Below are positions 1 to 64,000 of a stretch of DNA of 64,000 nucleotides, piece after piece. The translations under genes were made by a program, and so were the position numbers. Location of the stretch: positions 2,880,001-2,944,000 of the forward strand of contig CBDBHB010000009.1 of the NCBI GenBank assembly GCA_965205505.1, read 5' to 3'. The notes under the pieces were generated by a model. It worked only from the letters and a program-made list of their open reading frames with translations, was not told the origin of the DNA and ran no database searches. This DNA comes from Acidobacteriota bacterium (GTDB lineage: Bacteria; Acidobacteriota; UBA890; WLXD01). Every line of letters starts with the position of its first letter. Position 1 is the first letter of the stretch.

Positions 1-38
1 CGTCTTTCTGGCCGTTCTGCTCCCGGATCCACCGCCCG

Positions 39-1127
39 ATGAGGAATGCAAGCGAGGTACGTTCCTACTTCCTGGGCAACTGGCGAGAGGTCGTCCCCGA
101 AATTCTGGTAACCGGCGTGCGCGTCGGGACCGCGCCCGACGACCAAAGCATGATCGAGGTGGAGCTTCTCGGTCAGGCCGGTGCGATCCGCAGACTTCTG
201 TACCTCCCGCTGGCCTCGGGCGAGCCTCGTCAGCTGCGCGGATTGTTGCCCCGACTGCGTCGAATCGCCGCCAAGCCGGGCACCGGGGCCGGGCTCATCG
301 TGCCGCATATGGGGGCGGCCGGCGCGCGTCTGTGTCGAGAAGCGGGCATCGGGTATCTCGATTGCTCCGGTAACGCGTATTTGCGGTTCAACAACGTCTT
401 CGTACAGATCATTGGCAACCGGAATCGCTTCACGCAGCGTAAGCAGATCCGCACGTTGTTTCACGACAAGGCCACGATCCCGCTCCGCATCATGATGCAG
501 CGGCCGGGTGATTGGCTCACCACACGCGAGATTGCTGAACATGGTGATCTGAGCCTCGGCTGGGTTTCGCAGATCCTCCAGCAGATGGCCGCGGATGGCT
601 ACATCGAGCGCCAGCGTGGTGGCGGCTCGAGGCTAGTACGGCCGCAGCGGTTGCTGACCGACTGGCTCGCCGAGTACGCCTTCGAGACGAACGAGGTGTT
701 TCCCTACCAGTTGCGTGACAAGGATCCCGAGGCTGCGCTGCACCGTCTCCGGACGGTAGACGCAGACCTGTCGGATCGCTACGCCCTGACGCTCGAGTCG
801 GCCGTACATGCCCTGCAGTTGAAGCCACACCAGCGGCGACTGCCCTTCGAACTACACGTGTACGTTCCCGATCTCAACGAAGACCTGGAGAAGACGCTGG
901 ACTCCTGGCGTCGGGTGCTGGGTCTTCGCCCGGCCGGTCATGGTGCCAACTGTTTTCTCGTAAAGCCGGCGTATCGGCATGCCGTGTTCTTCGACACACA
1001 GGCAAGCCAGGGTCTGCGGACCGTCTCGGATCTTCAGCTATACCTCGACCTGTATCATTCGCCAGGAGAGGGTCGCGTGCACGCCGATAACTCGGTGGCG
1101 TCGCGACTGCCCTTCGAGGTGGGCTGA
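39..1127 (+). CDS. AbiEi-like (type IV TA antitoxin / DUF2186-like) winged-helix protein
   Basis: Central wHTH (TTREIAEHGDLSLGWVSQILQQMAADGYIER), following 'LLTDW' motif and C-terminal 'VSDLQLYLDL...GEG' typical of AbiEi_2-like proteins. Confidence 0.6.
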   Translation: MRNASEVRSYFLGNWREVVPEILVTGVRVGTAPDDQSMIEVELLGQAGAIRRLLYLPLASGEPRQLRGLLPRLRRIAAKPGTGAGLIVPHMGAAGARLCREAGIGYLDCSGNAYLRFNNVFVQIIGNRNRFTQRKQIRTLFHDKATIPLRIMMQRPGDWLTTREIAEHGDLSLGWVSQILQQMAADGYIERQRGGGSRLVRPQRLLTDWLAEYAFETNEVFPYQLRDKDPEAALHRLRTVDADLSDRYALTLESAVHALQLKPHQRRLPFELHVYVPDLNEDLEKTLDSWRRVLGLRPAGHGANCFLVKPAYRHAVFFDTQASQGLRTVSDLQLYLDLYHSPGEGRVHADNSVASRLPFEVG

Positions 1128-1159
1128 GGCCTTTCTGGTGTCACGAACGGCACCTTGAC

Positions 1160-1362
1160 CACGACCTGCTGGGGCATCGTCGACGAGGCGCAACGCCGAT
1201 ATCGCCCGCAACTGCCCGTCTGTCCGCAGGATGGCGGCGAAATCGGCCCGTCTGCGGCGTTGCTCCTCCTCTAAGATGGGCAAACATCGTCTCGTCGTCG
1301 CGCCTGGCATCCGGACCCATTTCGCCACCACGATATGCAACGATCATCTGTTACAGGCCACT
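1160..1362 (-). repeat. Truncated copy of the composite inverted-repeat element at 58806-59357 (family A terminus, plus the junction with the nested family B element)
   Basis: Near-identical reverse complement of about 58808-59010; ends in ...GCAACGATCATCTGTTACAGGCCACT. Confidence 0.9.
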
Positions 1363-1375
1363 TCTATGAGAAGGC

Positions 1376-1622
1376 GTAGTTCGGTCAAGGGCAATGTGGT
1401 GCCCAGCGAAGAATCGATCTGCACGCCATGCTCCTATTCGCACTCTGGTGGACGAGGATTCAGGTCGTCCGGTGCATTCTGGGGTCCGTCCCGATTCGAG
1501 GCGCTGCAATCTAGCTGCCGAGCTCGAAGCTCGTAGTGACCTTCGCAGTCGCCCGGACCGGGCGGTCAGATCGATAACCGTTGGGTCGCGTCGCCCTACC
1601 GACCTCCTGGTTGCGGGTTAGT
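1376..1622 (-). ncRNA. Putative bridge RNA / seekRNA of the IS1111-type element
   Basis: Non-coding region downstream of the recombinase with a stem / internal loop / hairpin; loop segments GGUCACUA and GCAGCUAG match both strands of the insertion target. Confidence 0.65.
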
Positions 1623-2668
1623 TCATGCTGCTGAAACCTCTACAGGTGCGCGCAACGGTTCGTACTCGTCTCCACTCAGCCACAGTCGGTGCAGCACAAC
1701 GGCGAGCTTACGGGCGACAGCAACTGCTGCCTTTTTGTTGCCATGAGGACCACCGCGTCCGGCCAGCTTGAGCCCCCAGCGTCTGAGCTCAGTATCGGGC
1801 CCGAAGGGGCCCAGGATGTAATGCGCCGAGCCCACCAACAGGCGTCGGAGCATTTTGTCGCCCGCCTTGGTTATTCGTAGCGCAGGGTCCTTGTCCCCCG
1901 ACTGCCGTTTCTTCGGTCTCAGTCCCAGGTACGGGCCCACGGCTCTGGAGGTATTGAACCGCTCCGGCTCCTCGAGCGTCAGCACATACGCCAGTGCGGT
2001 CAGAGCTCCGACCCCGGCCACTTGCTGGAGCTGCTGTGTCTCCGGGTATCGCCCCTGGCACAGCTGCACGATCTGACGCTCGTATTGCTGGATGTTGCCC
2101 GTCAGCATGGCGATCGTTTCAAGCACCGGCTCGAGCGCTCCCTTGAGCCGCTCCGGTATGTGCTCTGGCGCGGTGCGCGCGAACGCCGGCGTCGAGCACC
2201 TGGGAATACGACAACCGGCCGACTTGACCGCACCACGCACATGGCTCACCAACTGCGTGGGCTCTTTACCAGAGCATCTCGGCTCCGAATCACGGCTAGA
2301 TCCGCTCGCGCTTGTCTGCCTCGATGCTGCACCGTCTTAAGCAGCTTTGGGTCCATTCTGCCCACTCGTGCCAGGTGCTCGGCATCCAACCGGTCGGTCT
2401 TGTCGTGCTCGCCATAGATCAGCTTCAGCCGCCTCGGGTTAGCCACCAGCACCTCATGACCCAGTTGCTTCAACTGCTCACTCATCCACGGCGAGTGCGT
2501 TCCAACCTCCAGCACTACTCGAGCGGGCTCCTCGCACCCGAACCGCCTCGCCAGCCCCTCCGGGCTCGTCCTCACCCGCCCTTCCTCCATCACCCTGCCC
2601 TTACTGTCGAGCACGCACATACGGCTGTACCGGTCGCTTACGTCCAGTCCAATCGTTACACTCCTCAT
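1623..2668 (-). pseudogene. IS110 recombinase (DEDD_Tnp_IS110 + Transposase_20), frameshifted near 2260
   Basis: GLDVS, VVLEVG and KTDRLDA (DEDD) in the 2246-2668 frame; 'YLGLRPKKRQSG...ITKAG...AVAVARKL' in the 1623-2252 frame; a single-base shift joins them. Confidence 0.9.
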
Positions 2669-2767
2669 CGGCCAACCTCCTTGGGCTTCGAGCCCGTTAC
2701 GTTTGAAGAAACGTTTGCAGAGCCGTCAGGCTACTGCGTTCAGGAGGTTGGCCTTCTCATCTCATCT

Positions 2768-3914
2768 AGAAGGCGTCCCCAGCGCTGATCCCATGCTCCC
2801 CATTCGTGTGCCGAACAACGAGGGGCTGAAATGCGGTGTGGGGCCTGCATACCATGTCGGCGATTGGCTCAGCATCCCTTCGAACATCTTCGCCCAGTGG
2901 TCGGCGACGCCGAAAGCCATCGCGTACGGAAGGTAGCGCTCGAAGGCGGTCTCGGAAATGCTGAGGGCCTTGAAGCGGTTGGCCTCGGTACGGCCGAGGA
3001 ATTCCTCGAAGCCCTTCAGTGCAACGAAGGTCTCACGCCCCTTCACGGTTCGGGCCGGCATGAACGGCGCGAATACGCCAATGGCCAGCGCCACAAACGG
3101 GGCGGCGAAGGCCATCGCCGGCTTCTGCAGGGAGACGGCGAGCAGGATCATCGGCAACAGCGACACAACCGCTATGGCAATCCAGGTCGTGCGTGCGCGA
3201 TCAGGTCGCGAACGAAACAGACCACGCTTGGTCATGCTCCCGTAAAGCTCGTTCTTGATGCCGCTAATGCGGGTGTAGAAAGGCCCTCGAGCACCGACTT
3301 CTCGTAGGAACGTAGCGCCTCGTCGGGCAGCTTCAACCGCTGGAAGGTGGTCTTCGTGGTATCGCCGAGGTCCATGGCGGTTGGCGGAGGCCTTCAGGAA
3401 GGCTGATCTGCGCCGTTGCCGACAGAATCGGCACCGTCCAACCCATGCCGGTCACATTCCAATAGAGCTGGTCGTGTGACTCGAAGCCCTCTTCCGTGTC
3501 CGGAAATCGCAGCGCCCGACCAACGCGGTAGCGCAGGACGACGGTTCGAGACGCGTTGTTGGCGTCTGGAACCCAAACTTTGAAGCGAAAGTCGTCGCCC
3601 TCGACGCCGGCCTCGTGGCGTAGGGCGGCCCCGGTCGCCGCGGTGACCGACACAGGCTCCAAGCGGAGCCCGTAGTCAAGTCCCCACGGGGTCTCGTACT
3701 TGATCGGAATGTCTCGATAAATACCGTTGAACGAACCCTCGAAATGAAACGTGAGGCGCTCGGTGACATCGATCTCGCCGCTCTCCAGCACGCGGATGTC
3801 GGCTTCGAAAGACTCGACCCAGTATTGTCGCCCCTGAGCCTCCACGGCGCCCGGTGCGATGTACGAGACAAGCACCATGAGGACTACCGCTGAGGCCGCG
3901 CTCCGCCTACTCAT
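2768..3914 (-). pseudogene. DUF2207-family membrane protein (LemA-associated), fragmented and truncated
   Basis: N-terminal 'VTERLTFHFEGSFNGIYRDIP...LYWNVTG.GW.VPI' and C-terminal 'FERYLPYAMAFGVADHWAKMFE'; split into frames and the Gly-rich tail is missing at the IS junction. Confidence 0.8.
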
Positions 3915-4476
3915 CCAGATCCACCCGTACCGCCTGCCGCTCTCGAGGGCTGTCCACTTCGAAAAACTCGCGTGCTGCGAACCCCATGGGCGAAGCCACT
4001 AGCATTGCCGGAAAGCTCGCGATCGCGGTGTTGTGGTCACGAATCACGGCGTTGTAATAGCGTCGCGCCGACTGCAGGTCGTCCTCGATCTCCGAGAGCT
4101 GTCGCTGCAGCGTTCCATACCGTTCGCTGGCCCGGATCTCTGGATAGGCCTCGGCGAGCGCGAACAGGCCACGTAGGGCCCCCACGAGGCCGTTCTCGAT
4201 CTGTGATGCATCAGCGTCAGGAAGGCGTCGTCCCTCGACATGCTGCTGGGCCTCCGTACGCATTCGAGTGACCGCCTCGAGGGTGCCCTTCTCGTGCGCC
4301 GCGTAACCCTTCACGACTTCGACCAGTGAAGGTACGACATCGTGGCGACGTTTGAGCTGGGCGTCGATATCGCCCCAGGCGCCCTCGGCACGTTTCTGCA
4401 GTCCGACGAGGCGGTTGTATAGAATTACCGGCCCGGCTACCAGCAAGGCTACGAGGAGGCCGAACGCCCACAGCAC
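3907..4476 (-). CDS. lemA: LemA family protein
   Basis: 'AWGDIDAQLKRRHD', 'VKGYAAHE', 'AEAYP', 'ARRYYN' motifs. Confidence 0.93.
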   Translation of the reverse strand: MLWAFGLLVALLVAGPVILYNRLVGLQKRAEGAWGDIDAQLKRRHDVVPSLVEVVKGYAAHEKGTLEAVTRMRTEAQQHVEGRRLPDADASQIENGLVGALRGLFALAEAYPEIRASERYGTLQRQLSEIEDDLQSARRYYNAVIRDHNTAIASFPAMLVASPMGFAAREFFEVDSPRERQAVRVDLDE

Positions 4477-4540
4477 GACTCAGTCCCCTCCGGGTTGCTC
4501 GGCCCAGGCGTGGGATTGGCGCATCGCGAGGGTCCAGTGC

Positions 4541-5944
4541 TCAGCCCATGCCCTCGGTCAGCGTCTCGAGGAAGTCACGATTGCTCTCGGTTTGCCGCAG
4601 ACGCTTGAGCAGCAGCTCCATGGCTTCGTCTGCCGGCACCGCCGCCAGCGCTTTGCGTAGCATCCAGATGCGCTGCAGGTCGACGGAGTCCAGTAGTAGC
4701 TCTTCCTTGCGAGTGCCTGACTTGTTGAGCTCGATGGCCGGAAAGATGCGTTTGTCGGCGAGCTTGCGGTCCAACACGATCTCGCAGTTACCGGTGCCTT
4801 TGAACTCCTCGAAGATCACTTCATCCATGCGGCTGCCGGTCTCGATCAGCGCGGTCGCGACGATGGTCAACGAGCCCCCCTCCTCGACTGCGCGCGCCGA
4901 GCCGAAGAACTTTTTCGGTTTCTCCAAAGCGTTGGCGTCGACGCCACCGGTCAGCACACGGCCCGACGACGGGGTGACCGTGTTGTGGGCGCGGGCCAGC
5001 CGTGTGAGCGAGTCCAGGAGGATCACCACGTCGTGTCCGCTCTCCACCATTCGGCGAGCCTTTTCGAGCACAATCTCGCCAACCGCCGTATGACGACTGG
5101 CAGGCTCGTCGAACGTCGAGTACACGACCTCGCCGCGTACCGACCGGCGCATATCGGTGACCTCTTCGGGTCGCTCGTCGAGCAGCAAGACGATGAGCTT
5201 TACGTCGGGGTGATTATGGGCGAGCGCCTGGGCGATGGCCTGCAGCAGAATTGTCTTGCCCGCGCGCGGCGGCGAGACGATCAGCGCCCGCTGCCCGAAT
5301 CCCAACGGACTCAGCAGGTCGATGACGCGGCCGATGAGGTCATCGCCAGGTATCTCGACCTTGATTTGGCGCTCCGGATGATAGGGCGTCAGGCTCTTGA
5401 ACAGAGCGCGCTCGAGCGCTTTGTTCGGGGTGTCGTAGTTGATGGAATCGATCTGCACCAGCGCGAAGTACTTCTCACCTTGCTTGGGTGGCCTGATGCT
5501 GCCGGCGAGCGTATCCCCGGTAAGCAGATTGAAGCGCCGGATCTGGGTAGGGGAGACGTAGACGTCCTCAGGCCCGGGCAAGTACGAGTGTTCCGCGGAA
5601 CGGATGAACCCGTAGCCGTCGGGCAGGCGCTCAAGCACGCCTTGCTTGTAAACCAGGCCGTTCTCTTTCGCTTGGGCGCGCAGGCAGGCGTCGATCAGCA
5701 CCTCGGCCTCGAGCTCGGTGGGGTTCTCCACCTTGAGCTCGCGGGCAATCTCCAGAAGCGCCGCCGGGCGCGCCTCCATCAGATCGTCGACGCTATGCGC
5801 GTCCTGCAGCAGCAGCGCCGTGTCCTCGTCGCGCGGCGGGGTGAAATTCTGTGGTTGGTTTGGTTGGTCGCGACGCCTTCCACGTCCACCGCGGGAGCGC
5901 CGCCGACCGCGCCGCCGGCGCTGCCGTTGTTGCTGGTCTGTCAT
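4541..5944 (-). CDS. rho: Transcription termination factor Rho
   Basis: 'DGYGFIRS', P-loop SPPRAGKT, 'DERPEEVT', 'FEEFKGTGN'. Confidence 0.98.
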
Positions 5945-6110
5945 GGAGTGAAGCCCCAGTTGGGAGAAAGTCGAGTCGCGCTCCTCTCGTGATTCGCGGA
6001 AAGCTCAGCGACCCGATCGCGCTCGGACACACTCGATCCGGGCGAGCAGTGACTCGGGGGGGCCGGCGCCGACCGTGTTGAGAAAACTGGGCGCCTGGCC
6101 GATTGAGGTC

Positions 6111-6140
6111 ATTGTGTTCGCCACCATATGGGACTGTCAA
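6111..6140 (-). promoter_or_regulatory. Putative sigma70 promoter for rho
   Basis: TTGACA-N18-CACAAT on the minus strand, about 165 nt upstream of rho. Confidence 0.45.
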
Positions 6141-6208
6141 GACCCATTGTTCGGAGGTCAGGTACGGCCAGCCGCCGTCGACGCGCCAAGACGACCAGTC
6201 TCAGGACA

Positions 6209-6640
6209 CTAGCGCGACTCTTCCTCAGCGAAGGCTTTCAGAACGAAAGCGGCGACGTCGAAGATCTCGTCCTCGGTGAGCAACTCCTCGAATGGCTCCA
6301 TGTCGGTGTCGGGGACACCCTTCGCGGTTGCCGCAATCATCTCTTCGAGGGTGGTCGATTCCATTTGGGTCCAGACGCCAGCGGTGAGGTCGCGCGGTGG
6401 TGTCGCTAGGAACCGGGCCGCCGGGCCGTTGCCCTTACCGTCGTCACCGTGGCACGGCTGGCACTGGTCGGCGTAGAGCTCTTGTCCGCGCTCGAGCACC
6501 TGGGCGTCGATCTGTTGGTAGGCGACACGCAGCGGTGGCGCCGGATTGCCGGTGGTGCCGAGTAGCAGTGTGGAAGCCGCGAGCAAGATGAAACCTCCGA
6601 CATCGATCCATGTCCTTCGAACTGTGCGTAACCGCATCAC
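6209..6640 (-). CDS. Monoheme cytochrome c
   Basis: Hydrophobic N-terminus, CQPCH heme motif, 'GKGNGP...PPRDLT', distal Met in 'TDMEPF'. Confidence 0.85.
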   Translation of the reverse strand: MMRLRTVRRTWIDVGGFILLAASTLLLGTTGNPAPPLRVAYQQIDAQVLERGQELYADQCQPCHGDDGKGNGPAARFLATPPRDLTAGVWTQMESTTLEEMIAATAKGVPDTDMEPFEELLTEDEIFDVAAFVLKAFAEEESR

Positions 6641-8106
6641 TCCTGCCCCTTGTCGAGATTGATATTGCCATTATGCCAGCCGCCCGAGCGCGCTCGCACC
6701 TCGACGGCGATGGCGGCAGCGAGGCCCACATAGGCGGCGTCGAGCTCGTCGTGCTGGCTCGTAGTCAGGTCCCGCCATCCGATGTGCGGGTAGCCGGACC
6801 CCGGTTGCAAGAAGGCCGCGAAGGGCTCGATGGTGCGATGCTCGGCACGCGTGGTCAGCTTCCAGAGTGTGAAGCCGCGTAGTGTCTGGAAGCCGCCTTC
6901 GCGTACCACGTCCGCGAGCGCCTGCAACGCTGCCACGCGCTCGCCAGCGTCTACGGGCTGCGACTCCCAATAGACGCAGGTCCGCTGATCGTCTGTACCT
7001 GCGGTTTCGAGCACCTCGACGCGATCGTAGGAGTACGGGCGTACGGTACTGCCGAGACGGCGGGTCCACCCCAACTCGATCAAGACCACGGGTCGGGAGT
7101 CGCCAAGAAGGGTCAGGTCGGCCGCGATGCGGCGCCAGGCACTCGTCATACGGTCGACGCGTGCCGCAGCCTCGAGGCCATAGACGCTCAGCGGGAAGTA
7201 GGCATTGACGGCCACGAAGTCGAGAGCGTCCCAGAATCCGACCTCCTCGAACTGATCGAAGTTGGCGCCGTAGCTCACCAAGCCGTCGTAGCGCCGGCGC
7301 ACGTGGGTCACGAGATCGCGCCAGAAGGCCTCGTAGCGCGCTCGGCGGGCGTTCAGAGGCTCGAGCCCCACGCCGGAGCCCCCGAGCGTCTGCAGCGTCC
7401 AGGCGCGGCGTACACGCTCCTCGTCGCGGAGAACGGTCTCGAGATCGCCAGCCCCTCCCTCGAGATGCGCCAACGTGCCCGCCTCATCACGCGCTGCGCA
7501 GCGAAGAAGCTCGTTGCGTACGGCCCCCACGCTGACCGGGTCGAGAAAGTACGCGTATAGCTGGGGGAGGGCCTCGAGCGGCGTCGTGGACGACAGCGAG
7601 CTGAGCTCATTGCCGATAACGAACAGGTCGACATTCTCTCGCGCGGCGAGGTCGGCTCCCCAGAGCACGAACTCGGAGTAGCCTTCAAACCAAGCCTGTA
7701 GCTGATCGTCGCGTGGCCAGATCATCCCGTGCCACAGATGGCGATTGGCTGCGAGACCGTGTTCGAGGGCGACACGCATCACCAGCATGACCCGCAACCC
7801 GGCGCGCTTCGCGGCGCGGATTTCGGAGACCACCCAGGGGGCCTCACGATCCCAGTAGAGCGCCGCCTCGTCCCAACGCTGGTGTCGGGCGTAGAGGGTG
7901 ACCTGGACAGAGTCGAGGCCGGCGTCGGCGAGCGCTGCCGCCCAGCGGTCGTGGTCGGGCTCGTTGACCTGGATGCCGCCGAAGAACGTCGGTGGCGCTT
8001 CCTGGGCCATCAGGGGAACCGTGAACACCAGCGTCGTGGCGGCCATGAGGGTGGTGATGCGGGATGGCCAGGAACGGTAGGCCGCCTCGAATCTGTTAGT
8101 TTCCAT
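6637..8106 (-). CDS. Putative GH113-like (clan A TIM-barrel) glycoside hydrolase; start uncertain
   Basis: 'WFEGY', 'IGNEL' acid/base, 'YGANFD...VGFWDALDFVAVNAYFPL', 'IELGW' nucleophile. Confidence 0.65.
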   Translation of the reverse strand: METNRFEAAYRSWPSRITTLMAATTLVFTVPLMAQEAPPTFFGGIQVNEPDHDRWAAALADAGLDSVQVTLYARHQRWDEAALYWDREAPWVVSEIRAAKRAGLRVMLVMRVALEHGLAANRHLWHGMIWPRDDQLQAWFEGYSEFVLWGADLAARENVDLFVIGNELSSLSSTTPLEALPQLYAYFLDPVSVGAVRNELLRCAARDEAGTLAHLEGGAGDLETVLRDEERVRRAWTLQTLGGSGVGLEPLNARRARYEAFWRDLVTHVRRRYDGLVSYGANFDQFEEVGFWDALDFVAVNAYFPLSVYGLEAAARVDRMTSAWRRIAADLTLLGDSRPVVLIELGWTRRLGSTVRPYSYDRVEVLETAGTDDQRTCVYWESQPVDAGERVAALQALADVVREGGFQTLRGFTLWKLTTRAEHRTIEPFAAFLQPGSGYPHIGWRDLTTSQHDELDAAYVGLAAAIAVEVRARSGGWHNGNINLDKGQE

Positions 8107-8229
8107 AAGGTTCCTTATCATAAAACCAAAGAAGAGAGCAGGCAGCCGAAGAAGGCGCCACTTTGGCGATTGGCCAGGACAATGCAATGGTGGTCAAAGC
8201 GGGCGGCCGAAAGGAAGGCGTGCTGCTCC

Positions 8230-9330
8230 CTACCTTCCTCGCCCAGATTCTCGCCCCGAGTGACGCGATGGACGACGTAGGCGGGCTGCGCCGGAACAAG
8301 TTCGCACGCGTAGCAGCGTGCCGGGGATGACGGTTTGGCTCCACAGCCCGTTGTCGCGCACGAGGCGCCACGGGCTGGAGTCCTGATCCTCGGCAATCTC
8401 GGCCAAGGTCTCGTTCGGTTTGACCTCGTATACCTTGTGATCGCTTTCCCAGCTGAGCGGGATCCTGAGCAACGTTCCGACGGCAAGCGTTTGCAGGTGC
8501 CAGAGCGAATTCTCCGCCCGCAGCTCGTCGAGGTCGATGTCGAGCGTGAAGGCGATGTTGAAGTAGTTGTCGCCGAGCCGTGAGCGATACTCCAGGAAAG
8601 TGCCGTCGACCCGGTAGAGGTTGTTGCGAGGTGCCTGTGGGTAGGCGATCAGCTGCCCTTCGCGCGGCCTTCGCCGCGCCAGGTACGGGTTGTGCAAACG
8701 CAACTGCAGAAGGGTGAGACCGAGCCGCTCCGAGAGCGCCCACCAGTCCTCCCCTTCTGCCACCGTAGTGAGCCTCAATGCCGAGGCATGTCGTCGAATG
8801 GAGCGCTCGTGGAGCTTCAACATGGTGCGGTAGTAACCCACGCCGAGCACGTACTGCAGCGACTCGAGTCGCATCGGTCGACTGCGACCGACCGTGGTCG
8901 GACCGCCGTTGTAGGCCGCCAGCGCGTAGTCCTCGCGGTCGAACCGCTCCACCATCTGGCCGATGTACTTGATGCCGGCCTCGATGTTGGTCTCCACGCG
9001 AAGCGAACGGAAGGTCGCGGGCATCACCTGGAAATAGCCCTTGGCGCCCGCCCAGGAGGTCAGGTTGGCGTTACCGCCCGACTCGTACATGCAGGTTGCG
9101 CGGGCTAGCTCGTAGTCCACCCCGTAGCGGTCGGTGTGCTGCTTGATCACATCCTCGATCTCCATCATCTTGCGGTAGATACCGAGGAGGGACGGTGAGA
9201 AGTCGTCAAGCGGTAGCAGGTCCTCGAAACGGCTGCCGCCCTCCTGCACGAGGGCGGGCTGCGCAGTGACATTTCCGGCGACTCCCAGGGTAAGCGCGAA
9301 GCCGGCCACACCCGAGCTATTGTCCGTGCT
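8230..9330 (-). pseudogene. Lytic transglycosylase (SLT) with LysM repeats; C-terminus frameshifted or truncated, start uncertain
   Basis: 'YESGGN...GAKGYFQVMPAT...NIEAG...ALAAYNGG' and LysM repeats; a further LysM start (YVVHRVTRGENLG) lies in another frame. Confidence 0.65.
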
Positions 9331-9620
9331 GACACGTCTTGAACCTCTCGCTCGCAGGAAGAACTCGCTGTTACATATGCCATTGAAGCAACTCCGGCGT
9401 GGGAGAAGCAATCCCCCCCGCGCTCTCCGCCTGAACTCGCTTGCACTCGAGCACTAGTCGAACGGGCGTCGCCCTCAGAGTTGCGTGTCGTCGGCGCAAT
9501 CATATAATTGGTGCCGCGATTTGCAACGCAGCGCTCACCGCTTGCATCGGCTGGGTTCACTTGCCTTCACCTCAACGCCAGAACCTGAAATTGCGCCTGA
9601 CGATCGAAGCGTTCAAATAC

Positions 9621-10955
9621 GTGCGCGTGCGTCTACCGTACGAGTCCACCAACGACCTGCCGCTGCGCTGGCCGGTAGCTACGCTGGGCGCGGTGCTTCT
9701 CGGCTGGGCAGCGCTGTTGGTGCTGCCTGCCGAGCCGATCTGGTCGCCGTACGCGCAGTTGACCAGCGCAACCTTCCCTGCGCCCGAGGTGCCACGCCCA
9801 TGGCCGCAGTCGGTTGCACTCACGGCCCAGCGTGTAGTGCATGACCGGTTCGCCACCGGCAACACGCTCGATGGAGAGCTACGGCGCGCCGGGGTCAGTG
9901 CCAACACCTCTGCCGCGGTGGTCCGCGCGGCGGCCGATTCGATCAACCTGCGTCGTATCCGTCCAGGTCAGGAGTACCACCTTTATTTCGACGCCGACGA
10001 CACACTCGCTGCGATGCGCTATCAGGTCGATCGCCAGACGGCGTGGTTCGTGGCGCGCGAGGACCAGGTGTGGACGACCAGCAAGGTGGTCATTCCCGTC
10101 GAGATCCGTCCGGCATTCGTCAGCGCGGAGATCGTCAACGACCTGCACTCGGCGCTTGCTCACAACGCTCCGCCCGGACGCTCGATCAACGACCTGTTGC
10201 TGAAGATCGGCGACCTCTATGGATGGGACGTCGACTTCAACTACGACCTGCAAGTCGGTGACCGGCTCGACCTGGTCGTCGAGGAGCGCTTCGTGGAGGG
10301 TCAGTTCCTCGGCTATGGGCGAGTTCTTGCGTCGGAGTTCAAGGTCGGCGGCCGTACGCTCCGCGTAGTGCGATATCTCGATGCAGAAGGTGCCGACCAG
10401 TACTTCACGCCAGAGGGCGCTTCGTTACGCCGTGCGTTCCTCCGTTCTCCGGTGCGGTTCACGCGCATCAGCTCTCGCTTCAGCCCGCGACGCGTTCACC
10501 CGGTGACCGGCGTGGCGCGCGCCCATCGCGGTGTGGATTATGTCGCGGATCCGGGGACGGAAATTGTCGCCACCGCGGATGGCGTGATCCAGGAGGCCGC
10601 ATACGGCCGCGAGCCAGGACGCTACGTGAAGATCAGACATGGCGGTTCGTACAGCTCGGTCTATATGCACATGTCGCGAATCCACAGCGGCATCAAGCGG
10701 GGCGTCGAGGTCAAGCAGGGGCAGACCATCGGTTATGTCGGCAAGAGCGGCAACGCTACCGGGTACCACCTGCACTACGGCCTCGAGCAGGGCGACCGCT
10801 ACGTTGATCCGGTGAGACTTCAGCTGCCATCCGCTGATCCCATTCCTCCGGCTAACTGGGACGGGTTTGTCGAGCAGCGCGATCGTTGGTTCAACAAGCT
10901 GCGTGCCGGACAGGCAGCCCGCACTGCCGTAGTCGCTGGCGGCGGCGGCCCATGA
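9621..10955 (+). CDS. M23 family peptidoglycan endopeptidase (MepM/Csd3-like); start approximate
   Basis: HRGVD and HLH zinc motifs, 'RISSRFSPRRVHPV', 'VKQGQTIGYVG', N-terminal TM segment. Confidence 0.9.
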   Translation: MRVRLPYESTNDLPLRWPVATLGAVLLGWAALLVLPAEPIWSPYAQLTSATFPAPEVPRPWPQSVALTAQRVVHDRFATGNTLDGELRRAGVSANTSAAVVRAAADSINLRRIRPGQEYHLYFDADDTLAAMRYQVDRQTAWFVAREDQVWTTSKVVIPVEIRPAFVSAEIVNDLHSALAHNAPPGRSINDLLLKIGDLYGWDVDFNYDLQVGDRLDLVVEERFVEGQFLGYGRVLASEFKVGGRTLRVVRYLDAEGADQYFTPEGASLRRAFLRSPVRFTRISSRFSPRRVHPVTGVARAHRGVDYVADPGTEIVATADGVIQEAAYGREPGRYVKIRHGGSYSSVYMHMSRIHSGIKRGVEVKQGQTIGYVGKSGNATGYHLHYGLEQGDRYVDPVRLQLPSADPIPPANWDGFVEQRDRWFNKLRAGQAARTAVVAGGGGP

Positions 10956-10956
10956 C

Positions 10957-11040
10957 GGGGTGCTGAGAAACTCTGATGGGCCTCGCTTCGGCGGGGGCCA
11001 GATGCAAGGTGGCGCGGCGCTTCGGCGACTGAGGTAGCTC
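10957..11040 (+). repeat. Partial inverted-repeat element remnant
   Basis: GGGGTGCTGAGAAACTC terminus-like sequence followed by AGATGCAAGG, resembling the left half of the repeat core; no matching right half. Confidence 0.35.
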
Positions 11041-11104
11041 CCCGCGCGGGCGTTGCACGGGGTTCTGTTGCGACGTTCCCCCCGGTTGGTTAGAGTGCGC
11101 GCCC

Positions 11105-12733
11105 ATGCGTGCTTTGGCCTTGACGCTGGAGACCATCTCCGGCCACGCTTCGACTGACGCCAAGGTACAGTCTGCGGCTGCGTATCTGGCGAGCCAGGAC
11201 GCACTACGGGTCGCCACCGCAGCTCGCTTTCTTGCCGGTGCTCCCCTACCCCCTCGTACGCCGGCGACGCGCGTGGGTCGCTCGACGCTGATCGATCTGG
11301 TGGCAGCGTTTGCCGGCGAGGACCGGCGTGAGCTGCTGCGGCGGGCAACCGTGGAGGGTGACCTCGGAATTGCGGTAGGCTCGCTTCTCGAGGGGCACCG
11401 GCGCGCCGCCGGCCCTCGTCTGACACTGACGGAGGTCGCCGAGGCACTGCAGCAGCTCGGCGAAGTAGGCGCGGCGCGGCGCACAAAACTATTACAAGCG
11501 CTGCTGGCGCGCGTCACCCCGCTGGAAGCCAAGTACCTCGTCAAGCTCCTCCTCGGATCGCTGCGTACCGGTGTGCAGGCGGCGCGTGTCGAGGAGGCAA
11601 TCGCGCTGGCATTCGACCAGCCTGCTGCGGCGGTGCGACGGGCGCATATGTTGCTGGGGGATATCGGGTCCGCCGCCGAGCACGCCGCGTCCGAGATGCT
11701 CGATTCCGTAACCCTGCAGGCTCAGCGCCCGGTACGAGTCATGCTCGCGCACCCCTGCAACAGTGTTGCCGCGGTGCTCGAGATCCTCACTCCGCCGGTC
11801 GTCGCGGAGGACAAGTTTGACGGAATCCGCGCTCAACTGCATGTCTCCTCCGGGCAACAGCGGCTCTACTCTCGCGCCTTGGAAGATTTCACCCATTTCT
11901 TTCCCGAGCTGCGCCGCGGGATCGATGGATTGGAGGGCGAGTGGATCCTCGACGGCGAGGTTGTCGCCTGGCTCGACGATCGCTGCCTCTCGTTTGCCAT
12001 GCTGCAAAGTCGACTGGGTCGCAAGCAAGTGCCACTGACCCTACTGCTCGACGCCCCGGTCGTCTTTCTGGCGTTCGACGTGCTCCGCGCCAGCAGCGAG
12101 GACCTGATCGACGCACCGTTGCTGCGTCGCAAGGAGGCGTTGAGCAGGCTGCCCATCGACGGACGTGTCCGGCGCGCCCCCTGGGAGCTGCTGCGTACCG
12201 AGGGTGAGATCGCTGCGTGGTTCGCCGCCGCAGTAGCGCGTGACAACGAAGGGGCGGTCTTCAAGGACCCCGAGAGTCGCTATGTGCCCGGAAGGCGCGG
12301 TCGCTCCTGGGCGAAGCTGAAGCGACCGGTGGGTACGATCGACGTCGTGGTCACTGGCGCCGAATGGGGGCGCGGCAAGCGTGCCGGGATGTTGTCCGAC
12401 TTGATCTTCGCGGTACGCGGCGAAGATGGTTTGGTCGACTCCGGTCGCGCTTACAGCGGACTCACAGACGACGTCATACGCGAGTTGACTCGCCGCTTCC
12501 GCAAACAGACGCTATCGAGCGAGGGCTCGATCCGGCGCCTCGCCCCGGAGGTCGTTCTCGAAGTTGCCTTCGATGAGATCCGGCGGAGTCGCCGGCACCC
12601 GAGCGGCTTCGCCTTGCGCTTTCCACGCATCGTAAGACGTCGAGTCGATCTGACGCCGGACGATATCAGCACCATCGAGGATCTCGAGGAGCTATGCAAT
12701 CAAGGCCGCGGCGACAGCCCGGAACTCGCCTGA
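11105..12733 (+). CDS. ATP-dependent DNA ligase (LigB type)
   Basis: Motif I EDKFDGIR, 'LDGEVV', 'AFDVL', 'EGAVFK', 'WAKLK', 'LRFPRI'. Confidence 0.93.
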   Translation: MRALALTLETISGHASTDAKVQSAAAYLASQDALRVATAARFLAGAPLPPRTPATRVGRSTLIDLVAAFAGEDRRELLRRATVEGDLGIAVGSLLEGHRRAAGPRLTLTEVAEALQQLGEVGAARRTKLLQALLARVTPLEAKYLVKLLLGSLRTGVQAARVEEAIALAFDQPAAAVRRAHMLLGDIGSAAEHAASEMLDSVTLQAQRPVRVMLAHPCNSVAAVLEILTPPVVAEDKFDGIRAQLHVSSGQQRLYSRALEDFTHFFPELRRGIDGLEGEWILDGEVVAWLDDRCLSFAMLQSRLGRKQVPLTLLLDAPVVFLAFDVLRASSEDLIDAPLLRRKEALSRLPIDGRVRRAPWELLRTEGEIAAWFAAAVARDNEGAVFKDPESRYVPGRRGRSWAKLKRPVGTIDVVVTGAEWGRGKRAGMLSDLIFAVRGEDGLVDSGRAYSGLTDDVIRELTRRFRKQTLSSEGSIRRLAPEVVLEVAFDEIRRSRRHPSGFALRFPRIVRRRVDLTPDDISTIEDLEELCNQGRGDSPELA

Positions 12734-12875
12734 GCAGCGGCGTGCTGGCACGGATCGGTTTACCAGCGACACTCGGGATGATGTTTCTTCGCGGGGGCGG
12801 CATTCTCGGCGGCGCCGCTGGGGGTGCGTTTGGCGGAGATTCCGAGCGAGACCCTCGCCGCCTTCGAGCGCTACG

Positions 12876-12905
12876 CCGACGTTGCCGCAGATGCGGCAAC
12901 GTCGG
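12876..12905. terminator. Perfect hairpin between the convergent ligase and etfA genes (possible bidirectional terminator)
   Basis: CCGACGTTGCCGCA-GA-TGCGGCAACGTCGG; no adjacent U tract. Confidence 0.35.
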
Positions 12906-12973
12906 AGCTGCACGATCCAGATGTTTTTCTGAACATCCGAACGCTCGAGAAGCGTGAAAGGGCGACCGCAGCA

Positions 12974-13930
12974 CTAGTCCGCCTGGAGCGCCTCGATCAG
13001 CGCCGGTACCACCTTGAAGAGGTCATCGACGATGCCGTAGTGCGCGTACTCGAAGATGGGAGCCTGGCCATCCTTGTTGATGGCGACGATCACGTCGCTC
13101 TCCCGCATGCCGACGATGTGCTGGATGGCTCCGGAAATCCCCAGCGCGATGTAGAGCTGCGGTCGTACCGTCGTACCGGAGGAACCGACCTGACGATCAT
13201 GCGGCACCCAGCCCTGGTCGACCACCGGACGCGAAGCTGCCATGACGCCGCCGATCGCCTCCGCCAGCTTCTGCACCAGCGGGAACCTGTCAGCCTCGCC
13301 GAGGCCGCGGCCGCCGGCCACGACGATCTTGGCGTCGGTGATGTCTTCCTCGCTGGGCGCTGCGTGATCCAACGACACGAGCCGGGTGCGTACCGCGGAG
13401 CCATCGATAGCGCCATCGATGCGTTGCACGGGCGCGGCGTCGGCCGCGGGCGCAGCTAGGAACGCTCCGCGCTGGACCGTGGCGATGGCTGTTCCAGATG
13501 TGGTGACGCGCTCGCGTGACACGAGCTTGCGGCGGTATACGGAGCGAGTTCCCACCAGTCCGGCGTCCCACTCGAGTGCGAAGCAGTCGCTGATCATCCC
13601 CGTCGACAGGCGGGCGGCGAGCATCGGTCCGAGGTCACGCCCGAGGGGGGCGTGAGGTAACAGAATCACGGCCGGCGAATGCGTTTCCGCCAGAGCCACG
13701 ATGACCTGCGCATAGCCTCCTGCCGTATAGCCCGCAAGGCCCTCGTCTTCGATCAACAGCACGCGGTCGACGAACGGCGCCAACTGCTCGGCGATTCCGC
13801 TTTCCACGCCGGCACAAACGACGGCCACGACCTCGTCCCCAACCGCGCGGCCGGCCGATGAGAGCTCCGCCGCGCCACGATTCAGCTGGCCTTCCTGATG
13901 CTCCGCTATGATCCAAACGGTCCGGCTCAC
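12974..13930 (-). CDS. etfA: Electron transfer flavoprotein alpha subunit
   Basis: 'VVAGGRG', 'ASRPVVD', 'QVGSSG', 'GISGAIQH..GM', 'AINKD..APIF'. Confidence 0.97.
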   Translation of the reverse strand: MSRTVWIIAEHQEGQLNRGAAELSSAGRAVGDEVVAVVCAGVESGIAEQLAPFVDRVLLIEDEGLAGYTAGGYAQVIVALAETHSPAVILLPHAPLGRDLGPMLAARLSTGMISDCFALEWDAGLVGTRSVYRRKLVSRERVTTSGTAIATVQRGAFLAAPAADAAPVQRIDGAIDGSAVRTRLVSLDHAAPSEEDITDAKIVVAGGRGLGEADRFPLVQKLAEAIGGVMAASRPVVDQGWVPHDRQVGSSGTTVRPQLYIALGISGAIQHIVGMRESDVIVAINKDGQAPIFEYAHYGIVDDLFKVVPALIEALQAD

Positions 13931-14703
13931 AGCACCTTCTCCTCTTGGCGCAAGATACGGACCAACTCGGTGGCCGCCTCGGCCGCCGTGCCTTCGATTA
14001 CGCGGGCGCGCTGCCGCGCTGGTGGCGTTGCCAGGTCCAGCGTTTCTACGCGCGGCGCTAGTGCCTCCTCCGCGACTGCGAGGTCGGCCGGTGTCACCAC
14101 CCGAAGCTCCTTACGCTTGGCTGCCATGATGCCTCTGAGGCTGGGATAGCGCGGTTCGTTGATGCCTGTTTGGATCGTAAGCACTGCGGGCAGCTCGATT
14201 TCCACCTGAGCGTGGTCGCCGCCCTCGAGCTCTCGCCGTACCGACATCTTGCCGTCTACGCTCGGCGAGGTACCGACGACGAGCGTGGTGGACGCGAAGC
14301 CCAGCGCCTCCGCGAGCAGCACCCCAACCTGCGAGGTGCCGACGTCGTCCGATTCGACTCCGGCCAGCACGAGGTCGAAATTGCCCCCCGCCAGTGCGGC
14401 GGCCAGGAGTGTCGCGGTTCCGTGGGCGTCGAGTCGATCCCCGTCGCAATCCACGTGGATGGCCACCTCGGCCCCCATGGCCAGGCCCTTGCGAAGTCCC
14501 TGTATGGCGCCCGCGCTGCCGAGTGTGATGGCCGTGACATCACCCTCACTCGCCTCGGCGAGGCGAATCGCTTCCTCGACGGCGTAGAGGTCATATTCGT
14601 TGACCTCGTAACTCAGGTTGTCGGTGCGTAACCGCCCGTCCGCGTCGAGCTCGACGCGAGCTTGGGGATCGACCACCGCCTTCATGCACACCGCGATACG
14701 CAC
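13927..14703 (-). CDS. etfB: Electron transfer flavoprotein beta subunit
   Basis: 'AVEEAIRL', 'LAMGA', 'INEPRYPSLRGIMAAK'; GTG start after GAGGAAAG. Confidence 0.96.
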   Translation of the reverse strand: MRIAVCMKAVVDPQARVELDADGRLRTDNLSYEVNEYDLYAVEEAIRLAEASEGDVTAITLGSAGAIQGLRKGLAMGAEVAIHVDCDGDRLDAHGTATLLAAALAGGNFDLVLAGVESDDVGTSQVGVLLAEALGFASTTLVVGTSPSVDGKMSVRRELEGGDHAQVEIELPAVLTIQTGINEPRYPSLRGIMAAKRKELRVVTPADLAVAEEALAPRVETLDLATPPARQRARVIEGTAAEAATELVRILRQEEKVL

Positions 14704-14782
14704 TTCTTTCCTCCTCAACGGTCAACCTGGAGACCGCCCCGTGCTCGAAGACACCGAGCCGGGCGGTGCGAGGGGCGTGAGT

Positions 14783-14830
14783 CTAGCAGGCCCTTCGCAG
14801 GCCGTGGTGCAAGTGTGGTGGGCCTGCTAG
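14783..14830. repeat. Collapsed family B inverted-repeat element
   Basis: CTAGCAGGCCC...GCAGGCCGTGGTGCAAGTGTGGTGGGCCTGCTAG matches the termini of 37155-37433. Confidence 0.7.
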
Positions 14831-14870
14831 TGGGCGCGAGTGCCGCTTCAATGATCGCTGAACGGGGCCC

Positions 14871-15392
14871 TTAGGGGTTGTCATGGTGAGCAAGCCGCTT
14901 GCGGCGCCGCCGCGTGGCCTCCGACATCAGCTGGCGTTGCTCGTCGGTCTCCGCGACGAGGTTCGGGACGGCGGCTGGCCGGCCGTCGTCGTCGAGGGCG
15001 ACGAAGGTGAGGTACGCGGTGGTTGTTTGCCTTACATCTCCGGTGATCGGGTTCTCGCCGTGCACGACTACGCGCACCTCCATCGACGTGTTGCCAGTGC
15101 AGGTGACCATGCCATCCAGGATCAAGATATGCCCCACCGGCACAGGAGCGACAAACGCCATGTCGTCGAACGACGCGGTAACCACTTTGTGCCTGGCATG
15201 GCGAACGGCGGCGACGGCGCCGCAAATGTCGATCAGGTGCATGACGCGACCGCCGCTCACTGTGCCGTGCGGGTTGCTGTCGTTCGGCATGACGATTAGT
15301 GTCATCCGTACGGCGGTGGCCTGCATCGTGCCGATCGGTCGGCGCTGATCGGAGGGACTCCGCGACGCGTTGGCTTGCGAATCCTCGCTCAA
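14871..15392 (-). CDS. Hotdog-fold acyl-CoA thioesterase
   Basis: 'PNDSNPHGTVSGG', 'VVTAS', 'GNTSMEV', 'YLTFVALD'. Confidence 0.92.
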   Translation of the reverse strand: MSEDSQANASRSPSDQRRPIGTMQATAVRMTLIVMPNDSNPHGTVSGGRVMHLIDICGAVAAVRHARHKVVTASFDDMAFVAPVPVGHILILDGMVTCTGNTSMEVRVVVHGENPITGDVRQTTTAYLTFVALDDDGRPAAVPNLVAETDEQRQLMSEATRRRRKRLAHHDNP

Positions 15393-16291
15393 AGGACGAT
15401 CTCCATCAGGTCGCTGGCGATGGTGGTTTCGGCGAAGACCGCAGTGGCTTCGGCGAGCAACGGCCTCGCATCGTGGTAACGCGCCGATACGTGGGTGAGC
15501 ACCAGGCGCTTGGCGCCGGCCTTCGTAGCCATCTCCGCTGCTTGCGCAGCGGTACAGTGCCCTCGCCCATGCGCTTCTTCTACGAGCTCACTACCGAATG
15601 TCGAGTCACAGAGGAACAAGGTGGAGTTGCGGGCTAGCTCCACAGCGGCGCGGCATGGTCGCGTATCGACACAATAGGTAACCCGCCTGCCGGGTCGCGG
15701 CGCTCCCAGCACCTGGTTCGGCATGATCACCCGGCCGTCGCCGAGCACGACGTTCTCCCCATCCTGAAGAGTTCCAAACAACGGACCCGGCTCCACTCCG
15801 AGCGCCGTCGCCGCCTTCACGTCGAAGCGTCCGGGCTTGTCGGACTCCACGAGAGCGAAGCCCAGCGTCGAGATCCCGTGGTCCAGGCTAGCCGATTCGA
15901 TACGGTGATTGGTGGCTTCGAGGAGCCGACCCCCCTCAGCCTCGACGATCTTCAGCGGGTAGCCTAGTCGGACTCCCTGGAACCGGCCGAGGGCCGCCCA
16001 GTAGTCGGCGATGCCTGGTGGTCCGAATAATCGTAGTGGTTCGGAGCGGTCATTCAGAGATAGCGTCTGCAGCAGTCCGACGAGGCCATTGAGGTGATCC
16101 CCGTGCAGGTGCGAGATGAAGATCCCTCGCAGGCGCCCGAAGCGCAGACTGGCGCGGCGCCATTGTAGCTGGGTGCCTTCGCCACAGTCGAACAGATAAA
16201 CATCCCCTTCGAACTGGACGGCGACCGCAGCGGGCTGCCGGTAAAGGGTGGGCAGCGACGCACCGCTCCCAAGAATCACGACGCGGAACAT
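15389..16291 (-). CDS. rnz: Ribonuclease Z
   Basis: 'LFDCGEGTQ', HLHGDH motif, GP-rich exosite, 'LTHVSARY'. Confidence 0.93.
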   Translation of the reverse strand: MFRVVILGSGASLPTLYRQPAAVAVQFEGDVYLFDCGEGTQLQWRRASLRFGRLRGIFISHLHGDHLNGLVGLLQTLSLNDRSEPLRLFGPPGIADYWAALGRFQGVRLGYPLKIVEAEGGRLLEATNHRIESASLDHGISTLGFALVESDKPGRFDVKAATALGVEPGPLFGTLQDGENVVLGDGRVIMPNQVLGAPRPGRRVTYCVDTRPCRAAVELARNSTLFLCDSTFGSELVEEAHGRGHCTAAQAAEMATKAGAKRLVLTHVSARYHDARPLLAEATAVFAETTIASDLMEIVL

Positions 16292-16474
16292 GGGATCGGA
16301 TGGTATCCCAGCCCCATGACCGCCGCTAATGACGCGCCGAGCGAGCGGTCCCCGATCGGCGGATTCGGAGTAGCGCTTCGGTGCGCTGAGATACACTGGA
16401 CGGGCAGAGTGCTCCTGCAACCAGCGTGCACCTCACCGAGGTGCCGGTCATCCTCCTTGGCTGTCAAAGCTCAC

Positions 16475-17158
16475 GTGCGCCTGAGTGTCATCGTACCGGT
16501 TTGGAACGAGGAGGCGGTCCTACCCTCCCTGTTGGACCAACTCCGCAAGCAATGCGCCGAGCCCGGCTGCGAGCTAGTGTTCGTGGATGGCGGTAGCACC
16601 GACGGCACCAAGCGTCTGCTGCGTGAATCCGGTGTCGCCTGGATCGCCTCGGCGCGCGGTCGGGCCGCGCAAATGAATGCCGGTGCCGCCGTTACCGCCG
16701 GGGACGTACTTCTGTTTCTGCATGCGGATACGCGACTACCAGCGAGCTGGCGGGTCGTCGTTGTCCAGGCGATCGAGTCCGGCCACGTTGGTGGGTTCTT
16801 TCGCCTGCACCTCGCCTCGCCGCGTTGGATCTTGCGTGTCGTGGGGCACTTGATCACACTACGCAGTCGATTGACGGGCGTGGCAACCGGCGACCAAGGG
16901 CTCTTTGTCACCCGACAAGTATTCGAGTCCACCGGTGGTTTTGCACCCTTGCCGCTTTTCGAGGACGTCGAGTTTACGCAGCGTCTGAAGCGGTTCGGTA
17001 GCTTGGCGCCCGTGGAGGCTACCGTGGTGACGTCGGCGCGGCGGTGGGACCAGCTGGGGCCCTGGCGCACGATCGTGCGTATGTGGGTACTCCGCGCGAT
17101 GTACGCGTTAGGAATGCAGCCCGATCGCCTGGCGCGCTACTACGGGATCGCCAGATGA
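16475..17158 (+). CDS. GT2 glycosyltransferase (TIGR04283-like)
   Basis: 'SVIVPVWNEE', 'VDGGSTD', 'GRAAQMNAGA', 'FLHADT', 'GDQGLF', 'TSARRW'. Confidence 0.88.
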   Translation: MRLSVIVPVWNEEAVLPSLLDQLRKQCAEPGCELVFVDGGSTDGTKRLLRESGVAWIASARGRAAQMNAGAAVTAGDVLLFLHADTRLPASWRVVVVQAIESGHVGGFFRLHLASPRWILRVVGHLITLRSRLTGVATGDQGLFVTRQVFESTGGFAPLPLFEDVEFTQRLKRFGSLAPVEATVVTSARRWDQLGPWRTIVRMWVLRAMYALGMQPDRLARYYGIAR

Positions 17159-19530
17159 GCACGCTGGCACACGAGGCTCCGGCCAGCGGTTTCAGCCGCG
17201 CGGCAGCTCGGTTCAGGCCGGCGTTCATCCTGTGGCGGCACGTTATCCAGGAGATGATCGCCCCCACGCTGCTTGGCTTCGGAGTGTTTACGTTCCTCAT
17301 GCTGATGCGTTTCCTGTTGCGCATCTCGCAGATCTGGATTCAGTACGGTGCCGAGCTGGCGACGGTGCTGTGGGCGATCGTCTACAGCCTGCCGTTCATC
17401 GTTGTGCTGACCCTTCCGATGGGCCTGCTCGTCGGCGGTCTGATCGCGTTCGGTCGCATGTCGTCGGATTTCGAGATCGTGGCGCTGAGGGCTTCGGGGG
17501 TCAGCCTTCTGCATCTGATGCCTCCGGTGTTGATTCTGGCCGGCATCGCTTGGGCGGTGACCAGCTACGTCTTCATGGTGTCGCTTCCGTGGGGCAATAC
17601 GAGCTTGCGGGAGATGAACTGGGAAACGATCACCAAGCGCGCTTTCTCCGGCGAGATCAAGCCACGCGTGTTCATCGAGGACTTCCCCGGGCTGGTGCTG
17701 TACATCGAGGACATCGTCGACGACGGCCGCGAGTGGCGTGGAGTTTTCGCGGCGCGGACCGACAACGACCCGCCGAACATCGTGCGTGCCGAGCGCGGCT
17801 TCCTCCGTATCGACGACGATACGCGTAAGACCTATCTGCTACTCGAGAACGGCACCCTGATCGGGTCGGCCGAGGATCCGCTCGAAGCCACGGTGACACG
17901 CTTCGACCGTCAGACGATGTTGATCTACTCCGAGGAAGAGGATGGGTCGGTACTGGGGCAGCTTGGCAAGGACGGGCGTTCGATGACGTTGACCGAACTG
18001 CGACGGACCATAACGGACCGTCAGCAAGTCGGCGATCCTGCCTACGACCTGCAGGTCGAAGTTCACAAGAAATACGCCTTTCCGTTTGCCTGCATCATCA
18101 TGGGTCTCATCTCACTGCCGCTCGGCATATCGACCCAGCGACAGACCACGGCGGCCGGTTTTGGCATCGGCACAGCGGTGATCGTCGTCTACTACTTCTT
18201 CCTCCAGAACGGCGAGCAGCAGGGCGATGTGGGCAACATCCAGCCGTGGTTGGGAATGTGGGCCGGCAACTTGATCATGGGTACGGTCGCGCTAGTGTTG
18301 TTGTGGAAGAAGAGTCGCGAGGTCGACTTCGGCATCGTTCGCGGAGTGCAACCGTTGCTCGAGCGCCGCAGCGCCCTGGTACATCGCCTCCGCCGCCTGC
18401 TCCGCCGGCCGGCACGGCGCGCCGGACGTCGCCGCGGTGCCAGTTTTCCACGACTCCTCGATCGTTACGTGCTGCGTAGCTACGCTGCCATCTGGATGCT
18501 TACGTTCGCCGCCTTCGTGACGATCTTTGCTACCACGACATGGATCGACAAGGCCTCGTATGTGGCCCATCCGGAGATGATCCCCACGTACATGAAGTTC
18601 CAGATCTGGGAGATCGTCTTCAATGTTCTGCCCATGTCGGCAGTGGTCACGGTGCTCGCCACCTTCAGCCTTATGGCCAAGCGCAACGAGGTGGTGGCGG
18701 CGCTCGCAGGCGGTGTCAGCCTTTATCGGCTGATGTTGCCGATCCTGCTGCCGGCAGTGGCGCTGACTGCTGCCCAGTACGGCGTGCAGGACTACGTACT
18801 ACCTACTGCAGCTCAGCAGGCGGCCATTGTCGAGGAGCAGATGCACCCCACCGGCGCCGTCAGCTTGCAGCGCGATCAGACCTGGGTCTTTTCCGAGGGT
18901 GGTCGGGTCTTCCACTTCGCCGAGTACGTGGCCGAGCCACCGCAGCTCCTCGGACTGCGGGTCTATTACCTCAACGACGGCACAGGCGGAATTGCGCGGA
19001 TGGAGTTCGCCGAGCGCGCTGAGTTCACCAATGACCGCTGGGAAGGCCACGATGGCTGGCGACGCTACTTCATCGCCGAAGACCAGTCCGCCAGACTGTC
19101 GCCTACCGAACTCGAAGAGTTCCGCTTCTCCGTATTGCCAATCGAGCTCACCCCGTCCTACTTCGGAGAGAGTCCTCTCCAGCCCGAGCAGATGTCGACG
19201 CTCGAGCTGCAACAGCACGTCGAGCTGTTACAGCAGCGGGGTTACGAAACACATCGAGCTCTCGTCGACCTGAACATGAAGGCCGCTACCCCGGCGATCG
19301 TTTTCGTGATGACCGTCGTCGGCATACCGTTCGCCTTCCGGATGGGCAGACAGGGCGCTCTCACCGGCGTTGGGATCGCCATCGGCCTGGTGGCCGTCTA
19401 CTGGATCGCCTTCGGAGTGTTTCGTGCCCTTGGCTATGCCGGCCAGCTGCCGCCCGGGTTGGCAGCCTGGGCGCCGCATTTGTTGTTCCTGTCGCTCGGC
19501 GGTTACCAGGCGCTCGGAGTCCGCACCTAA
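17155..19530 (+). CDS. lptFG: Fused LPS export permease LptF-LptG
   Basis: Two YjgP/YjgQ halves ('GRMSSDFEIVALRASG' and 'RNEVVAALAGGVSLYR'), 'LAAWAPH'. Confidence 0.9.
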   Translation: MSTLAHEAPASGFSRAAARFRPAFILWRHVIQEMIAPTLLGFGVFTFLMLMRFLLRISQIWIQYGAELATVLWAIVYSLPFIVVLTLPMGLLVGGLIAFGRMSSDFEIVALRASGVSLLHLMPPVLILAGIAWAVTSYVFMVSLPWGNTSLREMNWETITKRAFSGEIKPRVFIEDFPGLVLYIEDIVDDGREWRGVFAARTDNDPPNIVRAERGFLRIDDDTRKTYLLLENGTLIGSAEDPLEATVTRFDRQTMLIYSEEEDGSVLGQLGKDGRSMTLTELRRTITDRQQVGDPAYDLQVEVHKKYAFPFACIIMGLISLPLGISTQRQTTAAGFGIGTAVIVVYYFFLQNGEQQGDVGNIQPWLGMWAGNLIMGTVALVLLWKKSREVDFGIVRGVQPLLERRSALVHRLRRLLRRPARRAGRRRGASFPRLLDRYVLRSYAAIWMLTFAAFVTIFATTTWIDKASYVAHPEMIPTYMKFQIWEIVFNVLPMSAVVTVLATFSLMAKRNEVVAALAGGVSLYRLMLPILLPAVALTAAQYGVQDYVLPTAAQQAAIVEEQMHPTGAVSLQRDQTWVFSEGGRVFHFAEYVAEPPQLLGLRVYYLNDGTGGIARMEFAERAEFTNDRWEGHDGWRRYFIAEDQSARLSPTELEEFRFSVLPIELTPSYFGESPLQPEQMSTLELQQHVELLQQRGYETHRALVDLNMKAATPAIVFVMTVVGIPFAFRMGRQGALTGVGIAIGLVAVYWIAFGVFRALGYAGQLPPGLAAWAPHLLFLSLGGYQALGVRT

Positions 19531-19538
19531 GCAGGCCA

Positions 19539-19575
19539 CTAGTGTCCTGAGCTCTGCTCTGTTACCGGCCACTAG
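19539..19575. repeat. Collapsed family A element (termini only)
   Basis: CTAGTGTCCTGAG...CTGTTACCGGCCACTAG. Confidence 0.65.
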
Positions 19576-19587
19576 CGAGAGAACGCC

Positions 19588-20742
19588 TCAGTCCGCCGCC
19601 AGGCCCAGCAGCGAGCGCACGTCACCCGCGAGTGCCGTCGACTCCCAAGGAAACTCATCGCGACCGAAGTGGCCGTAGGCTGCTGTCGCAAGATAGACGG
19701 GGCGGCGCAGGTCGAGGTGTTCGATCATGCCCTTCGGGGTCAACGGGAAGATCGCTCGAATGGCTTCGATGATGCGTGCCTCAGGCACCCGCGCGGTGTT
19801 GCGTGTCTGGACCATGATCGAGATCGGGTCGGCCACGCCGATCGCATATGCGAGCTGTAGCTCGATGCGCTCCGCCGCTCCCGCTGCTACCAGATTCTTG
19901 GCGATATAGCGCGCCATGTATGAGGCGGTGCGGTCGACCTTCGTGCAGTCTTTGCCCGAGAACGCCCCGCCCCCGTGGCTGCCGACGCCGCCATAGGTGT
20001 CGACGATGATCTTGCGTCCGGTAAGGCCGCAGTCACCCTGCGGGCCGCCGGTCACGAACCGGCCGGTCGGATTGATGTGATAGACGGTCTTGTCGTCGCG
20101 CCACTCATCCGAAACTACCGGGTAGATCACCTTCTCCAGGATGTCGTCGCGTATGACGCTCGTTTTCACGTCTGCGGCGTGTTGCGTCGAGATCACCACG
20201 GTGTCAACGCGCGCTGGACGGCCGTCCACATATTCGACGGTAACCTGAGACTTGCCGTCGGGCCGTAGGTAGTCCAAGACTCCGTCCTTGCGAACTTCGG
20301 CAAGCCGGCGGCATAGCTTGTGTGCCAACGTGATTGGCATCGGCATGAGCTCGGCGGTCTCGGTGGAGGCATAGCCGAACATCAGACCCTGATCACCCGC
20401 TCCGCCAGGGTCGACGCCCATCGCGATGTCAGGTGACTGTTCATCGATGCACGTAATGACCCCGCAGGTCGCGTAGTCGAAACCGTACTCTGCGTTCGTG
20501 TAGCCGATGTCGCGGATCGTCTGGCGCACGATGCGCGGGATCTCGATGTACGAGCTGGTCGTGATCTCGCCGGCGACAATCGCCAGTCCGGTGGTCACCA
20601 TCGTTTCGCAGGCGACTCGCCCTGTGGGATCGTTGCCCATGATCTCGTCGAGAACAGCGTCGGAGATCTGGTCGGCGATCTTGTCCGGATGACCCTCGGT
20701 CACCGACTCCGAGGTAAGGAGATAGTGTCGTTTTGCTTCCAT
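19588..20742 (-). CDS. metK: S-adenosylmethionine synthetase
   Basis: '[11 protein letters not shown]', 'GAGDQG', 'GGGAFSGKD'. Confidence 0.99.
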
Positions 20743-20902
20743 TGGATCCCTCTAATCGTTGCCGCAGAGCCGGCGTCGAGAGCGGTTCGCGTGTGCGCGG
20801 GGCGCGGCGTCGAAAGCGGAATCGGAATCGGCCGCGCTGAACATACCGCGCGAGGGCGAGTCGCCAGCCGTCAAGAAGAGTTGCAGAAACCGACGCACGC
20901 TA

Positions 20903-22204
20903 TCATGGGCCTCTCAGACGGTCAATTTCAGCACGCTGTTGTGAGTGGGCCTCGATGAGGCGCCGCGCCAGGCGCTCCTCGCCCGACCTGTCAAGAACCT
21001 CCTCGTTGATGCGCGCCACGCGCAGGGCGCGCAAGATCTCCCCAACCGCGGGCCCTTCCGGACAGCCCATGTCCTGCAACCCTGTCCCGTCGAGCGTCGC
21101 GGTCACGTCGCGATCATGGTCCAGATACCGGCGGATGGCGCCGCCGAGTTCACCGTCGACCCCCGCGCTGGTTGCGATCACAACGCGAAGGCTCTCTGGA
21201 GCGAGTTGGTCGAGTACGGTGGCGCGCTCGCCAGGACTATGGAACTTCGCCAGCGCCGCGCGGGCTCGTACCCAGGCCGCCCCGGAATCCATCAGAGCCT
21301 GCCTCCCCGACCGTGACAACCTCAATCGGCGTACCAGGTCGCATCTTTGCTGCGGCTTCAGCTCGGTCGCCGTAGCCGCCAGCACCAGCGACCAGGGCTC
21401 TGCCTGGCCTTCTGCAGGCGCCCGCTCCAGTTCGGCCGACAACGCTTCGAGCGCGTCACGACGGGCCTCCAGGTCCGGCTGGATGGGCTCCAGGAGGCCG
21501 GCTTCTGCCAGCGCCAGTGGACCCTCTACCGGTGCCTCGGTGTAGAGTTTGCGCAGCTCGCGGCGCAAACGGTCACCTGAGATCGAGTCGAGGTAGCCGC
21601 CGCGAACGCCCTCGGCGAGTGCCCTCGCCGTGTCGACCTCTAGCTGGTAGTGAAGTCGGAGCCGGAACCGGATGGCTCGCAGCATCCGCGTCGCATCATC
21701 GGCGAACGAACCGGCGTGCAGGATGCGCACGAGGCCGGCGTCGAGATCGGCGCCGCCTCCGAACTCGTCAATCAGCTCACCTGCCGCATCGGGGTCGAGC
21801 GACAATGCCATCGCATTGATCGAGAAATCGCGGCGCGCGAGATCCTCATGCAGCGTGCCCCCCTGTACTTGGGGTAGCTCCCCGGGGCTCGTGTAGCACT
21901 CGCGCCTGGCACTGGCGAAATCGACCGCGCGCCCGTCGTCAAGGTCGACGCGCGCGGTTCCGAAGCTGTGGTACCGGGTCAACTTTCCGCCGTCATGCCG
22001 CGATAGCGTCTGCGCGACGGCCATGCCGTCGCCAACGACCACAATGTCGATGTCCATTGAATCGCGGCCAAGCAGCAGGTCCCGAACGCGTCCACCCACC
22101 AGATAGGCTCGCTCGCCGCGCTCCGAAGCGAGATGACCACAAAGACTCAGCAGCTCACGCGTGGGCGCGTCGAGGCGCTCGAGCAAGCTGCCCGTGACGG
22201 TCAT
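20903..22204 (-). CDS. cca: CCA-adding tRNA nucleotidyltransferase / poly(A) polymerase family
   Basis: 'LVGGRVRD', DIDI, 'EDLARRDFSINAMA', 'DDATRMLRAIRF'. Confidence 0.88.
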   Translation of the reverse strand: MTVTGSLLERLDAPTRELLSLCGHLASERGERAYLVGGRVRDLLLGRDSMDIDIVVVGDGMAVAQTLSRHDGGKLTRYHSFGTARVDLDDGRAVDFASARRECYTSPGELPQVQGGTLHEDLARRDFSINAMALSLDPDAAGELIDEFGGGADLDAGLVRILHAGSFADDATRMLRAIRFRLRLHYQLEVDTARALAEGVRGGYLDSISGDRLRRELRKLYTEAPVEGPLALAEAGLLEPIQPDLEARRDALEALSAELERAPAEGQAEPWSLVLAATATELKPQQRCDLVRRLRLSRSGRQALMDSGAAWVRARAALAKFHSPGERATVLDQLAPESLRVVIATSAGVDGELGGAIRRYLDHDRDVTATLDGTGLQDMGCPEGPAVGEILRALRVARINEEVLDRSGEERLARRLIEAHSQQRAEIDRLRGP

Positions 22205-23112
22205 CGCGCGCGCGGATGATGGCGGTCGTACACGCTCCGCAGCCGGCGTCGATTCACGTGCGTATAGACCTCGGTAGTGGAGATCCGCGCATGCCCGAGC
22301 ATTGCCTGCACCGCCCTCAGGTCGGCGTCTGCCTCGAGCAGGTGGGTGGCGAAGCTGTGACGCAGGACGTGTGGGCTGACCCGCTGCGAGGCGATCCCGG
22401 CCTGCACGGCATATCGCTTTAGCAGCTTGGCAAACCATTGGCGAGTTAGCGGGCGACCACGGCGGGTAAGGAAAACTGCGCCTTCGGCGGCAGTCTTTGC
22501 CGATCGCTCCCGGCCTCCTTCCAGGTAGCGATCAAGCCAGTGCGCGGCTTCGTCGCCGATGGGAACCAGGCGCTCCTTTCCGCCCTTTCCACGGCACCGC
22601 ACGATTCCCTCTTCCAGATCCAGGTCAACGATGCGCAAGCCCACGAGCTCCGACACTCGCAAGCCACAGCCGTACGCGACCTCGAGCATGGCGCGATCAC
22701 GTAGACCGTCGGGGATCTCCGTGTCTGGCTGCGCCATCAGCTGCTCGATTTGTTCCGGTTCGAGCGTACGCGGCAACGATCGTCGGCGCTCGCGTGCTCG
22801 TAGCAACTCGCTGGGGTCGCTGTCGATGCGCCCCGCCTCGACCAAGTGACGATAGAGGCCACGCAACGCCGACAGCTTGCGCGCCCGTGAGCGGGCGCTG
22901 ATGCCGCTGGTCTCCAGACTTCTGAGCCAATCGCGCAACGATCGCACGTCGACGCCGAGGGCACTGAGCTGTCGACTCCTGCACCACTTTTCGAATTGGG
23001 CCAGGTCCGAAGCGTACGCTTCGACGGTGCGCGCCGAACGGCCGCGCTCGACCCGAAGACGCTCCAGGTAGTCAAGCTCCCAGCCACCTAGCCCCGATCC
23101 GACGTCAGGCAT
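22201..23112 (-). CDS. xerD: Tyrosine recombinase XerD; start approximate
   Basis: 'GLRVSELV', 'GKGGKER', 'SPHVLRHSFATHLL', 'LGHARISTTEVYTH'. Confidence 0.9.
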   Translation of the reverse strand: MPDVGSGLGGWELDYLERLRVERGRSARTVEAYASDLAQFEKWCRSRQLSALGVDVRSLRDWLRSLETSGISARSRARKLSALRGLYRHLVEAGRIDSDPSELLRARERRRSLPRTLEPEQIEQLMAQPDTEIPDGLRDRAMLEVAYGCGLRVSELVGLRIVDLDLEEGIVRCRGKGGKERLVPIGDEAAHWLDRYLEGGRERSAKTAAEGAVFLTRRGRPLTRQWFAKLLKRYAVQAGIASQRVSPHVLRHSFATHLLEADADLRAVQAMLGHARISTTEVYTHVNRRRLRSVYDRHHPRAR

Positions 23113-23590
23113 TGTCGCGATCCGCCAGCCGCTCGCTGGCGCGCCGTTGCTGATGCGAATCAAGCAGGAGGGTTACCGGTCCGTCGTTTACCGAGTGGAC
23201 CTGCATCTGGGCGCCGAAGATCCCGGTTTGAACCTCAAGCCGGTCTTTTCGTAGGCGCTCGGCCAACTTGATGATAAGCGCCTCTGCCGTGTCTGGCGGC
23301 AGTGCTCGGCTGAACGATGGACGGCGGCCCTTGCGCGTGTCGGCAGCGAGGGTGAACTGTGAGACCAGGAGCACCGAGCCATCGACGTCGTGCAGCGAGA
23401 GGTTCATGCGTCCTTGTGCGTCGGGAAACACGCGCAGGGTAGCGAGACGCCGCGCCAGATACTCAACATCTCGTTCGCTGTCGCCGCGAACCGCGCCCAC
23501 GAGCACCAAGAGCCCGGGACCGATGCGGCCGACCTCTTGCGCCTCGGCAATCACGTGTGCGGAGCGTACACGCTGCACGACGGAGATCAC
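23105..23590 (-). CDS. dtd: D-aminoacyl-tRNA deacylase
   Basis: 'VSQFTL', 'KGRRPSF', 'NDGPVT'. Confidence 0.97.
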   Translation of the reverse strand: MISVVQRVRSAHVIAEAQEVGRIGPGLLVLVGAVRGDSERDVEYLARRLATLRVFPDAQGRMNLSLHDVDGSVLLVSQFTLAADTRKGRRPSFSRALPPDTAEALIIKLAERLRKDRLEVQTGIFGAQMQVHSVNDGPVTLLLDSHQQRRASERLADRDNA

Positions 23591-23620
23591 GAGTCGCTAG
23601 CGCCCAGGCCGAAACATGAG

Positions 23621-25279
23621 TTACTCCCCCCCGGAAGCCTCTCCTCGATTGTTGAGGGTATCAGGTACGCCGCCCCGAGTGACCGATCGAAGCTCCCGGA
23701 CCTCCGGTGCGCGGATGGCCGCCAGTGCGGCCAGGTACGTGAGGATACCGATGGCGATCACTGCCAGCAGCTTGCCGAGATCGAAGATGCCGCTGCCTGC
23801 GCCGTTGTGCCAGGCGACGTGTCGGAGCGCGTCCACAACCCAGCCCATGACCGCAGTGGCGGCCGCGATGCGCGCCAGGCTTGCTGCGAGACTCCACAGG
23901 CGCAACGCGCCGGCGCGGCGTCGAAACAGGATCAGAAGCAGCGCCGCGTTCACGGTTGCAGCGATCGAATTGGCGAGAGCGATTCCGGCGTTGCCGAGCG
24001 CAGAGCGCAATGCGAGGCAAGCGCCGATGTTCACCAGCATGGCGACGGCGGCCACCCGAACGGGCGTCGCGGTGTCGCGCAGCGCGAAGAACGCCGGGGC
24101 CACGACGCGCACGATGGCTACACCCACCAGACCGATGGCGTACCCCCACAGAGCCGCGGCGGTAAGCCGGGTCGAATCTACATCGAATTGGCCGCGCTGG
24201 TAGAGCACCTCTACGATCTCGTGGCGCAGCAGAATCATGCCCACCGCCGCCGGTATTGTCACGAGGCTGATTTGCCGCAGCGCGAACAACAGCGTGTCGC
24301 GAAGTGCCGCGAGGTCCTTAGTTGCTCCCTGGCGCGACATGAGGGGCAGCACCACCGTCGCTACCGAGATGGCGAAGACACCCAACGTCAGCTCGTTGAT
24401 GCGCGCCGCGTAGTCGAGCGACGCCACGGCTCCTTCACCGAGCTGACTCGCCAGCGTGCGCCCTACGATGATGTTGATCTGGATGATTCCGACGCCGAAC
24501 AGGCCCGGCACCATCAGGCGGCCGATCTCGCGTAGTGCAGGATCCCCCGTCGGGCGACGTGGCCGAATGCGCATACCCAGCCGGCGGGCGTAGGGAACCA
24601 GAAACACATACTGGGCTGCTCCACCCAGCACCGCAGCGCCGGCCACAACCCAGACCGCGCGGACAGGGTCGGTGATGCCGGCCCACCAGGCAGTCAGCCC
24701 CGCACCCACGATGCTGATGTTGAGGAGTACAGGAACGAACGCAGCCGCCGCGAAGCGGTCGCGAGAGTTGAGCACCGCCACCAGGACGGCAGCCATCGAG
24801 ATGAACACGAGATACGTGAATACGAATTGAGTCAGCTGGACGGTGAGCTCGATCTTGCCCGGGACGGCCGCGAAGCCCGACGCCAGCCAGCGCACCAGGA
24901 AAGGCGCGGCCAGGGCGCCGGCGAGGGCGAGGACGACCGCCGCGATGGCGACTGCAGTGTGAAACCGCTGCGCCAGCTCCCAGGTCCTGGTCTCGTCGCG
25001 CTGACGCCCCAGGCGGGTGAATATGGGCACGAACGCAGCCGAGATGTTCCCTTCGCCCACGAGGCGTCGTAGCGAATTGGGCAGCATGAAGGCGATTGCC
25101 CAAGCATCGGCGGCGCTTCCCGTTCCGAGCAATGCGGTGATTACCGCCATGCGCAGCAGACCGAATACTCGCGACAGCAACGTCAGGCCGCCGACAGCTC
25201 CTGCGGACCGCAAGAGACGGTTGGTTTCCAAGGCGCCAGAGGGTGTTTGACCGTCGGCGTCCGGCGGCCTAACCTTCAT
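23621..25279 (-). CDS. murJ: Lipid II flippase MurJ (MviN)
   Basis: 'SRVFGLLR', 'PNSLRRLVGEG...AFVP', multiple TM helices. Confidence 0.95.
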   Translation of the reverse strand: MKVRPPDADGQTPSGALETNRLLRSAGAVGGLTLLSRVFGLLRMAVITALLGTGSAADAWAIAFMLPNSLRRLVGEGNISAAFVPIFTRLGRQRDETRTWELAQRFHTAVAIAAVVLALAGALAAPFLVRWLASGFAAVPGKIELTVQLTQFVFTYLVFISMAAVLVAVLNSRDRFAAAAFVPVLLNISIVGAGLTAWWAGITDPVRAVWVVAGAAVLGGAAQYVFLVPYARRLGMRIRPRRPTGDPALREIGRLMVPGLFGVGIIQINIIVGRTLASQLGEGAVASLDYAARINELTLGVFAISVATVVLPLMSRQGATKDLAALRDTLLFALRQISLVTIPAAVGMILLRHEIVEVLYQRGQFDVDSTRLTAAALWGYAIGLVGVAIVRVVAPAFFALRDTATPVRVAAVAMLVNIGACLALRSALGNAGIALANSIAATVNAALLLILFRRRAGALRLWSLAASLARIAAATAVMGWVVDALRHVAWHNGAGSGIFDLGKLLAVIAIGILTYLAALAAIRAPEVRELRSVTRGGVPDTLNNRGEASGGE

Positions 25280-25313
25280 GTCTCACGCGGCCGATCAAGG
25301 AGTTTTTCTGAAT

Positions 25314-25580
25314 ATGCCGAACAACGCATCTGCCAAGAAGCGCATGCGCCAAAACGAGGTCCGGAGGGGTCGCAACCGGGCACGTCGGTCACGCCTGCGC
25401 TCCGCGCTTCGCCTGCTCGACGAGGCCATCGAAGCGGGCGACCTCGAGCGCGTACGCGAACGCTGGACCGAGACCCAAACGCTGCTCGATCGAACCGCCC
25501 AACGCGGGGTCATTCATCGCAACCTCGCAGCGCGAAAAAAGTCGCGCCTGGCCCGAAGAATTCGGGCGATCGGTACATAG
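25314..25580 (+). CDS. rpsT: 30S ribosomal protein S20
   Basis: 'SAKKRMRQ', 'GVIHRNLAARKKSRL'; AAGGAG SD. Confidence 0.96.
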   Translation: MPNNASAKKRMRQNEVRRGRNRARRSRLRSALRLLDEAIEAGDLERVRERWTETQTLLDRTAQRGVIHRNLAARKKSRLARRIRAIGT

Positions 25581-25607
25581 GGCGATAGCGATAACTGGCG
25601 TCGGCGC

Positions 25608-25626
25608 CTTCACCACGGCCTGCTAG
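25608..25626. repeat. Isolated family B terminus overlapping the holA stop codon
   Basis: CACCACGGCCTGCTAG is identical to the right end of 37155-37433. Confidence 0.6.
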
Positions 25627-26678
25627 GCGGCACAGATCTGACGGCAAAGCGCCTCCAGCTTCCCCCGGGCTGGCCTCAGCCTGTCCGCTCCGTGGCGTAC
25701 ATCACGTAACCGCTTGATGAACAGATCGGTGTCCGCGCAGGCGCCGATCGCGTCCGTGAGGGGCCCGCGCGCCGCGCGCCGGGCCCGGTCCAATACGGCG
25801 CCTCGTTGCTGCCAGCGACCGCCGATGGCTTCCATGCTTTGGCGCCTCGAAACGCCGGTGGCGGCGACGTCGTGCGCGATCACCAGCTGTCGTGTGATCC
25901 AGGCAATCATTGCCAGCACCCTCGACGGCTCCTCACCATCATCCAACAGCACGTTGAGTAGTCGCAGGGCCCCTTCAGGATCGGCTCGTACCAGGGCGTC
26001 GGTCAGCTCGAACACCGAGTACCCCCGGCTGCGCCCCAACAGCCCCTCGAGATCGTTGGCGTGGATCTGGCCACCATCACCGACATACAACATCGCCTTT
26101 TCGAGCTCCTGCTCGAGCGCCGTGATGCTCGTTCCGGCCATCGCGATCATGTACTCGAGCGCATCGGCAGCAATCTCGTGCCCACGCGCGCGTGCGCTCC
26201 CTTCGAGCCAGCGGCGTACGTCCGACTCTCGGCGCGGCGGCTCACAGTCGACCACAGTAGCCGCTGCCGCCACGGTCTTGTATGCGAGCTTGCGCTTGTC
26301 GAGCTTCGAGGCCTCCAACACGAGGCAAGTCGTGTCGACCGGATGGCTCAGGTAGGCGGAAAGCTCGTCGATCTGCGCGAGATCCATGTGTTCGAAACGT
26401 GACACCCAGACGAGACGAGCGGGGCCGTCCGCCGCCATCGCGAACAACGACAGTGAACGTGCCGCGTCGATCATGTCGGCGAGCGAAACGCTCGCCCCAT
26501 CGATCCGGTCTATGGTGCCGGGACCGTCACCGCGCTGCTCGAACGCATCGACGAAAGCCTCAGCCACGTGGCGACGAAGCGCGTCTTCCTGCCCCAGCAC
26601 AAGGTACACGGGCGCGATGCGATCCTCGCTCAGGGAACGGCGGACCTCCGGGATCGTCGTTGGCTTCCTGCTGGCCAC
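25623..26678 (-). CDS. holA: DNA polymerase III delta subunit
   Basis: 'PVYLVLG', 'QELEKAMLY', 'VFELTDA'; conserved leuS-lptE-holA order. Confidence 0.9.
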   Translation of the reverse strand: MASRKPTTIPEVRRSLSEDRIAPVYLVLGQEDALRRHVAEAFVDAFEQRGDGPGTIDRIDGASVSLADMIDAARSLSLFAMAADGPARLVWVSRFEHMDLAQIDELSAYLSHPVDTTCLVLEASKLDKRKLAYKTVAAAATVVDCEPPRRESDVRRWLEGSARARGHEIAADALEYMIAMAGTSITALEQELEKAMLYVGDGGQIHANDLEGLLGRSRGYSVFELTDALVRADPEGALRLLNVLLDDGEEPSRVLAMIAWITRQLVIAHDVAATGVSRRQSMEAIGGRWQQRGAVLDRARRAARGPLTDAIGACADTDLFIKRLRDVRHGADRLRPARGKLEALCRQICAA

Positions 26679-26693
26679 GCCGGCGATTCGCCC

Positions 26694-27242
26694 TCAGAAG
26701 CCCTCGAGAATGCTCGACACCACCGCGCGGGCGAACTCCACCGAGATCTCGTCGATCGACGACACCTCGATATCGACCTGCCCCTCCGATGACGCCGGGA
26801 ACTCGAACTGCTCCTGGTACTGGAAGGCACTGTTAGTAAACAGCACCTCGTTGGCGACGAGGTCGGTGAAGGTGACTCGTGCTCGAATCGTTACCTGCCA
26901 CGTATCGGCCCGGTCGCGTGGATTGATCCCAATCGGGGTTACGGTGAACGATTGGATCTCGCCCTGCAAGACGCCGTCAGCGCCCGTTTGGCTACCCACT
27001 ATGCGGTAGTTGCCGCGCGAGACGAACTCGCGGGTCACCGCGTCGGTCACGCGTACCTCTAGTTCGAAACGCGGCGTCAAGTTCACGAACGTCGGAATAG
27101 CGACGACACGGATGTAGTCGGGAAGAAACGCACCTGACCCAACCAGGGTGTATCCGCACGACAGGCACGCCCCCAGCGTCACTATGGCTGCCACGCGGGC
27201 GAGCCCGGCCGGTCGTCTGCGGTTGCGTTGCCTACCCTTCAT
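26694..27242 (-). CDS. lptE: LPS assembly lipoprotein LptE
   Basis: Lipobox 'CLSCGY', 'VAIPTFVN'; located between leuS and holA. Confidence 0.85.
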   Translation of the reverse strand: MKGRQRNRRRPAGLARVAAIVTLGACLSCGYTLVGSGAFLPDYIRVVAIPTFVNLTPRFELEVRVTDAVTREFVSRGNYRIVGSQTGADGVLQGEIQSFTVTPIGINPRDRADTWQVTIRARVTFTDLVANEVLFTNSAFQYQEQFEFPASSEGQVDIEVSSIDEISVEFARAVVSSILEGF

Positions 27243-27259
27243 CTCCCAAACCCATGTCC

Positions 27260-30033
<2,774 letters not shown>

Positions 30034-30037
<4 letters not shown>

Positions 30038-30504
30038 GCGCCGGTTGCCTTGCTTCGACCAGGTTGTGGCTCGAGGCCTACGTCGCCGTTGGCTGGCGAC
30101 TGTTGGAGCCGTCGATAGATTCCATCGAGCACGCCGTTGACGAACGTACCCCCCTGCTCGCCGCTGTAGCGCTTCGCCAGCTCGATCGCCTCATCGATCA
30201 CCACCGCCGCAGGGGTTTCGGACTGATCGAGAAGTTCATAGACCCCCAGCCGCAGGATACCGCGATCGACGCACCCCATACGCTCGAGACGCCAGTTCTC
30301 CGCCTGCTGCTCGATCAGTGGGTCAATGCGGGGCACGGCGTCTACCGTGCCTCTTACCAACACCTCGGCAAACTCGCGCACTCGCCGCGGTTCCGGCTGT
30401 GCCCTCCAGAATCGGTCGAGAAGCCCGTCGAGCTCGGCACCAGTGCTCTCCCATTGATAGAGGCACTGCAATGCACGCTCGCGAGCACGATGGCGGTATC
30501 CCAT
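30034..30504 (-). CDS. nusB: Transcription antitermination factor NusB
   Basis: 'RARERALQCLYQ', 'VIDEAIELAKRY', 'FVNGVLD'. Confidence 0.96.
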
Positions 30505-30508
30505 TGAC

Positions 30509-30994
30509 CTATCGCTCGGCGTCGGCGCTGAACAGGACCGCCATCTCGATCGCTGCGACGGCGGCGTCGACCCCCTTGTTTCCGTGCTCGCCACCGGCGC
30601 GCGCCGCGGCCTGTTCAACGGTGTCGCAGGTCAGGACGCCAAACGTGATCGGTAATCCACTTCGGCGTGCGACGTCCTGCAATCCGGAAGCGGTGGAGTG
30701 GGCCAGCACGTCGTAGTGGGTTGTTTCGCCACGGATGAGGGCGCCCAGGCATACGATGGCGTCGAAACGATTCGTCGAAGCCAGGTGCGCCGCGGCGATC
30801 GGCAGCTCGAAGGCACCCGGCACCCAGGCCGTTGTGATGTCGGATCGGGCAGCCCCGTACTCGAGCAAGGCGCTTAGCGCCCCCTGCCGCAGCCGGGCGG
30901 TGAGCGTCTCGTTGAACCGACTGACCACCACCGCGAAGCGCAGACCGCTAGCGGCGTTGCTTCGCAGCCGGCTGTTGGCACGGGCCTGGCTCAT
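30509..30994 (-). CDS. ribH: 6,7-dimethyl-8-ribityllumazine synthase
   Basis: 'VPGAFELP', 'IRGETTHYD', 'NKG..AA'. Confidence 0.97.
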   Translation of the reverse strand: MSQARANSRLRSNAASGLRFAVVVSRFNETLTARLRQGALSALLEYGAARSDITTAWVPGAFELPIAAAHLASTNRFDAIVCLGALIRGETTHYDVLAHSTASGLQDVARRSGLPITFGVLTCDTVEQAAARAGGEHGNKGVDAAVAAIEMAVLFSADAER

Positions 30995-30997
30995 AGC

Positions 30998-32008
30998 TCA
31001 CCTCTGGTAGCGGGCAACAAGCTCGTTGTGCTCTGCAAGCGTTTGCGAGAAGGCATGTGTGCCGTCATTACGCGATACGAAGTACAAGAAATCGACATCG
31101 GCCGGATAAAGCGCGGCGTCGACGCTCGTCCATCGTGGATTCCCGATCGGCCCGACCGGTAACCCAGGGTAGAGATATGTATTGTATGGAGAATCTCGAC
31201 GCAGGTCTGACTGATAGATGGTGCGGCCTTCGCGGCCCGCCAGGTGTCGGGCGTAGATTACGGTCGGGTCCGTTTGCAGCAACATGCCGCGCGCCAGTCG
31301 GTTGTGGAACACTCCCGAGACCACGGGGCGCTCTTGCGCCGTTTGTGTCTCGGCCTCGATCAACGACGCCAGGGTCACCACCGCGCGCACGCTCATCTCC
31401 AGCTCGGCCGCGCGGCGTCGGTAGGCCGGTGTCCAGGCCTCGTGGAATGCCTCGACCATACGGACGACCAGGTCCTCGGCATGGTCGCTCCGCGGCGCCA
31501 GGTAGGTTTCGGGAAACAGGTATCCCTCGAGCGTGTCCGCCATCGGGTCGAGATCTTCAATCAAGTCGATGCGGCCGGTAGCTGCCAACGCCGCCTCGTA
31601 GGAGTCGAAGCCTGCGACGGCGATCGCTTCGGCCACCTGCCAGCGGGTGGATCCCTCGGTGATCGTCACCGCGTAGAGCCGTACTCGACCGGACGTGACG
31701 ACTTCGGCCACCTCGACCACCGAGTGAATCCCGATAAAGCGGTACTCTCCTGCCTGCACGTCGCCGCTTCTTTCGGTCCACCACAACCAGCCAGTCAGTA
31801 GCGCCGCTGACTCTACGACCCCGGCCTCCTCCATCATGTCGGCGATCTGGCGCGCCGCCATTCGGGGACGGACGACCACGTCCACGTGGTCCCCCTCGTA
31901 GCCTTGGAACGGCGCCCGCACTTGGCGCTGTAGGGTCACCACTGCGATCGCGGCCGTTGCGACGGCGAGCAGCGCCGCCGCTGCGGCCAGCAGCGGGAGG
32001 TGCTTCAC
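30998..32008 (-). CDS. mltG: Endolytic transglycosylase MltG (YceG)
   Basis: 'LEGYLFPETY', 'ASLIEAE', 'LQTDPTVIY', 'SPYNTY', 'GLPVGPI.NP'. Confidence 0.96.
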   Translation of the reverse strand: MKHLPLLAAAAALLAVATAAIAVVTLQRQVRAPFQGYEGDHVDVVVRPRMAARQIADMMEEAGVVESAALLTGWLWWTERSGDVQAGEYRFIGIHSVVEVAEVVTSGRVRLYAVTITEGSTRWQVAEAIAVAGFDSYEAALAATGRIDLIEDLDPMADTLEGYLFPETYLAPRSDHAEDLVVRMVEAFHEAWTPAYRRRAAELEMSVRAVVTLASLIEAETQTAQERPVVSGVFHNRLARGMLLQTDPTVIYARHLAGREGRTIYQSDLRRDSPYNTYLYPGLPVGPIGNPRWTSVDAALYPADVDFLYFVSRNDGTHAFSQTLAEHNELVARYQR

Positions 32009-32439
32009 GACGGTGGGCGCACTGGGGGGCCGAGTGAGTCGAGGTAGCTCTGCAAAATAAGCGCTGCTGCAACACGGTCTACCAGTTGCTTACGACGCTT
32101 CGGACGCACGCCTGATTCAACCAAGCGCCGAGTGGCCTCGACCGTCGAAAGCCGCTCGTCCCATAGGATCACTGGCATGCGAAGCAGCTCCTGCAGCTCG
32201 GTGGCGACTGCCTCGACCGCAACGGCCTCGGGTCCGTGTGCCCCGCTGAGCCGCTTCGGCAGTCCGATCACCAGCCGCTGGGCGTCCGTGTCGCGCACGA
32301 GTGGGCGCAGGCGCTCTGCGAACGCGGCGGCTGGCTCGCCGCCTGGCAGCGTATCGAGGGGCCGCGCAAGCATGCCGGTGGGATCAGAGACCGCCACGCC
32401 AATACGGCGTGCGCCCATGTCCAGACACAGGTAAACCAT
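32005..32439 (-). CDS. ruvX: YqgF/RuvX pre-16S rRNA nuclease
   Basis: 'LDMGARRIGVAVSD', 'WDERLST', 'AAALILQSYL'. Confidence 0.95.
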   Translation of the reverse strand: MVYLCLDMGARRIGVAVSDPTGMLARPLDTLPGGEPAAAFAERLRPLVRDTDAQRLVIGLPKRLSGAHGPEAVAVEAVATELQELLRMPVILWDERLSTVEATRRLVESGVRPKRRKQLVDRVAAALILQSYLDSLGPPVRPPS

Positions 32440-32532
32440 CGGGCCAGGGTACCATCGCGCTGCCTTGACATTCGGTCCCGCTTATCGAACCGTCAGTCGC
32501 GTCGTTTCGCCCATCGTGTCGCTCCGAGCATC

Positions 32533-33177
32533 ATGTATCTGACCAAGCGCCAGAAGGAGATTCTCGACTACATCAGCGGCTATCTGAAGGCTGAAGGGTA
32601 CGCTCCGACGTTGGAGGAGATTGGCGCCCATTTTGGTCTCTCGTCGCCCGCCACGGTTTACAAGCACGTCCAGCAACTCGTCCAGAAGGGCTACCTCAGC
32701 AAGGCGAAGCATCAAGGCCGTGGGATTCAGCTCGTAGACACCAAGCTGGCTCGTGGAGTCGAAGTGCCGTTGCTGGGTCAGATCGCGGGCGGCCATCCTC
32801 TCGAGCCAATTCGACCCGCCGAAGTCAACCTGCCTTCGTCCTTCGCCGCTGGGGGGCCGCTGTACGCACTGCGTGTGAAGGGCAACTTGTTGGCCGACGA
32901 GCTCCTCCTGGACGGTGACCTCCCGGTGATCGAGGATCGCAGCATCGCCACGGACGGAGACACGGTCGTCCTGGTGCTCGGGGATCAACTTGCCGCCGTC
33001 GGAAGGTTCTTTCAGGAGCCGGGTCATGTGCGGCTCGAACCGAGCCACGGTGCCGGCGAGTCGCTCTATCTGCCGGAATCTCAGGTGCGCGTGCGCGGCG
33101 TCGTCGTGGGATTACTGCGCCACTATCGTTCCTCTTCCGCAGCACAGCGGCCGAGGTACGCCGCTGCGGCCAGATAG
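32533..33177 (+). CDS. lexA: LexA-like repressor with degenerate peptidase domain
   Basis: LexA N-terminal wHTH 'LTKRQKEILDY...PTLEEIGAHFGLSSPATV'; S24-like C-domain lacking the catalytic Ser/Lys. Confidence 0.85.
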   Translation: MYLTKRQKEILDYISGYLKAEGYAPTLEEIGAHFGLSSPATVYKHVQQLVQKGYLSKAKHQGRGIQLVDTKLARGVEVPLLGQIAGGHPLEPIRPAEVNLPSSFAAGGPLYALRVKGNLLADELLLDGDLPVIEDRSIATDGDTVVLVLGDQLAAVGRFFQEPGHVRLEPSHGAGESLYLPESQVRVRGVVVGLLRHYRSSSAAQRPRYAAAAR

Positions 33178-33959
33178 CCGCGTCGGTGCCCTACGTCGTA
33201 GTGGCGCCCGTCGATCCGGTACGCTGCGAGCCCGGCGTTGTCAATCAGATGCTGGAAGGCGGGAACGTCGTCCCACTCGCCTTGGCTCGGCGGACCGGTC
33301 GCCAGCAGCGCATCGTAGAATCGCGCGTCGACGACGTAGCGGGCGCATCCGCGCAGGACCGAACTCTTTCCCTCGGTCGCGAATACCCCCGGGCGCTTGT
33401 CCTGTAGCGCGAGCACTCGGTAGCAATCACCATCCAGCCGCCGCAAGCCAACGCCGCCGACGTTACCGAACAAGGCACTCTCTTCAGTAACGACCTCGGT
33501 CAACCCCAGGCTGCATAAGCCGGTCTGGGCGTAGGCCCGTGCAACCTGGCCGATCGCCGGTGTTGCCGCATCGAACCAGTTGTCCGGGAGCAGCACCGAG
33601 AAGACGTCCTGACCTGTTACCGCACGGCAGCACATGAAAGCGTCGCCGATGCCGAGCGGTTCCGCTTGCTCGATAAAGCGGATCTCGCGGTCGAGCAGAC
33701 CGCGTCCGAGGCACGCCAGGTCGGTCTTCTCGTTGCGTCGCGCCGCCTCGACGGCGACGCCCAGATAATCGCGAACAAGCTGTTGGTCGGGTCCGACGAC
33801 CAGGATGATGCCGGGTATGGCAGCTCGAATCGCTTCGACGAGCGCCCAATGCAAGATCGGCCAGGTGCCCACTGGCAGCAGCGCCTTCGGAACGACCGCG
33901 GCGGCCGGCTGCATGCGCTTGCCGTGTCCGGCCACCGGGATCACCGCCCATTCGATCAT
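33123..33959 (-). CDS. Sugar-1-phosphate nucleotidyltransferase (GalU/HddC-like)
   Basis: 'AVIPVAGHGKRMQP...PKALLP', 'QAEPLGIGDA', 'LLPD', 'YDVG'. Confidence 0.85.
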   Translation of the reverse strand: MIEWAVIPVAGHGKRMQPAAAVVPKALLPVGTWPILHWALVEAIRAAIPGIILVVGPDQQLVRDYLGVAVEAARRNEKTDLACLGRGLLDREIRFIEQAEPLGIGDAFMCCRAVTGQDVFSVLLPDNWFDAATPAIGQVARAYAQTGLCSLGLTEVVTEESALFGNVGGVGLRRLDGDCYRVLALQDKRPGVFATEGKSSVLRGCARYVVDARFYDALLATGPPSQGEWDDVPAFQHLIDNAGLAAYRIDGRHYDVGHRRGYLAAAAYLGRCAAEEER

Positions 33960-35005
33960 GGCGCCATCCGGCTACTCGTCGCGGCCGCGACGCGCCGGAC
34001 GCGCAGCCCGCTCCGGGCGATTCGTACCGGGAGCACCAGGGCGGCGACTGCCTCGGCGGCCGCGGTAACGGTCTGCCGATCCGCTGGATCGCGCAGCAAG
34101 AACAACATGCATCCTCCGGACGCAGCGCCGCAGCCCTTCGCCGCCGCTGCTCCGGCCTCCAAACCGGCTCGCTCTAGACGCCGCAGATCGGGCGGCGCCA
34201 GCGTAGGGTCGATACCCTGACGTGCCTTCCAATCGGCGGTCATGGCGCGTCCGAGGGCGCGCCAGTCACCCTGGCGCAGCGCCTCTCCAGCAGCGACAGC
34301 GGCACGAGCAATGGCCTCGAACCCGTCGCGTGCCGTCGGGTCCCCTTCGATGCGGCGCCGGTAAAGCCTCCAGTTTGACGGTGCCGAAGCATGTGGCTGG
34401 CCGCTGTACACCAGCATCAGGCGCCGCTCTAGCGCCTCAAGGTCCACCGGAAGTCGCTCCATTCGAGTCTCGCCGGGACGGTAGTGGAGCTGTAGCGCCC
34501 CTCCGTAGATGGCCGGGTAGTAGTCCTGCACGCCAGTGGGGAATCCCAGCACCTGGGCCTCAAGATCGCGCGCCAGGCTCGGCATCTCCTGGCGCCGCAG
34601 TGGTCCTCCGGCGGCGCGGCAAGCGAGGCCGTAGAGCGCCACCAGCAGCGCCGATGAGCCGCCTATCCCACCGCCCGGAGGGCCGTCAACGGTGGTCGTT
34701 AGCCGTCCTGCTTGCCGGAGCCCGGTATGCGCCAGGACGCGGAGCACGAGGGCGAACGGGTCGCCGTCCCGGCTCTCGTTGGCGGCATCAGCAAGCGCGG
34801 ATGCCGCGAGCCGGCGCCGCGCTCCGTGATCGCCGGCTCGCAACTCCCAGCGTCGACCGCCCGGCTGGTAGGTGGCTCGCGCGCGCAGGTCGAGTGCCAC
34901 ATTGACCGTCGAGGAATTTTCGTGGAGCAAGTACAGCGGCCATAGGTCGAGCGTCCCTCCTGCAAGATCCGCCCGCAACGGCGCGCTCGCCGCCCAACCG
35001 CTCAC
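33956..35005 (-). CDS. GHMP-family sugar kinase (HddA-like)
   Basis: 'APLRADLAGGTLD', 'PPGGGIGGSS', 'GVQDYYPA..GG', 'KGCGAASGG'. Confidence 0.85.
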   Translation of the reverse strand: MSGWAASAPLRADLAGGTLDLWPLYLLHENSSTVNVALDLRARATYQPGGRRWELRAGDHGARRRLAASALADAANESRDGDPFALVLRVLAHTGLRQAGRLTTTVDGPPGGGIGGSSALLVALYGLACRAAGGPLRRQEMPSLARDLEAQVLGFPTGVQDYYPAIYGGALQLHYRPGETRMERLPVDLEALERRLMLVYSGQPHASAPSNWRLYRRRIEGDPTARDGFEAIARAAVAAGEALRQGDWRALGRAMTADWKARQGIDPTLAPPDLRRLERAGLEAGAAAAKGCGAASGGCMLFLLRDPADRQTVTAAAEAVAALVLPVRIARSGLRVRRVAAATSSRMAP

Positions 35006-35186
35006 GGCCAACTCCCCACTCACAGGCCGGGCTCCGTAACGGGATCTATTGCGGCCGGTATCCGGCGCGGCGTCCGATACTAGCATCGGCGAGGCTCGAT
35101 CAAGTTGGATACGCTCGCTGCACGTTCGATGGATCAAGGGGAGCATGTCCTCGAAGAGCGTACCGCACCTGGTTGGCGGCTCGCTC

Positions 35187-35969
35187 CTACACCATTGGCG
35201 CCAGCGTATACGTATCGCCATCGGTGGCCGCCGCCACCGGCCCGGTGAAGCGTTCGCCCGCCTCGAGCGACAGATCGGTCTCGGTGTGCTCGCCCGACTC
35301 TCCCAGATGGATCAGGCTCAGCTCTCCTACGCGGGCTGCTGCGGCGATCTCACCGGCCTGGCGGGCACTCGAGTGCTGCCCTTCGAACGCCGCGAGATCC
35401 CGGTGCAGGCCGGCACAGTCATGCATGAGGAGATCGACGTCGGAGCTCAGGGCGACTATATGGTCGCTGGGTCCCGTGTCGGAGGCATAGACAAACGCCC
35501 GGCCGTACTGTTCGAAGCGCAACGCGAGCGTGTCGCGGCTGTGGGCCGCCGGCGTCGCAACGACGCGCCCGGCCGGAGAAGCGACGACCTCGATATTCGG
35601 TTGCATCGCCACACTCCTCAGGTCGAGCCGGTGGGCGCAGGCGGTATCGAGCCCGTGAATCTGAAGCATGGCGCGCAGTGTCTCGAGGGTCTGCTCAGGT
35701 GCATGCACGACGAGGGGCGGTCGCTCCGCTGACAAAGCTAGAGCGTGTGCCAGATGGACGAAGCCGTAGACATGGTCGACGTGATTGTGGGTGACCAGCA
35801 GGCGCCGCAGGTCGACGAGGTCGGCGCCCAGACGTGCCAGCTTGTGCACCGCTCCACCCGGGCAGTCCACCAGGGTCCACTCGTCCCCGGCTTCCACCGC
35901 GACGGCAGTGGTGTCACGGCGGCGCCCTGCTGCAGCGTTGCCTGAGCCGAGAACATGAACCCGCAACAC
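35187..35969 (-). CDS. MBL-fold hydrolase (RNase Z/BN-like, no exosite)
   Basis: 'LVDCPG', HNHVDH, 'YASDTGP', 'HSSARQAG', 'LIH'. Confidence 0.85.
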   Translation of the reverse strand: MLRVHVLGSGNAAAGRRRDTTAVAVEAGDEWTLVDCPGGAVHKLARLGADLVDLRRLLVTHNHVDHVYGFVHLAHALALSAERPPLVVHAPEQTLETLRAMLQIHGLDTACAHRLDLRSVAMQPNIEVVASPAGRVVATPAAHSRDTLALRFEQYGRAFVYASDTGPSDHIVALSSDVDLLMHDCAGLHRDLAAFEGQHSSARQAGEIAAAARVGELSLIHLGESGEHTETDLSLEAGERFTGPVAAATDGDTYTLAPMV

Positions 35970-35990
35970 GTTAGCCCATCAGCTCGAGGC

Positions 35991-37133
35991 TCAGAGGGTA
36001 ACGTCGGGTTCCAGCACCAGAGAGCGCGCCTCGTCCAACAAGCGAAGCTGCACCGCGACCAGGTCGCCTCCGAGCTCCTCCGCCAGCGCACGCTGGTACG
36101 TCGCCCCGTTCTGGGATTCGATGATCTCCGACAGCATGCGGAGGTGCGATTCGGTGCCGAGCGACGCGCTCGCCTCGCCAGCGTCAGCCACCATGAGCCG
36201 GGCCATCTCCTGCATCGACATGATCTCATGCGTCTCCGCATCGATGACTGTAGCGTCGAGGCCGAAACGCATGCCCTTGAACCGCCCGTCGTCGAGAAAC
36301 TCCTGATCCTGGGGCGGCTCGGCCTCTCCGGCCCGATGGCGCTCGCCGTATTCCACCACTAGCGCCTGACAAAGGGCCGCGATCGCAGCGGTGCGACGCA
36401 ACGACATCTGCACGTCGCAGGCACGAATCTCTACGGTCCCAAATGTCGGATGAGCGCGCACGTTCCACCAAACGTGGCGTGGGTTTTGGATGCTGTCGGC
36501 TGCCTCAAGCCCTCTCATGACCTGTTCGTAGTGCGCCCAGTTCCGCAGGCGTGGGGGAACGCCCGAGCGCGGGAAGCTGCCGAAGGCAACCGAGCGCGCG
36601 GAATCCCAGCCGGTATCGACACCGTCGAGGAACGGCGAGTTGGCGGCGATTGCGATCAGCGGACCAATCCACCGCCGCAGCCGATTGGCGACGTAGATGG
36701 CACGCTCCGCATCGTCGACGCCGACGTGGACGTGGAGTCCAAACGAGAGGTTGCGCCCCGCGACATAACGCAATTGGTTACGCACCCAACGGTATGCCTC
36801 GGTAGCGACGAATTCAGTCTTGCGTGGATCGGCATACGGATGTGCCCCGGTGATGCCGAGGGTGCAACCTTCCGCTTCCGCATACGAGAGCACGCGCTGG
36901 CGCTTTGCTGCCAGGTCAGCGGTCGCCTCGTCGACCGTCTCGGCGATGTCTGTGACGGCTTCGATCAGTCCCTGAATGAGGTCATGGGCCAAAAAACGCG
37001 CCGTGTCCTCATCGGCATGTGCCATCAGCTCGTTGACTCGCGGTACTAGATCCCCCGTACTCGGGTCGCAAATCTGGTACTCCTCTTCGACGCCGATGGT
37101 CGGACGCGGGCTTGCGTTGTAGCGGTATTTCAT
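35991..37133 (-). CDS. ybdK: YbdK-family carboxylate-amine ligase (GCS2)
   Basis: 'TIGVEEEYQ', 'FGLHVHVG', 'ANSPF', 'WWNVR.HPTFGTVEIR.CD'. Confidence 0.9.
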   Translation of the reverse strand: MKYRYNASPRPTIGVEEEYQICDPSTGDLVPRVNELMAHADEDTARFLAHDLIQGLIEAVTDIAETVDEATADLAAKRQRVLSYAEAEGCTLGITGAHPYADPRKTEFVATEAYRWVRNQLRYVAGRNLSFGLHVHVGVDDAERAIYVANRLRRWIGPLIAIAANSPFLDGVDTGWDSARSVAFGSFPRSGVPPRLRNWAHYEQVMRGLEAADSIQNPRHVWWNVRAHPTFGTVEIRACDVQMSLRRTAAIAALCQALVVEYGERHRAGEAEPPQDQEFLDDGRFKGMRFGLDATVIDAETHEIMSMQEMARLMVADAGEASASLGTESHLRMLSEIIESQNGATYQRALAEELGGDLVAVQLRLLDEARSLVLEPDVTL

Positions 37134-37154
37134 CGTCTCGTGACCAAAAAGGGC

Positions 37155-37433
37155 TTAGCAGGCGGTGGGGAAAGCGTGGCGGGCCTGGTTACGGCGAGTT
37201 GGGGCCAGATACAAGGCGGCCTAGCACAGGCGATGCCCTAGCCATCGTCGAGGAGGACCAACGCCGCAGATGGCCCCAAATCGCCGTAACCCTCCGGGCG
37301 ATAGGGGGTTGCGCGCGTATGGTGTGTCGTTTGTCGTCAACGATGGGGTAACCATCGCCTCCTCCTTTCTCCTTGCCTCCGCCTCGCAAGACCCCGTCGC
37401 CAGGCCCGCCACACTTCCACCACGGCCTGCTAG
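37155..37433. mobile_element. Family B non-autonomous inverted-repeat element (MITE-like), two internal hairpin modules
   Basis: About 30-bp imperfect TIRs (TTAGCAGGCGGTGGGGAAAGCGTGGCGGGCCTGG / CCAGGCCCGCCACACTTCCACCACGGCCTGCTAG). Confidence 0.85.
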
Positions 37434-37532
37434 GGAGCGCGAAAGTCTACCATGGGGCTCGAGGTCGGCCGACGTGCTAGAGGGCCCCCAAGCCGCTCAA
37501 TGCCGCAACGCCAGATCGTGCCGAGCGCCTCT

Positions 37533-38495
37533 CTATCGCTTGGCGACGGCTTGGCTGTCAACGGTCTGATGCGTCATCGCGTCGCGGATTCGGAGCGCTG
37601 TTTCCAGGGCTCTTCGACCGGAGGCTCCGTCGACGCGCGGCGCATCCCTTGTTCGCACTGCGCCGAGGAAATCATTCAGTTGGCAAACCAGTGGCTCGGC
37701 TCGGGCCACCTCTACCGGAACGGCCTCGATACTGGGACGGCCCCCGTCGTGGCCGAGCCGGTAGTGCGCCACTTCCTGGGCGGAATAGTCGACCGACAGA
37801 TACCCCGACGAGGCGAAGATTCGGACCTTGCGGACGCGGTTCAGACTCACCCGACTAGCGGTCATGTTTACGACGCAGCCGCCGCTCAACTCGAGGCGCG
37901 CATTGGCGATGTCGATCTCGTCCGACAGCACAGGAACACCGACGGCGCGGATCTCGTCGACATCTCCCTGGACCATGGCGTGGACGATGTCGATGTCGTG
38001 GATCATCAGGTCGACGATTACATCGACTTCGAGGCTTCGCGCCGCGAACGAGCCAAGGCGATGAATCTCCACGAACCCAGGCCGGTCGACACGGCTCAGC
38101 AACGCCTCGACGGCCGGGTTGTAGCGTTCCACATGCCCGATCTGCAGCAGTCTGTCTTCTTCCGCAGCTGCCGCGATGAGTCGGTCGGCCGCGTCGATAC
38201 TGTTAGCGATGGGCTTCTCGATCAATGCATCACAGCCGGCCTGGAGGCAGCGCCGCCCTACTTCCTCGTGAGCCAGCGTCGGCACCGCGACGCTGACAGC
38301 GTCAACGTCATCGAGCAGGGCGTCGAGCTCGTGGAACGCCCTGCATTCCGTGCCTCTCGCCACCTCGATGGCTCGATCCGCGTGGAGATCGTACACGCCC
38401 ACCAGATGTGCGATGTCACTATCGGCATAGACTCGCGCGTGGTGCCGGCCGATGGAGCCTACTCCGACGACGCCCACGCGTACTCGCTCAGGCAT
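37533..38495 (-). CDS. Gfo/Idh/MocA oxidoreductase, probable GnnA (UDP-GlcNAc 3-dehydrogenase)
   Basis: 'GVVGVGSIG', 'IEKP', 'GHVERYNP', 'DLMIHDID'; directly after lpxA-lpxI. Confidence 0.8.
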   Translation of the reverse strand: MPERVRVGVVGVGSIGRHHARVYADSDIAHLVGVYDLHADRAIEVARGTECRAFHELDALLDDVDAVSVAVPTLAHEEVGRRCLQAGCDALIEKPIANSIDAADRLIAAAAEEDRLLQIGHVERYNPAVEALLSRVDRPGFVEIHRLGSFAARSLEVDVIVDLMIHDIDIVHAMVQGDVDEIRAVGVPVLSDEIDIANARLELSGGCVVNMTASRVSLNRVRKVRIFASSGYLSVDYSAQEVAHYRLGHDGGRPSIEAVPVEVARAEPLVCQLNDFLGAVRTRDAPRVDGASGRRALETALRIRDAMTHQTVDSQAVAKR

Positions 38496-39324
38496 CGTCA
38501 GCTCTAGCGGTCAACGCCATGTCGAACTCCCGCGCCAGCTTTTCGACGCGCGCGCGGTCGAATAGGACCGTCATGTCCGCTTCGATCGCTAGCGCCGAGG
38601 CGCCGACCTCGCGCATGGTCTCCAGCGTGCGCGCACCTACCACTGGCACGTCGAATCGCAGGTCTTGATCAGGCTTGGCCACTTTCACCACCACCGAGCC
38701 GGGGCCGCCGAGATCGCCGCCTCTCCGGACGCAGGCGTCCGTCCCCTCCATTCCCTCCACGGCTACTGCCGCCTTTTCCTTGACCACCACGGTTTGCCCG
38801 ATATCGTGCTCGCCGAGGGCCTTGGCAATCCGCCAGCCGTGTCGGATGTCGGCGTCTTCAGTAGCCGTCAGCTGACGCCCGGCGGTCCACCCCGGGGCGG
38901 GCATCAACGGGCGTAGATAACGCGTCGACTCGACCAGACGAATACCGGCTGACTCCAGCACCTTCGCCACGGCGCCGAGCAGCTGGTCCGTGTGGCCGGA
39001 TGGGAGCTCGGCGAGCATCGCCTGTATTCCGCCGTCATCATCGCGCTCGTACATGCGCTGCTGTTCGACCTTTCCCGCCATGATGGCTTCGGTGATGCCA
39101 TCTCGACGCCAACCCTCGAGCACGCTGAAGAAAGCGGGAAGGTCGCCCCAATTGAGCCACTCGATGCCGTCGACCTGCGCCTCGAGCGCAGGATCGGTGA
39201 TGCCGTGGATGGCAGCGGCAAGCACGCGCCTGCCTTCCTGTCGCGCCTCGCGCGCGACCAACACGGGCATTTGTGTGCTACCGGCGATCAGCGCCAGCGC
39301 CTCACTTGGCGATTCCGAGCTCAC
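38488..39324 (-). CDS. lpxI: UDP-2,3-diacylglucosamine hydrolase LpxI
   Basis: 'DIGQTVVV', 'AVEGMEGTD', 'KPDQDLRFDVPVVG'. Confidence 0.92.
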   Translation of the reverse strand: MSSESPSEALALIAGSTQMPVLVAREARQEGRRVLAAAIHGITDPALEAQVDGIEWLNWGDLPAFFSVLEGWRRDGITEAIMAGKVEQQRMYERDDDGGIQAMLAELPSGHTDQLLGAVAKVLESAGIRLVESTRYLRPLMPAPGWTAGRQLTATEDADIRHGWRIAKALGEHDIGQTVVVKEKAAVAVEGMEGTDACVRRGGDLGGPGSVVVKVAKPDQDLRFDVPVVGARTLETMREVGASALAIEADMTVLFDRARVEKLAREFDMALTARADDA

Positions 39325-40087
39325 TGCTCTTTACGAATGACACCAGCTGGTCAACCTCGGGACCAGCGGGCCCGCCCGCGGTGATCTTTGCCAGCGCCTG
39401 AGTGGTGTTGAGCTTTTCGCGGAACAAGATGCGGAAGACCCGCTTGAGGTCGCGGCGTACCTCATCGTCGTAGCCGCAGCGCTGCAAGCCTATCGAATTC
39501 AAGCCCAGGATGCGCGCGTGGTTGCCGTGTACCCGGGCGAACGGCACAACGTCCTTGGTAACCCCAGCATACGCCGCCAGATAGGCGTGCGCACCGATAC
39601 GAACATATTGCTGGATACCGCAGAAAGCGTTGAGAATCGCGTAGTCGCCGACCTCGACGTGTCCCGCCAGGGTGGCGGCATTGCCGAAAATAGTGTGATC
39701 GCCGACCTGGCAATCGTGTGCCACGTGCGAGTAAGCCATGAACATGTTGCCCGAACCGATCCGGGTGACGCCTCCGCCGCCTTCGGTACCCCTATTCGCC
39801 GTCACGAACTCGCGAAACGTGTTGTCCTCGCCGGTCTCCAGGAAGGACACCTCGCCATCGAATTTCAGGTCTTGCGGCTCGGATCCGACCGAGGCGTGCG
39901 GGAACACGCGCGTGTGGGCGCCCAGAGCAGTGCGATCGTGCACAACCGCGAACGCACCAATCTCCGATCCGTCGCCGATTCTTGCGGTCGGATGAACGAT
40001 CGCATATGGCCCGAGCTTGACGCCGACGCCGAGCTCCGCTCCCTCGTGTACGACAGCTGTCGGATGGCACTCTACCTGCACGCTCAT
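39302..40087 (-). CDS. lpxA: UDP-GlcNAc O-acyltransferase
   Basis: Hexapeptide repeats, 'PQDLKF', 'HVAHDC', 'GLNSIGL'. Confidence 0.96.
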   Translation of the reverse strand: MSVQVECHPTAVVHEGAELGVGVKLGPYAIVHPTARIGDGSEIGAFAVVHDRTALGAHTRVFPHASVGSEPQDLKFDGEVSFLETGEDNTFREFVTANRGTEGGGGVTRIGSGNMFMAYSHVAHDCQVGDHTIFGNAATLAGHVEVGDYAILNAFCGIQQYVRIGAHAYLAAYAGVTKDVVPFARVHGNHARILGLNSIGLQRCGYDDEVRRDLKRVFRILFREKLNTTQALAKITAGGPAGPEVDQLVSFVKSSELGIAK

Positions 40088-40539
40088 CGCGCCACCCCGG
40101 TTCCCGGATCGACCATCAATGACAACAAAATGGCTTCGGCGGCGGTCTCCCCATCGACCGTCGCACGGCCGGCCATCTTGCACGCGCGTGGACGCATCGA
40201 AAGCACCGTGAGCTCCATCCGTAGTTGATCACCGGGAACGACCGGCCGACGGAAGCGCACCTTGTCGACGCCTGCGAGGTAGAAAAACTTGCCGGCAAGA
40301 GCGTCGCCGCCCTCGCGAATCACCATGACAGCCCCGGTCTGGGCCATCGCCTCGACGATCAGCACTCCGGGCATCACCGGGCTGCCCGGGAAGTGGCCGG
40401 GAAAGAACGGTTCGTTCATCGTAACGTTCTTGATCCCGACGACCCGTTCACCCGGGTCCATCTCGACGATGCGGTCGACCAGCAAGAACGGATAACGATG
40501 TGGCAGCGCCGCCATGATGCCTGCGATGTCGACGGTCAA
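40084..40539 (-). CDS. fabZ: 3-hydroxyacyl-ACP dehydratase
   Basis: '[11 protein letters not shown]', '[18 protein letters not shown]'. Confidence 0.98.
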
Positions 40540-40542
40540 GCC

Positions 40543-41607
40543 CTACTCCTCGCGGCGGCTCTCGGCCGCCTTCTCCAGTCGCCGAACGCGACGCCGCAAC
40601 TCCGGCAGCTTGGCGAGCGTACCGATGACGCGTCGCCACAAACCAATTTCCATGTGCGGAGAGCCTCCGACGACCGAACCCGGGGGCAGGTCGCCGTGAA
40701 CGCCGCTCCTGGCGGCAAGCATCGAACCGGCTCCGATCACCTGGTGCCCCGAGGTGCCGACGTTGCCACCGACGATGACGCCATCCTCCAGCACCGTGCT
40801 GCCGGAGAGGCCAGTCTGGGCGCTGATCGCACAGTGCCGACCAATGTCGCAATTGTGGCCGATCTGCACCAGGTTGTCGATTTTAGTCCCCGCGCCCACC
40901 CGCGTGGCGCGTAGCGTGCCGCGATCGATGCAGGTGTTGGCGCCGATGTCCACGTCGTGCTCAATTACTACCCCGCCAATCTGCGGGATTTTCATCTGCT
41001 CTGACCCATCGCGCGCGAATCCGAAGCCTTCCGCCCCGATCACCACGCCGGAGTGAAGCACGACGCGGTCGCCGATCCGCGTGCCCTCGTAGACGGTGAC
41101 GTTCGGATAGAGCGTGCAATGCTCGCCCAAGCGTACGCCTCGCCCGACCGTGCAGCCGTGGCCGATCTCGCTGCCGGCGCCGATTGCGGCCGCGGCACCG
41201 ATCTCCACGTGGGCGCCTACGGCCACGTCGGCCGCCAGGTCCGCCTCCGGATCGACCCTGGCGCTAGTGTGGATTCCGCTTGTCGTGGGCTGCAGCGGAT
41301 ACAGCGCGTCGAGAACGAGCGCGACGGCGCAATACGGATCTTCGACCCGTATCAGGTTGATTTCCTTACCCGGCGCGTGCTGCGCGACCTCCAATTCCCG
41401 CGGTACGAGCACCGCGGCGGCAAAGGTGGTCGCCAGCGCCCTGGCTCGCTTGCTATCGGTCACGAATACGATGTCGCGTTCGGTCGCCAGCCCGATCTCT
41501 GCCACGCCGTCGACGATACGTTCGGGATCGCCTTCCAAGCTGCCGTCGACGAGGTCTGCAAGTGCGGTCAGCCGCAACCCCGCGATGGATCTAGAACGTC
41601 GAGCCAA
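40543..41607 (-). CDS. lpxD: UDP-3-O-acylglucosamine N-acyltransferase
   Basis: 'GFGF', 'KIPQIGGV', 'IDRG', 'KIDNLVQIGHN'. Confidence 0.97.
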   Translation of the reverse strand: MARRSRSIAGLRLTALADLVDGSLEGDPERIVDGVAEIGLATERDIVFVTDSKRARALATTFAAAVLVPRELEVAQHAPGKEINLIRVEDPYCAVALVLDALYPLQPTTSGIHTSARVDPEADLAADVAVGAHVEIGAAAAIGAGSEIGHGCTVGRGVRLGEHCTLYPNVTVYEGTRIGDRVVLHSGVVIGAEGFGFARDGSEQMKIPQIGGVVIEHDVDIGANTCIDRGTLRATRVGAGTKIDNLVQIGHNCDIGRHCAISAQTGLSGSTVLEDGVIVGGNVGTSGHQVIGAGSMLAARSGVHGDLPPGSVVGGSPHMEIGLWRRVIGTLAKLPELRRRVRRLEKAAESRREE

Positions 41608-44086
41608 TCGCGAACTCGAACGTTGACCTCTGCTCCCCGAAGATCTCCAGGGGATCGAAGTTGTAGGCCCAGAAGAAGCGCATCGGTATGTTGAAGACAG
41701 GCGCGAAGATCTCGAACTCCAGCCCCGCAGTGCGACGCATGTCCCGGATGCTGACCTTGTCGTCTGACAGCCAGGCCTGCCCAGCGTCGTGGAACCCCTT
41801 CACGCGCAGTGCCGGGGTGAGAGCGAAGATGTACTCGAGGTTGTATTGCAGCCCCTTGGTGCCGCCGAGAATGTTGCCGAACTCGTCGATCGGGCCAATC
41901 GACCGCAGCCGCGTACCACGAACCGAGTTGCTTCCGCCGAGGAAGAAGCGCTCGAAGATCGGCAGCTCTTCGAGATCCCCCAGCGGCTCGGCATAGTCGG
42001 CCCGGATATTGACCACCAGGATCTGCTTGGGGGTGCGAATGAACCCGGGGCGGGTCACGGTGGGGATGTACCAGGTCGTGCGCAGGCTGGCGCGCCAAAA
42101 GTCGAGCGTCCCACCGAGAGGTCCGCCAGCGTACTCGAACGACGCATTCGAACGGCTGCCGCGCGAGGCCATGAAAGGGTTGTCGAGATTGGTATGGAAC
42201 ACAAACGGTCGTATCGAGCTGGTGATGCGGCGACCGCGGGTCAGGAAGAGCGCCTGGAACAGCGGTGACGAGATGCTCCCCAGTGAGCTGCTGACGTTGC
42301 CGATGTCGATGACCTCGTAGTTGTATTCGAGGAAGGCGGCGACCGTCTCGTCGAGGTTCAGCGGTTTGCCGAAGCGGATGGCCCCACCGGTGCCGGACCT
42401 TTGGAAGTCAGGAAAATCAATGGCATCGCGGAATATGTCGGCGCCGAAGCGCACGCGCTTTCCGAGGAAGTACGGATCCGAGAACGATAGCCGTACGTTC
42501 TGACGAAGCTTTCCGACCTGCCCGAAGAGCGATACAGTCTGCCCGTAGCCGAACAGGTTGCGGGTCGAATAGCCGAACTGGACGAACCCGCCTTCGAGCG
42601 CTGACACACCGCCGCCGAACGAGATCTGGTTGCGGCCGATCTCCGCGACTTTCAGGTCGACATCCACAGAGCCGAACTGCGGGTCCGCCGGCACTGCAGG
42701 ATCAAGGGACTCCCCGGGGGGGGCGGTAGCGAGGTCATGCTCGACGTTCTGAAAGTAGCCGAGGCGCCATAGTCGCTCGATACTGGTGTCGAAGCGACTT
42801 TGATCCCATCGCGCCAGCTCGTGCAGGTTGAGGTTTCGTCGGAGGACGAAGTCGCGCGTGTTCGTATTGCCCGAAAACTCGATTCGGTTCACACGGTAGA
42901 CGGCGTTCTCCTGCACCTGGTAGGTCAGGTTGGCGAGGCCGGTCGACGGGTCTTGATAGGGAATCGGAGCTATGGCGACCTGCAGGTATCCCGCGTTCGT
43001 GTACTTATCGGCGAGCGCCTTGTTTGCCGCCTGAACTTCCTCGATATTCAGAATTTGGCCGCGTTGGAGTCCCACCTCCCGGATGAGCTCTTCGTCACTG
43101 AAGGCGGTGTTCCCTTCGATCGTGATGTCGCCGATGTGATATTGGGTGCCCTCATAGATCGGAATCGTTATCGCCAGGCGCTCCCGATCGTCAAACCACA
43201 GCGATCGGTCCTCGGTAAACACCTCGATGCGCGGCTCGTCGGCATCGAACTCCAGATAGCCGTTGCGGTGATATAGCTTTTGGAGCTCGACCATGTCGAA
43301 CTCGTACCCGGCGCGCGAGTAACGATCGCTTTTGCTGAGGAACGACATGAAGTGGTGCTCGGCGGTGCGTTTCATCGCCCAGCGCAGCTGCTGATCGCTG
43401 AAGACTGTGTTGCCTTCGAACTGCACCAGCGCGATCCGCACCGAGTCGCCCTCGATGACCCTGTAAATCGCGTCCACCCCGGCTCCGAGCTCCGACTCCA
43501 CGACCTCCAGGTCGATCTGCACGAACTGCAGCCCGTCATCGCCCTGCAGCATGAACGTCAACACTTCGATGTTGTCGCGCAGCAGTTGTTCGTCGACCGG
43601 GTCGTTGATAACCACGCTGCGCTCGATCAGAGCGAGACGCTCGACGAAGTCCCGCAAGCTCACCTTGCCGGTTCCTTCGATGCGGACCTGTCGAAGCAGG
43701 GGCAGCTCTTGCACGTCGACGACGAGCACGATGCCACCGTTGGCTCCCTCTTCCCAGCTCATCACCAGGTTGTAGAACCAGTTCGTGTTGAACAGCGACA
43801 TGTAGTCGAGCTCTGCGGTGGCCGAATCGAAGGGTGCCCCGGCGCGGCTCGCCATGTAGAAGCTGATCGTGTCGGAATCGAATCGCTCGTTACCGATGAT
43901 GCGGATTTCTTCGATGTTCCGGCCTTGGGGACCGCGCGCGGCGGTGGCGACCTGCGCGGGCGGTAGCTGGGCGGCGGATGACGCGAGCAGCGGGCTCGAG
44001 TCGACCACGATGGTCACGAGCGCCGCCAGGGCGGTTGCCCGGAGGGCGAAGAGATAGTGTTTCTGATCGCTCGGGAGAAGGTTCAT
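41591..44086 (-). CDS. bamA: Outer membrane protein assembly factor BamA
   Basis: POTRA repeats, 'GNTNTRDFVLRR', 'ERFFLGGSNSVRG', C-terminal Phe. Confidence 0.93.
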   Translation of the reverse strand: MNLLPSDQKHYLFALRATALAALVTIVVDSSPLLASSAAQLPPAQVATAARGPQGRNIEEIRIIGNERFDSDTISFYMASRAGAPFDSATAELDYMSLFNTNWFYNLVMSWEEGANGGIVLVVDVQELPLLRQVRIEGTGKVSLRDFVERLALIERSVVINDPVDEQLLRDNIEVLTFMLQGDDGLQFVQIDLEVVESELGAGVDAIYRVIEGDSVRIALVQFEGNTVFSDQQLRWAMKRTAEHHFMSFLSKSDRYSRAGYEFDMVELQKLYHRNGYLEFDADEPRIEVFTEDRSLWFDDRERLAITIPIYEGTQYHIGDITIEGNTAFSDEELIREVGLQRGQILNIEEVQAANKALADKYTNAGYLQVAIAPIPYQDPSTGLANLTYQVQENAVYRVNRIEFSGNTNTRDFVLRRNLNLHELARWDQSRFDTSIERLWRLGYFQNVEHDLATAPPGESLDPAVPADPQFGSVDVDLKVAEIGRNQISFGGGVSALEGGFVQFGYSTRNLFGYGQTVSLFGQVGKLRQNVRLSFSDPYFLGKRVRFGADIFRDAIDFPDFQRSGTGGAIRFGKPLNLDETVAAFLEYNYEVIDIGNVSSSLGSISSPLFQALFLTRGRRITSSIRPFVFHTNLDNPFMASRGSRSNASFEYAGGPLGGTLDFWRASLRTTWYIPTVTRPGFIRTPKQILVVNIRADYAEPLGDLEELPIFERFFLGGSNSVRGTRLRSIGPIDEFGNILGGTKGLQYNLEYIFALTPALRVKGFHDAGQAWLSDDKVSIRDMRRTAGLEFEIFAPVFNIPMRFFWAYNFDPLEIFGEQRSTFEFAIGSTF

Positions 44087-44232
44087 GGCGTCTTCGGGCG
44101 CAGGGGGTTTGTGGCGTCTCGCGCCCACGCGGCGGGTCGCGGGCACACCATGTGAGGATAATACCGCATCGGCCCGCTCGTGGCCCGGCCAGCCTGCCGT
44201 CTTCGTAGGCCCGCATGCTCCAACGGCCGGGT

Positions 44233-46677
44233 CTACACGACCGCGTCCGCCGGCTCCGGCTCGACCAGCTGGATATCGAAGTGCAGGCCGTTGTCATCCG
44301 TTGACACGATGACGTGCGTACCCGTCCCCAGATTGCCCCGGATGAACTCCTCAGCGAGGGCGTCCTCGATGTACTTCTGGATGGCGCGCCTCAACGGTCG
44401 TGCGCCGTAGCTGCGATCCGCGCAAGTAGTGTCGATCAACCACTGGTAGGCCGCCTCGTCGAGCTCCACCTGGATGTCCTTGGTGGCTAGGTGCTCGTTC
44501 ACCTGACCGACCATCAACCGGATGATCTGCTGGAGGTGCTCGTCGGTCAACGCGTGAAACACGATCGACTCGTCCAGCCGGTTCAGGAACTCCGGGTTGA
44601 ACGTGCGCTTTACTTCCTCGACAACACGGTCTCGCATGTCGTCAAACGTGGCTACTTCGTCGAGCGCTCGGAAGCCGACGCCGCCGCGCTTTTGCATGAA
44701 GCGCGCGCCGATGTTCGACGTCATGATCAGGATGCAGTTCTTGAAATCGACCGTATGGCCCAGGCCATCGGTGAGCTGGCCGTCCTCGAACACCTGCAAC
44801 AAGATGTTGAAGATCGACGGATGGGCTTTTTCGATTTCGTCGAGCAACACCACGCTATAGGGACTGCGTCGCACCTGATCGGTCAGCTGGCCGCCCTCCT
44901 CGTGACCGACGTACCCGGGTGGAGAGCCGATCAACTTCGATACCGAGTGACGCTCCATGTACTCGGACATGTCGAAGCGGACGAGGGACCGGTCGTCCCC
45001 GAACAGGAAGGCGGCAAGCGTTCGTGCCACCTCCGTCTTGCCTACGCCGGTGGGGCCCAGGAACAAGAAGGAGCCCACGGGCCGATGCGGTGACTTGAGG
45101 CCGGCGCGCGACCGACGGATAGCTCGGGAGACCACCTCGATGGCTTCCTCCTGGGCAACGATCCGCGTATGCAGCCGCTCCTCCATGTTGACCAACTTGT
45201 CCATCTCCTCCTGCTTTATGGAGGCAATAGGAATCCCGGTCCAGTTCGAGACAACCTGTTCGATGTCCTCGACGCTGACCAACAGGGGAGCCTCCTCCTC
45301 AGGTTCCTCCTCGCGGTCTGCACGGAGACGTTCCAGGCGCTCGCGCTCTCGCTTCATGAGGTCACGAAAGTGAGCCGCCTGCTCGAACTCCTCATCGGCA
45401 ATCGCTGCGTCCAGCTGGGTCGCCAGCTCGCGGGAGCGTGCCTCAAGCTCTCGAACGCGGCTCGGCGCCGAGCTCATCGCAAGCTTGACGCGCGCCCCGG
45501 TCTCGTCGAGCACATCAATCGCCTTGTCGGGCAAGAAACGATCCGTGATATACCGATTGCTCTGATAGACGGCGGCCACCAGTGCCTCTTCGGTGTACGT
45601 CACGCCGTGGTACTTCTCGTAATGCTCGCGGATCCCACGCACGATCTCGACGGTCTCTTCCTCGGTCGGCTGGGCGATATTGACGCCTTGGAAGCGCCGG
45701 GCAAGCGCTCGGTCCTTCTCTATGTACTTGCGGTGCTCGCGCGGCGTCGTGGCGCCGATGCACTGCACCTCACCTCTCGCCAAAGCGGGCTTGAGGATGC
45801 CGGCGGCGTCGAGCGAGCCCTCGGCGGACCCAGCACCGACGAGCGTGTGCAGCTCATCGATAAAGATCACGGTGTCTTTGTTGTCGAGCAGCTCCTTCAT
45901 GATCGTCTTGAGTCGTTCTTCGAACTGGCCTCGGTACTTCGTTCCGGCGACCACCGATGAGATGTCGAGCTCCAAGATGCGCTTGTCGGAGAGGAACCGG
46001 GGCACTTCGCCGCCGCCGATCCGTTGTGCCAGGCCTTCGACGATCGCGGTCTTACCTACTCCCGGCTCGCCGATCAGAACAGGGTTGTTCTTCGTGCGGC
46101 GACACAGAATCTGGATGACGCGCTCGAGCTCGTCATCGCGCCCTATCAACGGGTCGAGAGTGCCCTTGGCGGCCATCTCCGTCAGGTCGCGTGAGAACTC
46201 CGACAGGAACGGTGTCTCCTTCTTCTTCTCGCTGAGGTTCTTCTCTTTCAGCAGATAGAGGAGGTCCTCGCGCGCCGTCGACAGCCGCATACCCTTTTCG
46301 ACCAGAATGCGCGACGCTAGCGACTTCTTCTCGCGCAGTAGCCCCAAAAGTACGTGCTCGGTGCCAATGTACTTGTGCAGCATCTTCTCGGCTTCCTCCG
46401 CTGCGTACGCCAGCACGCGCTTTGATTCGACCGAGAGAGGGATCTCTACTGAGGTGGAGATCTTCTCGCGTACTTCGGTACGCGTCTGGATCTCTCCGCG
46501 GATGGCTTCTGCCTCGATGTCTGAGCGACCCAGGAGCTTGCCGGTGAGGCCGTTGTTCTCGCGGATCAGCCCGAGCAGCAGGTGCTCGGTCTCGATCGTG
46601 CGCGAGCCCAGCTGGCTGGCTTCGTAGCGCGCAAAGAAAATGACCCGTCGTGCCCGTTCGGTATAGCGCTCAAACAT
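44233..46677 (-). CDS. clpC: ATP-dependent Clp protease ATPase subunit ClpC
   Basis: Clp_N repeats, two P-loops (GEPGVGKT, GPTGVGKT), UVR-like M domain, 'GVGF' loop. Confidence 0.95.
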   Translation of the reverse strand: MFERYTERARRVIFFARYEASQLGSRTIETEHLLLGLIRENNGLTGKLLGRSDIEAEAIRGEIQTRTEVREKISTSVEIPLSVESKRVLAYAAEEAEKMLHKYIGTEHVLLGLLREKKSLASRILVEKGMRLSTAREDLLYLLKEKNLSEKKKETPFLSEFSRDLTEMAAKGTLDPLIGRDDELERVIQILCRRTKNNPVLIGEPGVGKTAIVEGLAQRIGGGEVPRFLSDKRILELDISSVVAGTKYRGQFEERLKTIMKELLDNKDTVIFIDELHTLVGAGSAEGSLDAAGILKPALARGEVQCIGATTPREHRKYIEKDRALARRFQGVNIAQPTEEETVEIVRGIREHYEKYHGVTYTEEALVAAVYQSNRYITDRFLPDKAIDVLDETGARVKLAMSSAPSRVRELEARSRELATQLDAAIADEEFEQAAHFRDLMKRERERLERLRADREEEPEEEAPLLVSVEDIEQVVSNWTGIPIASIKQEEMDKLVNMEERLHTRIVAQEEAIEVVSRAIRRSRAGLKSPHRPVGSFLFLGPTGVGKTEVARTLAAFLFGDDRSLVRFDMSEYMERHSVSKLIGSPPGYVGHEEGGQLTDQVRRSPYSVVLLDEIEKAHPSIFNILLQVFEDGQLTDGLGHTVDFKNCILIMTSNIGARFMQKRGGVGFRALDEVATFDDMRDRVVEEVKRTFNPEFLNRLDESIVFHALTDEHLQQIIRLMVGQVNEHLATKDIQVELDEAAYQWLIDTTCADRSYGARPLRRAIQKYIEDALAEEFIRGNLGTGTHVIVSTDDNGLHFDIQLVEPEPADAVV

Positions 46678-46899
46678 CGACCCAGCCCCAATCGCAGGAG
46701 GTCCCCCACAGACCGCGTGCCGTAGCGACGAGCCCGTTGGATCTCCTGTCACAAAGGGCGACGCCAGAGGGCGCCGCTTGGTTTTGAGTATAGCGGAGCG
46801 ATTTTCCAGCCGCCAAGACGTCGCCAGTCGCGCGGCGGGCCCAATCGAGGGTCCACGCCGCTGATGGGCACGCCACAGGCCGTTCCCTCCGCGCGCGGT

Positions 46900-47604
46900 T
46901 CATTGATGCTCTCCCGATACATGTGCTCTGAGTTGACCGCCGGACTCCATCACGAGAACGCGGTCGAAGTCGGCCACCAACTCAGGGTTATGTGTGACCA
47001 GCACCATCGCGTTGCCGTGACTCTCGTGTAGCCGGAAGAAGATCTCCAGGGCTCGCATGCCGTTGTCGCGGTCGAGGTTGCCGGTAGGCTCGTCGGCAAG
47101 CAGAACCTCCGGCTGCCGGACCAGGGCGCGCGCGATGGCAACGCGCTGGCACTCGCCGCCGGATAGCTCGGATGGAAAATGGTGCGCCCGATCGGCCAGC
47201 CCCACGTCCGCCAGCAGGCCCGCGGCGCGCTCCCGCGCCCCATCCATGTCGCCGCCAATCAGTAGCGGCATCATGATGTTCTCCAGCGCGCTGAACTCCG
47301 GCAGCAGGTGGTAGAACTGAAAAACGAGACCCACGTGACGACCTCGAAACTCCGCCAGGTCGGGCTCAGACAGCGATCGCAGCTCGCGGCCGCGGAAGCG
47401 GATGCTGCCGCTGTCGGGACGATCCAGTCCGGCGAGGAGGTGCAGCAGCGTGCTCTTGCCCACGCCGCTCTGGCCGATGATGGCGATACGTTCCCCTGCC
47501 GCCAGGCGTAACTCGCAGTCCGACAGAACTTGCAGTCGGCGGTCGCCGGTGCGGTAGCTCTTAGCGATCCCTTCGACGGTGAGGAACTCTTCGGCGCCAT
47601 GCAT
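46900..47604 (-). CDS. lolD: Lipoprotein-releasing ABC ATPase
   Basis: GQSGVGKST, LSGGE, 'DEPTGNLD'; downstream of lolC/E. Confidence 0.92.
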   Translation of the reverse strand: MHGAEEFLTVEGIAKSYRTGDRRLQVLSDCELRLAAGERIAIIGQSGVGKSTLLHLLAGLDRPDSGSIRFRGRELRSLSEPDLAEFRGRHVGLVFQFYHLLPEFSALENIMMPLLIGGDMDGARERAAGLLADVGLADRAHHFPSELSGGECQRVAIARALVRQPEVLLADEPTGNLDRDNGMRALEIFFRLHESHGNAMVLVTHNPELVADFDRVLVMESGGQLRAHVSGEHQ

Positions 47605-47606
47605 GA

Positions 47607-48884
47607 CTACTCGTAGCGAAGGGAGGAGACGGGGTCGAGGCGCGACGCGCGCAGCGCCGGATAGAGCGTGGCGGCAAAGGAGATGATCAGGGCGACCAGG
47701 CAGACGCGGCCGAGATCGACCGAGCGCACGTGAAACGGGACATACGCCAGGTAATAGACCTGCGCCTCCAACCGGATGAGCTCGTAGTGGTCCAGCGTCA
47801 AAGCAGTAGCGACGCCGAGAATGCACCCCAGGAGGGTGCCGATGAGTCCTATCACCACTCCCTGAATCATGAAGATTTGCCGGATATGCCGCCGCGTCGT
47901 CCCAAGCGACATCAGGATGCCGATATCCCGTTGCTTGTCCTTGATCATCAGCACCAGAGTGGCTGCGATGTTCAGTGCGGCCACGGCGGTGATCAGGCTG
48001 ATCGTGACGAAGAGAGCGAGCTTCTCCAGCTTCAGCGCCGCGAAGTAGGCTCGGTTCATGCTCTGCCAGTCCATCAAGAAGTAGCCTTCGCCGAGACGGT
48101 CCCCCAGCTCTTCGAGCACTGGTGCGGTGTTGAAGGCGTCCTCGACGCGGACCTGCACCAGCGTCACCCCATTCCCCGACTCGATCATGCGTTGCGCGGT
48201 CTCGAGGGGGATGAGGGCCCAGGTGTTGTCGTATTCGTACATGCCTGCCTCGAAGATCCCCACCACGTCGAAGCGAACGATCTTGATCCCGCCACTGCCG
48301 CCGAATGGGGTAATCATGCCGCTGGAGTGCACGCTGACCTTCACCTGGTCGCCGACGTTGACGAAGAGACTCGCCGCCAACTCGCGGCCGAGCACCACGC
48401 CGGGACGGCCCGATGAGCTTGCGCCTCGTGCTGTCAGGCCCTCGGCGCTTCCCTCCACCATCCGATCGAGCAGCCTCGTGGTGCGGGCTTCGCCGCGCGC
48501 ATCGATACCCTTGAGATTGACGAAGCGCGGCGTCTGCGAACGGCCCTCCATGAGACCAGGTGTCAGCAAGGCCGGCGCCGCATCGATCACGCCGTTCACG
48601 GACCGGGCCGTGTCCGCGACATACGCGTGGTCTTCCAGGTACGGGCCGAACGGCTGCACGAAGACGTGCGCGTTGGCGCCGATGATCTTGTCCTGGATGT
48701 CTTCTTGGAATCCGGTAAGCAGCGCCAGCGCGATGATCAGGGCTGCCACACCGACGCTCACGCCGAGGATCGAAACGACGCTGACAACCGACGTGAACGC
48801 CTGCCGGCGGCGCGCCTTGAAGTAGCGCAGTGCGATGTACAGCTGCAACCGGCTCGTCAGCCATCGGGGTCCGCTCTCCCGCAT
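47607..48884 (-). CDS. lolE: Lipoprotein-releasing permease LolC/E
   Basis: 'IALRYF', 'DIGILMSLG', 'ATLYPA.RASRLDPV..LRYE'. Confidence 0.9.
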   Translation of the reverse strand: MRESGPRWLTSRLQLYIALRYFKARRRQAFTSVVSVVSILGVSVGVAALIIALALLTGFQEDIQDKIIGANAHVFVQPFGPYLEDHAYVADTARSVNGVIDAAPALLTPGLMEGRSQTPRFVNLKGIDARGEARTTRLLDRMVEGSAEGLTARGASSSGRPGVVLGRELAASLFVNVGDQVKVSVHSSGMITPFGGSGGIKIVRFDVVGIFEAGMYEYDNTWALIPLETAQRMIESGNGVTLVQVRVEDAFNTAPVLEELGDRLGEGYFLMDWQSMNRAYFAALKLEKLALFVTISLITAVAALNIAATLVLMIKDKQRDIGILMSLGTTRRHIRQIFMIQGVVIGLIGTLLGCILGVATALTLDHYELIRLEAQVYYLAYVPFHVRSVDLGRVCLVALIISFAATLYPALRASRLDPVSSLRYE

Positions 48885-49018
48885 CTTGTCCTCGTCGAGT
48901 GCCTAACCGAGGTCAACGCCCCGGTCGGTCTGCTTGCACAGACTCCACGTAGACTGTAGCAGTCAGGAAGAGACTTAAAAAGCTATGACTAACTAATCGT
49001 GACTTTTAGTAAATTAGC

Positions 49019-50494
49019 CTAAGCGTTTCGGCGTAATAATGGAAATAGAATAACGTCTCGAATCGTCGGCGAGTCAGTGGAAAGCATTACAAGGCGATCT
49101 ACACCAATGCCGATGCCTGCTGCCGGGGGCATACCATGTTCGAGCGCAGTGATGTAATCGACATCGACGGCGGGCGGGATCTCTCTGTCGTCCTCGCGTC
49201 CGTCCACCTGCTCTTGCATACGGCGCTGCTGCTCGCGTGGATCGTTTAGCTCTGAGTAGCCATTGGCCACCTCCATCCCACCCATGAAAAGCTCGAAACG
49301 CTCGACCGTGTCGGGGTCGTCGGGGCGAGCTTTGGACAGCGGTGAGAGCTCCAACGGGTAGTCGGTGATGAACAACGGCGAGCTGACGCCCGGCTTGACC
49401 ATCTTGTCGAACGCGGCCTCGCGCAGCGCGCCCAGACCCATGTCGGCAGTTGGTATCTCCTTTGTCTGCAACCACTCGGAGAGCTTCGACGCGTCATCGA
49501 CTAGCTCGGGCTCGAGCCCGCCGACATCGACGAGCGCCTGGCGCAGAGGCATTCGCCTCCAGGGGCGCTGCAAGGAGATCTCATGGCCCTGGTACGGGAG
49601 TCGGGCCTCCTGCCCGGCGCCGCCGAGGGCGGCACAAAGCAGATCTTCCGCGTACTCCATCATGCGCTCGTAGTCCCAGTAGGCAGCATAGAACTCCAGC
49701 ATCGTGAACTCCGGATTGTGCTGTCTGGAGATCCCTTCGTTACGGAAGTTCCGGTTCAGGTCGTAGACCCGTTGGAGTCCGCCCACCAGCAGCCGCTTGA
49801 GATATAGCTCAGGCGCAATTCGCAAGTAGAGGTCCATTTCGAGTGCATTGTGATGCGTTTCGAACGGGTGGGCCATGGCGCCGCCATACAGAGGCTGCAG
49901 AGTCGGCGTCTCGACCTCGAGGAAGCCATTGGAATCCAGGTGAGCCCGCAAGGCCCGGACGATCTCGGCACGGCGCATAAATACCGCGCGCACCTCGGGG
50001 TTCGCCAACAAGTCGAGGTATCGCTGTCGGTAGCGAACCTCGGTATCGCGCAGCCCATGCCACTTCTCCGGCATCGGCCGCAACGCCTTCGACAGGAGTC
50101 GGTAGTCGTCGACCCGGGCGGTCAGCTCACCCGTCCGTGTGCGGAACAGCACGCCCTGGACGCCCACGAAGTCGCCCAGATCGAGGTTTAGCCATGCCGC
50201 AAAGCGATCTTCACCCAGCACCTTCTGCCGTACGTGACATTGAAGCTTGGAGCTGCCGTCGTCGAGGTCAGCGAAGGCTGACTTGCCATGCTCGCGCAGT
50301 GCCACGAGGCGTCCCGCGAGCCGCACGGCCGGTTGCGCCTCTTGCAGCTCCTCCGCTGTTGCACCGTCGTGGGCCGCACACAACTGCTGCAGGGTGCCAT
50401 CGACGGGAAATCGGCTGGGGAATGCATTGACTCCCGCCGCTTCCAACGCGGCAAGCTTCTGCCGGCGCGACTCCAACAAATCGGCTTCGACCAT
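49019..50494 (-). CDS. lysS: Lysine--tRNA ligase (class II)
   Basis: 'RYRQRYLD', 'LRIAPELYLKRL', 'FRNEG...HNPEFTMLE', 'DVILFP'. Confidence 0.99.
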   Translation of the reverse strand: MVEADLLESRRQKLAALEAAGVNAFPSRFPVDGTLQQLCAAHDGATAEELQEAQPAVRLAGRLVALREHGKSAFADLDDGSSKLQCHVRQKVLGEDRFAAWLNLDLGDFVGVQGVLFRTRTGELTARVDDYRLLSKALRPMPEKWHGLRDTEVRYRQRYLDLLANPEVRAVFMRRAEIVRALRAHLDSNGFLEVETPTLQPLYGGAMAHPFETHHNALEMDLYLRIAPELYLKRLLVGGLQRVYDLNRNFRNEGISRQHNPEFTMLEFYAAYWDYERMMEYAEDLLCAALGGAGQEARLPYQGHEISLQRPWRRMPLRQALVDVGGLEPELVDDASKLSEWLQTKEIPTADMGLGALREAAFDKMVKPGVSSPLFITDYPLELSPLSKARPDDPDTVERFELFMGGMEVANGYSELNDPREQQRRMQEQVDGREDDREIPPAVDVDYITALEHGMPPAAGIGIGVDRLVMLSTDSPTIRDVILFPLLRRNA

Positions 50495-50532
50495 ATTCGG
50501 CTCTCGCTGAGAAGGGCTCGCGGAGACGCCGT

Positions 50533-51771
50533 TCAGGTGGCGTAGCGCTTGAAGATCAGTGCCGCGTTCGTGCCACCGAATCCGAACGAGTTCGAAAGAC
50601 CGTATTCGAGATCCATCGCCCGCGCCTCGTTAGGGACGAAGTCGAGGTCACACTCTGGATCGGGATTCTCGTAGTTGATCGTCGGGGGCACCTGCCCATG
50701 CTTCAACGCCATCACCGTAATGCCGGCTTCTACGCCGCCTGCAGCTCCAAGCGCGTGCCCCATCATCGATTTGGTCGAGGACACGGCCAGGTCGGTTGCG
50801 TGGTCGCCAAAGACCGACTTGATCGCCTTCACCTCCGCCGCATCGCCCACCGGTGTGGACGTGCCGTGGGCGTTGATGTAGTCGATCGTGTTCGGCTCGA
50901 GTTCAGCATCGTCGAGCGCCGCTTGCATCACGCGTACGGCGCCGTCTCCATCCTCGGGCGGCGCGGAGATATGGTAGGCGTCCGCAGTCATACCATAACC
51001 GACGATCTCGGCGAGAACATTGGCCCCCCGCTGTCGGGCTGTCTCCTCGGCCTCCAGAACCAGGATCCCCGCGCCTTCGCCCAGCACGAACCCATCGCGC
51101 TCGGAGTCAAACGGTCGACTCGCCCCGGCCGGATCGTCGTTGCGCATCGAGAGGGCGCGCATGGCGCTGAAACCGTCGATGGCGAGCGAGCATATGACCC
51201 CCTCCGTGCCGCCACACACCATGGCTTCGGCATCTCCGCGGGCGATCACCCGGAAGGCATCGCCGATAGCGTGATTACCGGTAGAACAGGCGGTACATAC
51301 GGAAGAGTTCGGTCCCCTGAGCTTGTACTGCATGGAAACCCACCCGGAGGCGAGATTCACGATGAGTGCCGGAATGAAGAACGGGCTCACCCGACCGGGG
51401 CCTCGCCGCAGTTGAACCTCGTGGAACTTCTGCATGATGTTCAGGCCGCCGATTCCCGATCCGATGATGGTACCGATTCGCTCGGTAGCATAGGCGCCTG
51501 CGACACCGGACATTGCCCAGGCGTCGGCCGTGGCCGCCATGGCGTAGACGATATGCAGGTCCATCTTTTTGAGGTCTTTCTTGGGGACGAAGTCGGTGGC
51601 GGTCAGGTCACGCACCTCGCCCGCGATCGTGACGGCGTAGCCGGTGGCATCGAACTTGGTGATTGGGCCAACACCGCTACGACCCTCGAGCAGAGCGCTC
51701 CAGGTGACCTCGGTGGTCAGACCGACAGGCGTGATTAGTCCAACGCCCGTAACGACGACGCGGCGATCCAT
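50533..51771 (-). CDS. fabF: Beta-ketoacyl-ACP synthase II
   Basis: 'TACS', 'HGTST', 'GHALG', 'NSFGFGG'. Confidence 0.98.
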   Translation of the reverse strand: MDRRVVVTGVGLITPVGLTTEVTWSALLEGRSGVGPITKFDATGYAVTIAGEVRDLTATDFVPKKDLKKMDLHIVYAMAATADAWAMSGVAGAYATERIGTIIGSGIGGLNIMQKFHEVQLRRGPGRVSPFFIPALIVNLASGWVSMQYKLRGPNSSVCTACSTGNHAIGDAFRVIARGDAEAMVCGGTEGVICSLAIDGFSAMRALSMRNDDPAGASRPFDSERDGFVLGEGAGILVLEAEETARQRGANVLAEIVGYGMTADAYHISAPPEDGDGAVRVMQAALDDAELEPNTIDYINAHGTSTPVGDAAEVKAIKSVFGDHATDLAVSSTKSMMGHALGAAGGVEAGITVMALKHGQVPPTINYENPDPECDLDFVPNEARAMDLEYGLSNSFGFGGTNAALIFKRYAT

Positions 51772-51800
51772 GAATCCCCCATCCTGCACCAGCTGTGCTG

Positions 51801-52034
51801 TTAGCCGAGCTTGCTCGTGATGTAGGAAACAGCGTCTTGGACCTTCGCCATCTTCTCGGCGTCCTCGTCTGGGATCTCGAGGTCGAATTCCTCCTCCAAG
51901 GCCATCACGAGCTCGACCGTATCCAGAGAGTCGGCGCCGAGATCCTCGATGAACGAGGCTCCCGTGGTCACTTCCTCGACATCCACGCCGAGTTGCTCGA
52001 CGATGATCTCCTTTACCTTCGCTTCAACGTCCAT
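51801..52034 (-). CDS. acpP: Acyl carrier protein
   Basis: '[14 protein letters not shown]'. Confidence 0.99.
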
Positions 52035-52113
52035 GCCTTCCTCCAGCACAGCAGGTTGCAGGTAGTTTAGAGACGCGCGGAGCAGCAGGCGCCCGTGACT
52101 CGGAAACCAGGGT

Positions 52114-52860
52114 TCACATACACATACCGCCGTCGACGCTGATCACCTGGCCGGTGATGTAGGTGGCGTCATCAGACAGAAGAAAGCTGACCGTCCCGGC
52201 AACGTCGTCGCCGGTCCCGAGCCGGCTGAGCGGAATCTGTTCCTTTAGCTGCCGCTTGGCCTCCTCGGGCAGGTCGTGCGTCATGTCCGTTTCGACGTAG
52301 CCCGGAGCCACAGCGTTCACCGTAATGCCGCGCGACGCCACCTCGCGCGCGAGTGCCTTCGTGAAACCGTGCACTCCGGCTTTAGCGGCGGCGTAGTTCG
52401 TTTGGCCGGGATTGCCGAGCAGCCCGACGACCGAGCTGATCGAAACGATTCTGCCCCGGCGTCGGCGAAGCATCGATCTTAGCACGGCGCGTGAGCACAG
52501 AAAGACGCCGGTCAGGTCGGTCCGGAGCACATCGTTCCAAGCGTCGTCGTTGAGTCGCAGGAGCAGTCCGTCACGTGTGATCCCAGCATTGTTGACCAGG
52601 TTGTCGATCTGCCCGAAGTGATCAAGGACGGCCTTGACGGCGGCCTTGACGGAGTCCGGTTTACCGACATCCATCTCCAACGGAAGCACGTCTACGCCGT
52701 GCGTCCGAGCCTCCTCCGCAACCGACTCGCACGCTGCGGCCGTACGCGCTCCAATCGCTAGATGGCACCCTTGGCTCGCGAGGCGTAGGGCAATTGCCCT
52801 ACCCATGCCGCGCGAGGCCCCGGTAACGATGCTGACCTTGTCCTGGAAGCTGGCGGACAA
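52114..52860 (-). CDS. fabG: 3-oxoacyl-ACP reductase
   Basis: [21 protein letters not shown]. Confidence 0.97.
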
Positions 52861-52887
52861 TCTTGCCCTCCGTCGAAGAGATTGGAG

Positions 52888-53835
52888 TCAGCCCGCCACC
52901 AAGGCGAGCAGCGCGTCCACATCGGTCGGCCCTTGCACCGAACGGATCTGGGGTGATTCCAGGGTTCGCTTCGCGAGACCCGTGAGTACTTTGCCTGGCC
53001 CGACCTCCACATACGTCGTGGCACCGGCATCGGCCAGCCAGCGCAGGCAGTCCACCCACCGGACGGCCGCCGTGACCTGTCGGATGAGGGCTTCACGCAC
53101 CTGGTCGGTAGTTGACAGAGGTGTGGCGCTCACGTTGCAAACCACGGGCACCCGCGGCGTCGCGAGGGGAACAGACTGCAGGTCGGCCGCGAGTCGCTGC
53201 TGGGCGGGCGCCATCAACGAGCAGTGGAACGGCGCCGATACCTCTAGCATGAGGGCACGGCGGGCGCCCCGCGCCTTTGCCATTTCCACGGCCCGCTCTA
53301 CGGCCTGCGTCGCACCCGCGATCACCACCTGGGCGGGCGAGTTGAAGTTCGCCGGTTCGACCGGTTCGGTCTCGCTCGACACCTCCTCGCAGGTGGCGAT
53401 GACAGCGTCGTCGTCGAGACCCAGCACGGCGGACATTGCTCCTTCGCCTACGGCAACCGCCTCCTGCATATAGCGTCCTCGAGATCGCACCAAGCGCACT
53501 GCATCAGCGAGCTCCAGGCTGCCGGCAGCGACCAGGGCGCTATATTCGCCCAGCGAGTGCCCCGCCATCCAACTCGCTTCTACCCCACGCGCGGCGAGGG
53601 TGCGCTGCAACGCAATGCTCACTGTCAGGATCGCCGGCTGCGTATTCTCGGTGCGCCGGAGCTCGTCTGCGTCGCCGGCGAAACATAGCTGCGACAGGGC
53701 GAAGCCTAACGCTTCGTCGGACTCGGCGAACACCGACGCAGCCTCCGGAAACGCGTCGTGCGCTTCCTTGCCCATGCCGACGTACTGTGCTCCCTGCCCG
53801 GGGAACAAGAATGCGACGGATGACGGGCCGTTCAT
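52888..53835 (-). CDS. fabD: Malonyl-CoA:ACP transacylase
   Basis: PGQG, GHSLGEY, 'SAPFHC'. Confidence 0.98.
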   Translation of the reverse strand: MNGPSSVAFLFPGQGAQYVGMGKEAHDAFPEAASVFAESDEALGFALSQLCFAGDADELRRTENTQPAILTVSIALQRTLAARGVEASWMAGHSLGEYSALVAAGSLELADAVRLVRSRGRYMQEAVAVGEGAMSAVLGLDDDAVIATCEEVSSETEPVEPANFNSPAQVVIAGATQAVERAVEMAKARGARRALMLEVSAPFHCSLMAPAQQRLAADLQSVPLATPRVPVVCNVSATPLSTTDQVREALIRQVTAAVRWVDCLRWLADAGATTYVEVGPGKVLTGLAKRTLESPQIRSVQGPTDVDALLALVAG

Positions 53836-54860
53836 GTCGTAGCGCTACCGCCAGCGGAGGTAGCCTGCCGTGATTGCATCTCGGCCAGTGCCGCCTCGAT
53901 ACGCTGATCGACGCCATGTTGGCCGTATTCGACAGCCACGCGAACACCGTTGCAGATCGCCCGCGGGCTGGAGCGTCCGTGGCAGATTACCGCGAGGCCG
54001 CGAAGGCCCAGCAACGGCGCTCCACCGAACCCGGCGTAGTCGACTCTGCCTCTCAACCGGCGGAAGGCACCGCGACCCAGCAGGGCCGCCAAGCGCCCCC
54101 TCCACGTACGAGTGAACTCGGAACGCATCAGGACGCTCAGCGTCTCGACTGCGGCCTCACTGGTCTTCAACAAGATGTTGCCGGTGAACCCGTCGCACAC
54201 CACGACGTCGGCACCACCACGATAGAGGTCGCGTGCCTCGACGTTGCCAATGAAGTTCAGCGCGGAGCCCAGCAATGTAGTGTGCGCGCTGCGCACCAAC
54301 TCATTGCCCTTTCCGGCCTCCTCGCCAATCGACAACAAGCCCACGCGCGGTCGCTCGACTTCGAGGATCTGGCTCGCGAAGTGGGCCCCCATCACCGCGA
54401 ACTGCACCAGGTGCCGGCTTTTGGGCTCTACGTTGGCGCCGACGTCGAGCACCATCGCGCGGCCGGTTTGCGTCGGTAAGACGACTGCCAATGCGGGACG
54501 GTCGACACCACTCAGTGTCCCGACGATCACCTTGCCCACGGCCATGATCGCACCAGTGTTGCCAGCCGAGACGAGGCCTTGTACCTCGCCCTGGCGAAGC
54601 AGCCGGGCGGCCTCATGAATGGATGACCGACGCTTGCGTCGCACCGCCACGGCGGCCGGCTCATCCATGCCGATCGCCTCCTCGGCGTGGATGATGTCGA
54701 CGCGAGCCGGGGAGTCATGACGCGCTAGCAGAGGCGCGAGTACTGCTTCATCGCCGACGAGAGCGATCTTCACCTCGAGGTCTCGTGCCGCCATTACGGC
54801 GCCGTTCACCGGGTTTTCCGGAGCGTGATCCCCGCCCATCGCATCGACGGCGATCCTCAT
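53832..54860 (-). CDS. plsX: Phosphate acyltransferase PlsX
   Basis: 'IAVDAMGGDHAP', 'SAGNTGA', 'VCDGFTGN', 'GGAPLLG'. Confidence 0.98.
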   Translation of the reverse strand: MRIAVDAMGGDHAPENPVNGAVMAARDLEVKIALVGDEAVLAPLLARHDSPARVDIIHAEEAIGMDEPAAVAVRRKRRSSIHEAARLLRQGEVQGLVSAGNTGAIMAVGKVIVGTLSGVDRPALAVVLPTQTGRAMVLDVGANVEPKSRHLVQFAVMGAHFASQILEVERPRVGLLSIGEEAGKGNELVRSAHTTLLGSALNFIGNVEARDLYRGGADVVVCDGFTGNILLKTSEAAVETLSVLMRSEFTRTWRGRLAALLGRGAFRRLRGRVDYAGFGGAPLLGLRGLAVICHGRSSPRAICNGVRVAVEYGQHGVDQRIEAALAEMQSRQATSAGGSATT

Positions 54861-54918
54861 GCGACCTCCGCGGACAGAGCGCTCGACCCTCAGGGTCCGG
54901 CGCGGGAAACGAGTGACC

Positions 54919-55104
54919 TCAGCCTTCGTCGCCGGACGAGATCACCTGTCGTCCCCGATAGGTGCCGCAGTGAGCACACGCACGGTGGGGCTGCTTGGCT
55001 CGGCCACACTCGGGACACAGGGAATGCGGAGGGCGTCTCAGGGCGTCGTGTGTGCGCCGCTTATCGCGACGCGTACGCGAGTGTCGTCGCTTCGGAAGTG
55101 CCAC
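54919..55104 (-). CDS. rpmF: 50S ribosomal protein L32 (Zn-ribbon form)
   Basis: 'ALPKRRHSRTRRDKRR', CPEC and CAHC. Confidence 0.97.
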   Translation of the reverse strand: MALPKRRHSRTRRDKRRTHDALRRPPHSLCPECGRAKQPHRACAHCGTYRGRQVISSGDEG

Positions 55105-55164
55105 GGGTTATTCCCTCTAGGTTGGCGCGAGCAACGTGCGTAGGCGCGTTAACCGCACAATAAA

Positions 55165-55674
55165 TTACTGACGATCCCGCAACGCGGCCAACGGTGAGAG
55201 CCGCCCATCTACTGCAGGCTGGCAATCACAAGCCTGCTCGCTACGGTTCGCGCCGCACTGCGGACAGAGCCCCTGACAATCGTCGCTGCAAAGCGGCTTC
55301 ATCGGAAGGTCGAGTAGAACCTGCTCGGTCAGCACAGACCGCAGATCCAAGGCGCCACCCGCATAATAATCGACGTCGAGCCGCTGGGCGTCAAGCTCGG
55401 TGCCGTCCGGGCGCGGTGCCTTTTCGGCCGAGTAGAAGACCAGCTGGAGCTCACGATCTACTGTCAGGGGCGTTGGCTCGAGACAGCGAGCGCACGGCAC
55501 GCGTACCGTCGAGTGAAGCCATCCCGTGACCTGCACTGCGTTGCCATCGAGCGCTACAGTTGCGGCGAAGGCTATCGGAGCGGCCAGGCTGGTGTCGTGC
55601 CCCTCAGAAGACATTGCCATGGTGCCGGCAAACCGACGCGGCCCGTCCTCCAAGGTTGCGATCTCAACCCGCAT
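55165..55674 (-). CDS. yceD: DUF177/YceD family protein
   Basis: CARC and 'PMKPLCSDDCQGLCPQCG'; directly upstream of rpmF. Confidence 0.92.
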   Translation of the reverse strand: MRVEIATLEDGPRRFAGTMAMSSEGHDTSLAAPIAFAATVALDGNAVQVTGWLHSTVRVPCARCLEPTPLTVDRELQLVFYSAEKAPRPDGTELDAQRLDVDYYAGGALDLRSVLTEQVLLDLPMKPLCSDDCQGLCPQCGANRSEQACDCQPAVDGRLSPLAALRDRQ

Positions 55675-55676
55675 GC

Positions 55677-55954
55677 CTAGCGTCCTGTAACAGAGGTTCG
55701 TTGCACATTGTGGCGCGCGCGACTGAGTCGAATCCAAGGAGGTTCGACGACAGCGATGCTGAGCGTATCGCAGAGAGAGCCGACGCCGGAGGTGGCCAGT
55801 CCCGCGGCCACCCGGAGGGCTGGGTCGATATGGGGGCAATCTCAGCGTTGCGATTCGTCGACGATGGGCACCGCATCGCCATCCTCATCGCGCCTTGCGC
55901 TTGCCCCCATCTCGATCCAGCAATATGCAACGAACCTCCGTTACAGCACACTAC
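55677..55954. mobile_element. Family A non-autonomous inverted-repeat element (MITE-like), two internal hairpin modules
   Basis: TIRs CTAGCGTCCTGTAACAGAGGTTCGTTGCACATTG / CAATATGCAACGAACCTCCGTTACAGCACACTAC. Confidence 0.85.
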
Positions 55955-55960
55955 GGCCGG

Positions 55961-56296
55961 CTACGCTACGGCGGTCACCTTGTCGAGCATGCCCACGATG
56001 CTGTCGCGCGATGCAGCCCCGACCATCTGCTCCTGGACCTCGCCCTCATGGAATAGCAGCAGGGTGGGTATACCCCGGACGTTGTAGCGTGTCGCAAGAT
56101 CACCGTGATCATCGACGTTGAGCTTGCCGACTTTGACCTTGCCGGCATAAGAACCGGCGAGCTCTTCTACAAGCGGGGCTATCATCCGGCAGGGGGCGCA
56201 CCAAACAGCCCAAAAGTCGACCAATACCGGGAGGTCGCTTTGTAGCACTTCGTTCTCGAAGTTTTCCGTCGTCAGCTCGATGGTGCTCTCGCTCAC
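55961..56296 (-). CDS. trxA: Thioredoxin
   Basis: 'VLVDFWAVWCAPC', 'GIPTLL'; GGAAGAGG SD before GTG. Confidence 0.96.
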   Translation of the reverse strand: MSESTIELTTENFENEVLQSDLPVLVDFWAVWCAPCRMIAPLVEELAGSYAGKVKVGKLNVDDHGDLATRYNVRGIPTLLLFHEGEVQEQMVGAASRDSIVGMLDKVTAVA

Positions 56297-56473
56297 AAAT
56301 CGCCTCTTCCTGTTCTCATGTGGTCCGATACCGGGCCCAACTCCGGCTGACGAAGACCCGCCGCCCGTTGGTTCGCCCACACGGTTCCTTCATCAAGGCG
56401 TCGCGATCAGCCCACTGTTATCTGCAGTCTGGAGTATCCCACAGACCTCAGAGACCGACTACACGGTAGGGGA

Positions 56474-57634
56474 TCAGGTCGGGCCTGCGGCGGCGTTGGT
56501 GAGCAGCGTGCGTGCAACAACGAGTCGCTGGATCTCCGAAGTGCCCTCGTAAATGGTGGTGACGCGAGCATCTCGATAGAAACGTTCGACCGGATAGTCG
56601 GATACGTAGCCGTAGCCACCGTGCATTTGCATCGCCTGGTAGGCGATGCGGTTTGCCGCTTCGCTGGCGAAGAGCTTGGCGATTGCCGCTGCCTTGGTGT
56701 TGCAAGCGCCGTGATCGCGCAGCGCCGCAGCTCGTAGGTACAGCAGCCGTCCAGCGCCGATCTCCGCGGCCATGCGAGCCAGTTGATGGCGAAGCCCCTC
56801 GAAGTGCGCCAGCGGGCGGCCGAACGCCTCGCGCTCCAGTAGGTAGTCACGTGCCGCGTTGAAGGCTGCTTGGGCAATGCCGACGGCTTGCGCGGCGATC
56901 CCGGCGCGACCGCCGTCGAGGCTGTCGAGAGCGATACCGAGGCCGTCACCCTCCTCTCCAAGCCGATGCGATACCGGTAGCACGACATCCTGGAAGCTCA
57001 CCTGATTCGTGCGCGACGAGCGCAGTCCCAGCTTGTCTTCCTCACCGAGCACTTTTACCCCCGGCTGGTCACGCGGCACGATAAACGCCGAAATGCGACG
57101 ACGCTCCGATTGCTGATCGGTAACCGCGAATACCAGCATCGCTCCGCACACCGCGCCACTGGTGATCCATGCCTTCGTCCCGTTGAGCACGTAGTCACTG
57201 CCGTCGCGCTCGGCGCGCGTCGTGATTGCGCCGGCATCGGATCCGGCCTCGGGCTCGGAGAGGCAAAAGGCGCCGAGCCACTTGCCGCTGGCGCACGGAC
57301 GAAGCCAACGCTCACGTTGGTCGTCATTGCCGAACTTGTTCACCGGGGCGCAAAACACCGAGTTGGTCACGCTGATCGCCACGCAGGTCGAGGCGTCGCC
57401 ACGTGCCAGTTCCTCGAGGGCGAGACAGTAAGCGGTGCCATCGAGCCCGGCGCCGCCCCAGTCCTGGGGCACGATCATGCCGAACAAGCCGAGCTCGCCG
57501 AGATGCGTGAAGGTCTCCACCGGGAAACGCTTCTGTCGGTCCCAGTCCGCCGCTTCGGGCGCCACCTCGGCGTCAACAAACTCGCGCACTGTGTTCCGGA
57601 TCATTTGTTGATCCGGTGTTAGCAGCCAGTCCAC
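56474..57634 (-). CDS. Acyl-CoA dehydrogenase (short-chain type)
   Basis: '[11 protein letters not shown]', 'NGTKAWIT', 'QMHGGYGY', 'IYEGTSEIQ'. Confidence 0.95.
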
Positions 57635-57687
57635 TTCTCTATGGCCCTATCCGGGAAGATGCGCACCATGTCGTCGGTACCTTGTCG

Positions 57688-58764
57688 CTAGCGCGACACG
57701 TTGGGCAACAGCCCGTCGGCGATAATTCCGAGCTGGTCTTCGTTGGTACCGCCCAGCACCTCCGTTACCTTCGCATCCCTGTAGAGGCGCTCGAACACCG
57801 AGGTGCGCAGCGTCCCTTGTTCCCCGGCTATCTGTATGGCACGACGACTGGACGCCACGGCGGCCTCGGCAGCCAGCAGGCGGCACATCGCCGCGGCGGC
57901 GTGCGCGTCGCCGTTACCGAGCTCCAGTGCGGCGTGCCACAGCGACAGCCGCGCCGCCTCCGACTCGGTGGCGATATCGGCTAACATCCACTGAGTCGAC
58001 TGCGGCTGCTCACGGATATCCTCAGCAGTGTCGGCAGAGGCCAAGTGCGTCAAAGCCGCGTCCAGAGCGCCCGCTGCGATCCCGAGGGCCTGGGCAGCGT
58101 GAGCGATACGCGTGGCGTCCACGAGCCTTGAGGCGAGTCCGAGATCGCCCACCCGCGCAGACGGCGTTAGCCTGACCCCTGTCCACGTGATGGAAGCCGT
58201 ACCGCTGCCCGCCAGACCCATCAAGACTTCCGTAGGCCCGACGGAGACGCCGTCGGTGTCGGCGGACATGACGAAGACACCGGCGGCGCTCCCCTGCTCG
58301 CAGGCCACCACGAAGACCGTCGCATAGGCTGCGCCCGGGGCCAGGTCTACGGTCCCCTGCAACACCGCTCCGTCGTCGGACGCCTCTGCCGAGAGGGCTG
58401 TGCCGCCGCAGACAGCAGCATAGATGGGGCTGGCGTCGGCCACCGGCGTGCGAGGCTTGGTGTGGTCGCGTGCGATGAAGCTCCCGACGCCGTGGGCCGC
58501 CGCAACTGCCGCTGCTGCGGCGCTGTGGCGAGCCACTTGTTCCAGACGCAAGGCCAGGTGCATCGGCGTCGGGCAGGTGCCGTCGACCTCGTCGGAGATC
58601 CGTGCACAGAGCTGCTGGACGAGCTCGTCCGGGCAGCGACCCGAGCTATCGATATCCACGGCCCGAGGTGCAACGTGCTCGAGGGCCAGGTCTTTTGCCT
58701 GATCAAGCACCGCTTGCTCGATAGCACTCAGCAGTGGGTTCACACTGGTTCCCGCCTGCGCCAC
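57688..58764 (-). CDS. Divergent acyl-CoA dehydrogenase-like protein
   Basis: ACAD C-terminal region 'QWMLADIATE...ERLYRDAK...GGTNE'; N-terminal FAD motifs degenerate. Confidence 0.8.
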   Translation of the reverse strand: MAQAGTSVNPLLSAIEQAVLDQAKDLALEHVAPRAVDIDSSGRCPDELVQQLCARISDEVDGTCPTPMHLALRLEQVARHSAAAAAVAAAHGVGSFIARDHTKPRTPVADASPIYAAVCGGTALSAEASDDGAVLQGTVDLAPGAAYATVFVVACEQGSAAGVFVMSADTDGVSVGPTEVLMGLAGSGTASITWTGVRLTPSARVGDLGLASRLVDATRIAHAAQALGIAAGALDAALTHLASADTAEDIREQPQSTQWMLADIATESEAARLSLWHAALELGNGDAHAAAAMCRLLAAEAAVASSRRAIQIAGEQGTLRTSVFERLYRDAKVTEVLGGTNEDQLGIIADGLLPNVSR

Positions 58765-58805
58765 CTACCCCCGGCGCCGGATTCGATTGGTGGCGTATAG
58801 GAGCA

Positions 58806-59357
58806 CTAGTGGCCTGTAACAGATGATCGTTGCGTATCGTGGTGGTGAAATGGGTCCGGATGCCAGGCGCGACGACGAGAGGATGTTTGCCCATCTTGGA
58901 GGAGGAGCAACGCCGCAGACGGGCTGATTTCGCCGCCATCCTGCGGACAGATGGGCAGTTGCGGGCGATATCGGCGTTGCGCCTCGTCGACGATGCCCCA
59001 GCAGGTCGTGATGGAAGTGTGATGGGTCTGGTTACGCCGCCAAGGGCGCAGATCCAAGGCGCCGCGTCGCCGGCGATGCCCGTGCGCATCGTCTAGGAGC
59101 GGCAACGCCGGAGACGCGCCCTTGGCGGCGTCACCCGTAGGGCAAGTGGGAGTCACGGGCGATGGCGGCGTCTCTCCTCCTCGACGATGGCTCCAGCATC
59201 GCCTCATCGTCGATCCTTGCCCTAGCCCGTGAGTCCCACTTGCCAGACCCACCACACTTCCATCACGGCCTGCTAGCATCGCCTTCCTCGCCGCGCCTTG
59301 ATCTCACCCGCAAATCCCATCTGCGATATGCAACGATCATCTGTTACAGGCCACTAG
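58806..59357. mobile_element. Family A MITE-like element with a nested family B element
   Basis: 34-bp TIRs CTAGTGGCCTGTAACAGATGATCGTTGCGTATCG / CGATATGCAACGATCATCTGTTACAGGCCACTAG (1 mismatch). Confidence 0.92.
58998..59276. mobile_element. Nested family B MITE-like element
   Basis: TIRs CCAGCAGGTCGTGATGGAAGTGTGATGGGTCTGG / CCAGACCCACCACACTTCCATCACGGCCTGCTAG, similar to 37155-37433. Confidence 0.88.
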
Positions 59358-59629
59358 CGATTGACGAGCTCGCGTAGCTCCTTACCCGGCTTGAAGAACG
59401 GCACCACCTTTGGCGGCACGTCAACGCGCTCGCCGGTCCTCGGATTTCGGCCAATGCGTGCTCGGCGGTGTCGCAACTTGAAGCTACCGAAGCCGCGGAG
59501 CTCGACCTTGTCGCCCCGCGTCAGCGACTCGACGATGCTGTTGAAGAACGTGTTTACGATGATCTCCGAACTCTTCTTGCTGAGGTCAGACGCCATCGCC
59601 ACCTCTTCGATCAGGTCCGCTTTGGTCAT
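59354..59629 (-). CDS. ihfB: Integration host factor beta / HU family protein
   Basis: 'MTKADLI', 'VELRGFGSF', 'GRNPRTG', 'FKPGKEL'; downstream of rpsA. Confidence 0.9.
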   Translation of the reverse strand: MTKADLIEEVAMASDLSKKSSEIIVNTFFNSIVESLTRGDKVELRGFGSFKLRHRRARIGRNPRTGERVDVPPKVVPFFKPGKELRELVNR

Positions 59630-59669
59630 CGTTGCTCGGCATACTGCTCGGCCACCGGCCGGCGCGCCG

Positions 59670-61499
59670 CTACTCCTCGTCCGAGTCGGGCTCGTCCTGT
59701 GGCGCGTCGTCGTCGGATTCCGCCGCCGCGTCGGGTCTGGAGCCGAAGATGTTTCCAACCATGTCGCCGAGCGTCATCGTGCCGTCCTTCTGGTAACGGC
59801 TAGCGGGCTCAGGCGCTGCGACCGGCTCGTAGTCACGCTGCTGCACCTCCGCGCCTGCTTCACGCAGAGAGAGTGCGATCTTGCGAGCGTCGGTCTCGAT
59901 CTTGAGTATCCGAACGTCGACGGTATCGCCGACCTTGAGCTCGTCTGCCGGGTCCTTCACGTGCCGATCCGCGATCTCCGAGACGTGCAGGAGTCCTTCG
60001 AGGCCCTCTTGCAGTTCCACGAACGCACCGAAGTTGGTCAGCTTGGTTACTTGCCCGCTGATCTGGTCACCCACGTGATGTTTCTCGATGAATTGATCCC
60101 AGACGTTCGGTCGCAGTTGCTTGAGGCCGAGCGAAAGGCGCTGTCGCTCTACATCGACGTTGAGCACCGCGACCTCGACCTCCTGCCCCTTCTGCAGAAC
60201 CTCGGTGGGGTGTTCGACGCGCTTGGTCCACGACATGTCGGAGATGTGGATCAAGCCGTCGATGCCATCCTCGATCTCGACAAAGGCACCGAAGTCGGTC
60301 AGGTTTCGGACCCGCCCCGTGATTACCTGACCCTCATGGTATTTGTCGGCGATGACGCGCCAGGGGTTGGGCTCAGTCTGTTTCATGCCCAACGAGATGC
60401 GACGATTGTCCTCGTCGACGTCAAGAATGACGATGTCGACAGGGTCGGCGATCTGCACCAGCTTGGAGGGGTGCTTGATGCGCTTTTTCCAGGTCATCTC
60501 TGATATGTGAACGAGCCCCTCGACACCCTCCTCGAGCTCCACGAAGGCGCCATAGTCGGTAAGGCTGACGACCTTCCCCTGCAGTCGCGATCCGACCGGA
60601 TACTTCTCCGTTACTCCGATCCAAGGATCCTGCGTGAGCTGTTTGCAGCCCAGCGACACGCGCTCGCGCTCCGGGTCGAAGCTGAGGATGACGACCCTGA
60701 TCTCATCGCCAATCTTGAACATCTCACTGGGATGCGAAATGCGTCCCCAGGACATGTCGGTGATGTGTAGCAAGCCGTCGATCCCACCCAGATCCGTGAA
60801 ACACCCGTAGTCGGTGATGTTCTTGACCACACCGGTGAGGACATTGCCGGCGATGAGCTTGCCGAGCGTGCCCTGCTTCTCTTCGGCGCGAGCCTCTTCG
60901 AGCACCGCCTTGCGCGACACGACTACGTTGGCACGGCGCTTGTTTACCTTGATAACGCGGCACTCGATTTCCTCGCCGCGCATCGCCTCGAGGTTGCGCA
61001 CCGGGCGCAGGTCGACTTGGGAGCCCGGCAGGAAGGCGCGCACCCCGATGTCAACTGACAGGCCACCCTTGACGCGGTCCGTGACGATTCCCTTGATCGT
61101 CGCTTCATCGCGGTAGGCTTCCTCGATCTTGCCCCATACTTTCATCTTCTCCGCTTTGTCCTTGGAGACGATGACGTTGCCGTTCTGATCCTCGCGCCGG
61201 ACGAGCAGCACTTCGACGTGGTCGCCGGCGGCAACCAGCAACTCGCCCAGTGGGTCGCGGAACTCGTTGATATCGACGAGACCTTCCGACTTGTAGCCGA
61301 TATCTATGAGGACGTCGTTCTCGCGTACTTCGAGCACGTTTCCGTTGACAACTTCGCCCTCTGCGAGATCCTGCAGGCTCTGTTCGTAGAGCTGCATCAT
61401 GACCTCGGGGTCGATCTGGCCGCCCTCCATGGCGTCGAGCTGGGCGAGCAGATCGTCCAAGGGGCGTAGGTTTGGTTCTTCTTCGGTCTGGACCGACAT
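59670..61499 (-). CDS. rpsA: 30S ribosomal protein S1
   Basis: Six S1 repeats ('DIGYKSEG', 'AFLPGSQ', 'DGLLHITD', 'GAFVE'). Confidence 0.98.
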   Translation of the reverse strand: MSVQTEEEPNLRPLDDLLAQLDAMEGGQIDPEVMMQLYEQSLQDLAEGEVVNGNVLEVRENDVLIDIGYKSEGLVDINEFRDPLGELLVAAGDHVEVLLVRREDQNGNVIVSKDKAEKMKVWGKIEEAYRDEATIKGIVTDRVKGGLSVDIGVRAFLPGSQVDLRPVRNLEAMRGEEIECRVIKVNKRRANVVVSRKAVLEEARAEEKQGTLGKLIAGNVLTGVVKNITDYGCFTDLGGIDGLLHITDMSWGRISHPSEMFKIGDEIRVVILSFDPERERVSLGCKQLTQDPWIGVTEKYPVGSRLQGKVVSLTDYGAFVELEEGVEGLVHISEMTWKKRIKHPSKLVQIADPVDIVILDVDEDNRRISLGMKQTEPNPWRVIADKYHEGQVITGRVRNLTDFGAFVEIEDGIDGLIHISDMSWTKRVEHPTEVLQKGQEVEVAVLNVDVERQRLSLGLKQLRPNVWDQFIEKHHVGDQISGQVTKLTNFGAFVELQEGLEGLLHVSEIADRHVKDPADELKVGDTVDVRILKIETDARKIALSLREAGAEVQQRDYEPVAAPEPASRYQKDGTMTLGDMVGNIFGSRPDAAAESDDDAPQDEPDSDEE

Positions 61500-61569
61500 G
61501 GGGTTGGGTATCCTCCTGAACCCTGAATGTGCCCTCTGGGCACGCGTGTGTCGCACGGGGCAGCCCCTA

Positions 61570-61598
61570 ATCCTAGGGGGGGCTCAGGTGACTGTCAA
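61570..61598 (-). promoter_or_regulatory. Sigma70 promoter for rpsA-ihfB
   Basis: TTGACA-N17-TAGGAT on the minus strand; the -35 overlaps the cmk stop codon. Confidence 0.65.
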
Positions 61599-62254
61599 CG
61601 CGCCGCCCGCGCCCGCACCACACGCAGGACGCGCTTCAGGCTCGTCGCCTCGTCCTCGCCGCCGGTGTCGATAACGGCCGCTCCGGGCGGGACTCGCAAC
61701 GGTGATGTTGAACGTTGCTCGTCGCGCCGATCGCGCTCGCGAACATCCTCGGCGACTTCGGCGGCGCTGACCCCGCTGAGCTGACGCGCGCGTCTCTGTA
61801 GGCGCTCCGCTTCTGGCGCCGTGATGAACAACTTGGCATCGGCATCGGGAAGCACCACGCTGCCGATATCGCGTCCCTCGAGGACCGCGCCGTGCTCGGC
61901 CTCGTCGCGCTGCCGCTGCAGCAACCAAGCACGCACTGCGGGAATCTGAGCCACCTCGGAAGCGCGCCGACCGATGCTCGGCGCTCGCAGCTCGTCGGTC
62001 ACGTCAATCCCCCCGACTCGAACCCGGAAGTTCTCGGGGTCTGCGGTCACCTGTAGGTCCAATCCGTCGAGCAGCGCCACGACCTCGTCGGAATCTACCG
62101 CGCCGGCCTGCATGGCTTTCCAAGCGACGGCGCGGTACATCGATCCGGTGTCGAGGTAGCGCAGGCCCAAGGCGCCCGCGAGGGCCCGTGCCAAGGTCGA
62201 CTTACCTGCCCCACTCGGCCCGTCGATGGCTATGCGTAGGCGACGATCGCTCAT
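61595..62254 (-). CDS. cmk: Cytidylate kinase
   Basis: 'IAIDGPSGAGKST', 'LDTGSMYRA', 'EGRDIGSVV'. Confidence 0.97.
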   Translation of the reverse strand: MSDRRLRIAIDGPSGAGKSTLARALAGALGLRYLDTGSMYRAVAWKAMQAGAVDSDEVVALLDGLDLQVTADPENFRVRVGGIDVTDELRAPSIGRRASEVAQIPAVRAWLLQRQRDEAEHGAVLEGRDIGSVVLPDADAKLFITAPEAERLQRRARQLSGVSAAEVAEDVRERDRRDEQRSTSPLRVPPGAAVIDTGGEDEATSLKRVLRVVRARAAR

Positions 62255-63000
62255 CGCGCCTCACGCGGCGTCTGCCGCAGGGCCAGCCGCTTCAAGACGG
62301 TCTCCTCACGCTTGCTTAGCCTTCGGTACGACGCGGGCTGCAGATCACCGAGCCTGACGGGGCCGATCCGCGTGCGAACCAGCTTCTCCACGCGGTGGCC
62401 GATATCGCCGAACATCCGTCGAATCTGGTTCTTCTTCCCCTCGTGAAGGATCACGCGGAACACGGATTCCTGTGGCGCGGATCCTGGCAAGGCCTCGATG
62501 GTGCACGGTAACAGATGGCGCCCACTCAGCCGCGCACCGGCGCGCAACTGAGCGAGGTCGGCTCCGGCCGGGACCCCACGGACGTGCACTCTATAGACTT
62601 TTTCCACCGCGCCGCCCGGTCGAGTCATGGCCTGCATGAGCTCCCCGTCGTTGGTCAACAGGATGAGCCCCTCGCTCTCGCGGTCGAGTCGGCCCGCCGG
62701 GTAGACTCGCTCTTCGATGTCGTTTCCCAGTAGATCGGTAACGACGCGCTCCGCATACGGGTCGCGAACCGAGCTCACCACCCCCCACGGCTTGTTGAGC
62801 GCCAGGTATACGCGCCGTGGACGTGGCAAGGGGCGGCCGTCAACGCGCACATCATCAAGGTCGACGTCGGCTTTGGCGCCGAGATCGGAGATCACGGCGC
62901 CATTTACCGTTACCCGACCGCTGACTATCATTCCCTCGGCCTTGCGGCGCGAAGTGAGCCCGGCGGCAGCGATGAGCTTCTGGAGTCGCGCCGAGGGCAT
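62251..63000 (-). CDS. rluB: 23S rRNA pseudouridine synthase (RluB/RsuA family)
   Basis: S4 domain 'RLQKLIA...SRRKAE', GRLD, 'EGKKNQIRRM'. Confidence 0.92.
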   Translation of the reverse strand: MPSARLQKLIAAAGLTSRRKAEGMIVSGRVTVNGAVISDLGAKADVDLDDVRVDGRPLPRPRRVYLALNKPWGVVSSVRDPYAERVVTDLLGNDIEERVYPAGRLDRESEGLILLTNDGELMQAMTRPGGAVEKVYRVHVRGVPAGADLAQLRAGARLSGRHLLPCTIEALPGSAPQESVFRVILHEGKKNQIRRMFGDIGHRVEKLVRTRIGPVRLGDLQPASYRRLSKREETVLKRLALRQTPREAR

Positions 63001-63012
63001 CGAAGAGGGCGC

Positions 63013-63585
63013 TCAGGCTTCGAGCAGCTCTTGGAACTCCTTCTCCGACGGCAGCTCCTTGAGGTCTCGGAGGCCGAAGAGCTCCAGAAAGCGATCTGTG
63101 GTGCCATACGTAAACGGACGCCCAACCGCTAGGCGCCGGCCAGTGATTCGCACCAGGCGCAGATCGCGCAGCCGCCGTAGGGCGGCCCCGGGGTCCTTGC
63201 CACGGATCGCGTGGATCTCGGCGAGTGTGGTGGGCTGGCGGTAGGCGACCACGGCCAGTGTTTCGAGCACGGGAAGCGATAGCTGAGTGGGCCGTTCGAC
63301 CTGTCGCAGCAGACGGATAGCCCCGTCGAAACGCGGGCGGGTACCGAGACGGTATCCTCGCGCGATCTCCACGACTTGTAATGCCGAGGCGGTGGCTCGA
63401 TAGCGCTCCTCGAGCTCCAGGCATGCCGAGCGCACCGTGTCCACGTCGAAGTCATCGTCCCCGGCCCGGTCACATGCCTCCGCGACGAGCTCCATCAACT
63501 TGTCTGCCGATACCGGCTCATCGGCGGCATAGAGCACGGCTTCGATGGTGCCGATCAGCGCATCGGAACCCGGGGACGCGGTCAT
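63013..63585 (-). CDS. scpB: SMC segregation/condensation protein B
   Basis: 'IEAVLYA', 'LETLAVVAYRQP', 'GRP..YGTT..FLE.FGL..L.ELP'. Confidence 0.95.
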   Translation of the reverse strand: MTASPGSDALIGTIEAVLYAADEPVSADKLMELVAEACDRAGDDDFDVDTVRSACLELEERYRATASALQVVEIARGYRLGTRPRFDGAIRLLRQVERPTQLSLPVLETLAVVAYRQPTTLAEIHAIRGKDPGAALRRLRDLRLVRITGRRLAVGRPFTYGTTDRFLELFGLRDLKELPSEKEFQELLEA

Positions 63586-64000
63586 GCGGTCGTCTCGTTC
63601 GGGCTTACGTCGTCGTCAGCGTCAGCGGAAAAGACCAGGATCGTGCCCAGCGGTCCGTCCTGGAACGCGCGCACCGCAGATCCGCGGATCAGGTCCAGTA
63701 GTGCCAGGAAGGTCGCGATCAGCTTGCCGCGCGGTGCGCCTGACTCGAAGAGCTCTAGGAACGGTATGGGCATGCCGGCGGCGAGCTTGGCATGGATCTC
63801 GGCGGAACATTCGGCCACGGAGAACTTCTCACGTGCAACCTCGAAGCTGGCGGGCTCCGCTAAGCCAGCCACGACATTGCGGAACGCCGTCACCAGAGTG
63901 AACAGGTCGGCCTCGACGATCTCAGTGTCGCTGGCCTCGATGCCGGCGGGACTGACCTCGCCTCGGAACCACACCGCCGCGGCTTGGCTCTCGCGGTGAC
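63582..64000 (-). CDS. scpA: SMC segregation/condensation protein A (3' part, runs off the window)
   Basis: 'IATFLALLDL...Q..P.G.I' C-terminal motif; upstream of scpB. Confidence 0.9.
   Translation of the reverse strand, partial: HRESQAAAVWFRGEVSPAGIEASDTEIVEADLFTLVTAFRNVVAGLAEPASFEVAREKFSVAECSAEIHAKLAAGMPIPFLELFESGAPRGKLIATFLALLDLIRGSAVRAFQDGPLGTILVFSADADDDVSPNETTA

Follow-up and report, generated by a model that had tools for sequence, protein, structure and literature searches.

Positions 1363-2767 of the window, by which we mean the whole stretch of 64,000 nucleotides (nts) that was analysed, very probably form an IS1111-type insertion sequence (IS110 family, with an RNA-guided DEDD transposase) that moves by RNA-guided, site-specific recombination. 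On the sequence evidence, the unit that appears to be recognised is the 10-mer AGGYCACT/AG (the slash marks the point of insertion), matched by the guide RNA predicted within the IS itself, rather than the resident MITE as such.

Boundaries and family assignment

The first-pass annotation had placed an IS1111-type element exactly in the CTAG terminus of a repeat, and the observations behind that claim were all reproduced. Excision of 1363-2767 in silico rejoined GGCCACT and AG and so restored the target; CT is present at both junctions (1361-1362 and 2766-2767); the subterminal inverted repeats lie 3 nt and 7 nt from the ends, with ATGAGAAGGC (1366-1375) pairing with GCCTTCTCAT (2751-2760); and the terminus GGCCACTAG is intact at 59349-59357 and 19567-19575. 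Further matches to GGCCACTAG at 19534 and 58806 (minus strand) bring the total in the window to 4 against 0.19 expected, a number reached in 0 of 100 shuffles. The left junction reads ...GTTACAGGCCACT/TCTATGAGAAGG (1350-1374) and the right junction ...GGCCTTCTCATCTCATCT/AGAAGGCG (2750-2775); the duplicated overlap is exactly 2 nt, and the adjoining base on either side differs between target and junction. Genome-wide, the other copies have the same boundaries: there are 31 left junctions, 30 right junctions and 27 copies of full length, which are 98.6-99.9% identical. The parts of the element and its target are as follows.

1363-2767, minus strand: the entire element, assigned to the IS1111 type; 1405 bp, transposase on the minus strand, delimited by the identical ends of 27 full-length copies
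1355-1362, plus strand: left part of the IS target, AGGCCACT, with the CT core at 1361-1362; the same in all 27 paired sites save position -5 (C in 26, T in 1)
2768-2769, plus strand: AG, which completes the target and also the CTAG of the MITE end
1363-1365, minus strand: right-end extension of 3 nt (AGA in transposase orientation; GGA or AGA in relatives)
1366-1375, minus strand: right subterminal inverted repeat, 10 bp in the window copy
2669-2767, minus strand: left end, made up of a 5′ leader of 99 nt that contains a long-range internal stem (GGCCAACCTCC/GGAGGTTGGCC), together with the subterminal repeat (2750-2760) and an extension of 7 nt (2761-2767)

The subterminal repeats form an 11-bp pair (ATGAGAAGGCC/GGCCTTCTCAT) in 18 of the 27 copies, and 40 metagenomic relatives share it. 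Also, AGAAGGCGT occurs as a direct repeat of 9 bp at 1370-1378 and 2768-2776. Its presence in the window copy would suit a DDE-type element with shifted boundaries, for which the repeat would be the target duplication, but we give this reading next to no credence. The repeat is absent from all other IS copies, its left-hand unit belongs to the subterminal repeat common to all copies and the 40 relatives, and AGAAGGCG follows CTAG in 3 of 4 sister genomes, which are without the IS (the fourth, G002, has AGAACGCG). Because the right-hand sequence stands next to CTAG in those genomes and no other copy has such a repeat, the 9-bp repeat is a coincidence.

The transposase gene of the window copy is split in two.

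2246-2668, minus strand: N-terminal DEDD/RuvC-like part of the transposase, 140 aa (PF01548, 1.3e-15), the gene being split by a 1-bp deletion near 2259
1623-2252, minus strand: C-terminal part of the transposase, 209 aa (PF02371, 3.3e-17), out of frame with the N-terminal part

In four public runs the collapsed IS contig shows one more C behind 2259. Judged from its reading frames, the window copy is frameshifted and would be non-autonomous, able to move only with transposase supplied by an intact copy. Of the 27 copies of full length, 10 are intact, among them the one at G000:C9:1190476-1191881, and 17 are broken. Two frameshifted lineages occur, which may have spread by transposition or by gene conversion. 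The intact IS is 1406 bp long and encodes a DEDD transposase of 348 aa, and transposases of the IS1111 group have 330-350 aa. The intact protein scored 205.5 bits against NF033542, 'IS110 family RNA-guided transposase' (cut-off 140), and its translation contains GLRPKKRQSG, which corresponds to the IS1111 motif GL-P----S(t)G. The non-coding region is long downstream of the transposase gene, with 260 nt as against 99 nt upstream. With the subterminal inverted repeats and the extensions of 7 bp at the left (AGATGAG) and 3 bp at the right end, both in transposase orientation, these features bear out the assignment to the IS1111 type and the earlier statement that the end geometry is typical of it. 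The definition of the type, in the excerpted text of PMC11187229, comprises subterminal inverted repeats usually of 11-13 bp, 7/3-nt extensions and a downstream non-coding region. By plasmid tblastn there was no close named IS; the nearest plasmid-borne transposases were 25-36% identical and mostly labelled only 'IS110 family', the best relative reaching 36%, and a scan of the genome contigs with the transposase returned a single distant relative (43% identical).

Insertion sites and the resident MITE

The repeat interrupted by the IS is a short, non-coding, multi-copy element with 34-nt terminal inverted repeats (TIRs). Blastn of 1000-1362 against the genome gave repeat matches that begin at 1158-1172 and stop at 1362, and delimited the following features.

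1158-1362, plus strand: left-truncated MITE copy, about 205 of about 281 bp, its final bases AG now at 2768-2769
1329-1362, plus strand: MITE terminal inverted repeat, CGATATGCAACGATCATCTGTTACAGGCCACT, with its AG after the IS; the 34-nt TIR is intact at 59324-59357

The genome holds 162 TIR-like matches, and full MITE copies come in two lengths, about 281 bp (19 pairs) and about 550 bp (5 pairs). An IS630-family IS (381 aa; NF033545, 273 bits) at G000:C9:2198454-2199636, bounded by CTAGTGTCCTGAGTCAG..., has about 12 of its first 17 terminal bases in common with the MITE TIRs, and the MITE, which is CTAG-associated, is probably of IS630 type. Exact MITE termini were counted 79, 64, 30 and 1 times in four sister genomes, where a control pattern gave 0, and were also put at roughly 60-80 per genome in three of the four. 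The MITE insertion site is seen empty in relatives: at the locus corresponding to 58806-59357, all four sister genomes have a single CTAG, and at that of window 1362/2768 G001 has ...GGGCTAGAAGG.

All 31 left junctions of the IS end in AGG(C/T)CACT, with one orientation throughout. In the 27 paired copies the IS end is followed directly by AG in 25, by AA in one, and by an extra CATCT unit before AG in one. Only the 2-nt core is common to both junctions, indicating one target, one orientation and no real target duplication, the target being the 10-mer AGG(C/T)CACT/AG. Occupied and empty sites in the genome were distributed as follows.

GGCCACT(AG): 30 occupied, 145 empty
GGACACT(AG): 0 occupied, 106 empty (Fisher p = 3e-7 against GGCC)
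GGTCACT(AG): 1 occupied, 13 empty
GGCCACTAG with A at -8: 30 occupied, 109 empty, the latter being perfect 10-mers left unoccupied
GGCCACTAG without A at -8: 0 occupied, 36 empty (Fisher p = 8e-4 against A at -8)

The first-pass annotation had further held that the IS parasitises the local MITE family. This stands in so far as 25 of the 31 insertions are in termini of the CTAG-inserting MITE family or in short TIR-like remnants, but it does not hold for recognition of the MITE itself, as the other six lie outside any TIR context and have only the 10-mer in common. Occupancy of the 10-mer was not significantly higher inside TIRs (25 of 97) than outside (6 of 43; Fisher p = 0.18).

A left flank of 32-63 nt common to many copies might mean that IS and repeat are one composite, the shared stretch being part of the IS, with copies spread jointly or by segmental duplication; one whole flank is indeed common to C6:11751 and C6:191362 (left) and to C6:424494 and C6:512432 (right). 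We regard such a composite as highly improbable. In addition to the six copies without TIR context, the 145 GGCCACTAG sites without IS, 72 of them in TIR context, argue against it, as do the diversity of the right flanks, the abundance of the MITE in sister genomes where the IS was not found, and the orthologous empty site in these genomes. In the sister genome G004 the orthologous locus reads ...CAGGCCACTAGAAGGCG... / ...TCCTGACTCAGGCCACTAGAAGGCGCC... / ...CAGGCCACTAGAAGGCGCC, which is the predicted empty site.

The predicted guide RNA

The 260-nt region downstream of the transposase gene is predicted to encode a two-loop scaffold of the seekRNA/bridge-RNA kind, and expression, ends and strand of the RNA are read from its sequence in the same way. 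The candidate segments are listed here.

1422-1557, minus strand: conserved core of the predicted seekRNA/bridge RNA, with two stems and two internal loops; 32 invariant columns in an alignment of 27 elements
1535-1542, minus strand: predicted target guide, 5′ side of loop 1, AGGUCACU; pairs with AGTGGCCT (right flank plus core, transposase orientation) with one G.U wobble
1511-1515, minus strand: predicted target guide, 3′ side of loop 1, GCUAG; equals the left flank ...CT plus the core AG
1431-1437, minus strand: predicted donor guide, 3′ side of loop 2, AUAGGAG; compared with ATAGA at the right end plus AG, with a single G.T wobble
1383-1389, minus strand: conserved CTTGAC(C/A) box, 20 nt from the right end (19 in most relatives), at a fixed position in 41 of 41 aligned elements

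The scaffold reads GGCGACUGCG...AGAUUGCAGCGCC...AUGCACC...GAGUGCGAAUGGAAGC. In the consensus fold of the core there are 14 pairs, 6 of them with compensatory changes, and 5 pairs of the outer stem show such changes; the second stem is invariant and therefore contributes no evidence of co-variation. The segments AGGUCACU and GCUAG are complementary to both target strands and overlap at the core, with the complement of the top strand first. The excerpted text of PMC11187229 describes the seekRNA of ISEc11, ISKpn4 and ISPa11 as derived from the long non-coding region, with short segments that complement either target strand and overlap at the core, and gives the order in the IS1111 family as complement of the top strand first.

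Relatives were collected by a metagenome scan with the transposase, which gave 80 loci. Nine with truncated matches were left out, and loci with less than 60 nt upstream or less than 200 nt downstream were skipped; 12 had no inverted repeat of at least 9 nt, and about 10 had unrelated repeats. A ATGAGAAGG-type repeat was present in 40 loci and the window element. The guide anchors were found in 36 of these 41, and in all 41 with a looser pattern, and both flanks were long enough in 35. The transposases of the relatives are 48-71% identical to that of the window IS.

In the 35 relatives, which have other targets, the loop after ACUGCG is the reverse complement of the element's own right flank, with a longest match averaging 7.1 nt as compared with 3.4 nt for unrelated flanks (1072 pairings), and the loop before AGAUUGCAG equals the own left flank plus AG (6.2 nt as compared with 3.2 nt). 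As for the donor loop, in 37 of 40 elements the guide triplet is identical to the 3-nt extension of the right end, and 6 of 6 AGA-ended elements have A first in the donor guide; the side facing the left end agrees with the window element's own left end at only about 4 of 8 positions and co-varies imperfectly among the relatives. The two departures from perfect pairing in the window element, U opposite G and G opposite T, count as wobbles only when the RNA runs in the transposase sense.

These data also bear on whether the transposase protein might read the target directly, with the conserved downstream region being regulatory or structural and containing no guide RNA. Three observations would fit such a reading: no Rfam family matched in a scan of 1200-2900 at E<=1; the single-sequence fold of the 136-nt core is unremarkable, being no better than shuffles (z = 0.09), while the entire non-coding region gave z = -2.1; and the main guide pairs with the commonest target by way of a G.U wobble, not perfectly. 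Against it, the loops track the own flanks in 35 elements with different targets, their transposases remaining 48-71% identical to that of the window IS, and the limits of target conservation are the limits of complementarity, the conserved span from -8 to +2 coinciding exactly with that of both guides. Dependence on the seekRNA has also been shown experimentally for members of the IS1111 family, according to the excerpted text of PMC11187229. We therefore consider direct reading by the protein very improbable. A target specified by the guide RNA would imply insertion at AGGCCACTAG and AGGTCACTAG, and not at AGGACACTAG or at sites with a base other than A at -8.

The CTTGAC(C/A) box, which has the form ATTGAC or ATGGAC in 5 of the 41 elements, is likely to be the -35 element of a promoter completed at the circle junction, as the conserved TTGAC and the literature suggest; a promoter scan found no sigma-70-like promoter in the linear IS copy.

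The IS contains its 2-nt core once, as CT on the window strand and as AG in transposase orientation. In the proposed mechanism, it would excise as a circle, and a complex of RNA and transposase would pair the circle junction with the target, strand exchange taking place at the core, so that no true target duplication would arise. In the sequence, loop 1 of the predicted RNA carries AGGUCACU, complementary to AGTGGCCT, and (G)CUAG, corresponding to the other flank and the core, which together specify AGG(C/T)CACT/AG, and loop 2 matches the IS's own right end and the core. The 10-mer is the end of an older CTAG-inserting MITE family, and for this reason MITE termini supply most of the landing sites.

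Relation to known systems and history of the element

It is possible, though we think it unlikely, that the guide is directed at a sequence whose main occurrence is the junction produced when another transposon integrates, making the IS an RNA-guided hyperparasite of the MITE. AGGCCAC would then be the tip of an IS630-type MITE, and TAG the duplicated part plus flanking base of the CTAG site. If this holds, each MITE transposition would make two fresh landing sites, an IS insertion would sever the MITE tip from its last two bases and probably immobilise that end, and the uncharacterised environmental IS1111 clade would offer a ready natural data set of about 40 guide/target pairs. The clade with the subterminal repeat ATGAGAAGGCC, with 40 metagenomic relatives and at least 12 different targets, provides naturally reprogrammed triplets of guide, target and donor, in which there are tolerated wobbles and a second guide as short as 4-5 nt.

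Two cases run parallel to that of the window IS, namely IS4321/IS5075 in Tn21 inverted repeats and IS1111 in QMITE2. IS4321 and IS5075, of the IS1111 family and with subterminal inverted repeats, reportedly hit the Tn21 TIRs at one position and in one orientation (a finding ascribed to Partridge and Hall, 2003); here, unlike there, the victim is a non-autonomous MITE and not a resistance transposon, and the target sequence differs. In Coxiella burnetii, 20 of 21 IS1111 copies lie within QMITE2, whose internal GTAG repetitive extragenic palindrome is the site, as the excerpted text of PMC5896051 states. As in that account a multi-copy MITE supplies the targets; however, the MITE in the window is CTAG-associated and probably IS630-type, the target is at the TIR tip, including the CTAG of the MITE insertion site, rather than at an internal palindrome as the excerpt has it, the host belongs to another phylum, and the transposase is distant from cultured references (best plasmid match 36%). 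The excerpts of PMC12288879 and PMC11187229 name ISPpu9, ISPpu10, ISPa11 and IS621 as IS110/IS1111 elements landing on REP sequences, and abundant intergenic repeats serve as landing pads in those accounts as they do here. REP sequences are not transposon ends, whereas the target here owes its existence, or at the least its high copy number, to another mobile element. The predicted two-loop layout, with one loop for the target and the other putatively for the donor, resembles the IS621 bridge RNA as presented in the excerpt of PMC11208160; in contrast to characterised seekRNA and bridge RNA, the window scaffold is a prediction from sequence, has no Rfam match, and has a weak donor guide for the left end.

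In the limited collection of literature searched, no description was found of this IS, nor of IS110/IS1111 elements targeting IS630-type MITE ends. The results leave the current understanding of the mechanism unchanged; they present a clear natural case in which an RNA-guided IS expands in one species by means of the abundant ends of a genus-wide MITE. For annotation, they fix precisely where the IS begins and ends, its target and its predicted guide; copies of this IS fragment assemblies of the lineage.

The IS transposase was not found in the four sister genomes at E<=1e-40. The MITE is the older of the two and common across the genus, and because the IS was not found in genomes where the MITE is present, it looks like a recent invader; its expansion is confined to this genome, where about 30 copies are spread over 6 Mb. 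Public runs on record with the stretch include 0 RNA runs. In the contigs of four public runs, which drop rare forms, neither the circle junction ...CTCATCT/TCTATGAG... (2767 joined back to 1363) nor a contig bridging the empty allele of the window locus was found. In each run, 11-16 contigs match the window precisely up to 1362 and then run on into AG and diverse sequence. Word depth in the collapsed IS contig is 15-47 times that in the unique flanks, a ratio that is not a copy number. A joint of 1362 to 2670 was also seen in two runs, with 21 nt on its shorter side, and may stem from a repeat or from another organism.

Insertion at the MITE terminus

The IS occupying 1363-2767 is joined at its left as ...CTGTTACAGGCCACT|TCTATGAGAAGGCG and at its right as ...GGCCTTCTCATCTCATCT|AGAAGGCG. 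The first-pass annotation had proposed that its removal restores a repeat terminus, and direct reading of the window sequence confirmed that excision of 1363-2767 regenerates GGCCACTAG, which occurs four times elsewhere in the window versus 0.19 expected. CT precedes each junction point and the subterminal inverted repeat ATGAGAAGGC/GCCTTCTCAT lies 3 nt and 7 nt from the IS ends, both as initially described; the overlap is exactly two bases. The number of CATCT units in the 7-nt extension varies, because the copy at C9:2703637 (contig C9 of the same genome, G000) carries three units before AG at its left end, not two. A 9-bp direct repeat, AGAAGGCGT, is found in the window copy at 1370 and 2768; it was ruled out as a target duplication since it is absent from all other copies, and since CTAG runs on into AGAAGGCG in three of the four IS-free sister genomes.

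The orthologous locus of four genomes of the same genus (G001-G004) was retrieved via the right flank and read. It was ...TCCTGACTCAGGCCACTAGAAGGCGCC... in G004, ...GCCGGCCACTAGAACGCGCC... in G002 and ...CTGTTACAGGCCGCTAGAAGGCGCC... in G003, and the repeat was wholly absent from G001 (...TTGGGCTAGAAGGCGCC...). Therefore, the predicted IS-free join occurs naturally at the same locus. In four public runs, 11-16 contigs per run diverge from the window at 1362 and continue with AG and diverse sequence, and contigs of these runs also diverge at 2769.

The repeat is a MITE bounded by 34-nt terminal inverted repeats (TIRs); copies come in two sizes, approximately 281 bp (19 pairs) and approximately 550 bp (5 pairs). 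Its copy at the IS is:

1158-1362: window MITE copy, lacking its left part

The MITE inserts at CTAG, because the copy at 58806-59357 reads CTAG-MITE-CTAG in G000 versus a single CTAG in all four sister genomes. There and at the IS locus, the adjacent minus-strand gene ends in a TAG stop that lies within that CTAG. An insertion sequence of the IS630 family with a 381-aa transposase (NF033545, 273 bits) at G000:C9:2198454-2199636 is bounded by CTAGTGTCCTGAGTCAG.../...CTCAGGACACTAG and could plausibly be the autonomous partner of these MITEs. Window 19534-19575 contains two TIR-like termini with a 24-nt spacing, each reading GGCCACTAG on the plus strand, and the first CTAG also starts an inward-facing terminus, CTAGTGTCCTGAGC; the resulting minimal TIR pair is approximately 42 bp (GGCCACTAGTGTCCTGAGCTCTGCTCTGTTACCGGCCACTAG). 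Similar mini-palindromes elsewhere in G000 are also used as IS targets.

Transposase and genomic copies

On the minus strand, the ORF at 2668-2246 has a PF01548 match and the ORF at 2252-1623 a PF02371 match. A blastn search of G000 (5.98 Mb, nine contigs) with the IS returned 33 matching segments, 27 of them full-length copies with 98.6-99.9% identity, and the gene is uninterrupted in 10 of the 27. Among the 17 broken copies, one base is missing from the window copy and three others, four bases are missing from 11, one has both lesions and one a different lesion. The collapsed IS contig carries an extra base behind 2259 in all four public runs, indicating that the window carries a broken version that is in the minority. 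Two main lineages account for the broken copies, which are scattered over many separate loci, and either mobilisation in trans or gene conversion of the lesions may explain their spread.

The intact protein matched NCBIfam NF033542 (IS110 family RNA-guided transposase), and weakly, in the C-terminal half only, the solved IS621 and ISCro4 transposases. The IS1111-type assignment proposed at the outset held for all testable defining features in sections 4 and 6 of PMC11187229: 11-bp subterminal repeats, terminal extensions of 7 and 3 nt, a non-coding region of 260 nt downstream of the transposase gene versus 99 nt upstream, a length of 348 aa, and GLRPKKRQSG, which fits the GL-P----SG motif.

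Pattern counts gave 31 left and 30 right junctions, with AGG(C/T)CACT before the IS at every left junction. Of 27 paired copies, 25 have AG directly after the IS; of the remaining two, one reads AA and the other a third CATCT unit and then AG.

A palindromic remnant of the IS left end, approximately 108 bp, lies approximately 4.6 kb ahead of the window, at G000:C9:2875335-2875443, and reads TCTAGATGAGAAGGCCAACCTCC...GGAGGTTGGCCTTCTCATCTCATCT|AG. The two subterminal repeats are present, the transposase gene and guide RNA are absent, and the remnant represents a fold-back copy or else a deletion derivative. A junction in an 18-kb contig of runs X9 and X13 links 21 nt that end at 1362, a side too short to interpret, to sequence resembling 2670-2738 with four differences; this may be another IS deletion derivative in a related strain. 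The copy pairs C6:11751/C6:191362 and C6:424494/C6:512432 (contig C6 of G000) are identical over 30-45 nt of one flank and differ in the other, which points to inversions or rearrangements mediated by the IS, or to flanks inside other repeats.

Predicted guide RNA and target specificity

A metagenome scan with the transposase found 80 relatives (48-71% identity), 40 of which have this subterminal repeat and these extensions; the right flank starts with AG in nearly all of the 40, and the remaining sequence of both flanks differs. The regions downstream of their transposase genes align on a conserved scaffold (GGCGACUGCG, loop, hairpin, loop, AGAUUGCAGCGCC ... AUGCACC, hairpin, GAGUGCGAAUGGAAGC) with compensatory changes in the outer stem. 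In each element, the first loop segment reads as that element's right flank in reverse complement, core included, and the second as its left flank plus AG; the longest matches averaged 7.1 and 6.2 nt versus 3.4 and 3.2 nt in 1072 unrelated-target pairings. The predicted target-guide segments of the window element are:

1535-1542, minus strand: first segment, AGGUCACU, pairing with AGTGGCCT via one G.U wobble
1511-1515, minus strand: second segment, GCUAG, pairing with the ...CT+AG side

In the second loop, AU(A/G)G(A/G)AG tracks the element's own right-end extension and core in 37 of 40 elements; the other side matches the left end loosely among elements and poorly in the window element. Both guide deviations of the window element are wobbles only if the RNA is transposase-sense. 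Expression of this RNA, its ends and its binding by the protein would follow the literature on ISEc11, ISKpn4, ISPa11 and IS621. The region had no Rfam match, and single-sequence folding was uninformative. A TTGAC box is conserved 19-20 nt from the right end in the aligned relatives, and a promoter scan of the linear IS copy found none; both are consistent with the junction promoter described for the IS110/IS1111 families in section 4 of PMC11187229.

The guide segments predict the observed site specificity. Target conservation is confined to positions -8 to +2 from the junction. Termini with GGACACTAG, where U would face T, were occupied in 0/106 cases versus 30/175 (p = 3e-7), sites lacking A at -8 in 0/36 versus 30/139 (p = 8e-4), and the sole GGTCACT insertion is a perfect guide match.

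The first-pass annotation considered the IS a parasite of the local MITE. This stands insofar as 25 of 31 insertions lie in the main MITE subfamily (12), a second subfamily (6) or short TIR-like remnants (7), the other six being elsewhere, but the MITE is not recognised as such; it multiplies the target. Among empty AGGCCACTAG sites, 72 have TIR context and 37 do not, versus approximately 13 expected from base composition; occupancy was not significantly different inside and outside TIRs (p = 0.18). We consider it rather unlikely that the guide is adapted to the junction formed when another transposon integrates, with insertion disabling that MITE end.

IS4321/IS5075 reportedly target Tn21-family TIRs. 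According to PMC5896051, 20 of 21 copies of IS1111 itself lie inside the QMITE2 element, whereas the present IS is mostly at MITE termini; REP sequences are targets of several relatives (ISPpu9, ISPpu10, ISPa11, IS621) according to PMC12288879 and PMC11187229. Given these precedents, the kind of system is known and only the member is new, and an IS1111-type element targeting MITE ends is well supported as a new example of known behaviour.

History and neighbouring genes

Counts of the exact MITE terminus CTGTTACAGGCCACTAG across the four sister genomes were 79, 64, 30 and 1 (control pattern, 0), and the transposase was not found in any of these genomes at E<=1e-40. Therefore, the IS seems to have arrived recently and expanded on sites already present. 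More diverged MITE copies are present across the order. Distant or broken transposase relatives were found in only three other genomes among 41 searched, and the closest proteins outside G000, 92% identical, are from metagenome contigs.

The DUF2207 membrane-protein gene adjoining the IS (2762-3235 and 3333-3914, minus strand) is apparently damaged: the stop of its C-terminal ORF is now inside the IS, and a second ORF encodes the N-terminal part. After CTAGAAGGCG, approximately 110 nt of a Gly-rich tail present in all four sister genomes are missing from G000. Deletions or assembly gaps may affect the window here, because public-run contigs contain 46 additional letters at 3280/3281 (in three of four runs) and 443 at 3368/3369 (all four). 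On the plus strand, 39-1127 encodes a 362-aa protein in which a domain search recognised a weak mid-protein MarR/Rrf2-type winged-helix match and no further domain; it is convergent with the MITE and the IS.

Follow-up and report, generated by a model that had tools for sequence, protein, structure and literature searches.

A guide RNA candidate in the 3′ non-coding region of an IS1111-type insertion sequence that occupies MITE termini in an Acidobacteriota genome

We found that the segment 1363–2767 (minus strand) of the window, that is, the 64,000-nucleotide stretch of an Acidobacteriota contig analyzed here, is very probably an IS1111-type insertion sequence (IS), whose 3′ non-coding region encodes a guide RNA of the seekRNA / bridge RNA type. 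Comparison with relatives showed conservation of a two-domain RNA scaffold, the first domain having an internal loop that is closed by a helix (P2) and contains two variable segments. Read by base complementarity, these two loop segments together specify CT|AGTG(G/A)CCT in this genome, and the second domain contains a segment (1437–1431) that repeats the right end of the element and its core dinucleotide. A natural RNA-guided recombinase had already been proposed for this locus by a first-pass annotation, and the proposal is now supported by the hallmarks of the IS1111 group, the covarying scaffold, the covariation of loop and target, the order of the guides, and the position of the donor guide.

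The insertion sequence and its landing site

The element and its surroundings comprise the following features.

1363..2767 (minus strand): complete IS1111-type insertion sequence, 1405 bp, delimited by comparing the copies with each other and with empty sites
1623..2668 (minus strand): DEDD transposase gene, broken into frames 2668–2246 and 2252–1623 by the loss of 1 nt present in intact copies
2750..2767 (minus strand): left end, consisting of a 7-nt extension AGATGAG (2767–2761, starting with the AG core) and then the subterminal inverted repeat ATGAGAAGGCC (2760–2750)
1363..1376 (minus strand): right end, consisting of the subterminal repeat GGCCTTCTCAT and then a 3-nt extension AGA
1383..1388 (minus strand): TTGACC, likely −35 box of a promoter that would become complete only when the ends are joined in a circle; TTGAC in 17/17 aligned relatives
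1331..1362 (minus strand): target, consisting of the core AG (1362–1361) and the 32-nt terminal inverted repeat of the MITE, AGTGGCCTGTAACAG...; the MITE body extends to about 1160
2768..2769 (minus strand): left-flank CT of the target; in occupied sites, C in 26/28 (−2) and T in 27/28 (−1)

The genome contains 28 full-length copies of the element, 98–100% identical to one another, together with fragments; the 348-aa DEDD transposase frame is intact in 10 of the 28 and is frameshifted in the window copy. The two broken frames matched Pfam PF01548 (E 1.3e-15) and PF02371 (E 3.3e-17), in agreement with a RuvC-like DEDD domain at the N terminus and the PF02371 domain at the C terminus, and the intact protein scored 205.5 bits (cut-off, 140) against NCBIfam NF033542, 'IS110 family RNA-guided transposase'. 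The 348-aa translation, which is within the length of 330–350 aa, contains the motif GLRPKKRQSG, conforming to GL-P----S(T)G. Moreover, the subterminal inverted repeats ATGAGAAGGCC and GGCCTTCTCAT are 11 bp long, inside the span of 7–17 bp known for the group, and beyond them the left end extends for 7 nt and the right end for 3 nt; the non-coding stretch from the stop codon to the right end is 260 nt, as compared with 99 nt upstream of the gene; and the dinucleotide AG, single in empty sites, flanks the element on both sides when the site is occupied, with no target duplication. The 7-nt left extension, subterminal repeats, downstream non-coding region, absence of duplication, and GL-P----SG motif have been described as hallmarks of the IS1111 group (PMC11187229), all of which are recognizable in the sequence of the present element. 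In a tblastn search of 72,556 plasmid records with the transposase, the best match was 36% identical, with no named element.

Among 21 aligned copies, a 4-bp deletion occurs in eight and a 1-bp deletion in five, the window copy being among the latter; since each of these lesions is common to several copies, random sequencing errors are ruled out. Contigs from three RNA-library runs carry one extra base behind position 2259 of the transposase gene. The guide positions are invariant among the 21 copies, and position 1376 of the right-end repeat, C in the window copy, is C in 3/21.

The conserved TTGAC is positioned 26 nt from the right end, and the hexamers TAGAAG or GAAGAT are found 16 or 18 nt downstream of TTGACC across the circle junction. 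By analogy with the published behavior of the family (PMC11187229), TTGACC is likely to function as the −35 element of a junction promoter. If the element follows the published family mechanism, it would excise as a circle, whose joined ends complete the promoter; the transposase would bind the RNA, which would pair to the circle junction through one domain and to the target through the other, and strand exchange would occur at the AG core, leaving the target unduplicated. The window copy, in which the RNA is unchanged, would move or supply its guide only with the transposase from one of the 10 intact copies.

Reconstruction of the empty site, based on 38 copies of the flanking repeat that lack the IS and on 30 left junctions, gave nnCT|AGTGGCCTGTAAC in the IS sense, that is, GGCCACTAG on the plus strand of the window; the target sequence of the element is CTAGTGGCCT. 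Empty sites read CT-AG-TGGCC and occupied ones CT-[AG...AGA]-AG-TGGCC. Empty sites were located genome-wide; within the window, a search for the joined empty site gave one match with two mismatches only, which is at the chance level. The repeat flanking the element on the right has 32-nt terminal inverted repeats, AGTGGCCTGTAACAGATGATCGTTGCATATCG, which fits a MITE.

All the element copies were located at CT|AGTG(G/A)CCT, the junction of the MITE terminal inverted repeat with its flank. Among the 22 right junctions captured, positions +1..+8 are AGTGGCCT in 21 and AGTGACCT in one, and at three occupied sites the MITE similarity ends right after +8/+9. Unoccupied MITE termini number 74 in the genome, and CT precedes 69 of these (C 69/74 and T 69/74). 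From these junction and flank counts, the site is defined as CT|AGTG(G/A)CCT, that is, GGYCACTAG on the plus strand of the window, exactly the specificity that the first-pass annotation had assigned: the guide U wobbles with the common G variant and pairs by Watson-Crick with the rarer A, which is present at the single occupied AGTGACCT junction. Insertion of the MITE into CTAG with duplication of TA, as in IS630-type elements, would agree with CT preceding its terminus and AG following the opposite one.

The left flanks were further compared between the 28 occupied and 74 empty sites. Flanks ending in AGCT, which match the guide at −4/−3, were found at 4/28 occupied and 0/74 empty sites (p = 0.005), and CACT, the commonest empty-site flank, at 1/28 and 27/74, respectively (p = 0.0004). 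A at −4 was enriched in the occupied sites (11/28 versus 6/74) and G at −3 weakly so (9/28 versus 11/74, p = 0.09); on extending the 3′ guide further, no difference was seen at −5, and the guide-predicted G at −6 was depleted in occupied sites (3/28 versus 32/74). Pairing of the 3′ guide seems to count as far as about −4. The optional further C that had been appended to GGYCACTAG is partly borne out, in that the AGCT left flanks are all occupied (4/4) and CACT is under-used; a match at −6 gained no support.

Among 26 genomes of the order, 18 contain the MITE; three of the four other genomes of the genus have 44–52 matches to it, and the transposase was found in none of these four (0/4). This distribution suggests that the element arrived recently and has spread over, and colonizes, an older MITE family.

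Predicted RNA scaffold and covariation of its helices

The RNA and its parts were assigned as follows.

1413..1575 (minus strand): predicted full guide RNA (long seekRNA / bridge RNA), about 163 nt, from folding; closed by P0 (1575–1567 with 1421–1413)
1486..1565 (minus strand): target-binding domain, 80 nt; P1, 1565–1557 with 1495–1486; P2, 1554–1545 with 1507–1499, A1549 bulged; internal loop and hairpin
1553–1542 (minus strand): 5′ strand of the stem, GGCGACUGCGAA, read from the sequence
1541–1534 (minus strand): 5′ loop strand, GGUCACUA, read from the sequence
1534..1542 (minus strand): 5′ target guide AGGUCACUA, pairing with the top (IS-sense) strand TAGTGGCCT at −1, core AG, and +3..+8
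1519..1533 (minus strand): hairpin in the target loop, CGAGCU-UCG-AGCUCG, variable in length and sequence among relatives, its base pairs covarying
1511..1518 (minus strand): 3′ target guide GCAGCUAG, the last four bases of which, CUAG, correspond to the left-flank CT and core AG; followed by a conserved AU and P2
1510–1500 (minus strand): 3′ strand of the stem, AUUGCAGCGCC, read from the sequence
1477..1484 (minus strand): candidate 5′ donor guide CCCCAGAA, weak here, just 5′ of P3
1439..1476 (minus strand): P3 around the donor-domain hairpin; P3, 1476–1472 with 1443–1439; hairpin, 1470–1450
1431..1437 (minus strand): 3′ donor guide AUAGGAG, a copy of the right end ATAGA and core AG but for one G:T wobble

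The covariance model R1 matches 1572–1425 at 107.3 bits. Each of its 31 matches in the genome coincides with a mapped copy or fragment of the element, so that no free-standing RNA gene is seen in the genome; the Rfam covariance models gave no match in positions 1–6000 of the window on either strand (E up to 1). The stem, internal loop, and hairpin originally quoted for this locus were read correctly on the minus strand, and the minimum free energy (MFE) fold of the whole 3′ non-coding region recovers them (z = −2.2; 4/200 shuffles fold equally well). Only the boundaries needed amendment: the stem runs to 1499/1500, slightly beyond the 1504 given at first, and GAA/AUU, which had been counted as stem, is unconserved in relatives, the conserved stem ending at C1545–G1507. 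The MFE fold lacks the P3 helix that comparison supports, and single-sequence folding treats the two strands alike (z = −2.8 for sense and −2.6 for antisense). The outer closing helices of the RNA of about 163 nt are predicted by folding. The published sizes are 82–96 nt for short forms and 148–172 nt for long forms (PMC13604230).

Relatives with 47–58% identical transposases were found in 18 genomes when 401 genomes of the phylum were searched at the protein level. In addition, a broken copy of a 67–68% identical relative was found in one genome of the same order, and a scan of a genome collection gave one more relative (43% identical); scanning one genome per species with a single protein gave one locus, and the relatives came from the phylum search. 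The relatives share the end repeats, and each of them is inserted in a different flank; the repeat ATGAGAAGGCC is kept in those whose transposases are 43–58% identical. Constant across the relatives is the scaffold GGGCGACUGCG - variable - hairpin - variable - AGAUGGCAGCGCC ... CCCCANCAUGCAC - hairpin - AGAGUGCGAAU(G/A)GAAGC.

On a plain alignment of 24 sequences, 97.2% of the cells in P2 are paired, with compensatory changes in six of its nine pairs. For 17 pairs (P2, the base of the target-loop hairpin, and P3), none of 500 shuffles reached the observed values, and pairing fell to 26–48% when one strand was slid. Since plain MAFFT put the variable hairpins and P1 out of register, only P2 and P3 were countable there, and the hairpins needed a covariance model. 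In the alignment made with that model (A3), which is fitted to the same structure under test and hence favors it, the 23 pairs of four helices reach 93.3% pairing, with changes on both sides in 15 of them; no shuffle among 500 was as good, and slid strands gave 30–45%. Changes on both sides were found in three of the four pairs of the target-loop hairpin (helix 2) and in all five pairs of the donor-domain hairpin helix, and P3 is 96.7% paired, with a conserved U:G in 18/24. In all these counts, the relatives are kin rather than independent samples. P1 and P0 were tested only by comparing cognate with non-cognate duplex energies: cognate duplexes were the better ones for both helices, as low values being reached in 9/20000 (P1) and 4/20000 (P0) permutations, unevenly across elements.

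Guides matched to target and donor sequences

The longest RNA:target duplex available in the non-coding region is AGGUCACUA:TAGTGGCCT. The match with one U:G wobble that had been ascribed to the first loop strand is thus present, and the duplex is 9 nt, one base longer than had been noted. Taken within a single element, this match is marginal: when the non-coding region was dinucleotide-shuffled, an equal or better duplex with one or the other strand of the 15-nt site arose in 319/5000 cases. The case therefore rests on the relatives, which have a shared scaffold, different sites, and loops matching their own flanks.

Indeed, the segment homologous to 1542–1534 is complementary to each relative's own right flank including the core. 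For 19 independent elements, the mean score of this 5′ guide was 7.92 with cognate and 4.31 with non-cognate targets, and none of 20000 permutations reached this. Loop-target covariation, which had been named in the annotation as a check, is thus strongly positive. The cognate target ranked first for 13 of the 19, the window element scoring 8.5 as compared with a non-cognate maximum of 5.5; the six whose own target was not first are L056, L057, L059, L077, L068, and L069. Before this count, L074 and L063 (near-duplicates), L061 (no right flank), the same-element copies L052, L070, L062, and L076, and L055 (from an unpublished genome) were dropped, and no claim made here depends on the unpublished genome G166.

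The segment homologous to 1518–1511, in turn, repeats each element's left flank and core, and so pairs with the bottom strand. Its cognate score was 6.42 versus 3.87 for non-cognate (0/20000 permutations), with the first rank in 12/18; the misses are L075, L056, L072, L064, L061, and the window element (rank 3 of 18). The left flanks of the window element are variable beyond CT, and its 3′ guide has only four invariant matching bases, which are palindromic. CUAG (1514–1511) in the second loop strand had been read as complementary to the other strand across the core. It does match CTAG there, but the strand cannot be assigned from CUAG by itself because CTAG is palindromic.

Predictions made from the loops were also consistent with the flanks. 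For the closest relative, L022, the right flank was predicted from the loop before look-up, and the flank found, AGAGTCCG, was as predicted. Of five members recognized by the covariance model only, L084 fits its own flank with nine pairs (one wobble) and L085 with 9/10, which makes 2/2 testable cases, since L083, L088, and L091 have either no right end found or a degenerate loop. Separately, a pairing of GAAGGUCA (1544–1537) with the left subterminal repeat was judged coincidental, because the repeat is constant in the relatives while the loop varies.

These data bear on the possibility that the stem-loop is a chance structure, or a terminator or stabilizer at the 3′ end of the transposase gene, with a merely coincidental likeness to the target. 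The marginal match in the single element (319/5000 shuffles) and a GC-rich region that folds only modestly better than shuffles would agree with it, but the scaffold is conserved and covaries across transposases of 43–58% identity, the loop segments vary with each element's own flanks (0/20000 permutations), and no U-tract follows the hairpin. We consider this explanation extremely improbable.

On the donor side, the 7-mer homologous to 1437–1431, directly 3′ of P3, is an exact copy of the element's own right end and core in 19 of 21 elements. Its three variants, ATGGAAG, ATAGAAG, and ATAGAAA, change in step with whether the extension at the right end is GGA or AGA and whether the core is AG or AA. 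The two exceptions are the window element, in which G replaces the A of the DNA (a G:T wobble), and L073, with one mismatch. AUAGGAG had been proposed as the donor guide from the window alone, and the proposal holds, the single wobble and the homologous, covarying position included. Directly 5′ of P3, relatives have CCCA(N)C, complementary to the left-end GATGGG, which covaries in L075, L059, and L069; in the window element and L022, CCCA stays against TGAG, giving a mismatch with the left end. A left donor guide in the window element is therefore at best a weak candidate (1484–1477), in line with the initial remark that none was evident. CUCGUC (1456–1451) was rejected as a left donor guide because it lies within the 3′ strand of the donor-domain hairpin stem. 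If the predicted P0 closes the RNA, the donor bases between P1 and P3 would lie in a multi-loop, which is where the donor-binding bases of many IS1111 orthologues have been noted (PMC11208160).

A target-guiding function is not the only one conceivable for a small RNA at this position. For ISPpu9 of the same wider family, a downstream small-RNA gene is reported not to be needed for transposition (PMC12288879), and the present RNA might likewise be a regulator of transposase expression, as proposed for Asr9/Ssr9 of ISPpu9, guiding no target. Neither loop segments that track external flanks nor a 7-mer that copies the right end and core would be needed by such a regulator, however, and we regard this role as most unlikely.

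The strand of the guide was judged from its imperfect positions. A sense RNA is favored, since the two imperfect guide positions are then U:G and G:T wobbles and a U:G is kept in P3 in 18/24; read as antisense RNA, the same two guide positions would be A:C and C:A mismatches. The element, including 1364–1893 and beyond, is present in four metatranscriptome runs of one study, as contigs that carry no strand, ends, or level and may include DNA carry-over. Word depth in three of the four runs was 16.5–18.5 in contigs over 1364–2077, as compared with 4–7 over the 5′ half of the gene; this contrast was set aside as evidence because variant-split assembly would look alike. The circle-junction joint was not seen in the contigs of the four runs.

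That the RNA-library data consist of contigs only, and that the folding energy is alike on both strands, would be compatible with a DNA hairpin or cruciform read by the transposase, as in single-strand transposons, with no RNA involved. On the other hand, the structure is located 130–210 nt inside the right end, away from the cleavage site, and the U:G and G:T wobbles of the guides and the P3 U:G (18/24) suit a sense RNA. Furthermore, RNA of the homologous region co-purifies with the transposase in ISEc11, ISPa11, ISKpn4, and ISPst6, and the region of ISEc11 is required and can be supplied in trans (PMC11187229). A DNA hairpin accordingly has a very low probability in our estimate.

Relation to known systems

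In mechanism and membership, the system is very probably an IS1111-type seekRNA / bridge RNA, a class already described in 2024. Among the papers searched on seekRNAs, bridge RNAs, and IS1111 in MITEs, no description of the present clade was found.

The closest likeness is to the seekRNA elements ISEc11, ISPa11, ISKpn4, and ISPst6 (Siddiquee et al. 2024, PMC11187229), which have a DEDD transposase of 330–350 aa with GL-P----SG, subterminal repeats, a 7-nt left extension, a downstream non-coding region, and no target duplication. In their seekRNAs, as here, a top-strand match lies 5′ of a bottom-strand match, the two overlapping at the insertion point. As in IS1111-family seekRNAs, moreover, a domain of about 80 nt is nested in an RNA of about 160 nt, and natural retargeting is seen between relatives with a common scaffold. 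The comparison is by described features rather than by alignment of RNA sequences, and the transposase is distant from the named elements within reach, the best match in the plasmid records being 36% identical. Whereas the published targets are REP, attC sites, or plain sequence, the target here is a MITE terminus, and in addition to target matches, to which the published seekRNA work is confined, a donor-matching 7-mer is evident here.

The arrangement is also like that of the IS621/IS110 bridge RNA (Durrant et al. 2024, PMC11208160; structures 8wt6 and others), in that one RNA has target- and donor-binding parts, each with a guide per DNA strand around a core dinucleotide; for 93% of IS1111-group elements, the same paper predicts a bridge RNA located in the right end. 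As compared with IS621/IS110, the RNA here is 3′ of the gene instead of in the 5′ left end, the order of the guide strands is reversed, the core is AG in the element sense (CT on the other strand), and the 5′ donor guide is a poor match. At the protein level, the similarity to IS621 and ISCro4 is confined to the C-terminal domain (E 6e-8 and 6e-9, respectively).

Members of the family are known to land in the ends or palindromes of other mobile elements. For IS1111 of Coxiella burnetii, 20 of 21 copies in one strain are in QMITE2 (PMC5896051), and IS4321/IS5075 are reported to reside in the inverted repeats of Tn21-type transposons. The MITE and target differ from the present ones, the site here spanning the MITE terminus and the flanking CT. 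ISPpu9 of Pseudomonas putida likewise inserts into repeats, and its transposase moves non-autonomous derivatives (PMC12288879); the same text describes an AG recombination core for ISPpu9 and cites it for other family members. Its downstream small RNA is dispensable and it has no junction promoter according to that text, whereas the downstream RNA here has target and donor matches, and a −35 is conserved in the right end.

We tentatively offer one joint reading, which we think possible rather than probable, consisting of an asymmetric donor code, a wobble U serving both MITE alleles, and frameshifted copies as dependent guide carriers. In the asymmetric code of this clade (left end AGATGGG and ATGAGAAGGCC), an exact 7-nt guide may read the right end and core, and the left end may be read mostly through the protein-recognized subterminal repeat, with loose RNA contact only. 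The single wobble U may let one guide serve the G and A alleles of the MITE terminus in the genome. Of the 21 aligned copies, the 13 in which shared frameshifts accompany an unchanged RNA gene may survive and multiply as non-autonomous guide carriers, dependent on the intact ones. If true, more than 20 natural guide-target pairs on one scaffold would be a source for IS1111-type pairing rules.

RNA-guided IS110/IS1111 recombinases are under development as genome-writing tools, the IS1111 branch being the less studied one. The locus brings no new principle; it is a clean natural case in which one scaffold is shared by about two dozen relatives with different identifiable targets. The pairing rules and donor recognition of IS1111-type guides could be read from this set. 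Within the genome itself, the 28 used and 74 unused sites reveal the positions that matter, +1..+8 being invariant, −3/−4 contributing, and a wobble being tolerated at +5.

Core change and atypical junctions among the relatives

Among the relatives of the IS1111-type element, a sub-clade comprising L077, L064, L074, and L063 carries AA in place of AG at the core, with a left end that reads AAATGGG. In this sub-clade, the left end, the right flank, and, in the predicted guide RNA, the 3′ guides for both target and donor have changed jointly, and the candidate 5′ donor guide retains, unchanged, a C opposite core position 2.

Other relatives depart singly from the usual arrangement. At locus L073 (genome G262), the right flank starts with GG, not AG, and the donor 7-mer, which in most relatives equals the element's own right end plus the core, is AUGGAUG and does not match; this locus may represent a copy recombined at an imperfect core. 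At L068 (genome G268), the 14 nt that follow the right end repeat exactly a stretch from the non-coding region of the element itself; this copy therefore adjoins or lies inside another copy, and the right flank has no match to the 5′ guide of L068. Furthermore, in two RNA copies of genome G075 (L088 and L091), the target loop has lost its 5′ half, with donor domain and right end retained; these copies probably represent elements in decay.

The MITE as landing site and frameshifted copies

The repeat adjoining the right end of the element in the window, and the lesion within the element, are as follows.

1160-1362, MITE-like repeat, bordered by CT...AG, whose terminal inverted repeats are 32 nt long
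2246-2260, frameshift lesion, with such lesions also in other copies of the element in the genome (two lesions, each in several copies)

This genome contains 74 free MITE termini, and within the order the MITE occurs in 18 of 26 genomes. Where two termini meet head to head, as some do, they form perfect palindromes (CACT|AGTG), and the element almost never inserts at these.

As for the frameshifts, a 4-bp deletion is common to 8 of the 21 aligned copies of the element and a 1-bp deletion to 5 of them. Recurrence of the same lesion in several copies indicates that defective copies have multiplied. Presumably, the transposase for their spread is supplied by intact copies.

Neighbouring open frames

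39-1127, + strand, open frame of 362 aa that matches MarR_2 (winged helix) and, under the cut-off, Rrf2
4541-5944, − strand, 467-aa open frame, read from its translation

The MarR_2 match of the 362-aa frame, about 30 nt past the end of which the MITE begins, is barely over the Pfam cut-off (28.1 versus 27 bits), and that to Rrf2 falls under threshold (26.6 versus 30 bits). Judged from its translation, the 467-aa frame resembles the transcription termination factor Rho and has an N-terminal extension rich in arginine.
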